Source: Dicyema japonicum (taxonomy: Eukaryota; Animalia; Dicyemida). From it: a stretch of 64,000 bases of DNA. The stretch covers positions 1,751,546 through 1,815,545 of the forward strand of contig RDEW01000003.1 in assembly GCA_011109175.1 (NCBI GenBank). The letters are read 5' to 3'. How positions within the stretch are numbered: position 1 is the first letter of the stretch; every line of letters starts with the position of its first letter. The notes beneath the pieces are model-generated. The model had not been told where the DNA came from. It saw only the letters and a list, made by a program, of their open reading frames with translations, and did no database searches. This document shows, piece by piece, positions 1-64,000 of the stretch. A program made the position numbers and the translations under genes.

Positions 1-1122
1 CTTTTATGCTCTGACAGATCCTTTTATTCAGTTGTCTGAGGGCTGTCAAAGACTTCATGTCCAACAGATGGCATCTCTTCAGCCGGTCTCTTTGTTTTAT
101 AAGACTTATTGTATAAGAGCTGAGGGTAGGAATAAACTTCTTGTATGACGATATAGGAATAAAAATATGGTCAGCTTTCTGAATGGCAGCGCTGATAATT
201 TCTGCGGCCTCATCAATAGAGCGTATTGGGGAGGATAATCTCCGAGCCAAGAATTTATCCACAAGGTTACTGAAACCAGACAAGTCAACCTTCGTATAAT
301 CCTTGAATCTTTTTGATTCCGCCGGTCGTCTCCTGTATCGTCGAAGACCTCTCAGTTTTAGAAGGATTGGATTGTGGTCACTGGAGAAGCCGTAAAAGAC
401 GTTCCAGGAAATGAGTCCAGCCAGAAAAGGTGAGCATAGTGTTAAGTCGGGGGATGTGCAGCTATCAGTCATCCTTAATGGGGTCCTCGTATGTGAGTTA
501 GGGTTGTTCAGTATAATCAGGTCAGGAAGATAATTTGCAATGAGTTCTCCTCGGTTATCGGAGGATTGGGAAGTGAGCCAAACTGGATGTCGTGCATTAA
601 GATCCCCACATAACAGTAGGTTTTTTAATGTTGAAAAATCAGGGGTGTAAGATGACGGACACGATCCTTGTGGAGGAATATATAAATTAGCCAAATGGAT
701 CCAAAAGGACGGGAATAACTCGATTTTGACAGTAATCTGTTCCAAAGTCTTGTCGGAGCCAAGAAGCTCTGAGGTTTGTTGAGTTGTATCCATAAAAGGA
801 ATATCGTTCTTTATAATAGTAAGTAGTCCTTCTCCGCGTCCTCCCTGACGATCTTTACGGATCACTGTGTATCCGGGAAAACTTCCTGATCCCATTCGTA
901 TTCAGTTGTATAATTGTAAAACCTCTTCATGGACCAGGATTGGTTTCGACGTCCCCACATTGAAGAATCAAAAGTCTGGATAAATGGGGACACCAGACAG
1001 GGTCGAAGACACAGAAGATGAGAGGACCACCGGACGGTGGTGAGAAGCTGTTGGCTCTTTTCGTTTCATTTTGGAATGGGTGACACCGTTTCTGGTGAGC
1101 CACATGACACCAAGCTAACATT
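1..1122 (-). mobile_element. Ingi/Vingi-like LINE family A, 5' half (structured head, 2A peptide, APE, linker); cut by window edge
   Basis: Near-identical to 25664-26850. Encodes LLILQCGDVETNPGP (927-971) and APE motifs (LIQE, YIPP, GDLN), with a 5' pseudoknot at 1052-1112. Confidence 0.9.
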
Positions 1123-1124
1123 AT

Positions 1125-2665
1125 TTAGAAGCCTCTGAATTAACCGTCGTTGTACAGTCTTGATAGTGTAGCCCGTGCCTGAGGTCCAAGGTGTTTGAAG
1201 TGAATAATGCAAATACCGTCGGGACAAAAAGCACGAGTGGGATGTAGCAATTTAATAGCTTTGTCAACATCATGGGGGGTGAAGAAGGTGGAATACGGTT
1301 CTTGTTACGGTCGGCGCCGTTCAACAAGTGAGAACGAGAAAAATCTATATGGCTGATAGTACTTTATAATTTTGTTTGCAAGTTTGCGTGCGGGTTCCGA
1401 AGCGTTGCGGGTGACGGCCTCAGTTCCGCGGTTCTCCATTGATAAGGTTATCGATCCTTCTTAGCGTTTTCCAAAATGTGGCACAAGAGTTTTTGTGACA
1501 TAGTCGTCCAACTAGGCGGCTCCGTTTGAGTTTGTTGTTAGTTCGGATAAGCTCAGATAATTTGGTATTCAGTGAACGTATGGAGTAGAATGAGTTATGT
1601 GTTCTTTTCCTCTTCAGCGCATCTCGTTTCTTGATTACACAATTTGAGATGATAATCTTGGATTGAACTTCTTGTAAGAGGCGACAGGTATAAATAGTTT
1701 ATCAGCTTTCAAAATGATAGCAGACAGAATTTTGGCCGTCTTCTCTACTGTACAATTAACCATAGTAAGGTCAAGGAGACTATTGTCCACATACGTCCTG
1801 AAACCTTGTCAGTCAGTTTTCAAGTAATTTTTGAACTTTGTAGAACATCACTGTGAACAAATAGAATACATCCAGCCATAGAAGGAGAGCATAGGGACAG
1901 GTCAGAGGATGTTGGACCGTCCCTTCTGAGGGACGGGGTCCTTGTGTGAGCGTCCGGGTCATTGAGGATAGTCAGATCGTTAAGTAAGGAAAGGGTATAC
2001 TAGCCGCAACTGTCGGGTGATTGTGTCCGGAGCCAGAGTGGATGTTGGCATTTAGGTCTCCGCACAGTAGCAGATCCTTTAGTCCACACAGTCTCAATAG
2101 GTTGGGGATGTAGGAAGTAGTACATGACCCCTGAGGCGGGATATAGACATTACATAGTGTAAAACATCTCGTTGAAGAAAAGGGAACTTCAATAGAAATC
2201 TGTTCCGGAATAAGATCTCCTTCGCAGAAAAAAAATACAGAAGAGGTGACATCCGTGAATTTAAGTCCATCCTTAACGATAGTCAATAGACCTCCTCCGA
2301 GACTTCTTGTTCGGTCCTTGAGAAGTACACAATATCCAGGAAAACAAGGTGTTGGGAACTTTATAGAGAGCTTCGATTCTTGGATGAGGGCAATGTCCAC
2401 TCTCAAATGGGATAAGAGGGATCGTAGTTCCAGCACTTTATTGCGGATTCCATTTACATTTAATTGTAGAATAGTCAGTGTGCAGTTGGGTCCCGGATTA
2501 GGTTCTACATCATAGACAGAAGTAGTAAAGAGAAAACGGGGGAGTTGGTAAACCACCCTTCTGAAGATCGCAGTAAGGTAGGGAAAGTCGAACGGTTTTC
2601 TTATATGCAGAACTTGCACTGAGCACCACTACAACAACAGGTGAACCGCATGACGGCATGTTACT
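1125..2665 (-). mobile_element. Ingi/Vingi-like LINE family B, degenerate (head, 2A, APE, linker, RT start)
   Basis: ORF 1972-2619 has YDVEPNPGP followed by ILQLNVNG, ALIQES, GGGLL, YIPP and GDLNA. The RT N-terminus (DVDKAIK..PDGI..HFKHLGP) near 1150-1280 is truncated by the family A copy. Confidence 0.85.
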
Positions 2666-2689
2666 TAAATTATCTCATTTGTTTAAATG

Positions 2690-3230
2690 AAAATATTCAA
2701 TTACTAAATTAAAAATGTCCTGGCCACACGTTTTCTCTGTAAACGGTTTGCAGAAAAGATATTGTTCAATTATGTTCCCAATGTATTCAATTCGAATAGA
2801 AACTAATAACTGAGCAATTCCCCCAATATCAGTAGATTCATCTATTTGAAGTGAAAAATACTTTTCTTACAGGCAGTCAAAAAATATTATTTTCAATATC
2901 TTCCGACATATTAGCTATTCGTCTAGAAACGGTGTTATCCGTGAATGGAATTTTAGATATTTGCTTCTCAAAACTATCACCGAATAAAGTGCAATCAATT
3001 CGGTCATTTATGCTGTAAGGGATTGATGATAGCATTCGAGACAGGTGCCTGGTTGTCATAATAATTTTTCTTTTGTGTATGGATTTACATAGTGACAGAT
3101 ATGGTATATGCTTGGGAGAGGAACTCATTTCAATTGGAAACCAATTGGAAGGATTTTTGATTTCCAATTAACATGATCATCCAGTAATTTTTCTGACCGC
3201 GATTTTTTGGATTTTTAGGTGCAAAAAGGC
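2690..3230 (-). mobile_element. hAT (Buster/Charlie-type) transposase remnant
   Basis: Encodes KIPFTDNTVSRRIANMSEDIE and DESTDI..AQLLVSIR..EQYLFCKP, both typical Buster/ZBED5-like motifs; frameshifted. Confidence 0.75.
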
Positions 3231-3254
3231 CCAGTGCCAGATTTAAAATTAATT

Positions 3255-3410
3255 TAATGCCGTGTGACTCACCTACGTGGTGGGATCACTAACATGAAGT
3301 GTTGGAAAAGAGTCGCAAACTCCTTATCCCGCAACCATGGACGCGCGGATGGTGTCGGATCCTGCTCCTTTCCTGTGGAGATGGCGATAACAATCCTGAA
3401 CCAGATCTAG
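3255..3410 (+). mobile_element. Solo LINE 5' head: pseudoknot plus degenerate 2A-like peptide
   Basis: Pairings TGACTC/GAGTCG, ACC/GGT and CTAACA/TGTTGG, followed by RILLLSCGDGDNNPEP. No APE follows. Confidence 0.65.
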
Positions 3411-3702
3411 TCATATTATAAAATTATATTTAATTATTTAAAATAATAATTAAAACATTCCTATCTAAAAAATAAAAAGTTTAAGAAAACTTAATTAAAT
3501 TGATAATTTGGACGGTATCTTCTGGATACAAGTGATTAAATGTAATTTCCCAAGTTCAACTGAACGATTAAAAGTATAATGATTAATTGTTTTCTGCTTT
3601 CCATTAATTGAATATTGTTCATCTTATAGATTCTTATACAATTTAAACTAACCATTTATTATAAATAATAGTCGTTTATTATAAGTAGTTTGTATTGGGG
3701 GA

Positions 3703-6700
3703 ATGTTGACTATTTTAATAAATTTTTATTTGATAACTAACGCGGACATAAAACTCGTATTTTTACTTCCACTGAATGGATCGAATCCGATTGGAAGAAG
3801 TTATGTTGGGGCAATTAACGCGTCAATTACAGACATAAAAAACCAGTTTCCCTCGAAAAATATAACGTTTCAATATTTTGCTTATAAAATTAGTTATAGA
3901 ATAATTAATACAGAATGTTCCCCCGATTTAGCATTAAGTCATCTTGGGGACATGGTAGTCAATAAAACGTTCATTCCATCCGCTATAATCGGGTCCGGCT
4001 GTGAAGAAGTCTGTTTTCTATTCAGCCACATGTCCACCTGGTGGAATATACCGATAGTGTCCTCCTCCTGCAAAAGTGATGACCTTTACAGAGTACGAGT
4101 TTAGTAATTTCAAGTCAAACCACAAATTCGTAAACTCTGCTGTCTACTTCAACTCATATATCCCCAAATTCATAATTGTGCTAAATAGTTTTAACTGGAA
4201 TAACATTGGAGTTATTTTTATGACCGGGGGGATATGGTCAGAAACCTACGTTACCTTAAAGTACTAGTTATTTGAATATCAAGGATGGCCTTATTTTACA
4301 ATAAAATCAACATTTTGGTCACTTCTTCTATCGACAGTGACATGATAAACAACTCATCGTTGGTTCACCAAATTGTCGCCGATGTAACCAAGAAATCGAG
4401 AGGTTTTCGGTTTTAAATATAACAATAGTAATATTGATCCTCGCCCCAGAAAGTTTTGTCTTTTTTGCGTGCATTTCAGCAAAAAATAACGATAAATTTG
4501 ACGGAGACTTTGCATATCTGACTTTCGATTTCCAGATTGGTGAGTTAACTCGTTAACCGTAGAAAAACTGACTGATATTGAAATGAAAATGTCAAAAACA
4601 CTGAAATCCTCGCCAAACACTCCTCAGGATGTCGTAAAGGGTCTATTGAACATCGGACCTACTGTAGTGAGAAGCAGTTCGTTCAATTCGTTCTATCAGA
4701 ATGTCATGCTGAAGACGAAATCCCAACCTTACAACTATAACGAGTCCATCGTAAATATTTATGTTATTGTAGAATTCATTCGAGTCCCTTAATGTCTACC
4801 AAGTCGTCTACCTCCTGATGATGGCATTCAACAACACCAATTTGAACCAAATTAGCCAAAACTATCTGTTCAACTTCCTCAAAGGAAAAAAATACAGTAA
4901 ATTCCAGATAAATGTAGATATCCTTAATAACCACATATCCTTCGATTCCATGAGCGGAAAGGCCACAAAAGATTTTTTCCTTAAAAATTTCAATGGGTGG
5001 TTGAGGACACTATTTACATGATTGACCAAGTTAGACAAAAATTGGTAAAGAATTCGTCCAATCAGCTGATATTTTCGTCTTCTGGCCATAATCAAATACC
5101 TCTCGACATTCCTACGTGTGGTTTCAGCAACACCGAGTGCAACTTAAAACCAGGTTTAGCACCCAACTGACCCAATTATAGAAATATTGGTTTCGATAAT
5201 ATTTGGAACGGTCTTTTTGCTGATTATATTGGGCGTAAGTATACTTTTACTACTTCGGAGGTATTCTTATTTTTATTCTGAGGGTGACCCGTCTCAAAAA
5301 GAGTAATTTGATCCAGGACTATATTTTACCCTTCGATGAAATAAAATTTACAAACGAGGTAGTCAAAATATTTACTTGTAGAGTATGGGCAAGTCATTTA
5401 TCATGAGTACGACGTCCCTAAAGACAAAAAGTGAAGAAAATGCAACTGAGAAAAAATCTACAAATGTTTCATTAGGAATATTCAAGGCACAGGACCTTAA
5501 ATATTAATTTTAGCAAAGATTAGTGTTCGTCAAGAAAATACGGAAATCTTTTTTAGTGATGACGAAGGAGATCCACGCCGAGTTGAAAACAGTCATTTAC
5601 TAAGTAATTTGTTAGATGAAGCAAATTGTGAATGATAACCTCACTACTTTCATTGGAGCATGCACTGAGTCCCCCAATATTTGTGCTATATGGGAATACT
5701 GCAGTAAAGGAAGTCTCGAAGTTATAGGAGTTAATTTATAATAGGAAATCATTAAAAAGGATAATGTTAACCTCACGACAGATATTATCCTCTCTCTCAT
5801 TACTGATATAACGAATGTATGTCTGATCTTGTTTACTTGAGGGTATGGAATATTTGACAGAAAAATTTGGGTCTCATGGAAATTTAGTGTCAAAAAACTG
5901 TGTCATAAACAGCAGATGGGTGTGTAAAATTACCAATTTCGGGTTGTACTACTTGAGAGCCAACGAATCGATGAAAGAAGACGAAGATTCCGAATCCTAC
6001 TATAAATGTATTACCCTGGGGGTAATTAATAGCACTGTTATGGATAAGTCCTGAACTTTTGAGGAGCGAAAACATACCATTTTACGGTACAAGTAAAGGT
6101 GACGTGTACTCGCTTGGAATAATAATTTCTGAACTTGTCACAAGAAAAGTTCCTTATGCGGGTCATACCTTGCATGCTAAGGGTCAGAGCTTCTTACTAA
6201 ATGGTAGATATCATTGACCACATAAAAATGGGGAGTTACCCCTATGTTCGTCCTAAAATAGAAAAAGGAACGTGCTCAGATTCTCTTAGGGTTTTGATGA
6301 GTGACTGCTGGTCTGAATATGCCGGTCTAAGACCAAGTTGGGAGAGAATTCGTCAAACTGTGATTGCCATAAATGGGGGAAAGTATTTAACCGTTATTCA
6401 AGCTAGGACTTTAAACCTTATGGATAGTATGCTAGAAATGATGGAATCTTACGCAAGCAACCTAGAGGAATCAATCCAAGAGAGGACAAATGAATTGGAG
6501 GAAGAAAAGCGAAAAATAGATTTACTTTTGCAGCAGATGTTACCAAAGTACAATACACACATTCTTTGAATAGATCGGTAGTTGATGCCTTAAAGAAAAA
6601 TGAAGAAATCGCCCCCCAATGCTACGATATGGTTACGATATATTTTTCCGACATTGTTGGATTCACAAACTTGGCCTCTGCCGCGTCTCCCTTCGCAGTG

Positions 6701-7340
6701 GTTGACCTTCTCAATGATTTATACACAACGTTCGATTCGATTATAGATAATCACGATGTTTATAAAGTGAGATTTTTAACATAAAAATAGGTAGAGACGA
6801 TTGGTGACGCCTACATGGTGGCAAGCGGATTACCTGATCTAAATGAAGACCGTCATGCAACAGCGATATGCGACATGGCCCTGGATATCATGGCATCTTT
6901 AGTCACGTTTAAAATAAGGCACTTACCGGAAAAACAATTACAGTTGAGAATCGGAATTCATTCAGGTTGTGGACTATCGTGTCATTTAATAGGCCCTTGT
7001 GTTGCTGGAATTGTAGGATCAAAGATGCCGAGATATTGCCTATTTGGGGATACTGTCAATACAGCTAGCCGATTTGAGTCAACCAGTCACGGTTTAAATA
7101 TAATCTTATTAAGCATTGAGAATACATCTGAGTCCTGAAACTAAAAAAATTCTAGACACATTCGGGGGATATCATACGGAAGAAAGAGGAGAAGTTACAA
7201 TGAAGGTTTTAAGAAATTCATCAATTTAAAAGGGAAAGGGTACATTTAACACATATTGGTTAATTGGAAAAGATAATTATGACAAGAAATTGCCAGATTT
7301 AAGTAGGGCTGCCCCACTACACGAACACGAATTTAAATAA
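3703..7340 (+). CDS. Receptor (transmembrane) guanylyl cyclase, natriuretic-peptide-receptor-like; multi-exon
   Basis: Signal-like N-terminus; ligand-binding domain motifs IIGSGC and WNIPIVS; [26 protein letters not shown]; kinase-homology motifs [16 protein letters not shown] and [10 protein letters not shown]; coiled coil; cyclase motifs [40 protein letters not shown]. Many 22-27 nt GT-AG introns; TAA stop at 7338-7340. Confidence 0.93.
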
Positions 7341-7441
7341 TTTAATTAACAAATATTACCAATAATTATGATCTAATAAAAAATAAAACTTATATAAATC
7401 GTTTAAAAACATAAAAAACTGTTTATATGATCATTTAAATT

Positions 7442-8400
7442 TAGCGTAGCGTCATGTGGCTCACCAGATGCAACAATTCTAGAGGCGATCAAAATGCTCC
7501 TAAAGCATTTCCAAAAAGAGCCATTAGCTCTCTTCCACCGGGGGTACATGTCGCCCCGGTCGACGGATTACTGGTCTGGCTACAGCTTCTCGGAATTGCA
7601 ACCTACACAAGTCAAAGGACCGGATCTCCGTTATATAACTGAATGTGAACGGAATAAAAGGAAAAATTATTGAATTTAAAACTATGATTGTTACACTTAA
7701 AGCTGACATCATGCTCATCCAAGAATCGAAGCTATCAGCAAAAGATACTACGCCCTCTTTCCGGATGAACATAATACGTGTCGATCGCACTAAGAAACGT
7801 GGAGGAGGACTACTTACATTAATCAGAAAAGGCATAAAGTATGAGGACCATACACTCGAAGTGAAGAAACTTTTGGGGAGTGATGAAATCACGGAGACAA
7901 TGGGAATATCTGTTGTCACAACAAAAGGAAGACTATATTTTGTAAACATGTATATTCCGCCTCCGGGCTCATGTCCGAAACATTACACTATGCCAGATGT
8001 ATCAGCACTGGAGATTTGGAACGTGATATGCGGCGATTTGAATGCTAAACACCCTCTCTGGCTCTTAAATAAGTCTGCAGATACAATAGAAATTTGCTGT
8101 TGATGCAGTCTGGCAATCTGACAATCATCAATGACCCATCAAAAAAACACAAGAACACCTAAAAGGAACTCTGTGCAGGCAGTGCAACTCTCAACAATAC
8201 ACAGCCACGACGTGTCTTATAAGAAGGGTATACATCACCCTCTCTAATTTTTATTCCCGAAACCATCACAGAGAAGTTGTGTTAAATCCCAGAAAGCGCA
8301 CGAGGAGAAAATGAGAATTCTGATTGAGGCCTTGGAGATCACTTAATTAATTTAGTAATTAAATTAACTATTGGTGTTCTTGGGTTAATAATAATAGTAA
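7442..8400 (+). mobile_element. Ingi/Vingi-like family C, internally deleted copy 1
   Basis: Head at 7447-7523. APE (LNVNG, LIQES, GGGLL, YIPP, GDLNA) is joined to a C-terminus HEEKMRILIEALEIT* and a short 3' tail. Confidence 0.8.
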
Positions 8401-8739
8401 ATGTTTCATAGATTTTCCGACATTATTGTTTCAGGTTGTTATAATACCATATTTTGCATGAATAATTAAGGCCAGACATCCATTGGATTTGAAAAAAATT
8501 GGTATTATTACTAAATAAAATAATTAGAGTGAGGAAAATGTTATAAAATGCAAAAAATCGTTGGGGTTCCACGTACGGACAGTGACAAACATTTATCCTC
8601 TTTTCTTTCCTAAATAAATTTATTAATAAAAAATAACCCTTCCCCGAAAATTGCATTTATGGCAAAAATTGCCCTAATTATGATTGTTAGTGCTAAGCTT
8701 ACCAAATACGTATGCCTGAGGTTAATAAATAAATAAGTA

Positions 8740-9344
8740 CAGTAAAGTCTCTAGAATTCGTTGATAAAAAAAAATTTGGCTATCCATCCATGATTTTTTT
8801 GAATTAGAATATGTGACAAGCCACCAATTTTTTCCTCTGAAATCAGTGATCCCTCGTTTCGATGCAAATGTTTTGGCTTTCTCTAATTTCATCTTTCAAA
8901 GTGGCTCCTTTAACATCCATTGAATTAACCCATGAAATCTTATAATAATAGATTTCACTAAACTTTAAATATTATTTGCGAGAAATGTCAGATCGTAAGT
9001 TATTCAACATATTTTAAAATCCTCGTTTACTTCTAATATCACCAATAGATCTACGAGAATTAGGTGCATTATATTTTTTGGAAAAAAATTTTCCGAAATT
9101 TTTATCGAAGGTAATTCAATACTCGATTCAATAAACTTTAAAATGGCAATTTTTGTTTGTTTTTTAATTGTGTACAGCTACGTTTCATAAAAACAACAAT
9201 AAACAATGACAACGTTTTAATTAATTATTTACCTATAAAATTATTTAAAATTAAGAGACATGCGGATTCGAGAAATTTTGTTAGAAAAAATGGCGGATTA
9301 GAGAATCTATTAGTTATAATTGGCGGATTCCAGAGACTTTACTG
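8740..9344 (-). mobile_element. pogo/Tigger-like internally deleted DNA transposon (MITE)
   Basis: TIRs CAGTAAAGTCTCTAGAATTCG and CGGATTCCAGAGACTTTACTG, flanked by TA on both sides; internal HGWIAKF HTH remnant. Confidence 0.8.
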
Positions 9345-9899
9345 TACTCTCTTTCCATTTATCTCATGGACTGATTCCAAGAAGATCACTTAAATAGTTC
9401 TGGGTTTTTAACAGTGATCTTGGATAAATAAGTCAAATCGCGGATTTACAAATCTGAACGGCTCAGTACTAACAGTTTCGGACATAATTTGGATGCTTCC
9501 ACTTCCACTGGTGACCATTCCGATTGAAGGTTCCATTTTCACTGTCTTTTGGCCTGACGAACGACACCATTATCAGTGATATGTTATTTTAAAGGTTTAT
9601 TGTCTACAGGGGTTCGCACACAACTAAGAAGAAAAGAAGTTAATAAAATTCCTGATGCCTTGGCTTCCTTCCTACGATTAATTAGCTCAACTATTGTTTC
9701 CTTTTTAAAAATAGCGTGTCTTTTCCCTATATGGAGGTAGGTTTACGTAGTAAAAATATTACTACTCTACGAAAGAGGTATCAAATCGTGTTTTGGATTA
9801 ACTAACAATATATTTAATTACCATTTATTAAGCTCCAATTGTTAATCGGCATAATTTATGCGCGGTAGTTATCGAGGTTCTTAATGAACGACTTCTTAT

Positions 9900-10160
9900 A
9901 AAAGGAAAGATAGAGTCTTATACCAGCAACCACACATAACTGAACAGATCGAAAGACTCTTGGTATTTCCTTTAGTCTTCACCTTTTATGCGGTGGATAG
10001 TACTTTAAATGAAGTCCCAATTATGTTAGAAGATAAGGAGACGATACATATGGAGTCTCATACTAGTACCTTTCTTTCCTCGAATGGAAAAGTTGTAATT
10101 CCATCCTGTCGTTTTCCATCTCCCCAAGGTCAGCGGGTCCTACCATGGAGGGGTTAACAG
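9900..10160 (-). mobile_element. CRE-like RLE retrotransposon remnant
   Basis: Minus strand reads DGKRQDGITTFPFEERKVLV*D, matching DGKRPDGLTVFPFTEGKSLVWD of the 52.5-55.6 kb copy. Confidence 0.65.
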
Positions 10161-10734
10161 ACTCCAATGCACGTTTTACGTCGCCATTTAGTAAATCAAA
10201 AATATAATTATAAATTTCAAAAATACACAACCCGAAACAATACTATGAAAATCATTATATCCTCATAACTATCTTTAAACAAAACATGACATGCCTCCCC
10301 CATTTTTCGTTCTATAACAATAAAAACAGTAAATTTAGTGGTTTGTTTTTATGCAATCTAGAAATTTTAATAAAAAGGTTAAGATTGAAAACAATTAAAA
10401 GTCACAGGGAGAACATCATTGCAAGAAGACGAGTCCACCCAGAACCGCAGTCAAAAGGACCCATCTAATGAATGATCCATTAAAGGGAAAAACTAAATGA
10501 TTCTTGAAGGTGGAACAGAAGAAACTGAGAACAGCACAAAGAGTCTTCAACCAAGCAGCCAATTGGCGGAATCGAACCCAAAGAGGGCATGGCATACAAA
10601 TAAGCTAATTTAGCAAAATTGTGGTTAAATCTTCAAATTATCAAATTTGCGGTTAAAATTTGACCATTTTCTTATAATTGATATTGTAAACTATTAAGAA
10701 AACTTATACTCCATGAAACTCAGTGACTTTTACA

Positions 10735-10985
10735 GCTGATCTGCCATGAGAGCCAACACCAAATCCTAAGAGGCCTCAGTTGTTCCAATTTTGTAAGGAG
10801 GCGCCCAGTACCTGGCCAGCATCCAAAAATGATCTATCTCTTCCCATTCCAAAGGAGGGATACAATGGCGGATAAGGATGGACGTAATGCTGAGTCGAAG
10901 TGTGTTTCACCAGTTGGAAATAGATATACTGAGAGGTCTCCTCCGGTAAATCGGGGGCTATTAAATTGTAAAAAATTATTAAATA
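10735..10985 (+). mobile_element. Degenerate short head-plus-tail LINE derivative
   Basis: GGCGCCCAGTACC..AAAAATGATC..TCTTCCCATTCC..GAGGGA resembles 22525-22590; ends in CTCCGGTAAATCGGGGGCTATTAA, similar to the LINE tails. Confidence 0.45.
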
Positions 10986-11021
10986 AAAATCAAACCAAGA
11001 AACAAAAAATCAAATTTAAAT

Positions 11022-12373
11022 CTAATTTTCTAAAAAAATAGTCTTTGGGACTTCCCAAAGGTAATCATCATGTCCAAAGTGCCCATAACACGCCGTCTTC
11101 TTAAAAATTGGTTTCCTTAGTTGTAACTCCCTATTTGACTTGAATTATATTAAAATACCTAATAACTGCCCCTGGTCTCAAGTCAAAGTTCTGTTGATTA
11201 TCTCAACCAATTTAGACTCAGAGACGTGAGAAGAACCATAAGTAAAAACTGAGAGAGACGTCGGTTCAGCCACTCCAATAGCATAGGAGATCTATCATTA
11301 GAACTTTAAAAAACTTGAACAAGTACTCTCTTACAAAGACCAGCTTTAACCAGAGATTTAGCAACCCACCGAGCGGCATAAGCACCAGATCGATCAACTT
11401 TTGAAGAATCTTTCCCTGACATTGCACCACCTCCATGTGATCCCCATCCGCCATAAGCATCCACTATTATTTTACGTCCAGTCAAGCCAGCATCTGCCTA
11501 CAAAGTTACACTACCATCAAACTTGAGGTCCACCAACAATAAAAGACCCAGAAGGTTGTAAATACATAACAAGCTTATCAGTGATGTATTTCCCAGGGAT
11601 AACAGACAATACTATATCACGAAGGTGAGATCTAATAAAGTCTAGCTCTACATCAGGACTATGCTGGACAGAGAGGACAACACTATGAACCCAAAGAGGC
11701 ACGACTCCCCCATCTTTGCACTCATATTCAATCGTAACCTTAAAAATAAAATTATTACAAACCTGACTCTTACAATCAGGCCTAATCCAGTTGTGCTTCC
11801 CAGATCGTCTTCTATCGGCAACTTCCTTGACAATAGCATGTGCCAGGTTGCATGTTAAGGGCATGCAATTTTCAGTTTCATCAGTAGCATACCCGAACAT
11901 TAACCCCTACACATTTTATCAAAAAACACCTGATCACCGGCGCCTATTTGTTCAAGCATCTCGTCAGGTGACTCTTCGTGAAAAACTCCCTTATGAATCT
12001 CAGGACTCTGATCCTCTATAGCAAGTTGAACATTGCAGGTGTCGTATGTTAAACCTGTGTCTGGAGAGTCATAACCAATTTCCTTCAATGTCTCTCGGAT
12101 GACTTTAAAGTAATTAATCTTAGCTGATGAGGTGACCTCTCCAAATACCATAACCATTCCAGTCTTAGCAATACATTCTAAATTTACATAAGAATTTAAG
12201 AACCGCAAGCGACCTGAGAATTTGGATCTACAGAAAGAAAAGCATCAAGAATAGAATCGCTAATTATGTCACAAAGTTTATCTATTAAAATATTAAATAA
12301 TACCAGGGTGTCCTTCACCAACTGATTCGGATGTGAAAAGAAAACGAGTTCCATTAGGGCTAGTTGAATCCAT
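11022..12373 (-). CDS. MAT: S-adenosylmethionine synthetase (methionine adenosyltransferase); 8 exons
   Basis: Motifs [74 protein letters not shown]. Seven GT-AG introns of 22, 26, 23, 24, 25, 23 and 28 nt restore one frame. Confidence 0.97.
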
Positions 12374-12469
12374 TTGTAATTTAAAACACGTTTAATGTTA
12401 GCACGTTAAAAAAAAATTTATTAAATAATTTGAATTTTTTAAATTTATTAAATCACAACAATGAAATAT

Positions 12470-13505
12470 TTTTTTTTTCTACTAATATTCGTCCGAATGT
12501 GAAATTATGGCTGGCCAACTTTTTGTCTGGAAGACGTGGAAGAGTAGTCAGTGGTGATCTCAGATCTAGATCACGATTACTACCGAACGGGGTACCCCAG
12601 GGGTCTCCACTTTCACCAATTCTATTCAACCTTTTTATTACACGACCTACCTAATGATGGAGACGAAGATTCCCTGTTATTATCCTACGCAGACGACGTA
12701 GTCATTGCAATACGGAACCGCTCGACTCAAGTCGCATCCCTTAAAACTCAGACAAAATTGAACATTCTCCACGATTGGATTGCTGGCAATCGACTAACGA
12801 TTTCTGCAACCAAGTCTATCTGTTCCACATTCACGTCGGACCGTCGTTCCAAGGATGAACCGAGTCTTTTCATTGGTCCCACTAGGATTCCAGTGACAAA
12901 GTCCCCCATTGTCCTTGGAGTCAAGTACGACACCCTTCTCAAATTCAACTCCCACGCAACAGACATGATCACCAGGGGCCTCCAGAAAGTTAACGTTATA
13001 CGCGCCCTTGTTCGGAGGACCACGAGGAACATGGACTTTTCCGTCTCTACACTCTACCAACAAACAATCGCGCCTGCCATTGAGTATGCCTCCGTTGCAT
13101 GGAGATTCGGGCTATCGGAGTCTTTGGTCCAAAGAATCAACTCGATATACCGGAAAACAATCAGTATGCTTTCCCCACGTAATGGATCAACAGTCGACCC
13201 ACTACTCATGGAAGCTAAGATCCGTAGTCGTGGCTCCGGATTTCTTCGCCTCTGTGAGGAAGATGGAAATCCGCTTCGCCTAATCCTTCCCATGGCAAGA
13301 GAAAACCGATTGGATAAGAAATTCCCTCCCCGATCGGATTCCTCTGCAAGACCGAGAGAAGGCTCTTCCGGAAAGTAGTGGGGACGATGGAGGATCACAG
13401 ACGTCGAATGGCACAAGTGATTGCGAGGACTGGGATCACCTAACTGTCTGACTCTTTTGTCTTTCTTTCTCGGTGTTCCCGGGGTTATTAAATAAAAAAA
13501 TATTT
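12470..13505 (+). mobile_element. Ingi/Vingi-like family A, 5'-truncated copy (RT C-half and 3' tail)
   Basis: Motifs GVPQGSPLSP and YADD; almost identical to 29650-30670; A-rich tail. Confidence 0.92.
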
Positions 13506-14879
13506 AAATGTTAAATTTTTTAATTCTCTTTTGGTACATCTCTCACCGCCACAAAAGAATGTATAAAGATCTTGTATAAACAATTTATTTGGACGATATT
13601 CAATTATGCCTCCAAAAGTTGACCCTAAAAATCTAATTTTTACTTGAATTTAGTAACTGTGGCGCATCTGTAAGGTCCTCACTAATCTTCGGAAAAAATC
13701 ACCTCCGCCAAAAAACCGAACCTGGACCGAAGAATACACGACTTATTGTCTACACGTATCACATGGACCCTGAGATTAACGCTTCTGAACTGCTGCTCTT
13801 GAGGGCTGCATGTCAGCGACGTTGACATCATCAACCTCTCGGTGAAAAAAGTTCTGGATTATATTTTTTGTCCTGGACCACCAGGGCCGACATAAAAGTG
13901 GAGGATCTCTTGGAGCAACTTGCATTGATATAAGTTTATCTATACTCTGTCTATGTTACCTGGATTGTGAAAAAATTGAGTTTTTAAATTTTTTAAGTTT
14001 CTAATGTTTCTTTTAATTAAAGAAGTTGTCGGTATTTGGCAGAAACTTCTTGATAGATCTAATGAAAACAATGATTCAAGACAAAATGGCCAATTTATGG
14101 AACTGAGCCATAGTCGACCGTCGTATATAAAACTTTTGGCTCTGTAATAGGTGAAGATAGATACTGACGAAGAGTTGTTTATTATTTGTTAACCACATCT
14201 TTGGTAAGCCCAGTCGTAGGGTAATTAATCCAAGGAGGGAACGCAAGGGAGAACGTCTGCTTGTGACGACCAAATTGAAATTACCAGGGATGAATTTACC
14301 GGTTACCTATTGGAGATGATGCATAACCATGTCTGATTCTTATTGCGATACCCGAAACATACACCAGTTGTTGTAGGAAACGCTAAACGTTTCGCCAATT
14401 ATGTGACGATTCACCAAAGCATCCTTTGGGATCGGAAGTTAGATCATATCTGAAATTCTCCCTAAGATCACTTGATTAGACGACTCTTGTCTTTTCTCTT
14501 GTAATTCTACAAGTTAATTAATTAAATTACAAGAGAATATACAAGAGGATATTGAAGGAACCATAATGCTAGAGATATATCTAAGGCCTGGTCGAGGAAT
14601 GACCCATAAAAATATGATGTTTCTATTGACTGTATAGATTGCGTGTAGTTTTAACGGTAACCAAGGAAAGCATCAATTCAGTGATTCGAACCATTGTGAC
14701 CTCTGATAATTTGTTCCAAGACATTCGATTACTTATGCGATAATATTGTCCTCAACTACTGAGGATCAAAGCCACTGAGTTACCTCAGTATTGAAGTCAC
14801 ATGGGATAGACTTGGATGTGTTCCATTAGGAAATAGAAAATTATCCTGGAAGGATTTAAGTTTTGAAGTATTTATGTAC

Positions 14880-15275
14880 AAAAAATTATGAATCTGTCAG
14901 AAATACGACATTGACATTCGCAAGTGAGTCGTGGTCAATGGCCATTTCCCGCTCTTCTCTACTGAAAATTTCTGCAATACAGGTAGTTGTTGCCCCAACT
15001 TTGTGTCCACCCTTCTGGAAATAGTTTTGATTGGACGACAACGGAAGTTGGTGAGGGCAATTACTCTGCCTAACAACCTCCTCCACGAAGCCATAACCAA
15101 ATACTTCAAAAACCACCCAAGATACGAGACAACTACATTTCCGCTCTAGAGAGATATCCATGATTCTCATTCACTTTGGATAGGACCTCCCACATGTCGG
15201 TCTGTAGTCACTTAGTTAGTTAGGAACATTCTTTTTCCTTTTACCAGGGTGATCCTGGGTAATCAAAATCTTACC
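14880..15275 (+). mobile_element. Degenerate LINE 3' remnant
   Basis: Ends with GTCACTTAGTTAG and the hairpin CCAGGGTGATCCTGG, like the other Vingi-like tails. Confidence 0.45.
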
Positions 15276-15897
15276 TCAACCATATGATTAAAAGCATATA
15301 GTGAGGTTGCGACGTTCCTCGTAGCTCTAAGAACATGAATAGAAGCAATGTGATCATTATGTGAGTTGGTGACATTCCCCATTCTCTGATTAACCAAAAA
15401 TGGAAGAAAATGTCTTTAAAACAGAAAATAAAGAGGATGCTGACATCTAAATTGTTTTTTTAGCCGCACATGAATGATAGGAAAAAAAAGAAATTTGGTT
15501 CCAATAATCTCGAGGTTTCAGCTGTAGCAAACTTGAAGACGAACTATCCTTCGAAAATATTTAAGGTTAGAAAATTAGAAACCATCAACACAAGTGACGT
15601 CCCAGGTCAGGTGTTTCCCACCCTTTCAGAAGAAAAAGATCGTCTTCTCTAGTTGACTACATGTGATGAGGATTCATTTGAAAATGGTGGATACCACCTA
15701 TAAAAATAAGAGGGTACTTAGTGAGAAATCTCAATAGTAAAATTGTATATAACTAGGAAGTTGGTTGAATTTATGACTTTAATTTCTTAAAAAAGAAATT
15801 TATAAGCAAATTTAATTCCTAAAATAAACATTTCCTTAAAAGTAAATAATACGCAAATTTTTAACATTTTATAACAGAAAATCGTGTTTTCGGTACA

Positions 15898-16701
15898 ATG
15901 TTGGTTAATTTTGGAAGAATTCTTAAGATTTTCAGCCTCATAAGCAATCTGGTAGTCAACTATAACTGAGTGCTAGATTTGTGGATTTGCGTTCATTTTT
16001 GTGACGTATAAATCTTCAACAAACCGTCACTTCACAGCAGATTTGATTGACGACAGTTTCCATAAATATGCGATGGGGATCACACTAACATGTGGATTCC
16101 TTTCAATCATTACTTGCTTCTTTGGAGTTCTAACAATGGTTCTCAAAGATATTAGAGTCAAATGCATAGTAAGCCATTAATATTATCATAAGTATGCTGG
16201 TTTGACCGTTGTGACTCTTTTGGTCTGTTTGTATGCTGCCGGGTATCTCTTCAATGCCTTCTCTTATGTTTGCACTTATGGTTACTTTAGTCAACCCTGG
16301 TCTCGGAGATCTTTATAAGGAACGCCATCCAAAACTACAACGGAGAGTCCTTAAATTTTGATGTTTTCCAGCAAATAGTTAATTTTGAAAATATTTATTT
16401 CCAGAATGAGTGTTGCGGATTTTCTGGAGTTCACGACTATCCGGAAATAATTCCCAAGTCATGTTGCGCTATTCCACCATGCACAATTGAAAATTCCTTC
16501 AGAATTGTGAAAATTTGTATATAAAATAGGGCTGTGGATGGATTTTTAATCAGCATATATTGTTCATCACAAAAATCATTGTTACTTTTGTTTCGTTGAT
16601 TTTCTTTATTTCGGTAACATCTTTGAATATAATTTTAGACATTTTCATTCATGCATCTTGTCTACACGATTCACTTGCAGAGGAAGTCCCACCTCGATTA
16701 G
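15898..16701 (+). CDS. Tetraspanin; multi-exon
   Basis: Several hydrophobic segments; large extracellular loop with CCG (QNECCGFSG), PKSCC and GC motifs; short GT-AG introns; ends ..HLQRKSHLD*. Confidence 0.85.
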
Positions 16702-17209
16702 CTCTCAGTTAATTCCTTAGTTTGTTCTTAAATAGTCATCTTTTATTTTTTGTTTTATAAATTAAGGAAAGATTTCTTTAAAAAATAATTAATTAGAAAT
16801 TTGAAAGATTTATAAGGTTTCCGATCATTAACATCACTTTTCACATCAACAAGGTCACTAATTTTCAGCTCATTTCGTTCCCTGGCGACGAATTCTATAA
16901 TCGATCTCAGCTCCCTGAAGAAATTAATTAGTTTAGTTTTAACCCCGGTCTTTGGAACAATTTTATTTATTTAAAACAACTAATTAAAGGAATTCAAGTT
17001 GCTTCTCTCATGATTGAAAACGCATTCCCCCATACTATTTGCAAGGATTACGGTCAATGAGTCAGCTCTTCTCTTTTATCACATTTCTTCAACGCAATAA
17101 GTTCCGATAGATTTCAAGAAAATCAAGGAACATGATTCGATCACTCCCGATGTCTCTACCACGAAGGGTTTGAAAGCGAAATAACCTATCTGGCTTTCGT
17201 ACTTCTATC

Positions 17210-17760
17210 TTTTAAGGTTTTCGGCCCTCTCTGAGGCAGATTCGCGGTGAGTTGCCGTCAGTTGGAGGGGAAAATTTTCCATATAAGTAGGGTCCGTTCC
17301 AAGCAAGATATTTCCCTCTATCCCATGGAAAAAATGGTCCCGTAAGGCCTCATATTTGCTATGTCCAATCATATGGGTTCTAACAGTATAGGGAATCCAA
17401 GGATGTCCAGTGCACCTTCAATGGCTTCATTGATGCCTCTGTCTTGAACTCTTTTACGTGTTTCTCCTGCACGAGTGGGTGCAAAGGCCCCTAACGTCGA
17501 CATCATGCCATATCTGAACGGTGGGCCATACAAACATCTAGACCGAAACGGACAAACACTCATTTTTTTAGAATCATATTCAATGACAGTCAAGAGGGAG
17601 GCACACGGAAGGGCTCTCACCCAAGCACCGCTTTCTCCTGCGGATGTTGAGCCTAGGCATGCGAGACAATGCTGATCTTCGCTTATTTTGTTTCGATAAT
17701 ATATTTGATAGTCCCTTTGTTTCATAGGATGCTTCGACAATTTAAGTTTTGAGAGTCCAA
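17210..17760 (-). mobile_element. CRE-like retrotransposon remnant
   Basis: QHCLACL..SGAWVRALP..INEAIEGALDILGFPILLEP aligns with the CRE C-terminal region at 54.8-55.2 kb. Confidence 0.7.
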
Positions 17761-17855
17761 GTTTCTTGATTTAAGCACTCTAACGGTCCAACCCGTGATC
17801 CGTTTTATCAAAATGAAAGCTATTTTGATTCACCTTACAACATGTGACTAATTAG

Positions 17856-19088
17856 TAGGGCAAGTTGTTTCTAGCACTTAAAAAAATTTTTTTAGAGCTA
17901 AAAAAAAATCTAGCAATTATAATTAAAAAAGTTAGCAATTAAAATGATAAAATCTAGCATTTAAATTTGTCAAATCTATAACTTAAAATAATAAAATATA
18001 ACATTTAAATTTTATTTATTGTAATATAATAAAAGTTAATGCCTGATATTGTCTGGATGGAAGTTCCTATCTTTTTTTAAATATTTTTTAGCATTTTAAT
18101 AGCTCTTTCAACAGATGCATAGGATGCCTGACAGCGTGAAAGAGAAAAATAATATTGTTGGCTAATTTTTGGTTTAGTCATTTCAATAATAAGTTTAAAT
18201 CCATTTTCCTCCATTCTTTTATTTATATAATTTTTGATATTTGCCTTGTCATTATCAAAATGTAGTCCTTGTATAATAGTAATCTTCCATCATTTGATTG
18301 CAAGGAATCACTTCGTCCATTCTCAGAACATGTCCGATAAGTAGCCAGCGTGAGGTAATTACTTCTCTGCTTATCGGTTTGCATTTACATAATTTGTAGA
18401 GAGTGTCTTTTTTGATAATCTGTGGCCATTTAATTCCCGCAATTTTTATCAATTGATTTCTATGAAATGTGTCTAGTCAGTCACGGTCCGTTTTTGATGT
18501 TCCCCATGTTCCCGAGTTATATAATAGGACTGGTTGTATGAACGCGCTATATAAGCACATCCGAAGATTTAAGGAGATAAGTTTTCTGCGAGTCCAAATG
18601 CTCCACATCTTTTCGAAAAACATGTTGTAATCGACAATGTTTTTCGCAAAGTGGTCAAAGCACGATCGCTTGAAATTTTCAATTGGACCTCCAGTTTGCC
18701 AGGTTTTTGTAAAGGAAGTAGAACTCCCATCGCGATGTCAATTAAACAATGAGTCCTGAATATCTCGTTGAATCTGAAAGTTATCTTTTCTGCTAGCTGG
18801 GTTGGTGCGTATTTTAACAACTCCCCACAAATATTGTCATAGCCAGCTGCTCTGTTGTTATTCAGCCGAAGGAGTTCTCCGCGAATTTCGGAATCCGTAA
18901 ACACATTATTAACTGCAATTTAAATTAGCAGTTAAACAAAAATTAGCATTTAAAATTAAAAATAGCACTTATAGCATTTATAATGTATGTTTTTTTTAAA
19001 CAAAATTAAAAAATAATTATTCCAAATTCAATCGTATATTTAAAAAAGTATAAAAATAAAAATAGCATTTTAGCACTTAAATTGCCTA
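17856..19088. mobile_element. Non-autonomous hAT element with 8-bp TSD
   Basis: Ends TAGGGCAA and TTGCCTA; direct repeat CTAATTAG at 17848-17855 and 19089-19096; internal ASVERAIKMLKNI dimerisation-motif remnant; many TAGCA motifs. Confidence 0.8.
18230..18910 (-). mobile_element. RTE-like LINE fragment nested in the hAT element
   Basis: Encodes LNNNRAAGYDNICGELLK, LLPLQKPGK, and IKWPQII..LYKLC..SRWLLIGHVLRM (RTE RT start and C-terminus). Confidence 0.75.
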
Positions 19089-19751
19089 CTAATTAGCCAT
19101 ACGACTTCCTTGGGAGTTATTCACTCCCTCACCTGACCAGCTTTGAGATATTATCAATCGAATCCTTTCCCAACCAGGACCACCAATGGCACTAAGGGAC
19201 TTGTGGGGGCGCCCAACATTATGGACACTCGATGGCAGTCGGACTCCTACATTTTAGTGAGGTCGGAGAAACTAATTAACCTTACAATATTGTTCTAACA
19301 TGGAACATATCGCTTCGTAAAAGGCCAAGAGTAACTCTCGAGAAAATGACCTTAAAAGGAATTGAAATGAGTGAATGACTTAACTTATGTGACATGCTGG
19401 ACAGGTTACCATCATCTGTCATTAAATCATTTCTCCAGTCATTAGTGATGAAATTGATTATAAATCAATGACAATTTTATTATTAATCAATCAATAAGTA
19501 AAAGTAATTATTTTATAACGCCCGTCTAACTCAATCTTCTCTTTTTGGGGACAATCCCTATTGCCTTTATAGGCGTGTTCACGTCCCTGCATACCCCACA
19601 TTCAGAGACTACCCTGGGTTGACATTCCATGCCGTCTTCCTCATCAACAGGCATCGGTACTCCATGCCTCTCCTCAGCTTGCATACTCTCAAAAGTCTTC
19701 CATAACACTAGCGTCTGTATATAAGCTATAACCTTTTCCTCCACCTTGAGA

Positions 19752-20147
19752 GGTAACCAGAAAATTTATCTAAAACAATTCGTCTAATTAACATTTCGTC
19801 TAAATCGTCATGTTTGTCTAATTTACCTTTAAATCATTTTATTCAAGATATTTAAAAAAAATAATACTGTGAGCTATTCCTCTAAGATATTCATTTATAT
19901 TGTCAAATCTAAAATTTTCAACAATTCTTTTTATGCGTGAAGCACTATCGCGAAAACACTTTTTTGAGGATTGTACCTCTCTTCCAGCTACAAATTGTTC
20001 GAATAATGATTCATTCAAATTTTGTTCTTTTTTCAAACACTCGATAAATTTCCATATATTAGGGTGGTGCGATCCAATTAGACAAACATGACGATTTAGA
20101 CGATTTGTTAACTAGACGAATTGTTTTAGACGAATTAGTCGTGAACC
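19752..20147 (-). mobile_element. MULE-like miniature element with ~70-bp inverted repeats
   Basis: Inverted repeats 19752-19824 and 20076-20147 (CTAAAACAATTCGTCTA..CGTCTAAATCGTCATGTTTGTCTAATT) enclose KKEQ..EQFVAG..RIKRIV..YLRGIAH, which resembles Mutator transposase C-termini. Confidence 0.6.
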
Positions 20148-20149
20148 AC

Positions 20150-20340
20150 AATGCCCCTTTTGCAACCTTCACGTGCTGACAACAAATCACCTATTTCAAT
20201 GTCATGAATTGGCACAACATTTCTCCACAATGCCGGAACTTACCGATCTATGGGAGCGATCAACATCTGCTGCGTACTACTTAATAGCTGCTGGCCTCCT
20301 ACAAGTTAGTGAGTCTGAGGTTACTTAACTAACTAACAAA
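20150..20340 (+). mobile_element. I/Ingi-type LINE 3' fragment with CCHC knuckle
   Basis: Encodes CPFCNLHVLTTNHLFQC..TDLWERSTSAAYYL, followed by (CTAA)n-like repeats. Confidence 0.6.
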
Positions 20341-20419
20341 GACAAGTTTGGCAACTTTTTCAATTCCCAGCCTATTTCGTACATTTGAATGTAAGAATCC
20401 AAAAGTCTAAAAAATTCGT

Positions 20420-22150
20420 TCTATTTTACCTGTGGATGCAACTGCTCCAAGAATTTTTTATGCAGAGTGAAATTACTTAAGAAGGTAACTGGTAAAAGTT
20501 CGACTCCCACCAAGCTATAAGTGATACTTTGCTCAATAAATTCGGAGCGAACATGTATAGTTTGAATGGATCATCTTTTGCTCTGAAATTAATCAGAGTC
20601 GGAAGAGCATATTCATAATGTTCAGCACAATGCTCCAAAACGAGGTCAATCACAGCAGTTGAAAGAGATCTCCCATAACGTGTTGGTTCCATTAGATTCG
20701 CAAGTAAGTGGAAAGGTGTTAATGCTTGATCTGCTCGAGTTTTCACTTTTTTCTAAAATAGTCGTACATTCATAGTTAATATAAGTCTGTTCAAGTTCTT
20801 TCTAAATTTCTACAGCATGACTAATCGTTGTAGAATCATTTTGAATTTTGTCAAAGCGACAGCAATTGGTTTAATCAGCCGCAAATATTCTTCAACGTGT
20901 TGTTTTAGGCAAATATTTTGTACTTTGGAAGCAATTTCCAATATTCGATCTGTGTCCTTCACAAATTCTCAAAATGGTTTCTTTGACGTCAGTTACTTCG
21001 ACATTCTTTGAGAAAAAGTTGAGATAATGTGCCGAGCAACCACATGTAATATTTTCATCGTCATCTTGCATCATTATCCGCCTCATTTTAGTCATGTTGA
21101 CAGCATTGTCCGTTACAAGACTCCCGATTTTACATCCAAACCGTTGCTCGGCGGACTTTGCAGAGGCTAAAGCAACATATTGAAGATACTCCGCGTTGTG
21201 GCTATATCCAGAGGGGTCCACAGTGTCAATTAGATTTCTCCGTTCGATGTTACAACTGACACATAAATAACAGGTTCATTATGAATGTTGCTCCACCCGT
21301 CCAACATCATGGACACTGTCTTGTCCTGGAGTCTTTGCCGACAGTCTTCATGTATTTGGTCGTACACACGATCGAGTAATGGACCACCAATTTGATAACG
21401 AGAGGGTAAACGATACCCAGGAAGAAGCATTTGGACGAATTGGACAAGTTCCGGATGTTCTACAGCAGCAAAAAGAGTGTTGCTGAAATATATGTATCTA
21501 GCGAGTTGCATATCAACCAAATTTTTCTTCGATGACGTTTTCGTAGTAACGTAGTTGATTAAAGACTGTTCCCTCATCCTTGGGAGAAATTCGATGATCA
21601 AATCACTTTCAGGTTTGGACAGATTTTCAGGGATATCAATATTAGTTCGACATAACAAATGCCTCATCCGAGAAACGAGACCTTGTACATCTTTGTTGAT
21701 TAAATTCAAATGATTTTATTTTTTAAGATTACGAGCATTCTGTTATACGGCCGATACGTGTTTTTGTGGGCTCAAGGAAGGCAAGTTCAAGTCTCCAATA
21801 GAACGTGCTAGGATTATGTGAGTAGTTTGCTTAGCGTTTCCTTGATCTTTGGTATTTTTCATTTCATCTACCAAAATCGAATTGACTGTAATTTTTGAGT
21901 GGGATGTTGTTATAAGGGTATTTTTCTAAACTTTGGATTTTTGAATAAATTATTTTTTCTAAATTTAGGTCAAGTTTTTGTCGGTAATGTCCCTGAGATT
22001 TTCAAAAATGTTGTTTCAGCCACGTGCACTTAGGAAAAAGCGCCATATAAAAATTTATCTCTTGAAAGGATCTTTTCAATCCATATCGAAACTAAAACCT
22101 ATATAATTCGCCACTAAATAGCATAAATAGTGAAAATCCATAAGAAAATA
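20420..22150 (-). mobile_element. hAT transposase pseudogene (DUF659-like)
   Basis: Encodes PGYRLPSRYQIGGPLLD..LDGWSN, VTDNAVNM and CSAHYLN; several frameshifts. Confidence 0.8.
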
Positions 22151-22492
22151 ATGCCTTGGCGAACTTATCTTAAATTTTTAACTTTAATAAAATTTAGGTT
22201 GATTTTTTAGCTTTTATGGTCGAGAAGGAAGATAATCCAATTCCTTGGTGATTAATCACTGATGATCGCGTCACTTGTAAACCCTTGAGCATCGTAGATG
22301 CGTTAAACCTTCACCGAATAGACAGCAGCGAAATTCAAACAGGGGACCGCAATCAATCAAACGGTCGAATAATAAAATTATTTTTTTCCAAGAATTTAAA
22401 AACATATAGCCGCGTGGCGCCATGTGGTGCTGTGGTGGTTAATTGGTTGAAGTTTTCTGCTTGCTTGTCTGTTCCTCCTCTCTCTTCCTAAT

Positions 22493-22728
22493 AGAGTGGC
22501 GTCATGTGATCCACCTGTCTAGGTGACGCCCAGTGCCAGGCTGGCACGAAAAAGGATCATTTGCTCTTTCCCACTCCACTAGAGGGATTTCCACAACTGC
22601 ATGTAACGGACGTCTTACCTTTTATGCTGATTCCAGATGGACTCTGTTTCTGTAGAAATGGAAACTGGATACACTTAATTAGTTGTTAACTTTAACTTCT
22701 TTCTCGGTGTATCCGGGGTTAATTTTAT
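22493..22728 (+). mobile_element. ~235-bp bipartite non-autonomous LINE derivative (5' pseudoknot plus 3' tail)
   Basis: Fully paired head at 22498-22559; ends ACTGGATACACTTAA..TTCTCGGTGTATCCGGGGTTA. Confidence 0.75.
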
Positions 22729-22729
22729 T

Positions 22730-23770
22730 TATAACCCCGAAAAGGGAACACCAAGAAAGGAGTAAACCAACTAATTAAGTGATCCCGGTACGCCTCAATA
22801 GGATCGAGAGGTTTTTCCTATGTTCCTCCAGAGTACCCACGGCTTTCCTGAATAGCCGACGATCATCCTTCATTAGAGTTTGAAGAGGGGTGGGTTTTTT
22901 CTCCGATTTCGTGTATTTGAGGCCTTTAGCCTTGAATGGAAGAAACGACTTGTTTCTTGGCCACATAGACCGATGAAGCCGGAGCCATTATTTTTGATTG
23001 CGGCGTGGTCAAGCATTGGGGGGGGGGAAAGATCGGGGGTAGATTCGTTAAACGTGCCAGTTTGCCAATTAGGGAATTGATCTTGAATAAATTTGATAGG
23101 CCCATGAGGCACAAGCATACTCTATCGTCGGTTTTAGTTGATTGAAACAAGACGACAGCGCTTTCCTGTGACGGCCTGGACTTTAAGAGCGGTTTGATTA
23201 TATTTAGTTTCCTGAGACCCTTTGTCATAACGTTCTTCACATGTTGGGAAAATGTCATCAAAGGGTCAAATGTCACTCCCAGGATAGTTGGACGAATCTG
23301 TAATGGTAAGGAGTCTCCAAATGTTCAAATCCAGTGTATGTTTTTCTTTTCTGTCCGTGGTGAAGATTGTATACGTTGATTTATCCCTGGATATGGAGAC
23401 GATTCAACTTTAACCAGGCTCCCAGGTTGTCAATATGTGACTGAAGCTCTGATTTTGCTGCACCCACGTATTTGTTCCTGCTAGCGATGATTAGGTCGTC
23501 AGCATAAGTGAGAAGCATTGAATCTGGTCCTCCATGGAAGGGTAAATCGTTGAGGAATAAGTTGAATAACGCCGGAGAGAAAGGCGATCCTTGAGGGACG
23601 CCATTTGGTAGGAGACGGAACCTCGTGGCCTATACAGACACGTCCTCTTCTTCCGGAGAGAAAATTGGCTATCTATCTTTTCAAATCCGGCTGAATGGTG
23701 TCAAAAACCTTTTTCGTGAGAAATGTTCTCGAGACAGAATCGAACGCCTTCTTGATATCCAGGGAAATAA
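22730..23770 (-). mobile_element. Ingi/Vingi-like LINE 3' part
   Basis: Encodes GVPQGSPFSP, YADD-like TYADD, LGVTFDP; ends EEHRKNLSILLRRTGIT*. Confidence 0.85.
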
Positions 23771-24315
23771 AGATATCGAGCCATCAATTCCCTCTTTATA
23801 ACAAATATTTTTTAAGAATTCCAGAAAATTAGTCATTGATGTAATTGAATGCTTACAAGATCATAACTCGACAAATGAATATTCCATTACACGTACTACA
23901 ACATGGATTGGTATAATTTATCGAGAACAGTAATTTAAAACTCTGATTTGATCCTATAAATGTCGTGTATACTTGATTTTGAGTAAATCTTCTGCTTGTT
24001 CTTACCAAATCAATCCCCCACTAGTCCGTAACAGGTTTCCGCTTTCGAAAAGAGGTGAAATATGTCCGCCTTTTCCATTTTCATTTAGCCCATACTTTCG
24101 CGAACAACACTTAATTCATAGGTGAAGAGTTTTCATAACAGTAATATCCACCAGTGGAGTTGGACGGGGACAAAAGTAGGAAGATCCCTTTCAAAAACTG
24201 TTGTGCAACAAAGGACTCTTTGCCTCACTGGAGGGATCTGTTTGACGAGAAATTCTTAGCTTTCATGATAGTCACTCTTAGCTCTAGTATCCAGGCCTAT
24301 CCAGGAACTTGTAAA

Positions 24316-24846
24316 TTAGGTCAATATGATATTATTATAATTTAATAAAACTAGACAGACTGAAATATCCATTAAAATAAAGAGTTCTGTTTAAGTAATT
24401 CTCGAATCTCCAAAGCAGTCAAGGATCCAATCAAAACAGTTCCAACTGAAAGTGAAACCTAAAAATAAAAAATTAAATTACTGCGCCAATAATATCCATA
24501 GGTGTTTTTGATGATACTGCAGACAGAATAAATACTATGGATATGGCAATATCACATATGAGAAATATCAAAAATACAGTTGTTTTCTGGATTTATATTA
24601 TTAAAACTATTATCGATATTATTTTTGTTTGAATTTCATCAAACTCGACCATGTGAATAATCTCCAAGTCAATTAAAATTAAAAACTGAATAACTGTAAA
24701 AACTGAAGAAAATGAAGCATGCAAGACAACGATAAAACATGACAAAGGAATTATATAAATAATCTAAAATTAAAAAAATATAGTACAATGGTTGCTATCA
24801 TGAGAATGCCCCGAGGTGAGTTTAATTTAGTCTCATTTATTTCCAT
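24316..24846 (-). CDS. Probable 4-TM MARVEL/CMTM-like membrane protein; multi-exon
   Basis: MEINETKLNSPRGILMIATI, then short GT-AG introns and hydrophobic exons (IIYIIPLSCFIVVL; VFLIFLICDIAISIVFIL; VSLSVGTVLIGSLT). Family assignment is by resemblance only and internal exon boundaries are uncertain. Confidence 0.45.
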
Positions 24847-24965
24847 GTTAATCAGGAAGAATGCTAATTAGAATAATTTTATTAATTTTATATAATTTAA
24901 TAATATTTAAATTATTATAAAAAAAATTATTTTTATAAAATATTAAATTAATTTTGTTTTAATCT

Positions 24966-25035
24966 TTAACTGTCTGACTCTTTTGTCTTTCTTTCTCGGT
25001 GTTCCCGGGGTTATTAAAATAAATAAATAAATAAA
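24966..25035 (+). mobile_element. Tail-only (~70 bp) insertion of LINE family A
   Basis: TAACTGTCTGACTCTTTTGTCTTTCTTTCTCGGTGTTCCCGGGGTTATTAAA is identical to the tails at 13441 and 30614; followed by (TAAA)n. Confidence 0.85.
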
Positions 25036-25074
25036 ATCTTTATTTTTTTAATATCTAAAAACACTATAAATATC

Positions 25075-25220
25075 GGGGTTGCCCGCGTACTACGATACCG
25101 GGGGTGCTGATGAGGATCTCAAGGCAACTAACCAAAGGCTCGTAAGTGGAGAGGATCTGGATGCTATAAGAAGTTTGGCGTGTAACAGGAGAGGCTGGAC
25201 AAGATTGGTCCGACAAATTG
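25075..25220 (+). mobile_element. RTE-like 3' fragment
   Basis: DEDLKATNQRLVSGEDLDAIRSLACNRRGW matches 49716-49997. Confidence 0.6.
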
Positions 25221-25662
25221 CTTTAAAATATAAAAATTATGTTTCTACGATAGTTGCTTATAATAATAAAAACATTAAACTATGGCCAAAAAAATTAAGA
25301 AAATCGTGTAATTTGGAATTAATTTCGTCTGTTTGGAGAAAAATTGGATCTTGAAGTTTTCCATTTTTTCGTTTTAATTTGGGTCGCATGCACATTGAGA
25401 AAACTGTATTTACTGTACATTTTAAACACTTAGGATCTCAGCTGAGGCTCGTGTTTTCAGATTTATATAATTTTCTTATAAATTCCCACACACTTTCAGA
25501 TATCACCAACCAAATGAAGCCTAACTAAATCCCAACTAAAATAATATCAATTCGCCTAGATTTCAGATTATCTGGAAGAACTCATTGATTACGCCAATTC
25601 TGAAGACAAGAAAACTGAGGGATAATTCATCTTTCTATCGCCATGTCTTAAAATTCAGGAAA

Positions 25663-28600
25663 AATGTTAGCGTGGTGTCATGTGGCTCACCAGAAACGGT
25701 GTCACCCATTCCAAAATGGAACGAAAAGAGCCAACAGCTTTTCCCCACCGTCTGGTGGTCCTTTCATCCCCTGTGTCTTCGACCCTGTCTGGTGTCCCCA
25801 TTTATCCAGACTTTTGATTCTTCAATGTGGGGACGTCGAAACCAATCCTGGTCCATGGAGAGGTTTTACAATTATACAACTGAATACGAATGGGATCAGG
25901 AAGAAAATCTTTGAACTCCGGGCACTCCTCCGCGAAAATGAGGCTGACCTCGCTTTAATACAGGAGTCCAAGCTATCTCCCTCCATACCAACACCTTCTT
26001 TTCCCGGATACACAGTGATCCGTAAAGATCGTCAGGGAGGACGCGGAAGAGGACTACTTACTATTATAAAGAACGATATTTCTTTTTATGGATACAACCC
26101 AACGAACCTCGGAGCTTCTTGGCTCCGACAAGACTTTGGAGCAGATTACTGTCAAAATCGAGTTATTCCCATCCTTTTGGATCCATTTGGCTAATATATA
26201 TATTCCTCCACAAGCATCGTGTCCGTCATCTTACACCCCTGATTTATCACGCATTTCAACATTGAAGAATCTACTGTTATGTGGGGATCTTAATGCACGA
26301 CATCCAATTTGGCTCACTTCCCAATCCTCTGATAACCGAGAACTCATTGCAAATTATCTTCCTGACCTGATTATACTGAACAACCCTAACTCACATACGA
26401 GGACCCATTAAGGATGACTGATAGCTGCACATCCCCCGACTTAACATTATGCTCACCTTCTCTGGCTGGACTCATTTCCTGGAACGTCTTTTACGGCTTC
26501 CCAGTGACCACAATCCAATCCTTCTAAAATTGAGAGGTCTTCGACGATACAGGAGACGGTCGGCGGAATCAAAAAGATTCAAGGATTATACGAAGGTTGA
26601 CTGGTCTGGTTTCAGTAACCTTGTGGATAAATTCTTGGCCGGGAGATTATCCTTCCCAATACGCTCTATTGACGAGGCCGCAGAAATTATCAGCGCTGCC
26701 ATTCAGAAAGCTGACCATATTTTTATTCCTATATCGTCATACAAGAAGTTTATTCCTACCCTCAGCTCTTATACAATAAGTCTTATAAAACAAAGAGACC
26801 GGCTGAAGAGATGCCATCTGTTGGACATGAAGTCTTTGACAGCCCTCAGACAACTGAATAAAAGAATCTGTCAGAGCATAAAAGAACACAAGGACAAGAG
26901 ATGGCAGCATCTAGTTAACCACCTCGACAGGAAAAGTACATCCCGACACTTCTGGAAAACTTTTAAACAAGTCAAGTCGGAGCTGGATGATGCAGACGGA
27001 ACCGGAAAGTCTTCTCCTGAACACTTATGCCACCTACATCCTAACATCCTTATGAAACATTACGCTGGAATTAGCTTCAAACCATTCTCGAAACACCTGG
27101 ACATTTAGGTGCGTGCCCATAAACCGAAGAAGGAACCTTATCACGAACTATTCACAGATGACCAAGTCTTGGATGTGATCACCAGATTAAAAAGCTCACG
27201 GGCGTGCGGGCCTGACAAAGTATCCTCTATTCTGTCACATGGGCGGCGCGTAACGCATGGGCAGCCTGTTACATTTTTTCGACCTTGAAAAGGTCTTTTG
27301 ATTATCCGACATTATTATTATTAATGTCGGATCACTGGTCAAAGGAAAGAAATAAAAGTTCTCATCTAACTAAGTGATCCCAGACCGACAAAGATGAGGA
27401 TGAGTCCCTCATTGGATTATCTGACATTTAATTTTATATATCCGATTTATATCTTGATTTAATCCTGTTAAATTAGTTTTTTATTTATAAATGTTATGAT
27501 TATAAAGATTTTATTTTTTTATAGCGGTAAACCTAGATTTCTAGCGTGATTTATAGCATGGAAGATTATTTTGTTGCAATGGCTTCTTACAAGGGTTTTG
27601 TGAAAGATTGCGTTGAATATCAAACTTTAAAAGATGCTTTGCATGATAAATTCCCGAAAACCTTCCGAGGCACCGAAAATATAGGCTTGTAAAGAAGATA
27701 GAGAATTTTTCTATTATCAATGACAGGTATTGTAAATTTTCAATAATTTTAGACTGTATCTTAAATCAACTGATCCCAAGTTAGTCATATCCCTGGATAA
27801 TGAAACCGAAATGGAGCATGTTGCGAAATCGTTGCACGAGTTTTCACACGGAGGAGTCAATAAAATTGAGTATGAATGTCGACAAAGATACTTCACTGTA
27901 AAGAATGAGATTATCAGAAAAGTCATTCGAAATTGTGAAGTCTGCAAATTTTCGCGTTCTTTAAAAATTCGTGATTTTTTATAATTGTAGATTGGAGATA
28001 TAAATCACCATGTGTTTGGTTCTTCTCCAAATGAACGTTTTCAGGTAGATCTAATAGACCTGAAAAAATTTTCAACATTAAATGAAAATTTCAAATGGAT
28101 TTTAACGGTCATTGACATATATAGTAGGCTGGTTTTTTTAATTTATAGATTCGCTTTTGTACGACCACTCTATAATAAGTCTGGTAAAGAAATATCCACC
28201 TGAATGGGCCATGTAAATTTCTTCAGTCGGACAATGGTTCTGAATTTAAAAATCAAGAAATAACAAAATTTGCGAAGATTTTAACATTAAGCAAATTCAC
28301 GGAAGGCCTAACAATCCACGAGCACAAGGAATTGTCGAAAGATTTAATCAGACGATCACGAGGAAGTTGTCAAAAATGCTGGATAACAGTGAAAAAAAGT
28401 GGTTTGATAAATTAGAAAGTGCTGTCTACAGTTACAACATATCGGTCCATTTCATTTTCTAACGAAAAGTCCTTTCGAAAGATATCGAGGAATTAAGGGA
28501 ATAAATTCAATAATTAATGGTTATACTTATATCATTATGACTTAGATAATTTAAGTGATGAGTGTGCGATTCCAGAACAAATTGACGATTTGGTTAATTG

Positions 28601-30690
28601 TTCGACTCCAGAATCTATTGAAAAATCACGTAGTTTGATTTAAAAAATTTATATCTAGATAAATCCCAGTCAGATAATTTGCGTCCGAATGCGAAGAGAT
28701 TCAACTTCGAAATTAAATCGATTGAAGAAAATTCAAATTATTACAAAGCTATGAACAGGAAAATGAATGTTCATAATAGTAAATATACTTTTAACATGGG
28801 AGATAAAGTATGAATCAAAAACATTAATAAATAGGTTCGGGCTAAAAAGGACTTTGGAACAAATCCCTCATTGCGACTGGATAAGTTTGAGTCTCAGTAT
28901 TATCCAGTTGCAGAAATAATTATTTTATCGAATAATCGCGTGGAGGTAGTTTTAAATAGTTTAATTTTTGAACTCTTTTTCATTAATAAATTCTCTTTAA
29001 AATGAAAAAAAAAAAAAAATTTGATAGATAAAAAATTCGAAAGGAGAAATATCGACTGTATTAATGAGTAGACTAAAAAAAGTTACTTAAATTTAATTTT
29101 TTGTGGTTAATAAATCATTTATAAAATTAATTGAAGTTAATCTTGGCTTAAGGTTATAAAATTAATTGAAGTTAATCTTGGTTCAAGGTTAATGTAACAG
29201 GCTGCCCATAGGTAACGCTTGGCCCATGTGACATATTCACCTAAAACACCTAAGCCACTACGCAATTGGCTACCTCACGCATATATACAACCTGTCCATT
29301 AACTATAATATTATTCCTAAGATTTGGAAGAATTCTATCATCAGACCGATATTGAAGGCTGGGAAACCAGAGACAGAACCTTCATCCTACAGGCCTATTT
29401 CCGTTACCAGCACACTGTCAAAAATTATGGAGAAACTTGTATTATCAGTCATTATTCCGTATCTTCCGCGTCCTATATTTCAACATGGTTTCCTCCGCGG
29501 TAGGTCCACCGCTACATACTTGGCAACTTTATCGCAGTTCATTGCCGACGGTTTTAACACCCATCTCCCGCCTCACAAACGCACAATCTTGGTTTCTATT
29601 GACATCAACAAAGCCTTTGACACTGTTTCGAGGAAAATCTTGGTTGGAAAAATACTAATATTCGTCCGAATGTGAAACTATGGCTGGCCAACTTTTTGTC
29701 TGGAAGACGTGGAAGAGTAGTCAGTGGTGATCTCAGATCTAGATCACGATTACTACCGAACGGGGTACCCCAGGGGTCTCCACTTTCACCAATTCTATTC
29801 AACCTTTTCCTACACGACCTACCTAATGATGGAGACGAAGATTCCCTGTTATTATCCTACGCAGACGACGTAGTCATTGCAATACGGAACCGCTCGACTC
29901 AAGTCGCATCCCTTAAAACTCAGACAAAATTGAACATTCTCCACGATTGGATTGCTGGCAATCGATTAACGATTTCTGCAACCAAGTCTATCTGTTCCAC
30001 ATTCACGTCGGACCGTCGTTCCAAGGATGAACCGAGTCTTTTCATTGGTCCCACTAGGATTCCAGTGACAAAGTCCCCCATTGTCCTTGGAGTCAAGTAC
30101 GACACCCTTCTCAAATTCAACTCCCACGCAACAGACATGATCACCAGGGGCCTCCAGAAAGTTAACGTTATACGCGCCCTTGTTCGGAGGACCACGAGGA
30201 ACATGGACTTTTCCGTTTCTACACTCTACCAACAAACAATCGCGCCTGCCATTGAGTATGCCTCCGTTGCATGGAGATTCGGGCTATCGGAGTCTTTGGT
30301 CCAAAGAATCAACTCGATATACCGGAAAACAATCAGTATGCTTTCCCCACGTAATGGATCAACAGTCGACCCACTACTCATGGAAGCTAAGATCCGTAGT
30401 CGTGGCTCCGGATTTCTTCGCCTCTGTGAGGAAGATGGAAATCCGCTTCGCCTAATCCTTCCCATGGCAAGAGAAAACCGATTGGATAAGAAATTCCCCT
30501 CCCCGATCGGATTCCTCTGCAAAACCGAGAGAAGGCTCTTCCGGAAAGTAGTGGGGACGATGGAGGATCACAGACGTCGAATGGCACAAGTGATTGCGAG
30601 GACTGGGATCACCTAACTGTCTGACTCTTTTGTCTTTCTTTCTCGGTGTTCCCGGGGTTATTAAAATAAAAATAAATAAATAAATAAACA
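25663..30690 (+). mobile_element. Full-length (~3 kb net) Ingi/Vingi-like LINE family A, interrupted by a Ginger transposon
   Basis: Head 25673-25733; 2A GDVETNPGP 25829-25855; APE; RT continuous across the insertion (DKVSSI|HLKHL); GVPQGSPLSP and YADD; no RNase H seen; ends RTGIT* with (TAAA)n; a few stops and frameshifts. Confidence 0.92.
27233..29233 (+). mobile_element. Ginger-type (integrase-like) DNA transposon, decayed
   Basis: ~43-bp TIRs TGTCACATGGGC..ATGGGCAGCCTGTTACATT, ends TGT and ACA; 5-bp TSD TATTC; HHCC finger (HEFSH..CEVC); integrase core FQVDL..QSDNGSEF..GIVERFN. Confidence 0.88.
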
Positions 30691-31489
30691 ATTTACAACA
30701 TATCGAAAGTGTTGAAATTCTTTCCTGATTGTAATCTCCTCTGTTCTGCAAAGCTTGCGTTCCTTTAGAATATTTTAAATCTTTTATTGTGATTATTTTG
30801 TCAGGATTTGACTCCCCCGTCTGGTTTATTCAATTTTAATTTTTTTGCTCCCGACTTCGGACACATTATCTTCCGATAACAATTCCAAAAAAGGATTTCC
30901 CATATCAATTTTGTGCAGTTTCAACCTTCCATATACGGTCAGTTTCATATACTGCTGATTGCCTTTTATTATCATGATTCTAGCAGATATGATTTCCATT
31001 TCTATTTTGTCGACACAACTTGTCCTTAGGCGATTCCTCTCACAAATAAGCCTCTTGATAATAGGCGAAACAAAATGATTAGTATTTTTGGATAAACCCT
31101 CCATGCATAGAGATTAAGATATGACTGCATGAGATTAGTGATTTCTCGACTTGCAGTATTAATATCTTTTATTATTGAAAACTCTCTCGATAGAACACAC
31201 AAATTATTGGATAAAAACCTTATAGTGGGCCCAATCCAAATGAGATATGTTGAACTTCAAGAAAACATCTTCCATAACATCAGGCCTCATACTAATAACC
31301 AATACGTGTGGAAAATGGTGCTCTCGATATCCCAGAGTTTTTGGCTTTTCCACATAGAGTTGAAGATACTAAGAATACGCCAAATTGTATCCATATTACT
31401 CTTTGTTTTCTTTAATTTCGTCTTATTGTCCACCAATAAGTCGATCTTGGAGGCCCTCGCAAGTATTGCTAGTTCATTAGATCGTCCGA

Positions 31490-31910
31490 GGTGGATCACA
31501 CCCAAAATAACTTAAATAACCTAATAAAATATTATGTGAAAATATTCCATAAGGACCATAAAAAGAAGGATGTACCCCCGATATATCTCAGTAAACCGAA
31601 AAAAGAAGCGGATATGATTTACTTCACTGAAAACAACGTGAAAAATGTATTGAAAGCCATTAAAACAATCTATTCTAACGGACCGGATTAGATCTCAATG
31701 AACCTCCTAACGAATCTTGGGGACTATGGAATCGCTGCATTAACGAGCATGTTCGACCACTATTAACAAAAATTCTATTCCAGCCTTATGGAAGCTTGCC
31801 CACCTACGTCCAACTTTGAAACTCGGAAAAGTAAAGAAAAACCCGGATTCATACAGACCGGTCGCGTTATGTGTTCGGTGTCGAAAATTCTGGAAAGGCT
31901 GGTTTTTGTA
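31490..31910 (+). mobile_element. LINE RT N-terminal fragment
   Basis: Encodes NVKNVLKAIK..NGPD..NLG..W K..P..K..SYRPV, degenerate. Confidence 0.6.
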
Positions 31911-32159
31911 TAGAAAGGACCCACACACAAGAAAAAAATAAGTGAAGATCATTCCTTGGTTCTACGATTAGTTAAAATTAACTGTTCTTTACTTAAATAA
32001 AGTGTCCTACCTATGCGGAGATATAAATATTATGGCTCTTGTGAAAAAGCTGTTATATGTTGCAGATTTACCTAATGAGAAATTTCAAGTTGATCTGATC
32101 TTAAAAGGTATAGATCATTAGTAGGGCAACCAGATAATTGCAATTTTCAAAATAAAAAT

Positions 32160-32960
32160 TGCAAAGGCGTCCGTCTTCATTGTGGAAGACTCCCCGGGCA
32201 GAGATTTTAGCAGCAAGCCTTCGAAAGTATGTACCGATTGCAATTGGGCGGACATCTCCATCTCCTTTTCGGAATGCCAATAGATGTCCACAAAAAAAGA
32301 TCTCTAGCAAATTTTGGAATATCACCATTAACTATTCGAGTAAGCAGCAAGGTGATAGACGTTAACAAGGCACGGCCGGCTTCAGCAGTAGCTTCAGAGA
32401 TTAAGTCCTTTATATGGCTTGGGCGCAGTCCGTCCAGGCCTCCGCAGCTACTGGGTGCAAAAGACTTTATTCCACGCACTACTTCAAATTCCATGGGAGT
32501 AAATGCCGGGAGGTCTTCTGGCATTGTCAAGTTTTGCTGGTTCGGTGGTGGAGCAGGGTGCTTCCTTCTCAATAACTCCAAGACATCAGGGCTTCAACAG
32601 CGCTTCGTCACAAGACACTACTCTTACAGCTGCGCAAACGTCCCCTTCCATCAGTTTTCGGTTCACTCTCTCTCTCGAAATGCTTTAGAATCTTCCTGTT
32701 TACTCCCAGCTTTTGTAGACAACTGTTTGCACCGAAGTACTTATCAGGCTCGATTCCAGAGTCTTGCTGCTTTTGCTGTGGAAACAACTGGATCTGTAAG
32801 CGCGAAGACGGACGCCTTTCTCCACAGCATTGGAAGCAAACTCGCTTCAAAAAGGTGCGAGCCATGGGAGGGACTCTGGTAACGCCTTCGCCATTCTGTC
32901 ATCCTATTATTGTCTAAATCATTTATTTGTTAAATAAAACGTGAATATTAAAAAAAAAAG
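32160..32960. mobile_element. Rearranged CRE-like element: inverted RT N-terminal piece plus forward 3' end and A-tail
   Basis: Minus strand encodes LLRRKHP..GGLDGLRPSHIKDL..DVRPIAIG; plus strand encodes AFAVETTGS..LHSIGSKLA; A-run at ~32950. Confidence 0.75.
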
Positions 32961-33339
32961 TTGCAAATAAAAATTTTTTAATTGTAAAAAATAGCAGTAT
33001 GGAAAAATAAACGAAATTATTTATTGTAATACGGAATTAAATATTCCTGAACATTTTCAGGTTTAAAGTTCGATCTTTAGTAATACTTTTCGTCTAAAAA
33101 GAGATATCAACCCTTTCAACTGAGGCTGAGCTTCCGCAACAATTTCGATGGAATGAGTAAATTTCTGGTGAAAGATTTTTATTTGAGAAATCAAGAATAC
33201 CAGATTTTTGAAGCTTTTTTTGATATATAATTTTTTTGCAATTTTTTAAATTGCACCGATCTGATGAAAATTCTGATCTGTTCAGATCTGTATCTTGTGA
33301 AGGTATTCTTGTAGTCTTTCTGATGCCTTTAGGATATCT

Positions 33340-35230
33340 TGATCGCGGGATCCGATTAATAGGTCATCAGCATATGATAGGAGGAAATCGTCTTTATTAT
33401 CGGGTTGTGGTAAATCGGACATGTATAAGTAAAATAAGGGTGATAAAGTGGAATCTTATGGGACACCATTGGGTAGTAATCTTGAAACTGATTTGATCCC
33501 ATCCATGTATAACCGGGACCTTCTTTTATTGATGAAGTTAGCAAGCCAAAGATTTATATTGGGGTTGACGAGGAAGGCAAACAATTTCCGGGTAAGGATT
33601 TTCCTTGAGACAGAGTCGAAGGCTTTTTGTAAATCGATCAAGCAAAGGACTGTTTTGAGGTGACGAGGATTTTTGTTAAAACATTCAATGATAAATTGGT
33701 TGAGGGAAGTTAGGTGGGTAGAATTTGAATAACCCCTTTTGAATCTATGTTATGAGGATGAAAAAGGAAGGGACGGGATTATAAAAATAAGAATCAATTT
33801 TTCCAATAATTTTGAGTGCATAGTAAAGAGATTGGTCGAAATGATGCAGGATTGTCCTTAGGCTTCCCAGGCTATAGGATTGGGCGTATATAGGACAGTT
33901 TCCAAATAGTTGGGAATTGTATTCATGTTTATTGAATAGTTGAAAATCACTGTGATTGCATCAATCGCAATAGGTCCAAGGTGTTTTAGTAAGATAACAG
34001 AGATAGAATCAGTCCCACGTGAGAGGGAAGAATTCATCCTCTTCAAACCCTCACTGAGATCTGAATTTGAGATAAAGTTAATCGGCTGGGTTCTCTTTGG
34101 TGTCATTGAGGATAAATAAGGACCATCCAAATTTCCTGAAAGTTTTGTGGCTTATAGTATGTTTTGACTATGTTTTGTTCTTCCCTTATGGTAATGGTTG
34201 GCATTTTTTTAATTTATTTAACCCAAGACCACGGTAAAACCAAACTAATAATCACGTGATCCCGATGGATTCTAACAGAGACCTCATCTTTGCCCAATGT
34301 TCTTCCTTCATGCCCGCGCATGAACGTACAGGAATTTTCAGGGCCACCTTCCGTGATCTGGAGTCTAGTCTCATAAGGGCCTCCAGAGGCGTAGGTCCGG
34401 TTCGGTGATCATCACAAATCCAACGTTCAGTTACTCTGTAAGCCCTCTTTTGCATTTTCTCAATTTTCCTCATATTTGTCCAAGATATGGACGGTCCCCA
34501 CGAGGCGCATGTACTGTCTTTACATGTTCATCAGGACCGGGGGAGTACCAATCTTCCATATTCCTGATAAATTTTTTAATACATTCTGTTTCTTCTCGCA
34601 TTTCAATAGAATGCTATTTACGTGTGGTGTCATATCAAGTGTCACATCCAAGATTCCCTCAAAGGGATGTCGACCTTGTTTAACTTAAAAATGACTTTTT
34701 TCCTTCCCAATTTTTGTCCGAAATAAATGGGACGTGGAGGACTTTTCTTCATTCACCATGAGCCGGTTTTCCATTATCCAGTCGTTTAGCCAGTCCAGGT
34801 AATTTGTAATCTTCCTGTGGCCTTCTGGATGTCCCGATCTTGAGAGACCAAGACAATATCATCCGCATAAGAAAGTAGAACGTCGTTATCAGATTTCAGA
34901 GTAGGGAGATCGGTTAAAGAAGGTTAAACATAGCAGATGATAAAGGAAATCTTTGAAAGACTCCGTAGGGGAGGAGACGTGAGATGGATTTCAATCCTCC
35001 GAGGATACAAGTCCCCTTCGTCTGATTAGGAAGTTAGTGATCCAAAGCTTGAGCTTCCCTGAGATCTCTGATTGAAATGCTTAGTATCTTCCTCGAGACT
35101 GAGTCAAAAGCTTTATGTATGTCAATCGAGCAGAGCACTGTTTTAAAGTGTCTCGGCTTAGTTATGAATCCGACTCAATATTTGTACGTAGCCGGAATGT
35201 TGTCTAGTCCGTGAGAGTACAAAGACTTTC
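33340..35230 (-). mobile_element. Cluster of degenerate Vingi-like RT and 3' fragments
   Basis: Encodes IDLQKAFDSV..PNGVP and YADD; 34252-34473 ends EEHWAKMRSLLESIGIT*. Confidence 0.75.
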
Positions 35231-35375
35231 AATTCACCTACCAAAGAAAGCCTTACTAAATCTTAACGGTTTCAATAATTATTACCATCAGGATCACAAA
35301 GAGAAATAGTTTCAATAAAGAAATTTAATAGAATATGTTAGTATAACCAGAAAAGTAAGTCTAGTAAAAATAAAT

Positions 35376-37312
35376 CTAATCAGAATCCTTTATATCAATT
35401 AATTTCGAAAAATCTAAGAATAACATCGATATCTGTTTAAGTATTGATGTAGCAGAATCCAATGCTTCTTTACTTTTGATCATATTATTAATTACACCGC
35501 GATATGACTTCATTTCTAATATTTATTTTATTAAAACAAACTGCATGCAAGATCATTAATATAGTCTATCAATTTTTGTGACTTTTTGCAAGTTAAATGA
35601 TTAAATTCTTCCAGAACGGCCAAATAGCAGCTTAATCGTTGATACGCATCAGAATGTAACTGGATGAACGAATAACTGTCATTGGTGCATGAAGAGATGG
35701 TCTCGGCCTTCATATTCAGTATATCACCTAAATAATAAAAAATGGCAAAACCGCAAATATTAAAAAACACATGTATATCAACAACTTTTGCAGCTAAAGT
35801 GATCGAATATGAAAATTGATTCTTCCAGTGATCAATTTCATTCTCCATATCATCTTTGTTCCTACAATTAATTATTGAATTCATAATCTCTTCCATGGAA
35901 ACAATCGACCGAAGAAGTTTGAGGGAAACTAAGGATAAATAAACCTCAAAACTTGACTTATCAGTACTGGTAATGGAAATGAAATAAAAGGCATTCAATA
36001 GAGAACGATTATATATTCTTATATCATCCACTTTAGAGGCCAATTCTTCCCACGATTCCTAAGTAATTAAAATTGTCTCAGCTAACTGTAACAACACACT
36101 GAATTAATTCTTCAATTGGATAGTGGGCCAGGTAAATACTCTCCGCTAAATTTTGACAGGCTATTTTAGATAAAGACCTCCTCAATTCCAATAATGAATC
36201 GTTCAGTATCTTCAAAGACGCTAAACTATTTAATGTTTATAACTAATCTCCACCTTATCGGTTCATTCTGATCTCCACGTGTTTTATATGGAAGAGAACA
36301 AGTAATCTGACACATTTAAAAATGGGTCAACCTCATGACATAGTTTTAAAACCTGAGCTTCAATTCACGATCAGTACATTCACTTATCATAAAAATGCTT
36401 ATCGGGATAACGCGCGTAATAATCTCCCGAATTGAATCACATTTAACCACATTGGACACACTCTCCCCCACTGAATAAATTTCATTTAGCTTCTATAAGG
36501 AAAACTGGAATACATTTTCTTCATATCTTGTCAAAATGGAGGCATTATAAGGACAGTAATCATTATATAATTCTTAATGCTTGTACAAAAGAGCCAGTCT
36601 CCTCAAGTTTTTATAAATTTCGTCGGATATATAACCAATTTGACCCTAATTTGCATATCCCAGGCATACAATTGAAACACTTGCATCAACCGGGTCTAGA
36701 AATTGCTTCAAATCATTCATTAATTGGTTGATGGAGCAAATAGACTTGGAAATTCTTCCAGCCTGAAATGGACAGCAGTTCACTTTGCCTCAATTTTGAA
36801 TTATTGATTACTTCCGAGACTGTACTCTGAAGCTCCTGATAAACTTACTATATCACAAACTTCTAATTCAGCACAATCGACGGATACATGTGAAAGAAAA
36901 TTCCGTACTAGAGTCGAAGCTCTGGCACACTGACAAGCAAACAAGCGACATTTGTTGTCATCAATCACTAACAGTATCTAAAATATATTCAAAAACTTTA
37001 ACATGTGCTAGGGATATAACAATTTTCTTGATTGACTCAAAAAGCATGTGACTGTCCATTAAATCATGTGGGTCATCCATTCTTTCCGATAGATTATTTA
37101 AAAGACTGTCTAGAATAGTGCAAGCATCTGAAATCTCCTCTAGCATAATCTTGGAAGTAATTAAATCCAATTACCGAATCTCCCTTTTTCTCTTTCATGG
37201 CATAGTGCGTTATTGCCTTAGCAGATTTAATAACTGAGTCGATCGGCCGCTTATCAACAGAATTTTTATTTTGATCATTAAATCCTAGTCCCTTTGTACA
37301 AAACTCGCACAT
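35376..37312 (-). CDS. Hypothetical multi-exon host protein, no family recognised
   Basis: ORFs 37094-37312, 36961-37170 and 35531-36043 are joined by short GT-AG introns (e.g. GTAATTGGATTTAATTACTTCCAAG). No TE motifs; the 3' end is approximate. Confidence 0.55.
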
Positions 37313-39249
37313 CTATTAAGGATTATTAAAATATAGTTCACATAATTCTAATTATTAAAAATGCCTTAATAATAATCAAAGTCGAAAATAAAAGATAGTG
37401 GTACTCAGATAAGATCATAAATACACAAAAAGGTCATATACCGTGACATAGATGGGATCGACGATTTTTTGCAAAATTTTGAGTTCATAGCCGCAATCCA
37501 TTTGAAATAACAAGCCTATTAATTAATGTTAGTCGGAAATTAGTCATTTAAATTAATAAGGTTATTACAACTAACAACTTAAAGAAAGGTCAATTGTTTC
37601 TATTTAAAAAATATATTATATTTTTTAAATTAAATATTTTTATATTTAATTTATATTATAATATTTTAATTACTATTTATTTTTAATTGTTTTGCTATAA
37701 AACAATTTTTAATTTAAACACTTAATAATCGAAATATAATTTTAGCTCTACTACCACCTTAAGGACGAATTCTCAATGAAACTCTCTATTATAATTTAAT
37801 TAGTAGTATATAGTTCAACATTTCTCAACGAGATCCCTAACAATTTTAAAATAAATAAAATAAAAATATAAATTCGAATTTGAATTATTTCGTGTTTTTC
37901 ATTTTTCTAAAATGACGTGTGTTGAGATGTTTCCATTTGACAAGGCATTATTTTAATTTTAAATTAACCACGAAATTAGATATTTTTTGTGGACTTTTAA
38001 AAACTTTTTTTCTGTTAAATTTATTGTCTTGATATATCAGTTCTATTAGAAATCATGTAATGATTTTAAAATTCCTAGATTTCATTAGGGAATTTAAAAA
38101 AGTAGATTATTCAAGGAGAGTCACGGATTTAAAAGACCTAAAATGTTAAACAAATGTGATTTCGAGACGATTAAAGAGTTCATACTGCTTCGGTCTTGTT
38201 TATTCCTTAGAAGACTTTATAAGAATTAGTGAAAGATGTTTAATAGAAGCAACATTGTGAGCGTTGACATGAATGTCAAATGAACTTAACGTCACCATAA
38301 AAAATATATTACTTTATTAATAATTTCAAATAATCAATTCGAAGGGTCTTACGGTAACCTGACTGTGTGGTTATTCCCTCTCAGATTCTCTCAAATTATT
38401 AGCATCGCCAGTTCTTGTAGAAATCCGATTCCCTAGCCGACCCAGGAATTCAAGCGTCGAAGGCGTAGGAAGTAATTATCCCAGTCTTCAGAATTATGCG
38501 TACTAATGCCCGATCCTCATGGAAAAGCCATGAGGAGTTAGTCTTACTGCTGGAGGTCATCATCGTAAATGAGATCAAAGTCATAAATGGAGAGCTCAAT
38601 TTTGATCGTTACCACTTTTGTGAGATGGAAGGAAACAGCGACTGCCAGAACAGGGAGGTGTTATTTCACAGATGTAACCCAAAGACATTATAATTACAAA
38701 TCATTAAGTCACAAGTCTAAATGTATCTGGTAATTGATATCATGGAGAATGGTTGGAGATTTTTATTCAAATCTCATGATACCTGTTTCCATGACCTCTT
38801 CATATTCTGTTCTAACCGAAATTCTACTTCGGACGTTTACAAAACAACCAACCAAGATCAACTAAAGACTTTTTGACAGAATGGGGTTTAAACTGCAATC
38901 ATCTAAATAGCCAACCAACATTCACCAAGTAATGGAGACAAACTATGAGTTTTTTCGGTTTCCCCACGTGTTCCAACACTGTGGACCATTCCACCGGATA
39001 TCAGTTGTGACCCATACCATAAAGGATGAAATGAAATTATTCAAAGACCAAGGGTGAATCCAAACTGACTAATTCTGTAATTCTCACACGTTCTAGTAGA
39101 GTTTTCATCTAGGCACAGTGATCCAGGAAGCTAAGGTCAAAGTCAGAATTAGTCGCCAGGGAGTGAAGTAGTCTCCTGATGGAATGAAGAGATGGATCCT
39201 TTTGAATACCAGCTAGGCATTGGGGGTTGATACTAGACGAGTAAGTGGG

Positions 39250-40920
39250 TTATTATTTATTTAACACCCAAGACCACGATAAAACCAAACTAATTATCAC
39301 GTGATCCCGATGCGTTCCACCAAAATCTCCATTCTTTCCCGGTGCTCCTCCCTCGTCCCCACACAAGCTCGTACTGGGCGGCTGACTGTATTTGCCACCT
39401 TCCCGCATGCCGGAGTTTAGTTTGATAAGGGCCTCCAGAGTAGTCGGTCCGGTTCTGTGTCTCCCACATGTTTACCGCTCCGTGATCCTGAAAGCCTTCT
39501 TTTGTACGTCCTCGATTTTCTTAGTATTCGTCCATGATAATGAAGGTCCCCACGAAGCACACGCGTACGAGAAGCATGGTTCAATGTATTGTCTGTAGAT
39601 ATTCATCAAGACCGGGTGGGTACCAATCTTCCACATTCCAGATATTTCAATACATTGATTTTTTTCTCGCACTTCTGAACAATGTTTGCCACGTGTGGTG
39701 ACAAACATAAGTGCGTATCCAGTGTCACGCCCAGGATTTTCTGACATTTGCTTAACGGGATTTCAACGTTGTCCAATTTTAACCTGACAGTCATCTTCCC
39801 CAACTATCTGTCCAAAGTAAACATAGACGTGACCGACTTTCTGGAATTTATCGTGAGTCGGTTCTTCATAACCCAGGCGTTGAGTCGGTCCAGGTTAATT
39901 TGTAATCTTTCTGTAGCATTTTGGATATCCCGATCACGCGAGGCCAAAACAATGTCGTCCGCATATGAGAGTAGAACATCGTTGTTGGATTCCGGTGTCG
40001 GGAGGTCGACCAGGTATAAATTGAATAAGCGAAGATAAAGGAGATCCTTGGGGGACAGCGCTTGGGAGAAACGCGAGACTGATTTCAGTCTCCGAGGACA
40101 TACACGTCCCTCCGTCCACTTAAGAAATTTGTTATCCAAAGTTTAAGCTTCCCCGGGATCTCCGACTGGAAAATTTTCTTTAATAATATTTTTCTCGAAA
40201 TAGAATCAAGAGCCTTGTTAATATCAATGAACATAAGACTGTCTTCAAATGCCTTAGTTTGTTTGAAAATCCATCTCTAATGAAGTCGGTTAATTTCTGT
40301 AGGTACGTTGATGTAGAACAATCGCTCTTGAATCCGTGTTGAAAATCCTTTTTCTAGTAAGAAAGCCTTGATTCTCCCAAGCACAAGTCTCTCCAGGATT
40401 TTCGATACGGAACATAACAATGACACAGGTCTAAATGATGCCGGATCTCCCTTAGGTTTTCCAAGTTTCAGTATAGGTCGGATATTGGCTTGCTTCCATG
40501 ACAACGGTATTACATTACAATTAATTGAATAGTTAAAATCGACGTTAGAATACCGACTCCCATATCTCCAAGGTTCTTCAATAACACTACTGGAATGTTG
40601 TCAGGACCGGCAGAGTACGTTGTTTTTGTAAAACGCAGCGCATTCTTCACGTCTTCGTCCGAGAAGTAAACTGGGTTAGAATCCTTTTCAGTTTTTTTGC
40701 GTGAAGTGAGAAGCACTTCCGATTCCCTGTGTTCTTTGTACGAACTTTTTGTGTAGAATTTTATCAAATTGTTAACGTCTCGTTGAGTATAGTCATCCTC
40801 GGGGGAAGTTTCTTCGCCCTTTGCAACATTTCGGATGGCTTTCCACACTTCTCCGGTACTACGGTTGCGATTTACCTTTGTAAAAATCCGCTTCTTGTTT
40901 CTTGTTTCGTAGAGGACTGA
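39250..40920 (-). mobile_element. Ingi/Vingi-like LINE 3' half
   Basis: Encodes WKQANIRPILK..SFRPVSLL, YADD, LGVTLD; ends EEEHREKMEILVERIGIT*. Confidence 0.85.
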
Positions 40921-40990
40921 CCAATCAATTTTTGATGAAAGCGACGATGAGCAAAGTGTTACATCCGGTGAGGTAGGCTGATCAAGTCAA

Positions 40991-41243
40991 TTGCAAGTCA
41001 ATAAGCATTATTTCAAAAAGTAGACACAATTAGTTTTTAGGTCAATGAAGCCAGAACTTTAATTTTTTGAAACCGATTTTTGGAAGTATAAATATTTTTA
41101 ATCTCACCTATTTAGTATTCCCCAATCAGCTTGTCAGCTATTCATAGGATAATGCAAATTCTAAGCCTTTGTTTTCTGACGCAGGATTTTTAGCTCTAGA
41201 AACTAGCATAGCCTTAGAATTTTAGACATATTTGTCATTATTA
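40991..41243 (+). repeat. ~250-bp dispersed repeat, copy 1
   Basis: TTGCAAGTCAATAAGCATTATTTCAAAAAGTAG..AGACATATTTGTCATTATTA recurs at 42744-42988. Confidence 0.85.
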
Positions 41244-41349
41244 AAGTGGAGTTATGTGGTTAACCAATTATGTAAGTGTTGGTAATGCCTAGAGGGCATC
41301 TAGTGTTCCTTCAAAGAAAACCATTAAACATTTACCTTCTAAGAAACTG

Positions 41350-42720
41350 TCTCCCCAGCGTCACGCGCTTTCAGCCTCATCTACCCGAAATGAAATCCTA
41401 GCTTACCGCAAGAAATGGACCACGGTTCTACAACTGAACTTCGATAGAGTAAAGGGCAAAATATTGGAACTGCGCTCTCTCTTGAAGATCTTCGTGGCTT
41501 TGATTCAAGACTCGAGACTCCTTATAAACAGTCCTACCTTGATTTTCTTTGGATACAATACGTACTGACCGGAAGTAGAAGCGGGGTGATGGTCTACTCA
41601 GTTTATATCGGAAAGACCTTAAATGTGTAGACATGACTTCAGTGGCGAATGATATCTTAGGAGACGACGACGTTACTGAAGTCAATGCAATCTCACTTGG
41701 AACGACAAATGGAAAAATTACATTTGTGAACATCCACCTGGTTCTTGCCCGAATCAGTACGCTATGCCGAATTTATCCATTAGGCTTCCTTGAACGACGT
41801 GATTATTGGTGGGGATATCAACACGAAACTCTTTTTATGGCTGGCAAGTCAACCCTCTAATGCAAAAGGAAAAGTACTACTATCGCAGACAGGACCTTTC
41901 ACGGTCATGAATGACCCGTCAAAACATACGAGAACCCCCTTCAGGGAGTTATACCAACTAACTTTTCTAGACATCACGCTTTGTTCTCCCGACCTATCGA
42001 CCTTTCAGTCACTTACGACTCAAAAAGTGACCATAATGCCATCCTTTTGAAGATCAAGAGAGAAAAGTTAACTAGAAGGAGGTCCGCAGAACAATTTAAC
42101 TAAAAGCGCGCAGACTGGAGACTTTACCGTACACTTACTGACAATCTGACAATCAGTGAGGATATTAAAATTTTCTAAAATTTTACAAATAAATATCCCT
42201 GGAAAGCTTAAAACCTTACTTAGCGGTTGGAGGAGACGTGTCTGCATTAGACAGTCGAAAGCTATTTCCCGACTGACTTTTAACATCCACATGTAATTCT
42301 CGCCACAAGTAAATAACGTTATAACAAAATGCGAAAAGAAGACTTATGTCTTGAAATGTCTCATTGGCCTATGGAAATACGGAATTCATCCTATTTTGAC
42401 TACTATATACAAACAATACATTGAACCATGTATCTCTTACGCATGTGATATCTGAAGCCCACTCATATCTTGGATAAATGCCTTGAAAATCGAGGCTAGC
42501 AGAAAAAGAGCTTCCAAAATCACGGAAAGCTAGATTTCTGAAGAGTTCTAGCCATCAATGCCTATTGAAGCCATGATACGAATGAACCATGGAACGCGTC
42601 GTCGTGACTGCGAAGATCAAGTCATTCGACCTATACGTGTTTGTGTGGAATCGAGAGAGGATCATCGGGCCAAGTTGAGGTCTTGCTAGAGCGTGCAGAT
42701 GATTATTTAGTTTGTGTAAC
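41350..42720 (+). mobile_element. Degenerate internally deleted Vingi-like LINE
   Basis: APE remnants (GGDIN, NDPSKHTRTP) and C-terminal remnants (PIRVCVESREDHRAKL). Confidence 0.7.
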
Positions 42721-42743
42721 CATGGAATGTGGTGTTATTATTA

Positions 42744-42988
42744 TTGCAAGTCAATAAGCATTATTTCAAAAAGTAGGAAATATTAGTTTTTAGGTCAATG
42801 AAGCCAGAATTTTTTATTTTTTGAAACCGATCTTTGGAAGTATGAATATTTTAAATCTCGCCTATTTAATATTCCCCAGTCAACTTGTCGACTATTTATA
42901 GGATTCTAGAGCCTTTATTTTCGAAACAAGGATTTTTAGTTCTAAAAATTAGCATAGTCTAAGAATTTAGACATATTTGTCATTATTA
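42744..42988 (+). repeat. ~250-bp dispersed repeat, copy 2
   Basis: Diverged direct copy of 40991-41243. Confidence 0.85.
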
Positions 42989-43787
42989 GCGACATACATC
43001 TGACATATGATCCCCCAAGTTCATTCAATTTTTGACTCAACAATATCTTGGGCACTTACTACATCAGACACTTCTTTCGTTCAGAACTTCAGGTTGCGGT
43101 GTCTGTGAGCCTGTCACCTCAGCCATATTCACAAAAAGGAAATTAATTTTGAACCAGACTGGATTTGAACTCAACGATGCTTCTGTGATTAAATATAGAA
43201 TTTATCATGATAAGGTAATGTTCCGAATATTAGAGGTACACCATCTCAGCCTTCATATTAATTAACCAATTGGATAACTTGTGTGGATAACGCATGTCTC
43301 ACATTTTCTGACATAACTGTTGTCTAAATATCAGAAGTTATTTTAATAAGGTTGAATTCCACCGACACTGGCTATCTCTCAACTACAAGAGATTTAAGGC
43401 GCAGGACTTTTAATGCTATCTTAACGTATGTCCTGGTATATTTCAAAGCTTTCTGCACTTTCTAGGACTGACCATAGTACGTTTAATCTGGAGCTCTTTA
43501 AATTGATTTGAGTCCTTAAAATATTAGCAATCACGAGAGGCAAGTTTTTGTCTTGTATCACGAGTCTGGGACACCTGGACACACTATGATGCCATGACAT
43601 CTGTGAAACCCCTTGGTTCCTCCAGTTGATATCGATTGCTACCGTAAGAGAGAATATAAATAATTAAATATAATGAAGATAGTAATTTGTTTTTATTGAG
43701 TTATATATTATTTTTATTAATTAATATAATTTTATTTATAATATGGTTAACTAATATTAATATTCTAATAAAATTGAATTAATTAAG

Positions 43788-46700
43788 ATGTCTAAATCAA
43801 ATCCTGCTGAATCAGCCCGCCAAGAAGAGCCTAAACTCCTTGATTCTGGATGGGAAGTTCAACAAACTAAAGTATTCAAACATAATAACGAATATTTCTA
43901 GACGTTTATGGCTTGGTGTAATACTTACCTTAAAAAACGTAGATTGGAAGTCAACGAATTGACTCAGGATTTCACAAGCGGGTACATGCTTCAGCAATTA
44001 CTCGAAATCATATCCAATGAAAGTCTTCCAAAGTTGGACACTGGGAATCATCGTCTCATTAAAATACTAAACATCAATAAAAGCTTGGAATTTCTGAAAT
44101 CAAAGGAAATCCAGTTGGTTATGATTTCTGGTGAAGGTGCCATTGTGCTATTTACTTTATAAGACATCGCTGATGGAACCAAAAAAATGACGCTAGGGTT
44201 GTTATGGACTATCATTCTTCGTTTTTCCATACAAACAATATCAGTTGGAGGTAGTTTAACCATTTTATATTTCACAGAGAGAAGCGCGAAAGAAGGATTG
44301 CTTTTATGGTGTCAACGTAAAACGAAGGACTACCAAGGAGTTTCAGTCAACAATTTTGTTCACAGGTAATATTCATCAATATTTTATAAAATGGATAATT
44401 TTTCGCAGCTCAGTTTCATAATTAATTCATAATTTATGGAAATTTAGTTTTAATGATGGGAAGGCCTTGTGTGCATTAATTCACAAACACCGCCCGGAGT
44501 TGCTTGACTACGACCAATTGGATAAGGTAACTCAGTCGGAATAAAACTAGAATAATCACTGGGAAAATATAATCAAGGCATTTAACACAGCTGAAGAAAA
44601 ACTTGATATTCCACCAATGTTGCAACCGGAATACCTACTGGAAGCACACAACACAGGAGTTGTTGTCGATGAAAAATCGATGATGACATACATATCTTGT
44701 TTCTTTCACAAATTTGCGGGGGAAGAAAAAGTTCAGGCATGTTTTCAATTTAAGTATGAAATTGCGTCTGAGAGAATAAAGCAAAAGTTAAACGACTTTA
44801 GAAACCTCGAAGAGCTAAAGAACACATTTGAATGTCTCAGTTCCCAGGTTACTGACACTTAGTAAGCTCTAGCTGTTATCTTGGATTCACGAGAAAAGCG
44901 ATTGGTTAAGGGACCAAAAACATGAGTCCGATGACCACGAGGCTTGCTTACAATGCCTTCATCAAAAGAATATAGAATTTCGGTCATATATTGTGGATGA
45001 CAAAACACTGAAATTAAAAGAAAAGGTGATCTCGAATCAATACTGAAGTGATATTCAATCTATGATACGGATTGGAAATTTCCCGCCATATATTCTACAC
45101 GCTGATTTAGACATTGATGTTTGCTTATTAATAAATTTACAGAAAATTAACACTGATTGGGGTATTCTCAGTGAATGTGAGAAGGAATTTAAGGCCTGGA
45201 CATATAGAGAAATTGAAAGGTCGATATTGCCATTATTTAAGGTTATTTAAAATAATAGCTCTTGATAAACAATATCACAATAAAATAAAGTATTTTGAGA
45301 AAATCTTTCAAAGTGGCGCCAATCTATTGGATGCCAAGGACACGAAGCTAGCTGATACACTCTACAAAGCCGAAGTCTGTCGTTTAAATATTACAGGGAT
45401 TCAAAAAATCATTAGAATCGTCCAAAAACGAGCTGGAGACGCTAGAAATGTCAACATTGCTGGAGAATATGATTTTCCAATTAAAGTATTGAGATTGTCT
45501 TTTTCTCATAGAGAACTGGAGTACAATCAGATCGAGCACTTGGAGCTACAAAAAACGGTTACTTTATGTCGCTCACAAATATAGAAACTTGAAAACATCC
45601 ACAATGATCTAAGAGAGACGACTAATCGGAAAATTGGTGAACTAACGGTTTTTATTAAAGTTAAATGTAGCACATAATCGATTATCTGAATGAAAGTGAC
45701 AAGTTATTTGGGAGTCATGCATACGTGGCCTTAGTATCATTATAATCTCATTCAAAGAAAGTCAAAAGTAAGATCGACAAATGTGAGGACATTGTGGACA
45801 GGGATGTGAACATCAGAACTTCCAAGGACGTTAAAGTACCTTTCAAGTGAATCAACAGGAATTTGAAAATTATGCCGTTCAAGCAAACGAGAATTATAAA
45901 GACCTTTCCGAGGAAATGAAGCAATTGGACGAAATTACCGTGAAATTGAAGAAAATTGAGAATGACGAGGAATGCAAACTGCCTCCTAACCCCTATAATT
46001 CGATTAAATACGATGTAATGTTTGAGATAATTCAAAGGATCTGTCATTAATGTTTACAGAATTGGAAAAAAAGGTGACTGCTTTTTCTCAAAATGTCGAA
46101 ATGGAAAAGGAAAAATTTGTTAAAATCGATAAGTTATGCATGGAATTTTCCTCATTGGGCGAAGACTTTAGCGGGGAGATTGACAAATTCCTGAATAAAA
46201 TTTCTGCCATAATGCTCGCGAATGAATCATTTGAGTCCAAAAAGTCTCTCCTTGAAAAGATAAGACAGGATTTAGTCGAGAAACAGAAAAACTACGACAA
46301 GGTGATTTCTGTTTGTAGGCAACTCGATGACTTTGGTGCTATTTTGAATCCATACACCAATATAACAGCCGAAGTTGCCCATCTGTTTTACCACATAGAT
46401 AATTATCTCAAAATGGGAGCTGTTATATTCAACGATTAGCTATAAAATCGATGAACTGAATTCTCAAATATCAATTAGAGACTCCAAAGGCATCACGAAT
46501 AAAGACATTGAGGAATATCGCCGAACATTTAAACGATTTTCCCACTCATTTGGGGATAAACTTATCTATGATGAGTTCAGAGGGCTACTGCTGAGTGAAG
46601 GAATTGACGTGTCCGAGGATAAAAAGGTTATTAGAGTTATATAGAATTAGGGCAATGTTGAATTTGATCGGATAATCAAACTGGTTGACCAGAAAAATAC

Positions 46701-46956
46701 AGGATATGTTATTTTCCCGGATTTTCTTCAGTTCATGATAAACAAGGCTATTGGAAAAAATTCAGCTGATGAACTCATCAATAATTTGAAGGTTCTTGCA
46801 AATGACCGGGAAGGGTATATAACTGAAAAGGAATTGAGAAAAGAAATGGGACCAGAAGAGGTCAGGTTTTGCCTAGAAAATATGGAAAAGTACAACGGTC
46901 CCGATGCTCCTCCTGATGCCTATGACTACATGTCCTTAGTCAACAAACTGTACTAA
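43788..46956 (+). CDS. ACTN: Alpha-actinin (tandem CH domains, spectrin repeats, EF hands); multi-exon
   Basis: Motifs [74 protein letters not shown]; C-terminal [11 protein letters not shown]; many 22-30 nt introns. Confidence 0.93.
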
Positions 46957-47084
46957 GAAACTTCGTCCTAATTTATTAACATAATAATTATCGGATGCTA
47001 TAATTTTGGGAATAATTATTTTGGTGGAATATTTTGGTTTTTATTAAAATAAGTTATTTCCTATGGTCTGTCTCTTTCTTCACT

Positions 47085-48450
47085 TACCATTGCGTGGCTC
47101 ACCGGATGCAACAATTCTGGAGGCGATCAAAATGCTCCTAAAGCATTTCCAAAGAGAGACATTAGCTCTCTTCCACCGGGGGTATATGTCGCCCTCGGTT
47201 GACGGATTACTGGTCTGGCTACTGCTTCTCGGATTCGCAACCTACACAAGTCAAAGGACCGGATCTCCGTTATATAACTGAATGTAAACGGAGTAAAAGG
47301 AAAAATTATTGAATTTAAAACTATGATTGTTACACTTAAAGCTGACATCGTGCTCATCCAAGAATCGAAGCTATCAGCAAAAGATACTACGCCCCTCTTT
47401 CCGGGATGAACATAATACGTGCCGATCGCACTAAGAAACGTGGAGGAGGACTACTTACATTAATCAGAAAAGGCATAAAGTATGAGGACCATACACTCGA
47501 AGTTAAGAAACTTTTGGGGAGTAATGAAATCACGGAGACAATCGGAATATCTGTTGGCACAACAAAAGGAAGACTATATTTTGTAAACATGTATATTCCG
47601 CCTCCGGGCTCATGTCCGAAACATTACACTATGCCAGATTTATCAGCACTGGAGATTTGGAACGTGATATGCGGCGATTTGAATGCTAAACACCCTCTCT
47701 GGCTCTTAAATAAGTCTGCAGATACAATAGAAATTTGCTGTTGACGCAGTCTGGAAATCTGACAATCATCAATGATCCATTAAAAAAGACAAGAACAGCT
47801 CAAAGGAACTCTTACAATCCAGAACACCTACATATAAAAGATCATTATGCTCTCCCAAAATCAAATTGTTTAGATATGAAATTCCTATGAATAAGTCACC
47901 AACAATACTAGGATTAAAGTTGGATACTCTCCTGACATTCTGCCAACACGTCAATGACGTTATTGCCAAGGTCAGGAGAAGGTCCAACATATTGAAAATT
48001 TTGTCCCGATCACCAATCGGGAGCAACACCTTTTTACTACAGAAAAATTACAGACAATACATACTGCCAGTAATCGAATACACATGTTCTTCCTGGAGCT
48101 CGATGATTTCTGAATCGTCGTCTCAAAAAATAGAAGCCGCACAACTTGCTGCCTTGAAAATAACAAATAAGAAAACTGTGGATAACGTATTGAATCTTAA
48201 AGAACACCTAAGGTTGCGAGTGAACTCAATTCTACAGTGGGCAATGAAAACCGGCTGTCCGCTTTCACTCTCTATATCTGACTATGTAGAAAATGCGGGG
48301 AATCTATGGAGAATGAGACCGTCCCCGTTTCTACCAATTCTGTTGGATTTTCGAGGACCCCGAACGAGAGCCAGAACCGGAAAACCGGGATCATTTAGTT
48401 AGTAGTTAACTTTTTCTAATCCGGTGATCTTGGGGCAAAAAAAAATTCAG
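47085..48450 (+). mobile_element. Ingi/Vingi-like family C, internally deleted copy 2
   Basis: 5' part nearly identical to 7457-8170; then LGLKLDTLLTF..; ends RKTGII* with tail CCGGTGATCTTGGGG and an A-run. Confidence 0.82.
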
Positions 48451-49639
48451 TTGTTATAAGATAGTCCTGAGGACATCTGAATTTCTCACTGGGTGGTTTT
48501 GCCCTCTATTTCTAAGGATCCCCCGCCACAAATGTATCCAATCTACATAGTACTGAAAAGTGTCTTATACTGAAGAAAGATGTCCGGGAGAGTTATTCTG
48601 CTTTGAATCTCAAAATCTGCGAAACTAAATCTGTTTGTCGAGTTCGATCACCAAGGTCATCGAAGACTTCGGAAGTCTGGGTGCAGTTCAGGATATAAAA
48701 ATGTCAACCTTGAATAACCATAACTCAATTTCGATCAACTGTTCTCCTCGAATCAGACAAACCATTATATTATGACTATTTTGATGCTGACAGGAGTTAA
48801 AAATACGTTCGTCCTTATTGAACTAGCATCATAATAAATATAACTCTCTAGATATGACAGTATATCATTTTAGTAGTGATTATTGAGAAGAGAAATTTAG
48901 TTGTCAGAAAAAGAATTTTAAAACTCTCGAAAAGATACGATGCTAAAACAATGAATTGCCTTAAACGAGAGACGTTATTAACAGGATCCGAGCAGTGAAC
49001 ACGAAGATCTCCGAAAGTGCTGAACGTTTACAAAGAAGGAAACTGGGTCGCATATCCACTGCCATGAACAAAAATGGATCACTTTCAAAGATGTGCAGGA
49101 AGTAGCGCAACATTAAAGACACTGTCTGTTGCGACCACAGTTTAACATATAAACATTGTCATTACAAATATAGTGTCATTAACAGTACGAGAATATATTT
49201 TTTTGTTTTTTACATAAGCAGCCATCAGATTACTAAAGATTAATCATCAGCAGTATGTAGCTAATAATAAATAACATTATAATGTTGGTCGCCTGTACTA
49301 CACAATAAAACTTCCTTATTGAGTCCTTAACACAACCATTAATGGCTTTATTACACGCTATTCTCATCTTTTGGCTACTACTATACAAACCAACAAAACG
49401 TGACGTAAATTTAAAATCAATTCAAAACATTAAAAAAAAATTTTTTTTTATCAAAAATAACATTAACAATTAAACAAATGTCAGTTGAGGAAGCCTGCTG
49501 CGTGGATTGCGAACGAGTTCCCTCGGAGTATGGCTATTCCAATCTTTTGTCTTAGCCATAACCCTTCTCGTTGAAACATTTAAAATAAATAAAAATATAT
49601 ATTTTTGACTAATTTAAAATTTAATTCAAAATTAATATA

Positions 49640-50030
49640 TCCTCATTATGTCATCTAATCTTCTTTACAAGAGGACGAAGACCTCAAAAATTTCTAATGA
49701 GATTCTGGATACACGATGGAGGCTTTTCGGCCATATTCTGCAACTGGACCTAGATGCCCCCGCGAACGTAGCCATGGAGGATTACTTCATATTGGAGGCC
49801 CCCGTTTCCGTGGTCGCACAAGGACGACACTGGCAGTCGTTCTCGACGAGGAACTCAAAGAAATGGGACGGCATCTTGGAAGTGGAGAGGATCTTGACTG
49901 GTTACGCACTGCGGCTTTGAATAGGAGGAAATGGATGAAACTAACCAGTGATTTGCTAACTCGTGTTGCACATGTTTTGTCAAGTCCTATGACATAGCGA
50001 TAAGTGCTAATAATAATATATCCTCAATCA
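49640..50030 (+). mobile_element. RTE-like LINE 3' fragment
   Basis: Encodes RWRLFGHILQL..APANVAM..RGRTRTTL..LRTAALNRRKW; (TAA)n tail. Confidence 0.75.
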
Positions 50031-50829
50031 AACTAATAAAAAAGTAATTGCATTAAACGTGGGACGCATCTAACAAGAGACGCTATTAACAGGATTAGAG
50101 CACTGAACACAGAGATCTCAGAAATTGATAAATGTTTACAAAGAAGGAAACTGGACAGCATATCCACACCCACTTTCCAAGATGTGGAAGATGTTACGGA
50201 ATTTAAAATCGCTGACAGTAAGAATTAGGGAGACCTTGATTACCAGATGGATCTAAACAAATTCATGAAGCATTGTGTGATTACAAGAATCGACATTCCT
50301 CTAATTCGAAACCGAATCCGTCATTTTATTTTCTACTGGGATATGTCACATCAGAGATTTCCCGGTCAAAAAACACGCATTTATGTCGGCGGAATGGGAT
50401 TTTAGCGATCCTGTCAAAAATCTTTCCACACTTACGACATTTTTAACCTACGCAATCAATTTAAACTCGCTATATGGAAACTATCTATTATTCACACGAT
50501 CCTGAAGCCTGGAAAACCAAGGGGGCTCCTATAGAGTAGTGTCGATTTTGTGTCTCCAGACAAGAATTTTAGAAAGACTGATTATGATGTTCATCCGCCT
50601 TTCAAGGTTTCAATATGGCTTAAAATATAGAAGATCGATTGTTCCACATCTAAATATGTCGCGAGCGCGTAGCGCACATATCGTATTTTTTAAAAAATTT
50701 ATATATTTCTAATCTCTCGATGATACGAATAGATAGATAATTGTATTAACATAACAAACTCGTTACTAATTACAAACTAATTAAAAAGGGAGAAACCAAA
50801 GAGTTTGTCCTGGTTGATGGGGTCTGGTA

Positions 50830-53800
50830 CAGTATGACCTCTATTTGGGGCACCTATTTAAAAAAATGCCCCAAAAACAGAGGTTTCCCAAAAATGGAGG
50901 TTTGGCATTTTCTTTAGATTTATCCACAGTTTAACAATTTAAATTTGCTTTTTATTAAATTTATAGATAAATAATGTTTTTTTCATAGATTTTTCAGAAT
51001 TATATTAAAAACAAATTTATTTAACGATAACGATAGGAAAATAGTCTGTTAATTTCCCTCCGGTCGCGGATTTTTTCATTTGCATTCCTAATATTTTTCT
51101 GAAAATATAATAATCTTTCAAAGCTTTAGGAAACAAATTGAAAATGTTCTCTTCACGTGTATTCATCGCTGTTATTGTTTCCAAATAAAAATAGGTACAT
51201 TTTACTCCGTCGTATATATTCTCGTCATCATTTTCTACTTCATTTTCAGTATATCTTTAATTATGCTATCTAAACTCTCCAATTCACCAATGAGAGAGTT
51301 TGAAAACGACATCAATTTTCTTCCAACAATTAGTAATTGATTCAGAGTGTATTTGTTGTCTTCCCAACAATAATGATTATTTGTCTTACTTGCTTTAAAT
51401 TCAACATTGTACACTTATCATCCTCAAAAGATAGGGTAAAATCCATCAAATTATTTAAATAATTGGATTTGAAAGATTTAATAACTCCCATATCTAAGGG
51501 TTGAATTAATTATGTTGCATTTTTTGGCAGAAAAAAAGCTCAATGTTAGAAAAATAATTATTCTTATGACAACTTGCATTGTCAAGCAAAAGGACAATTT
51601 TTCAGTTGTGTTGAATCATTTTTTCATTGACAATGTTCAACCAAGTAATAAATATATCAGATGTCATCCAACAATTTTTAGAAAACGAATATAAAACTCC
51701 GTGCTCTTCAGGGTTAAAATTTTTCATACAACGTGGGGATTTATATTTTCCTATTAATAATGGCTTCAATTTTTTCGCCACAAGCACTGACCGACAAAAG
51801 AATAGTGACTTTTTCTTTACTCCTTTTAATTCCAAAACAATCTTCATCTGAAGTTACAAATGATTTTTATGTTATTCATTTAATGTACAATCCCGCTTCA
51901 TCGCAGTTGAAAATATTTTCAATGCCATAGTTATTAACATAGTCATAGTACTTATCAAAAAAAATTCCAGAGCAAAAAATATCACACGAATTTTTTTCAC
52001 CACTTATTGTCTTAAATGACAAATTGTGTCTTTTCTTAAAATTTTCAAGCCAACCATTCGAACCTCTGAATGAGGTATAGTTCAAATTCCTAGCTACTTT
52101 TATAGCAATGTTTTTAAGAATAGGTCCTGAAACGGTAATAAATTATTCCCTTGCTTTAAAAAAGCATTCATAAACAATTTTATCGAATTTCTGTGACAGA
52201 CTGTCTCTTCTCTGTGAAATTTGACTAAGACAATTTGATTGTACGGACCCATTATTTATAAAGTTCATATAATTTTGTTTAATTCTAGATACTGCTCCTA
52301 AACAATAGAATTATCAGATAACCTTTACTAATTTTATACTTTTTGACAAAATCTCGTTCGCTCATGAAACAATTTTCGTTGATTTCTTTGGCAATTTTAA
52401 GCTTTAACTCCAAAGTAAGCTTCCTCCCCATGACAACAAAAACGCAAAACTAGCACGCGAAGTTTAAGAAAATTTTATATAATTAAATTTAATATTAATT
52501 GCAAGACACGTGTGGTCTAAAAATCACTTGTGGTCTTGTTGTGAATAATTGTATCATCATGGAGCGTCGTTCATACAATGGATCAACACACATTACACCC
52601 GAGAGACTGGACACTACATGCTCTACATGCGGTTTTGCCAATGCACGCAAATATGGACTTTTCTGCTCGTCTTGCCGTGACTTTTTCCACCTTGGATGCA
52701 TAAAGATGTCTCAGCGGGCTGCGTGCTCGCTCTGCCTTTGGAACTGCAGTGTCTGCATGGGAACTGGTTGGAAAACCCAGAGGATCATTCCAAACGAGCA
52801 CGTTGAACCAAACGAGCCTCTAGACTTCAATAATATGGACAACCTCTTGCTCTTCTTGTCGGATCTAAGGAAAGCCAGGAAGATCCCAATCAGGATCCCA
52901 AGACCCGTCCGGATCCCCGCGGCTACATGTCTGGTCTGCAATTGACAATGCTCTCACTTCCGACGACCTGGAGGCCTGGCTAAAACTCCTCAGTTTTGCT
53001 CCGATGGCCCTTGGAATTCCATTTATCGACTCAAAGGGAGATTAACGGAATTCAGAGGAAAGCACGACACTTGGAAACTCCCTTTCCTCAAAAATGAAGA
53101 AGAACATCCAGGTTTTCTATGTGCATTCTCTCACCAAGACGGAAGTCAAGAAATCAAGACATTCTGATTCCAATCCTTCTGTTTATTTGAATGGCCCGGA
53201 AAAACTTAAAGAGAGAGTGAACCGCAAACTATTCGAAGGCGACGTCCGAGCGGCGTTGCGCGTCGTCGCCAGCGACGAAACTGTTATGGCTGCGACACCT
53301 GAGGTGCTAGAACTACTCAGACATAAACATCCATGTGCTCCGGAAGATTACCGCCCATTCGTGCTTCCGGGAAATTTGTCAAGGATGACCGTCACCGAAG
53401 GCGAAGTGCGACGCGGCATTTCGTCCTTTGCGGCGAGTAGCAGTGGAGGCATCGATGGCTTGCGGCCGGGTCACATCAAAGATCTTACGGCGGAGGCTAC
53501 TGCAGAAGCTGGCTGCAACCTTGTCAAATCAATTACAAAACTGGTTATGCGTATTTTGAACGGAGATATTCCTCCCACGCAAGGGAGCTCCTTTTCAGTG
53601 CACATTTATTGGCCTTCAAAAAACCTGAAGGTGGGGTCCGCCACATCGCAGTCGGCAACTATTTCAGAAGATTGACAGCGAAAATTGCATGCAGCATTGT
53701 CTCTCCGAGAATATCTGAAGAATTTTCCCTTTCCAACTGGGGGTTGGTGTAAGGAACGGATGCGAGGCGGCAGTGCATGCTGCGAGGTGTTTTTTGGACA

Positions 53801-55773
53801 GAATGACGAACAAAACCCACACATTGGGGTCAAGCTGGACATCTGCAATGCCTTCAATTCATTGAGGAGGGATCAAATTTTCGAAACTACAAGCAAACGA
53901 GCCCCGGAACTTATTCCACTTGTCTTCCTCGCTTACGGAACAAATTCTTCACTGGTTTTCGGGGACAAGATTATCTGTTCGGAGACCGGAGTTCAAAAAG
54001 GAGACCCACTTGGTCCACTACTCTTCGCTCTGGCCATCGATGAAATTGTCCGCTTTATAAACACACAACTTAACCTTTGGTATCTTGATGACGCCACAAT
54101 TGGAGGGCCGTGGAGAAAAATACACGACGTTCTGTCACATGCCGTGCCAGCACTACGAAACCTCGGACTTGAGATAAACATAAAGAAATCGGAGCTAATA
54201 AATATCACATACTCGGAGAGTGATTTCATCAACGTGGTCGAGTCTTTCAACTCGGTATTACCTGGAATTACTGTCGTACCCAGGGAGCGGACATACTTTC
54301 TTGGGTGCCCACTTGACGAAAAGGAACTGCGGAGCCATCTACAAACAAAAGAGGATGAACTCTCCAGAGTCACGGAGAAATCTTTCCTTACTCGATGGTC
54401 ATACAGCGTTTTTCTTTTGAAGAATAGCATCGGCTTGCCCAAACTCCTATATGCTCTCCGATGTTCTCCCTGCTTCAAACATCGTGACATCCTCCTGTCA
54501 CTGGATAGGACATTGAGAAAATCGCTGAATTACTTCTAAACATCCAGTTTGATGCGCCGAGTTGGAACCAATGCAAGCTTCCTACACGCCTCGGTGGAAC
54601 GGGTCTCAGGTCGGCGCTGGAGATCGCCTATCCAGCATATGTGTCATCGCTCTCAAGTGGAAGCCTTTTGGTCCAAGAAATCCTACGTATTACAACCGGA
54701 CTCTCTTGGGAAAAAGTCTTCGACGAAGCTCGTTGCGAATGGTGTGAAACTGGTTTGGATATGCCGAACGATCCTTCGAGGCAACGTGACTGGGATGATA
54801 TTTACTCCAAGAATATCTTCGACGTGCTAAAGTCTGAGGCCAACCAGCATCGTCTTGCATGCCTCGTGTCCGCCGCCAACCATGGGAGCGGAGCGTGGCT
54901 GGATGCACTCCCGTCTTCCTCCCTGGGGACCCTATTGGACGATGACTGTATTCGGATTGGAATCGCACAACGCCTGGGAGCTGATGTTTGCGTCGAACAC
55001 CAATGTCGCTGTGGAGGGATCGTCGATGCCAAAGGGCTGCACCGCTCTCGTGCAAAAGGAGTGCGGGCAGAGCACCCCGCCATGCTGCTATGAACAACAT
55101 TGTCTTGCGAGCTCTTGAAGCGGCAGGCTTCCCGGCAGTATTGGAACCTGTGGGATTGGACCGCGGAGATGGGAAAAGACCGGATGGGTTAACTGTCTTT
55201 CCGTTCACTGAGGGAAAATCGCTCGTATGGGACTGCACTGTTGTGGATTCTTTCTCGAACTCGATGATGCTCAGCTCGGCGCAGTCTGCTGGATCGGCAG
55301 CCGATCTGGCCGAAAAAATCAAGATTAAAAAATATGGCGAAATTGGAGACCGCTACCGTTTTGTACCGATAGCAATCGAGACGTCTGGTGCGGCTGGAAG
55401 TATTACAGCCTCTTTCCTAAAGGAAATCGGGGGAAAATTGGCCCACCGCAAGAAAGACGTGCGGGAAGCGGTCTGGCTGAGGCAAAGAATTGGTATCGCC
55501 GTTATTCGCGAAAACGCTTACTTTGTGATGTCAGCAGCCGCTCTCCCCCATAGTTAATAAATAATATTTTATTGTTAATAAATTTTTGTTGTAAAAAAAA
55601 AAAAAAAAATTGCAAGACTTTATATAAATTAAAAAAAATTAAGTGCCCCACTAAGAGGTTCTGGTAATTTCCAAATTTGGAAATTACTGTATAAAAATGA
55701 TCTGATTTTCAAACTGCCCCAAAGCCTGGGGGTGCCCCAATGAGGAGGTCCGCCCCAAATGGAGGTTGCACTG
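50830..55773 (-). mobile_element. pogo/Tigger DNA transposon (decayed), carrying a CRE insertion
   Basis: TA-flanked TIRs CAGTATGACCTCTATTTGGGGC and CAGTGCAACCTCCATTTGGGGC (reverse complement); transposase motifs SNGWLENFKKRH, FNCDEAGL, LIGKYKSPRC, WMTSDIF. Confidence 0.85.
52508..55607 (+). mobile_element. Full-length CRE-like RLE non-LTR retrotransposon (PHD, RT, CCHC, RLE)
   Basis: PHD C4HC3 pattern at 52610-52760; GVQKGDPLGP and YLDD; RHAAMN..KRPDG..WDCT..AIETSG; poly(A); TSD AATTGCAAGAC at 52497-52507 and 55608-55618; several frameshifts. Confidence 0.9.
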
Positions 55774-56159
55774 TATAACGAAACACCATATGTCTCCTCT
55801 TCGAATTATTGACCCCTTGATCCGACAAGAATTATTTTTTCAAATGGTGCAATATTTCCTCAATGGATCTTGCACGTCTCTCATCACTAGGCGGTAATTT
55901 AGACTTTAAATCAAGTCCATATGCCAGTTTATAGATATCTTTTCGATTTATTGTGAAGCTCTACAAGAGTACTTCTCATCATTTTCAAACCATTTTTGAA
56001 AGCCATAAATCAAGAATGGTTCGATAAAAGCTGTATACACATAAAGAAAAGTTTCCGGACTCCATTGAAAACGTAGAAGCGATTTAAACATCGCCGTAGC
56101 TTTTTTCCTCTTTTTCTTGATGTAATTAATGAAGTAACCCTTCGAGTTCACTTATCTCA

Positions 56160-57130
56160 AACTTTGGAGCTGCGAACTGAAGTCGATTGTCTTCTTAATC
56201 GACATCCAGAAGGTATTTGACTCTGTTCCGAAGAAGATCATCAAAAACAAAATTTATTCGTCGAATATTGAGGCAAATTTTAAGTTATGGTTAGGAATTT
56301 CTTGAGCGGTCGCCGGGGCCGAGTACGTCAGGGTAATCGATGTTCCGCATCGAGAATATTACAAAATGGCGTTCCTCAGGGTTCCCCATTATCTCCTCTC
56401 TTATTCAATCTCATGACGAATGACCTACCAATTCTACAAGATGACAGCGACATATCACTGTCCTACGCGGATGATATAGTTGTTGCATCGAAGGATGTGA
56501 GTATTATCGCGACAGCCTGATTAATCTGAGTTTGTGGCTTCATGGAAACCAAATATAGCAAGTCGGAAGAAGTCAATTTGACACTTTTCAGTCAAACAGG
56601 AGACTGGGGAAACTATTAATTGGCGTCAAGTTAGACCAAGAAACAATTCCGCAAAACAAAACCCAGAAGATCCTTAGAGTTACCTTCGACACCTTCTTAA
56701 CCTTTTCAACCCATGTTGAAAGAGTAGTAAAGGCTTGTATTAAGAAGATCAACTTCATGAAGTTTTTTTGGGATCTAAGAGACTCCAAAAACCTAATAGA
56801 TTGGATACCTTATACAAACAGTACATTGAACCTACAATTGTGTATGTATATGCTTCTCAAGGACAAACTTTGTCGCGACGAATCTAACCAAAATCCATAA
56901 TATTCAGTCAAAGGCGGCAAAATACTGAAGATGTCTTTTCGCAAGGAAATCATTCCCAGAAGCTTCGAAAATATGGTTAATGCAGCTGGAACAATTTTCT
57001 GGCAAAGATTCATCTGTTTCAACCCCGTCCTTATCGCAAATTTGGCAGAACGCAGTCTGAACACAAGGAATAGATGCGAAGACTTCTGGGGCTTCTCTCT
57101 CCCAACCTTGTTATGACAGCAACTAATCCA
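56160..57130 (+). mobile_element. Vingi-like RT fragment
   Basis: Encodes IDIQKVFDSV, GVPQGSPLSP and YADD. Confidence 0.75.
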
Positions 57131-57194
57131 GGCTCTGCTTCGGAGAAGGCTGAGACTTTAAAGTTGAAGAAAATATATATTCAGGCATGACAAA

Positions 57195-57420
57195 GTCAAT
57201 CATAGATTTCTGAACCACTCGCCGTGGAAACGTCAGGAATCGTAGGAAACATATCACTGGTTCTGCTAAACAGAATCGGATCGCTCATCGCAAAGAGAAA
57301 ATGATAGGAGAGAAAGGAGCTGGCATATTTAGCGAATTTCCTTGCAAATCATCAGGGGAAATGCGTTCTCAATTATGAAAGCAGTCAGAGTTGTTAACTT
57401 AGTTTCTGCGTTAAATAATG
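57195..57420 (+). mobile_element. CRE-like 3' fragment
   Basis: Encodes PLAVETSG..IGSLIA..LQIIRGNAFSIM. Confidence 0.6.
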
Positions 57421-57699
57421 TCTTAAGAGACCATGGTCACAGTCATAGAGAGACAACTCTGTCCATAATTAAAGTTGTTCAAGCAATAATTCGTGAAGTG
57501 GGGGAAAGAAGTCTTGGTACTAGCCACCTCCTATGAAAAGTGGGATCATATGACGCCATATTAAATGAAAAAGAATCAAAGGGATAGATAATAGAAAGAG
57601 AACCTTCGATCATGTAGCCTTTAGGAAGACCCGAACCTAGAACCATTTTTAAATGTAGCACCTACCTGAGAATTTTTTGACCTTTCCTCTTCATCGATA

Positions 57700-58990
57700 T
57701 ACCAATAGGATTATTATAAGCAACACATAGAATCATTATCAGCTATAATTCCATTCGTGCCACGTTTGTATGATCAGTTTCTCCCACCCTCTCCGCAGAC
57801 TGCTGAGGTCTTCGTCCTTTAGTGACCTGTTCACTTGTCTTAAATCTCCATTAAGGAACATCACGAGGAACACATCTCGCTCCATTCTTATAATTTGACC
57901 AAATAGTTTCTAGCGAATCTACATGATCAGAGTGCTTAGAGGTCAGGGGAACATCTTTTGTATATTGTTTCATTCCTTATAAGCATCCAAAAGAAGTTGA
58001 TTCCTATGAAAAGAATCCAACATTTGTCGTCGGTTTTATAGATTTCCCATGTTCCAGAGTTATACGTAAGGATCGGTTTCACAAAAGCCTTATACAATCT
58101 GAGTCGGAGTGATAATCAGACTGCCCCTTTACTTGTTAGTTATATCATTCAGAAATCTTGAGAGTTGGGCTTCAGAATATTCCTTTATTACAAAGTTAGA
58201 GGAGATTAAAGTCACTCTCCAGATTGTGCATTAAATTATATATTTTTGTCTGAATGATACAATTTAATAAACACATGTAAGATGCGTTTCTGTGGAGTCC
58301 GTGTTGAAAAGGTGCATCAGGAAGGTATAATTTGATTAGTTCAAAAATCAGCTTTTCCAAAATTTTTGATGTAACACATAGGAGAGAGGTGATCCCTTTG
58401 GTCACCCGGGTTTCAGAATTGGTCGTATGTTTGATAGCTTCCATATCGAAGGAGTACAATCTTCTCTGATTGAAAAGTTAAAGATTTTGGTGAGGGGCAT
58501 GATAGCATAGGGGCCTATGTTTTTTAGAACTATTGCAGGGATTCCGTCCGGACCACAGGAATAAGTCGACTTTAGACTCTTAACCATTTTCTGCACGCTC
58601 TCCACAGAGAGGAAAATCGGGGAGGTAGCTTTTTTTAAATTGAAGGTTAGGATGGATGGACCTTTGAATTTCTTGTGTGGGATGAAACTCGTGGAGGAAT
58701 AGTACTTCAAAAGTTAGTTTAGGAAGATCTTGTTTTCCATTTCTTCACGTGCGGGCGGTTGTCAGCGTTAATAAAGCTTATAAGTGTTTTCCACATTTTT
58801 ATAAGGGAATTCTGCTTGTTTTTTCCAAACTTTCTCTTGTTTCTTCTTTGCATTGTTCCTGATCTCTCTTTCTAATGTACGAATTCTCAATCTTGTTTCC
58901 CAGGATTGTTTTTTGAGGCTTTTTAGGTTATTTCTTTCTTTTATGAGTGGATCGGCTCTGGGAGAAGGCATCTTTCTTGAGGTCAGTGGC
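57700..58990 (-). mobile_element. Degenerate Vingi-like linker/RT fragments
   Basis: Encodes GPDGIPAIVLKNIG..WKLSNIRPILKPG. Confidence 0.7.
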
Positions 58991-58994
58991 CTTC

Positions 58995-61500
58995 TTTTAA
59001 TACGTCCGACGACCAGGAGACCTGGCTAAAAATCCTTTTTCGCCCTGATGGCACTTGGAATTCCATTTACTCAAAAAGAGATCAACGGAACACAGGAGAG
59101 AGTACTTGGGAACTCTCTTTCCTCAAAAATGAAGAACATAGGTTTTCTATGCATTCTCTCACCAAGACGGAAGTCTGAAACCAAAACACCCTGATGCCAA
59201 TCCTCCGGTTACTTTGAATGGCCCGGACAAACTTGGAGAGAGAGTAAATCTTAAACTATTGAAGGCGACGTCCGAGCGGTGTTGCCAGCGACGATACTGT
59301 TATGGCGCGACGCCTGAGGTGCTTGAATTACTCAGACGATAACATCCATGTCTCAGGCAGATTACCTACTACCCATTCGTGCTTCCGGGAAATTTGTCAA
59401 GGACGATTGTCACCGAAGGCGAAGTGCGCGCGGCATTTCGCTTTGCGGCGAGTACGGCAGGTCACATCAAAAATCTTACGGCGGGGGCTACTGCAAAAGC
59501 TGGCTGCAACCTTGTCAAATCAATTACAAAACTGGTTATGCGTAATTTGAACGGAAATATTCCTCTCCACGCAAGGAGCTTCTTTTTAGTGCACATCTAC
59601 TGGCCTTCAAAAAACCCGAAGGTGGGGTCCGCCCCATCGGTCGCCAACTATTTCAGAAGACTGACAGCGAAAATGCATGCTGTATAGTCCGTCTGAGAAT
59701 ATCTGAAGAATTTTTTCCCTCCAACTGGGGGTCCGTGTAAGAAACGGATGCGAAGCGGCAGTGCATGCTGCGAGGTGTTTTTTTGGACAGAAAGACGAAC
59801 AAAAACTACAAATTGGGGTCAAGCTGGACATCTGCAATGTCTTCAATTCACTGAGGAGGGATCATATTTTCGAAACTACAAGCAAACGAGCCCCTAAACT
59901 TATTCCACTTGTCTACTTCGCTTACGCAACAATTCTTCACTAATTTTCGGGGACAAGATTATCTGTTTGAAGACTGGAGTCCAACAAGGAGACTTGGTCC
60001 ACTTCTCTTCGCTCTGGCCTACGATGAAATTGTCCGCACTATCAACACACAATTAATCCTCTGGTATCTTGATGACGCCATGATTGGAGGGCCGTGGAGA
60101 AAAGTTCATGACGTTCTGTCACATGCCATGCCGGTACTACGAAACCTCGGAATTAAGATAAATATAAAGAAATCGGAGCTAATAAATATCACATACTCAG
60201 AGAGTGATTTTATCAACGTGGTCGAGTCTTTCAACTCCGTACTACCTGGAATTACCGTCGTACCCAGGGAGCGGACATAATTTCTTGGGTGCCCACTTGA
60301 CGAAAATGAATTGCGGAGCCATCTACTAACAAAAGAAGATGAACTCTCTAGAGTACGGAGAAACTTTTTTTACTCGATGCTCATACATCGAAAATCGTGA
60401 CATCCACCTGTCACTGGATAGGACATTGAGAAAATCAGCCGAATTGCTTCTAAACATCCACTTTGACGTGCCGAGTTGGAATCAATGCAAGCTTCCTACA
60501 CGCTTCGGAGGTACGGGTCTCAAGTCTTCGATGGAGATCGCCTTTCAAGAATATGTGTCATCGCTTTTAAGTGGAAGCCTTTTGGTCCAAAATATCCTAC
60601 TTTTTCCAAACGGATTTTCTTGGGAAAAAGTCTTTGACGAAACTCGTCGCGAATAGTGTGAAACTGGTTTGGATTTGCCGAACGATCCTTCGAGGCAACG
60701 TGACTGGGACGAGATCTACTCCAAGAATATCTTCGATGTGCTAAAGTCTGAGGCCAACCAGCATCGTCTTGCATGCCTCGTGTCCGCCGCCAACCATGAG
60801 AGTGGAGCGTGGCTAGATGCACTCCCGTTTTTCCCTGGGGACCCTTTTGGACAATGACTGTATTCGGATTAGGATCCCACAACGCATGGGAGTTGATGTT
60901 TGCGTCGAACACCAATGTCGTTGTGGAGTGATCGTCGATGCCAAAAAGCTGGATCTGCTTTCGTGCGAAAGGAGTGCGGGCAGAGCACCCCGCCATGCTG
61001 CTATGAACAACATTTTCTGCGTGATTTTAATGCTGCAGGCTTCCAGGCAGTACTGGAGCTCGTGGGATTGGACCGCGGAAACGGGAAAAGACCGGATGGG
61101 TTAACTATCTTTCCGTTCACTGAGGGAAAATCGCTCGTATGGGACTGTACTGTTGTGGATTCTTTCTCGAACTCGATGATACTCAGCGCAGTCTGCTGGA
61201 TCGGCAGCCGATCTGGCCGAAAAAACAAGATTAAAAAAATGGCGAAATTGGAGGCCGCTACCGTTTTGTACCTGTGGCAATCGAGACGTCTGGTGCGGCC
61301 GGAAGTATTACAGCCTCTTTCCTAAAGAAATCGGGGGAAATTGGCCCACCGTAAGAAAGACGTGCGGGAAGCGGTCTGGCTGAGGCAACGAATTGGGATC
61401 GCAGTTGTCCGTGGAAACGCTTAGTCGATAATGTCAGCAGCTCTCCCCCATAGTTAATAAATAATATTTTGTTGTTTTGAAAAATAAATAAATGTGATTA
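58995..61500 (+). mobile_element. 5'-truncated, decayed CRE-like copy
   Basis: Colinear with 52965-55570 and highly similar; YLDD and KRPDG motifs; A-rich tail. Confidence 0.88.
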
Positions 61501-61870
61501 AAAAAAATTATCATTTTATCTAATTATTTTTCATGATAAATGTAGATTATAAAATAATAGTCCAAAGTAGAACTTATGAAACAATACTTGTCCTTTACAT
61601 TTCCTGGTTCACAAAACGTGTTAAATAAGACGGAACCTCCCTTCAAATCCTCTAATTTTGAGCCAAATGGGAATTAAACACAGAATGTCGGCATATATGG
61701 GACTCAAAGATTATATAGCAATAATTAAATGTAATTTATTAAAAAATAACTCCCTATAGAGAAAGGAATATGCTATTAATTAAAGATACCACTAGTGACA
61801 CTAGGATCACTTAATTATACGATAACTTCTCTTAGTGGGTTAATGTTATAAAGTAAAACTGATATAAAAT

Positions 61871-64000
61871 TTATTTATTTCCAGCAAAGACAACGAATGG
61901 TATATTTTTAACGTTAGTTCTCCATTGGGAATTTATACTCATAAAGGTCACATTTTCTGTCTCCAAATTATCAACACAAACTAATCCTCACCAAACACAA
62001 AACCTGTAAAATGACTATTCGACCTCGCTTTACACACAATCCTCGTGACCCCAAATATTTTATACATATTCTTATGTCTACTTTCCTTTGGCTTGTTAAT
62101 TCGTACTAAAATCACAACTATTAACTACACATGGACTTTTTGTCAGCGACAACAAACTCCAAGGACAAAGAGTTATTGTCAACCAATTGGTTCCTCACCA
62201 CAAAGGAAATCACGTTTATTTTTATGGTATATTTCCCTCCGTCCTTCTTTAATAGCTTCTCTAGTCGCTCATTCATGTCGTTTTTGTTTTCATCAAAGCT
62301 TATATCCACGTGCAAGGAAATTTTAGGTATATATGAATCGCTGATACTGCAAATGAAACCCTCAGGCTACCTCGCCTTTAATTCCTCAGAATTTTTGGTC
62401 TGTTTGCCAACCTTTAGGCCGTCATGTCGGTCATCATCCACACTAAATACACACAAGTAAACCAGAGGATGACTGCGAATTGGTAAACTTGAGAGAAAGT
62501 TCCTTAAGTAAAAAAACTCTTAAATACAGCAACAAGTGGGATGAACTGATCATTCAATTGAGGGATCATCACTTCTGCGATGGGAATTCTGAGAACGTGG
62601 ATAACCTTAGATAGGTAATTCTTGACCTTGCTCACAACTAGGGGATATTAAAGAAAGATACATTCAGGAGTATTGAATGAAGACAAAATGCAGTCCAAGT
62701 ACATATCGTCATGGGAGGCAATTATCTTGGCAATAGGACTCTCAGCTAAAATAGTAAAATTAAAAGACCGATCGGTATGTAGTAAAACACAAAGAACGAC
62801 GTCCATATTGGGGCCTTAATGGATAGCTTGCTTATGTAGGAACGAACAAAGGTCGCCAAAAATGACTCAGAGACAAACAAGGCGATCCTCATTCGCCCAG
62901 GCTCGTCAACACTGCGGTCACATCTACAAGTAAAATACAATGGTTACATTTGTTGCAGTCTTAGTACTAATTCTGTAATAAACTGATCAATCTGAAGCTG
63001 TGTGAGTACAATTGGAAGCTCTAGCAACGGGAAATGCTCAGAAAAGAATTTATCCTAACAATTTTGACAGAAATAGACATTTAATAAGGAGTCTTCCTTT
63101 CCCTCTTCATAAATTGCGATGGAAGATGGGAGTTCTCTGTTATTGAAGAACATTGACGTGGACTAAGTAATAATAAACTATACATAGTCAGATTCTAGGA
63201 AAACTGAACGAGAGGTAAAATAGGGAATTGGAGGCTGGGAGATGGAACTGTCGCTTGACAAAAAGTCAGATTTAAGGCTGGAGGATGAAGAGTGAAAAAT
63301 ATGTGGTCTATTAATTATTCAGCAATGTAAACTGAAGTCGGGGACGATGAGAATCAGAAAGACTATGAAACGTAGAAAATCCATCCAATTCATTCATAAT
63401 CATTTGGAGTTTCTTGGAATCATGCTCACTTCCAGCCTGAAATAAGCGAAAAATGACTGTAATGTTTAGTAAATCGTGATCTTGTGACCATTTTGAGCAA
63501 CTTTGTCATTAATTTATGCTGTCTCTTAAAATAATTCCAAAAATTACAAAATTAGAAATCTTATCGTAGTTATCAAATTCTTCGTTCGTCAGTGCAGTAC
63601 AGAGGTGAGAACTAACCGAAAGACTCAATTTGGCAGGTCCTTCGCAGCATCCAGAAGAGTAGAGATCAATCCGGCGATCAAATCCTCGCTGATAGACCTC
63701 ATCCAACGAGATTAGACCAGATGCAATAGTTTTGAAGCCCAGCATCTTCCGATTCTTGTAGGTCTTTCGTCGCTGAATCATTATAATCATTTTATTAGCT
63801 TCAACATTCTTGATGAAATGTTGGTACTGCAAAATAACACTTTAAAACACCTGGATTCTCCATTCCTCGTTGATGGAGATGTTTTTGCTGTCTTCAAGGT
63901 TAATTTCCGCGGTCCTGACTGTTTGACGTGTTCCCTAGAATAAAAAGGAGGGATACAGTCAATTTCACGGCAATTATAACAGATTTGACTTGGAGAAGTT
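61871..64000 (-). CDS. PACS: Phosphofurin acidic cluster sorting protein homologue; 5' end outside window
   Basis: [11 protein letters not shown]..; [38 protein letters not shown] matches the PACS1 furin-binding region (QYPHFLK..QRRKRYKNRTILGYKTLA). [25 protein letters not shown] and [11 protein letters not shown] match the PACS C-terminal domain. Short introns. Confidence 0.85.

What the first reader, a model, noticed from the sequence alone, without database searches (positions are those of the whole stretch)
22497..22559. Covarying 5' double pseudoknot in at least five divergent LINE families: HDV topology, non-HDV core
The cleanest copy folds as P1 GGCGTC/GACGCC, linker ATG, P2 TGATCC/GGATCA, P3 ACCT/AGGT, then CA, P4 GTGCCA/TGGCAC and a GAAAAA linker. 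The same order recurs with compensatory changes. At 25673-25733 and 1052-1112 (-): P2 TGGCTC/GAGCCA, P1 GGTG/CACC, P4 TTCCA/TGGAA. At 7447-7523: P2 TGGCTC/GAGCCA, P4 AAATGCT/AGCATTT. At 2593-2658 (-): P2 CGGTT/AACCG, P4 GTGCA/TGCAT. At 3256-3315: P2 TGACTC/GAGTCG, P3 ACC/GGT, P4 CTAACA/TGTTGG. Partial copies may lie at ~10740-10835 and ~39165-39245 (-). The nested P1-P2-P3-P1'-P4-P2' order is that of HDV-like ribozymes, which are known at the 5' end of Ingi/L1Tc-clade elements. However, L3 is variable (TGTCTA, AGAAAC, TACGT, or an extended hairpin), there is no GG for P1.1, and a J4/2 cytosine is not always present. The conserved parts are GTC-ATG, ACC, the CA after P1' and the A-run. This could be a non-canonical self-cleaving RNA, or a catalytically dead fold kept for translation initiation or as an internal promoter.
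Basis: partly seen in the sequence, partly recalled or inferred. Interest (0 to 1): 0.82.

Follow-up and report, generated by a model that had tools for sequence, protein, structure and literature searches.

The report
HDV-shaped RNA knot heading octopus LINEs
A roughly 60-base RNA fold shaped like the hepatitis-delta self-cutting RNAs sits at the front of several octopus jumping genes (LINEs) and inside a very abundant short repeat; the fold is real and kept by compensating mutations, but a leader copied along with it makes its self-cutting doubtful.

Summary
Eight heads (seven in the window, one in an annotated Octopus sinensis gene) share the order P1-P2-P3-P1'-P4-P2'. 90.7% of pair cells are standard pairs, against 77.8% in shuffles and 32-56% in slid controls. 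Thirteen of 20 pairs change on both sides. P1, which makes the knot and was not in the search model, has moderate support.

It is an HDV-type fold at the head of 2A-APE-RT LINEs, as in L1Tc and R2, and a short non-autonomous element also carries it.

A cytosine followed by N and an A-run (C-N-AAAA), like HDV C75/A77/A78, precedes P2' in most copies. The conserved ATG in J1/2 is the annotated start codon in O. sinensis.

Against cutting:
- L3 is not conserved, and no Rfam HDV-like model matches.
- Family B has a U-U mismatch in P1.
- A 9-14 nt leader upstream of the predicted cut is inherited by independent copies. In family B it carries the only in-frame ATG.

Verdict: a new variant of a known kind. 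It is probably a ribozyme-derived structural head, and cleavage is unproven. This scan has already found the same fold many times on other pieces of this genome.

The parts
22498..22559 (+). Copy A, the cleanest fold. P1 22498-22503 with 22525-22530; J1/2 ATG 22504-22506; P2 22507-22512 with 22554-22559; P3 22513-22515 with 22522-22524; L3 22516-21; J1/4 CAG 22531-33; P4 22534-38 with 22542-46; J4/2 CGAAAAA 22547-53.
   Evidence: The DNA contigs list no majority difference inside the fold, so this copy is probably close to the family consensus (67 further differences were not shown).
22405..22731 (+). Short non-autonomous element holding copy A. It starts with a partial second copy of leader+P1+ATG+P2 (TAGCCGCGTGGCGCCATGTGGTGC, about 22408-22431). 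A CT-rich spacer follows, then the full fold, a body, and the LINE 3' tail at 22697-22731.
   Evidence: Unique contigs stop at 22432 and summed depth jumps from about 500 to over 300,000. Tail match to LINE tails. Alignment A9.
25660..25673 (+). Leader of LINE family B (AAAAATGTTAGCGT) upstream of the predicted cut. It holds ATG 25664, the only ATG in frame with the 2A-APE reading frame.
   Evidence: Homology between B and B' starts at 25660/1125. The same leader is seen in C and L001. Contig joints fall at 25659-25666. Translation.
25674..25733 (+). Copy B fold: P1 GGTGTC/GTCACC (U-U mismatch), P2 TGGCTC/GAGCCA, P3 ACC/GGT, P4 TTCCA/TGGAA, J4/2 CGAAAA.
25832..25855 (+). 2A StopGo core DVETNPGP ending the leader peptide of ORF 25664-26194. 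The APE domain follows.
1052..1125 (-). Copy B', 96% identical to B: fold at 1052-1111 plus leader at 1112-1125.
7437..7523 (+). Copy C: leader AAAT-TTAGCGT, then the fold at 7448-7523 with P1 AGCGTC/GGCGAT, P2 TGGCTC/GAGCCA, an extended P3 hairpin, P4 AAATGCT/AGCATTT and J4/2 CCAAAAA.
47094..47165 (+). Copy C', 96% identical to C and truncated at its 5' end within J1/2. The TGG frame after the ATG runs in frame into APE.
2593..2657 (-). Copy D: P2 CGGTT/AACCG, P4 GTGCA/TGCAT, weak GU-rich P1, no J4/2 C. A 2A (DVEPNPGP) and APE follow.
3256..3315 (+). Copy E: P2 TGACTC/GAGTCG, P3, P4 CTAACA/TGTTGG, P1 shifted 3 nt (ATGCC/GGGAT, 4 of 5), no J4/2 C, and no APE downstream.
41248..41323 (+). The ATG is in frame with a decayed APE.
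10740..10835 (+). Partial, decayed A-like copy (GGCGCC-CA ... CCAAAAA TGATCT).
39165..39245 (-). A-like copy truncated at its 5' end (3' half only).
30636..30690 (+). LINE 3' tail TTCTTTCTCGGTGTTCCCGGGGTTA plus an (AAAT)n-type repeat. The same tail ends copy A and occurs at 13463 and 24989.

Best explanation
The stretch is one copy of a conserved 5' head module of octopus 2A-APE-RT LINEs (Ingi/L1Tc-like in layout) and of short elements that depend on them.

As RNA the module folds into the nested double pseudoknot of the HDV-like (delta) ribozymes: P1, P2, a 3-bp P3, P4, a 3-nt J1/2 and an A-rich J4/2 that usually starts with C. It most likely descends from a delta-type 5' ribozyme of the kind known in L1Tc, R2 and RTE.

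In these families it now works mainly as a structural head. It holds the start codon: the ATG in J1/2 in L001, F and C', and an ATG 10 nt upstream in B. Its first ~20 codons are therefore dictated by RNA structure, and the 2A StopGo peptide discards them before the endonuclease.

Self-cleavage at the first base of P1 may survive at a low or conditional rate in the better-formed families (A, L001). [quoted passage not shown]

Shown: the fold, the covariation, the position before 2A-APE, the inherited leader and the frame of the ATGs.
Inferred: descent from a ribozyme, a role in translation or RNP assembly, and weak cleavage.
For: - Fold and covariation.
- Eight heads and nothing else above noise.
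- APE follows B, B', C, C', D and F.
- 2A peptides.
- The J1/2 ATG is the annotated start of O. sinensis LOC115229065 and is in frame with its 2A. It is in frame with APE in F and C'.
- In B only the leader ATG 25664 is in frame.
- The leader is shared by independent insertions B and B' and by families C and L001. Contigs of other copies join at 25659-25666, not 25674.
- The R2 literature states that self-cleavage of the template removes upstream bases, so they are not propagated. It also states that P1 mismatches such as U-U go with loss of activity (PMC3774820).
- C-N-AAAA before P2' in A, B, C, L001 and the two partial copies.
- The non-coding element A keeps the fold although ATG is followed directly by TGA, so the constraint is on RNA, not on protein.
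Against: - A conserved J4/2 cytosine has no obvious role in a purely structural knot. It hints at catalysis.
- L1Tc-clade ribozymes with a non-canonical core (C1, one-pair P1.1) do cleave (PMC3185411, PMC4035085), so a variable core does not exclude activity.
- The sample is small: 7 distinct families, related by descent.
- No RNA data could be obtained.
- The translation role is inferred from position only.
Confidence: 0.5

Rival explanations
1. It is a fully active HDV-like self-cleaving ribozyme. It releases the element RNA from read-through transcripts by cutting 5' of P1, as in L1Tc, R2 and RTE. This leaves a 5'-OH RNA with the AUG at +7 that is translated without a cap.
For: - Exact delta topology with a 3-bp P3, a 6-bp P1 directly after P3', a 3-nt J1/2 and C-N-AA in J4/2.
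- L001 has GG after P1' and a C in L3, which allows P1.1.
- Non-autonomous elements keep the fold, as NARTc/SIDER and R2 SIDEs do (PMC4035085, PMC3414825).
- L1Tc-type cores are non-canonical yet active.
- The fold has about 4 times the summed depth of its flanks in element A.
Against: - A 9-14 nt leader upstream of the cut is inherited in B, B', C, L001 and A.
- The only in-frame ATG of family B would be cut off.
- L3 differs completely between families, and there is no G-U wobble at the cut site.
- Family B has a U-U mismatch in P1.
- No Rfam HDV-like hit even at E<=10.
Confidence: 0.3
2. The conserved head acts at the DNA level as an internal promoter (a 'LINE promoter' head). The pairings are secondary. 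The conserved GTCATGTG would then be a protein-binding site of E-box type (CATGTG).
For: - L1Tc Pr77 is both promoter and ribozyme.
- Mollusc 'LP-SINEs' carry a ~70-bp head shared with Nimb and RTE LINEs, which was read as a promoter (PMC4758252).
- The leader and J1/2 are the most conserved sequence blocks.
Against: - A promoter does not explain compensatory changes in P2, P4 and P1.
- ATG is kept in D and F, where the CATGTG box is broken.
- In element A the fold is about 93 nt inside the element.
Confidence: 0.12
3. The pairings are chance complementarity in related repeat copies, read too generously.
For: With G-U allowed, 5-of-6 matches to the P1 strand occur at several other offsets. P1 slid by -3 pairs almost as well. 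Single-copy folding z-scores are weak for B and D.
Against: P2 and P4 change on both sides in nearly every family while staying paired. Shuffles never reach the observed values (0/500) and slid controls drop to 32-56%.
Confidence: 0.03

Closest known systems
L1TcRz / Pr77 hallmark of Trypanosoma cruzi L1Tc, NARTc and trypanosomatid SIDERs (PMC3185411, PMC4035085, PMC3383444)
   Same: Both have an HDV-like fold of about 60-77 nt at the head of an APE-RT LINE, followed by a 2A peptide at the start of the ORF (the L1Tc 2A is from my own knowledge, not read here). Short non-autonomous derivatives keep the fold in both. The core is non-canonical in both: no G1-U wobble, and P1.1 reduced to one pair. 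A dual role has been discussed for L1Tc.
   Different: L1Tc copies begin exactly at the cut site, and cleavage has been shown in vitro. Here a leader of 9-14 nt is inherited upstream of P1, nothing is shown biochemically, and there is no sequence similarity. The host is a cephalopod, not a kinetoplastid.
R2, RTE and Baggins HDV-like ribozymes of animals (PMC3774820; Ruminski et al. 2011 J Biol Chem, cited from memory)
   Same: Both are 5' delta-fold elements of non-LTR elements. The ORF runs through or starts in the fold, and a proposed second role is translation initiation. Internally deleted parasites keep the ribozyme plus the 3' end (PMC3414825).
   Different: In R2 the P1.1/P3/L3 block is highly conserved and upstream bases are not propagated. 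Here L3 is the most variable part and the leader is propagated.
LP-SINE / Nimb-17_LMi-type LINE 5' head (PMC4758252)
   Same: Both are ~68-70-bp 5' heads shared by otherwise unrelated LINE families and by mollusc SINEs, followed by a CT-rich stretch. In both, homology is limited to the head.
   Different: That head was read as a promoter and no RNA fold was proposed. Its sequences are not in the held text, so I could not test identity with this fold. It is a lead only.
Rfam HDV-like families (HDV ribozyme, CPEB3, drz-Agam and others)
   Same: Same helix order and same position of the J4/2 cytosine.
   Different: No match at gathering score over the whole window. No match at E<=10 on the heads of A, B and L001.

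Membership tests
HDV-like (delta) self-cleaving ribozymes | Nested double pseudoknot with the order P1-P2-P3-P3'-P1'-P4-P4'-P2', and P1' directly after P3' | tested here: met
   Eight heads. 90.7% of cells are paired, 13 of 20 pairs change on both sides, and 0/500 shuffles reach this. P1 alone has moderate support.
HDV-like (delta) self-cleaving ribozymes | Catalytic cytosine in J4/2, followed by adenosines that dock on P3 (C75, A77, A78 in HDV) | tested here: inconclusive
   C-N-AAAA precedes P2' in A (if the last P4 pair opens), B, B', C and L001. In F a C directly precedes AAAGAAA. Both partial copies have a C before the A-run. It is absent in D and E. Presence of a C does not show catalysis.
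HDV-like (delta) self-cleaving ribozymes | P1.1 (1-2 pairs between L3 and J1/4) and a conserved L3 active-site loop | tested here: not met
   L3 is TGTCTA, AGAAAC, TTTTCT, TACGT or a 9-15 nt hairpin. J1/4 is CA in most copies. Only TG/CA (A, D) or a single G-C (B) can be drawn. L001 alone has GG plus a C in L3.
HDV-like (delta) self-cleaving ribozymes | G1-U wobble (or at least a stable P1 without mismatches) at the cleavage site | tested here: not met
   The closing pair is G-C in A, B and F, A-U in C and C-C in L001. B has a U-U mismatch inside P1. L1Tc-clade members also lack G1.
HDV-like (delta) self-cleaving ribozymes | [quoted passage not shown] | not testable with these tools
   Only DNA contigs were available. 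Indirect evidence points against cleavage of the copied RNA: the leader is inherited.
HDV-like (delta) self-cleaving ribozymes | Match to a curated covariance model (Rfam) | tested here: not met
   No hit at gathering score, and none at E<=10 on 121-181 nt pieces.
Ribozyme-headed LINE of the L1Tc/Ingi type | Head fold, then an N-terminal 2A peptide, then APE and RT. Non-autonomous derivatives keep the head. | tested here: met
   2A DVETNPGP and DVEPNPGP. APE and RT Pfam hits. APE follows the heads. Element A keeps the fold plus the LINE tail. One related protein is named 'Tcoingi protein-like' by its source. Clade membership by RT phylogeny was not tested.

The most novel reading that the evidence does not exclude
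The delta fold has been turned from a cutter into a start-codon holder. It would be a pseudoknot that carries the AUG in J1/2, recruits ribosomes or the element's own protein to uncut RNA, and has its structure-dictated peptide discarded by 2A.

The same module would also be the unrecognised RNA behind conserved 'LINE promoter' heads and SINE core domains shared across mollusc (and perhaps other animal) repeat families.
Probability: 0.2. Interest if true: 0.75.

Novelty: new variant of a known kind. Interest (0 to 1): 0.45.

Why it matters
HDV-like ribozymes at LINE 5' ends are known, so the class is not new. Three points would matter if confirmed.

- This is a cephalopod example with the full L1Tc-like layout (fold, 2A, APE-RT, fold-bearing parasites). 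That would suggest the layout is ancient or arose more than once.
- The fold is inherited behind a leader and carries the start codon. That makes it a natural test case for what a delta fold does when it is not, or not only, a 5' processing device. The question has been open since the proposal that such ribozymes promote translation initiation.
- The module is present at thousands of times single-copy depth, and at several times the depth of its own flanks. It may therefore be the conserved core of abundant octopus SINEs, whose core domains have no known function.

Tried and rejected
- Rfam search at gathering score on the window, and at E<=10 on the heads of A, B and L001. No HDV-like hit; the only match was a chance speF hit.
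- A loose descriptor scan of my own matched everywhere and was useless.
- Protein word search with the ORF of B found nothing. With P0001 it found only 3 proteins, so no further octopus heads could be collected that way.
- A profile search gave 6502 APE relatives, and 75 of the top 150 carry NPGP. The six other loci I fetched (L002-L007, unknown eukaryotes from metagenomes and Logan assemblies) show no such head with the model.
- A metagenome pattern scan gave 36 loci. The ones I read are bacterial coding sequence, so chance matches.
- The sequencing-run search returned only DNA contigs of one sample. No RNA ends could be read, and 'places where many molecules begin or end' came back empty.
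- tRNA scan of the window, looking for a SINE head: none.
- A target-site duplication for C using the tail at 13463 was rejected. That tail belongs to a B copy truncated at its 5' end.
- I rejected the idea that D and E lack P1 entirely. The model alignment shows weak P1 versions: D with three G-U pairs, E shifted by 3 nt.
- An E-box reading of GTCATGTG was considered. ATG is better conserved than CATGTG.

Full report
**What is there**

At 22498-22559 the sequence reads GGCGTC ATG TGATCC ACC TGTCTA GGT GACGCC CAG TGCCA GGC TGGCA CGAAAAA GGATCA.

The other listed copies carry the stated pairings. The two 'partial' copies are 3' halves of A-like folds.

I built a covariance model from A, B and B' with only the nested helices P2, P3 and P4. 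A second model built from all eight heads found nothing further in the window.

**Is it more than chance?**

On the eight-row alignment:
- 90.7% of pair cells are standard pairs, against 77.8 +/- 1.8 in shuffles (0/500) and 32-56% when partners are slid.
- 13 of 20 pairs change on both sides, against 4.6 +/- 1.6 (0/500).
- P2 covaries at four of six positions.
- P4 has a different sequence in nearly every family.
- P3 (ACC/GGT) hardly varies, so it says little either way.

P1 is what makes this a pseudoknot rather than a three-way junction, and it was not in the model. For P1 alone:
- 84.1% of cells are paired, against 76.7% in shuffles (4/500).
- 4 of 6 pairs change on both sides (11/500).
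- A slide of -3 pairs almost as well, and 5-of-6 matches with G-U occur at other offsets.

P1 per copy:

| Copy | P1 pairs |
|---|---|
| A | 6/6 |
| B | 5/6, with a U-U mismatch |
| C | 5/6, after an extended P3 |
| L001 | 5/6 |
| F | 5/6 |
| D | 5/6, three of them G-U |
| E | 4/5, shifted by 3 nt |

The fold is real. P1 is supported, but only moderately on this small and related sample.

**Context**

- Pfam finds APE and RT domains in the neighbouring ORFs.
- tblastn shows APE coding sequence 130-200 nt downstream of heads B, B', C, C', D and F. It shows none after A or E.
- Between fold and APE lie canonical 2A peptides, DVETNPGP in B and DVEPNPGP in D.
- A profile of the 2A-APE region finds thousands of relatives. 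Half of the top 150 carry NPGP.
- The best relative is O. sinensis LOC115229065. One relative is named 'Tcoingi protein-like' by its source.
- The genome is therefore octopus-like, and the elements have the L1Tc/Ingi layout: head fold, 2A, APE, RT.
- The LINE 3' tail (TTCTTTCTCGGTGT.CCGGGGTTA plus an AAAT-type repeat) also ends the short element that holds copy A.

**The short element A**

DNA contigs of four runs of one sample show single-copy depth of about 490 up to 22432, then hundreds of thousands. The repeat therefore starts near 22405, about 93 nt before the fold.

Its first ~25 nt (TAGCCGCGTGGCGCCATGTGGTGC) are a second, partial copy of leader+P1+ATG+P2.

From the bin means and the point depths, I estimate the following summed depths:
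- the fold: about 3.6-4.7 million
- 22569, just downstream: 0.95 million
- upstream of the fold: at most about 0.9 million

So the 62-nt module appears to be shared by more repeats than its flanks are. The tool warns that these sums are not copy numbers, so this is rough.

No majority difference is listed inside the folds of A or B, so both are probably near their family consensus. Part of that list was not shown.

**The core**

I find C-N-AAAA directly before P2' in A (CGAAAAA, if the last G-C of P4 opens), B (CGAAAA), C (CCAAAAA) and L001 (CTAAAAA). In F a C directly precedes AAAGAAA. The partial copies have CCAAAAA and TCAAAA. D and E lack it. This is the HDV pattern C75-N76-A77-A78 (my knowledge of HDV).

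L3, in contrast, is different in every family. J1/4 is CA in most copies, so only TG/CA or a single G-C could form P1.1. L001 alone has GG after P1' and a C in L3.

No Rfam family matches, even at E<=10 on short pieces.

Two papers bear on this:
- L1Tc-clade ribozymes start with C1, have a one-pair P1.1, and still cleave. Their authors call the usual search descriptor too restrictive (PMC3185411, PMC4035085).
- In R2 the P1.1/P3/L3 block is highly conserved, and P1 mismatches such as U-U go with loss of activity (PMC3774820).

**The leader**

B and B' are independent insertions, yet their homology starts 14 nt before P1. The leader AAT(G)TT..TAGCG(T) is also shared by families C and L001, and in altered form by A. 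Contigs of other B copies join at 25659-25666, not at 25674.

An HDV-type cut removes everything upstream. For R2 it is stated that such bases are therefore not propagated (PMC3774820). So the RNA that was copied had not been cut at P1.

**The start codon**

- In the O. sinensis gene the conserved ATG of J1/2 is the annotated start and is in frame with the 2A. An ATG 18 nt upstream is in frame too.
- In F and C' the J1/2 ATG frame runs into APE.
- In B and D it is out of frame. In B the only in-frame ATG is 25664, in the leader, and a cut at P1 would remove it.
- The first ~20 codons are thus dictated by the RNA fold. The 2A then discards that peptide. This is a tidy reason for having a 2A there, but it is an inference.
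- Element A keeps the fold although ATG is followed at once by TGA, so the constraint is on the RNA.

**Reading**

The module has the delta-ribozyme architecture and part of its core, and it sits where such ribozymes are known to sit. The variable L3, the P1 mismatch in B, the inherited leader and the leader ATG argue that cutting does not make the 5' end here.

My estimates:
- 0.5 for a ribozyme-derived structural head (start-codon presentation or protein binding) with weak or conditional cleavage at most.
- 0.3 for a fully active 5' ribozyme.
- About 0.12 for a DNA-level promoter.
- A few percent for chance.

**Lead from the literature**

Mollusc 'LP-SINEs' and Nimb and RTE LINEs of locust, zebrafish and turtle share a ~70-bp 5' head followed by a CT-rich stretch. 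It was read as a promoter (PMC4758252). The sequences are not in the held text, so identity with this fold is untested.

**Earlier notes of this scan**

Earlier notes describe the same fold on many other pieces of this genome, with the same open question about the leader. I used them as leads only.

**What failed**

- No RNA runs were available.
- No further octopus heads could be collected through proteins.
- Other eukaryotic 2A-LINE loci lack the head.
- The metagenome pattern scan gave chance bacterial matches.

Noticed in passing
window 22667-22785: Two LINE-type tails lie tail to tail around 22726, making a 120-nt imperfect palindrome (CCGGGGTTA ... TAACCCCG). It looks as if a second element inserted into the AAAT-type tail repeat of the first.
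   Followed up: partly
window 12480-13509 and 29653-30681: A 1-kb copy of LINE family B, truncated at its 5' end, is 98.8% identical to the 3' end of B. This points to recent activity of this family.
   Followed up: partly
window 22408-22431: Element A begins with a partial duplicate of the head (leader, P1-like GGCGCC, ATG, P2-like TGGTGC) about 80 nt before the full fold. The upstream GGCGCC could pair 5/6 with P1' GACGCC, like the duplicated P1 sites discussed for R2.
   Followed up: partly
heads of A, B, C, D, E and L001, directly 3' of P2' (e.g. window 22560-22590, 25734-25760): A second conserved block, (N)AGCTCT-TTCCC(C)ACC, which is CT-rich, follows the fold in all families. Its role is unknown. 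The published LP-SINE heads are also followed by a CT-rich stretch.
   Followed up: no
proteins P0001-P0150: Many 2A-bearing LINE proteins from unrelated eukaryotes share a short motif such as VFSVSRP, VFSSVE or FFGASRP 15-30 residues before the 2A. This could reflect a conserved RNA element rather than a protein motif.
   Followed up: no
The region lies next to LINE RT coding sequence (RVT_1 hit at 12551-13378), so frameshifted LINE ORF pieces are an alternative reading. Not examined.
   Followed up: no
L027:319-367 (-), soil metagenome contig: This GC-rich stretch was picked by the search pattern. It also has a 5-bp P2' complement and a 5/6 P1 but no P4. About one such hit is expected by chance among the 36 loci.
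   Followed up: partly
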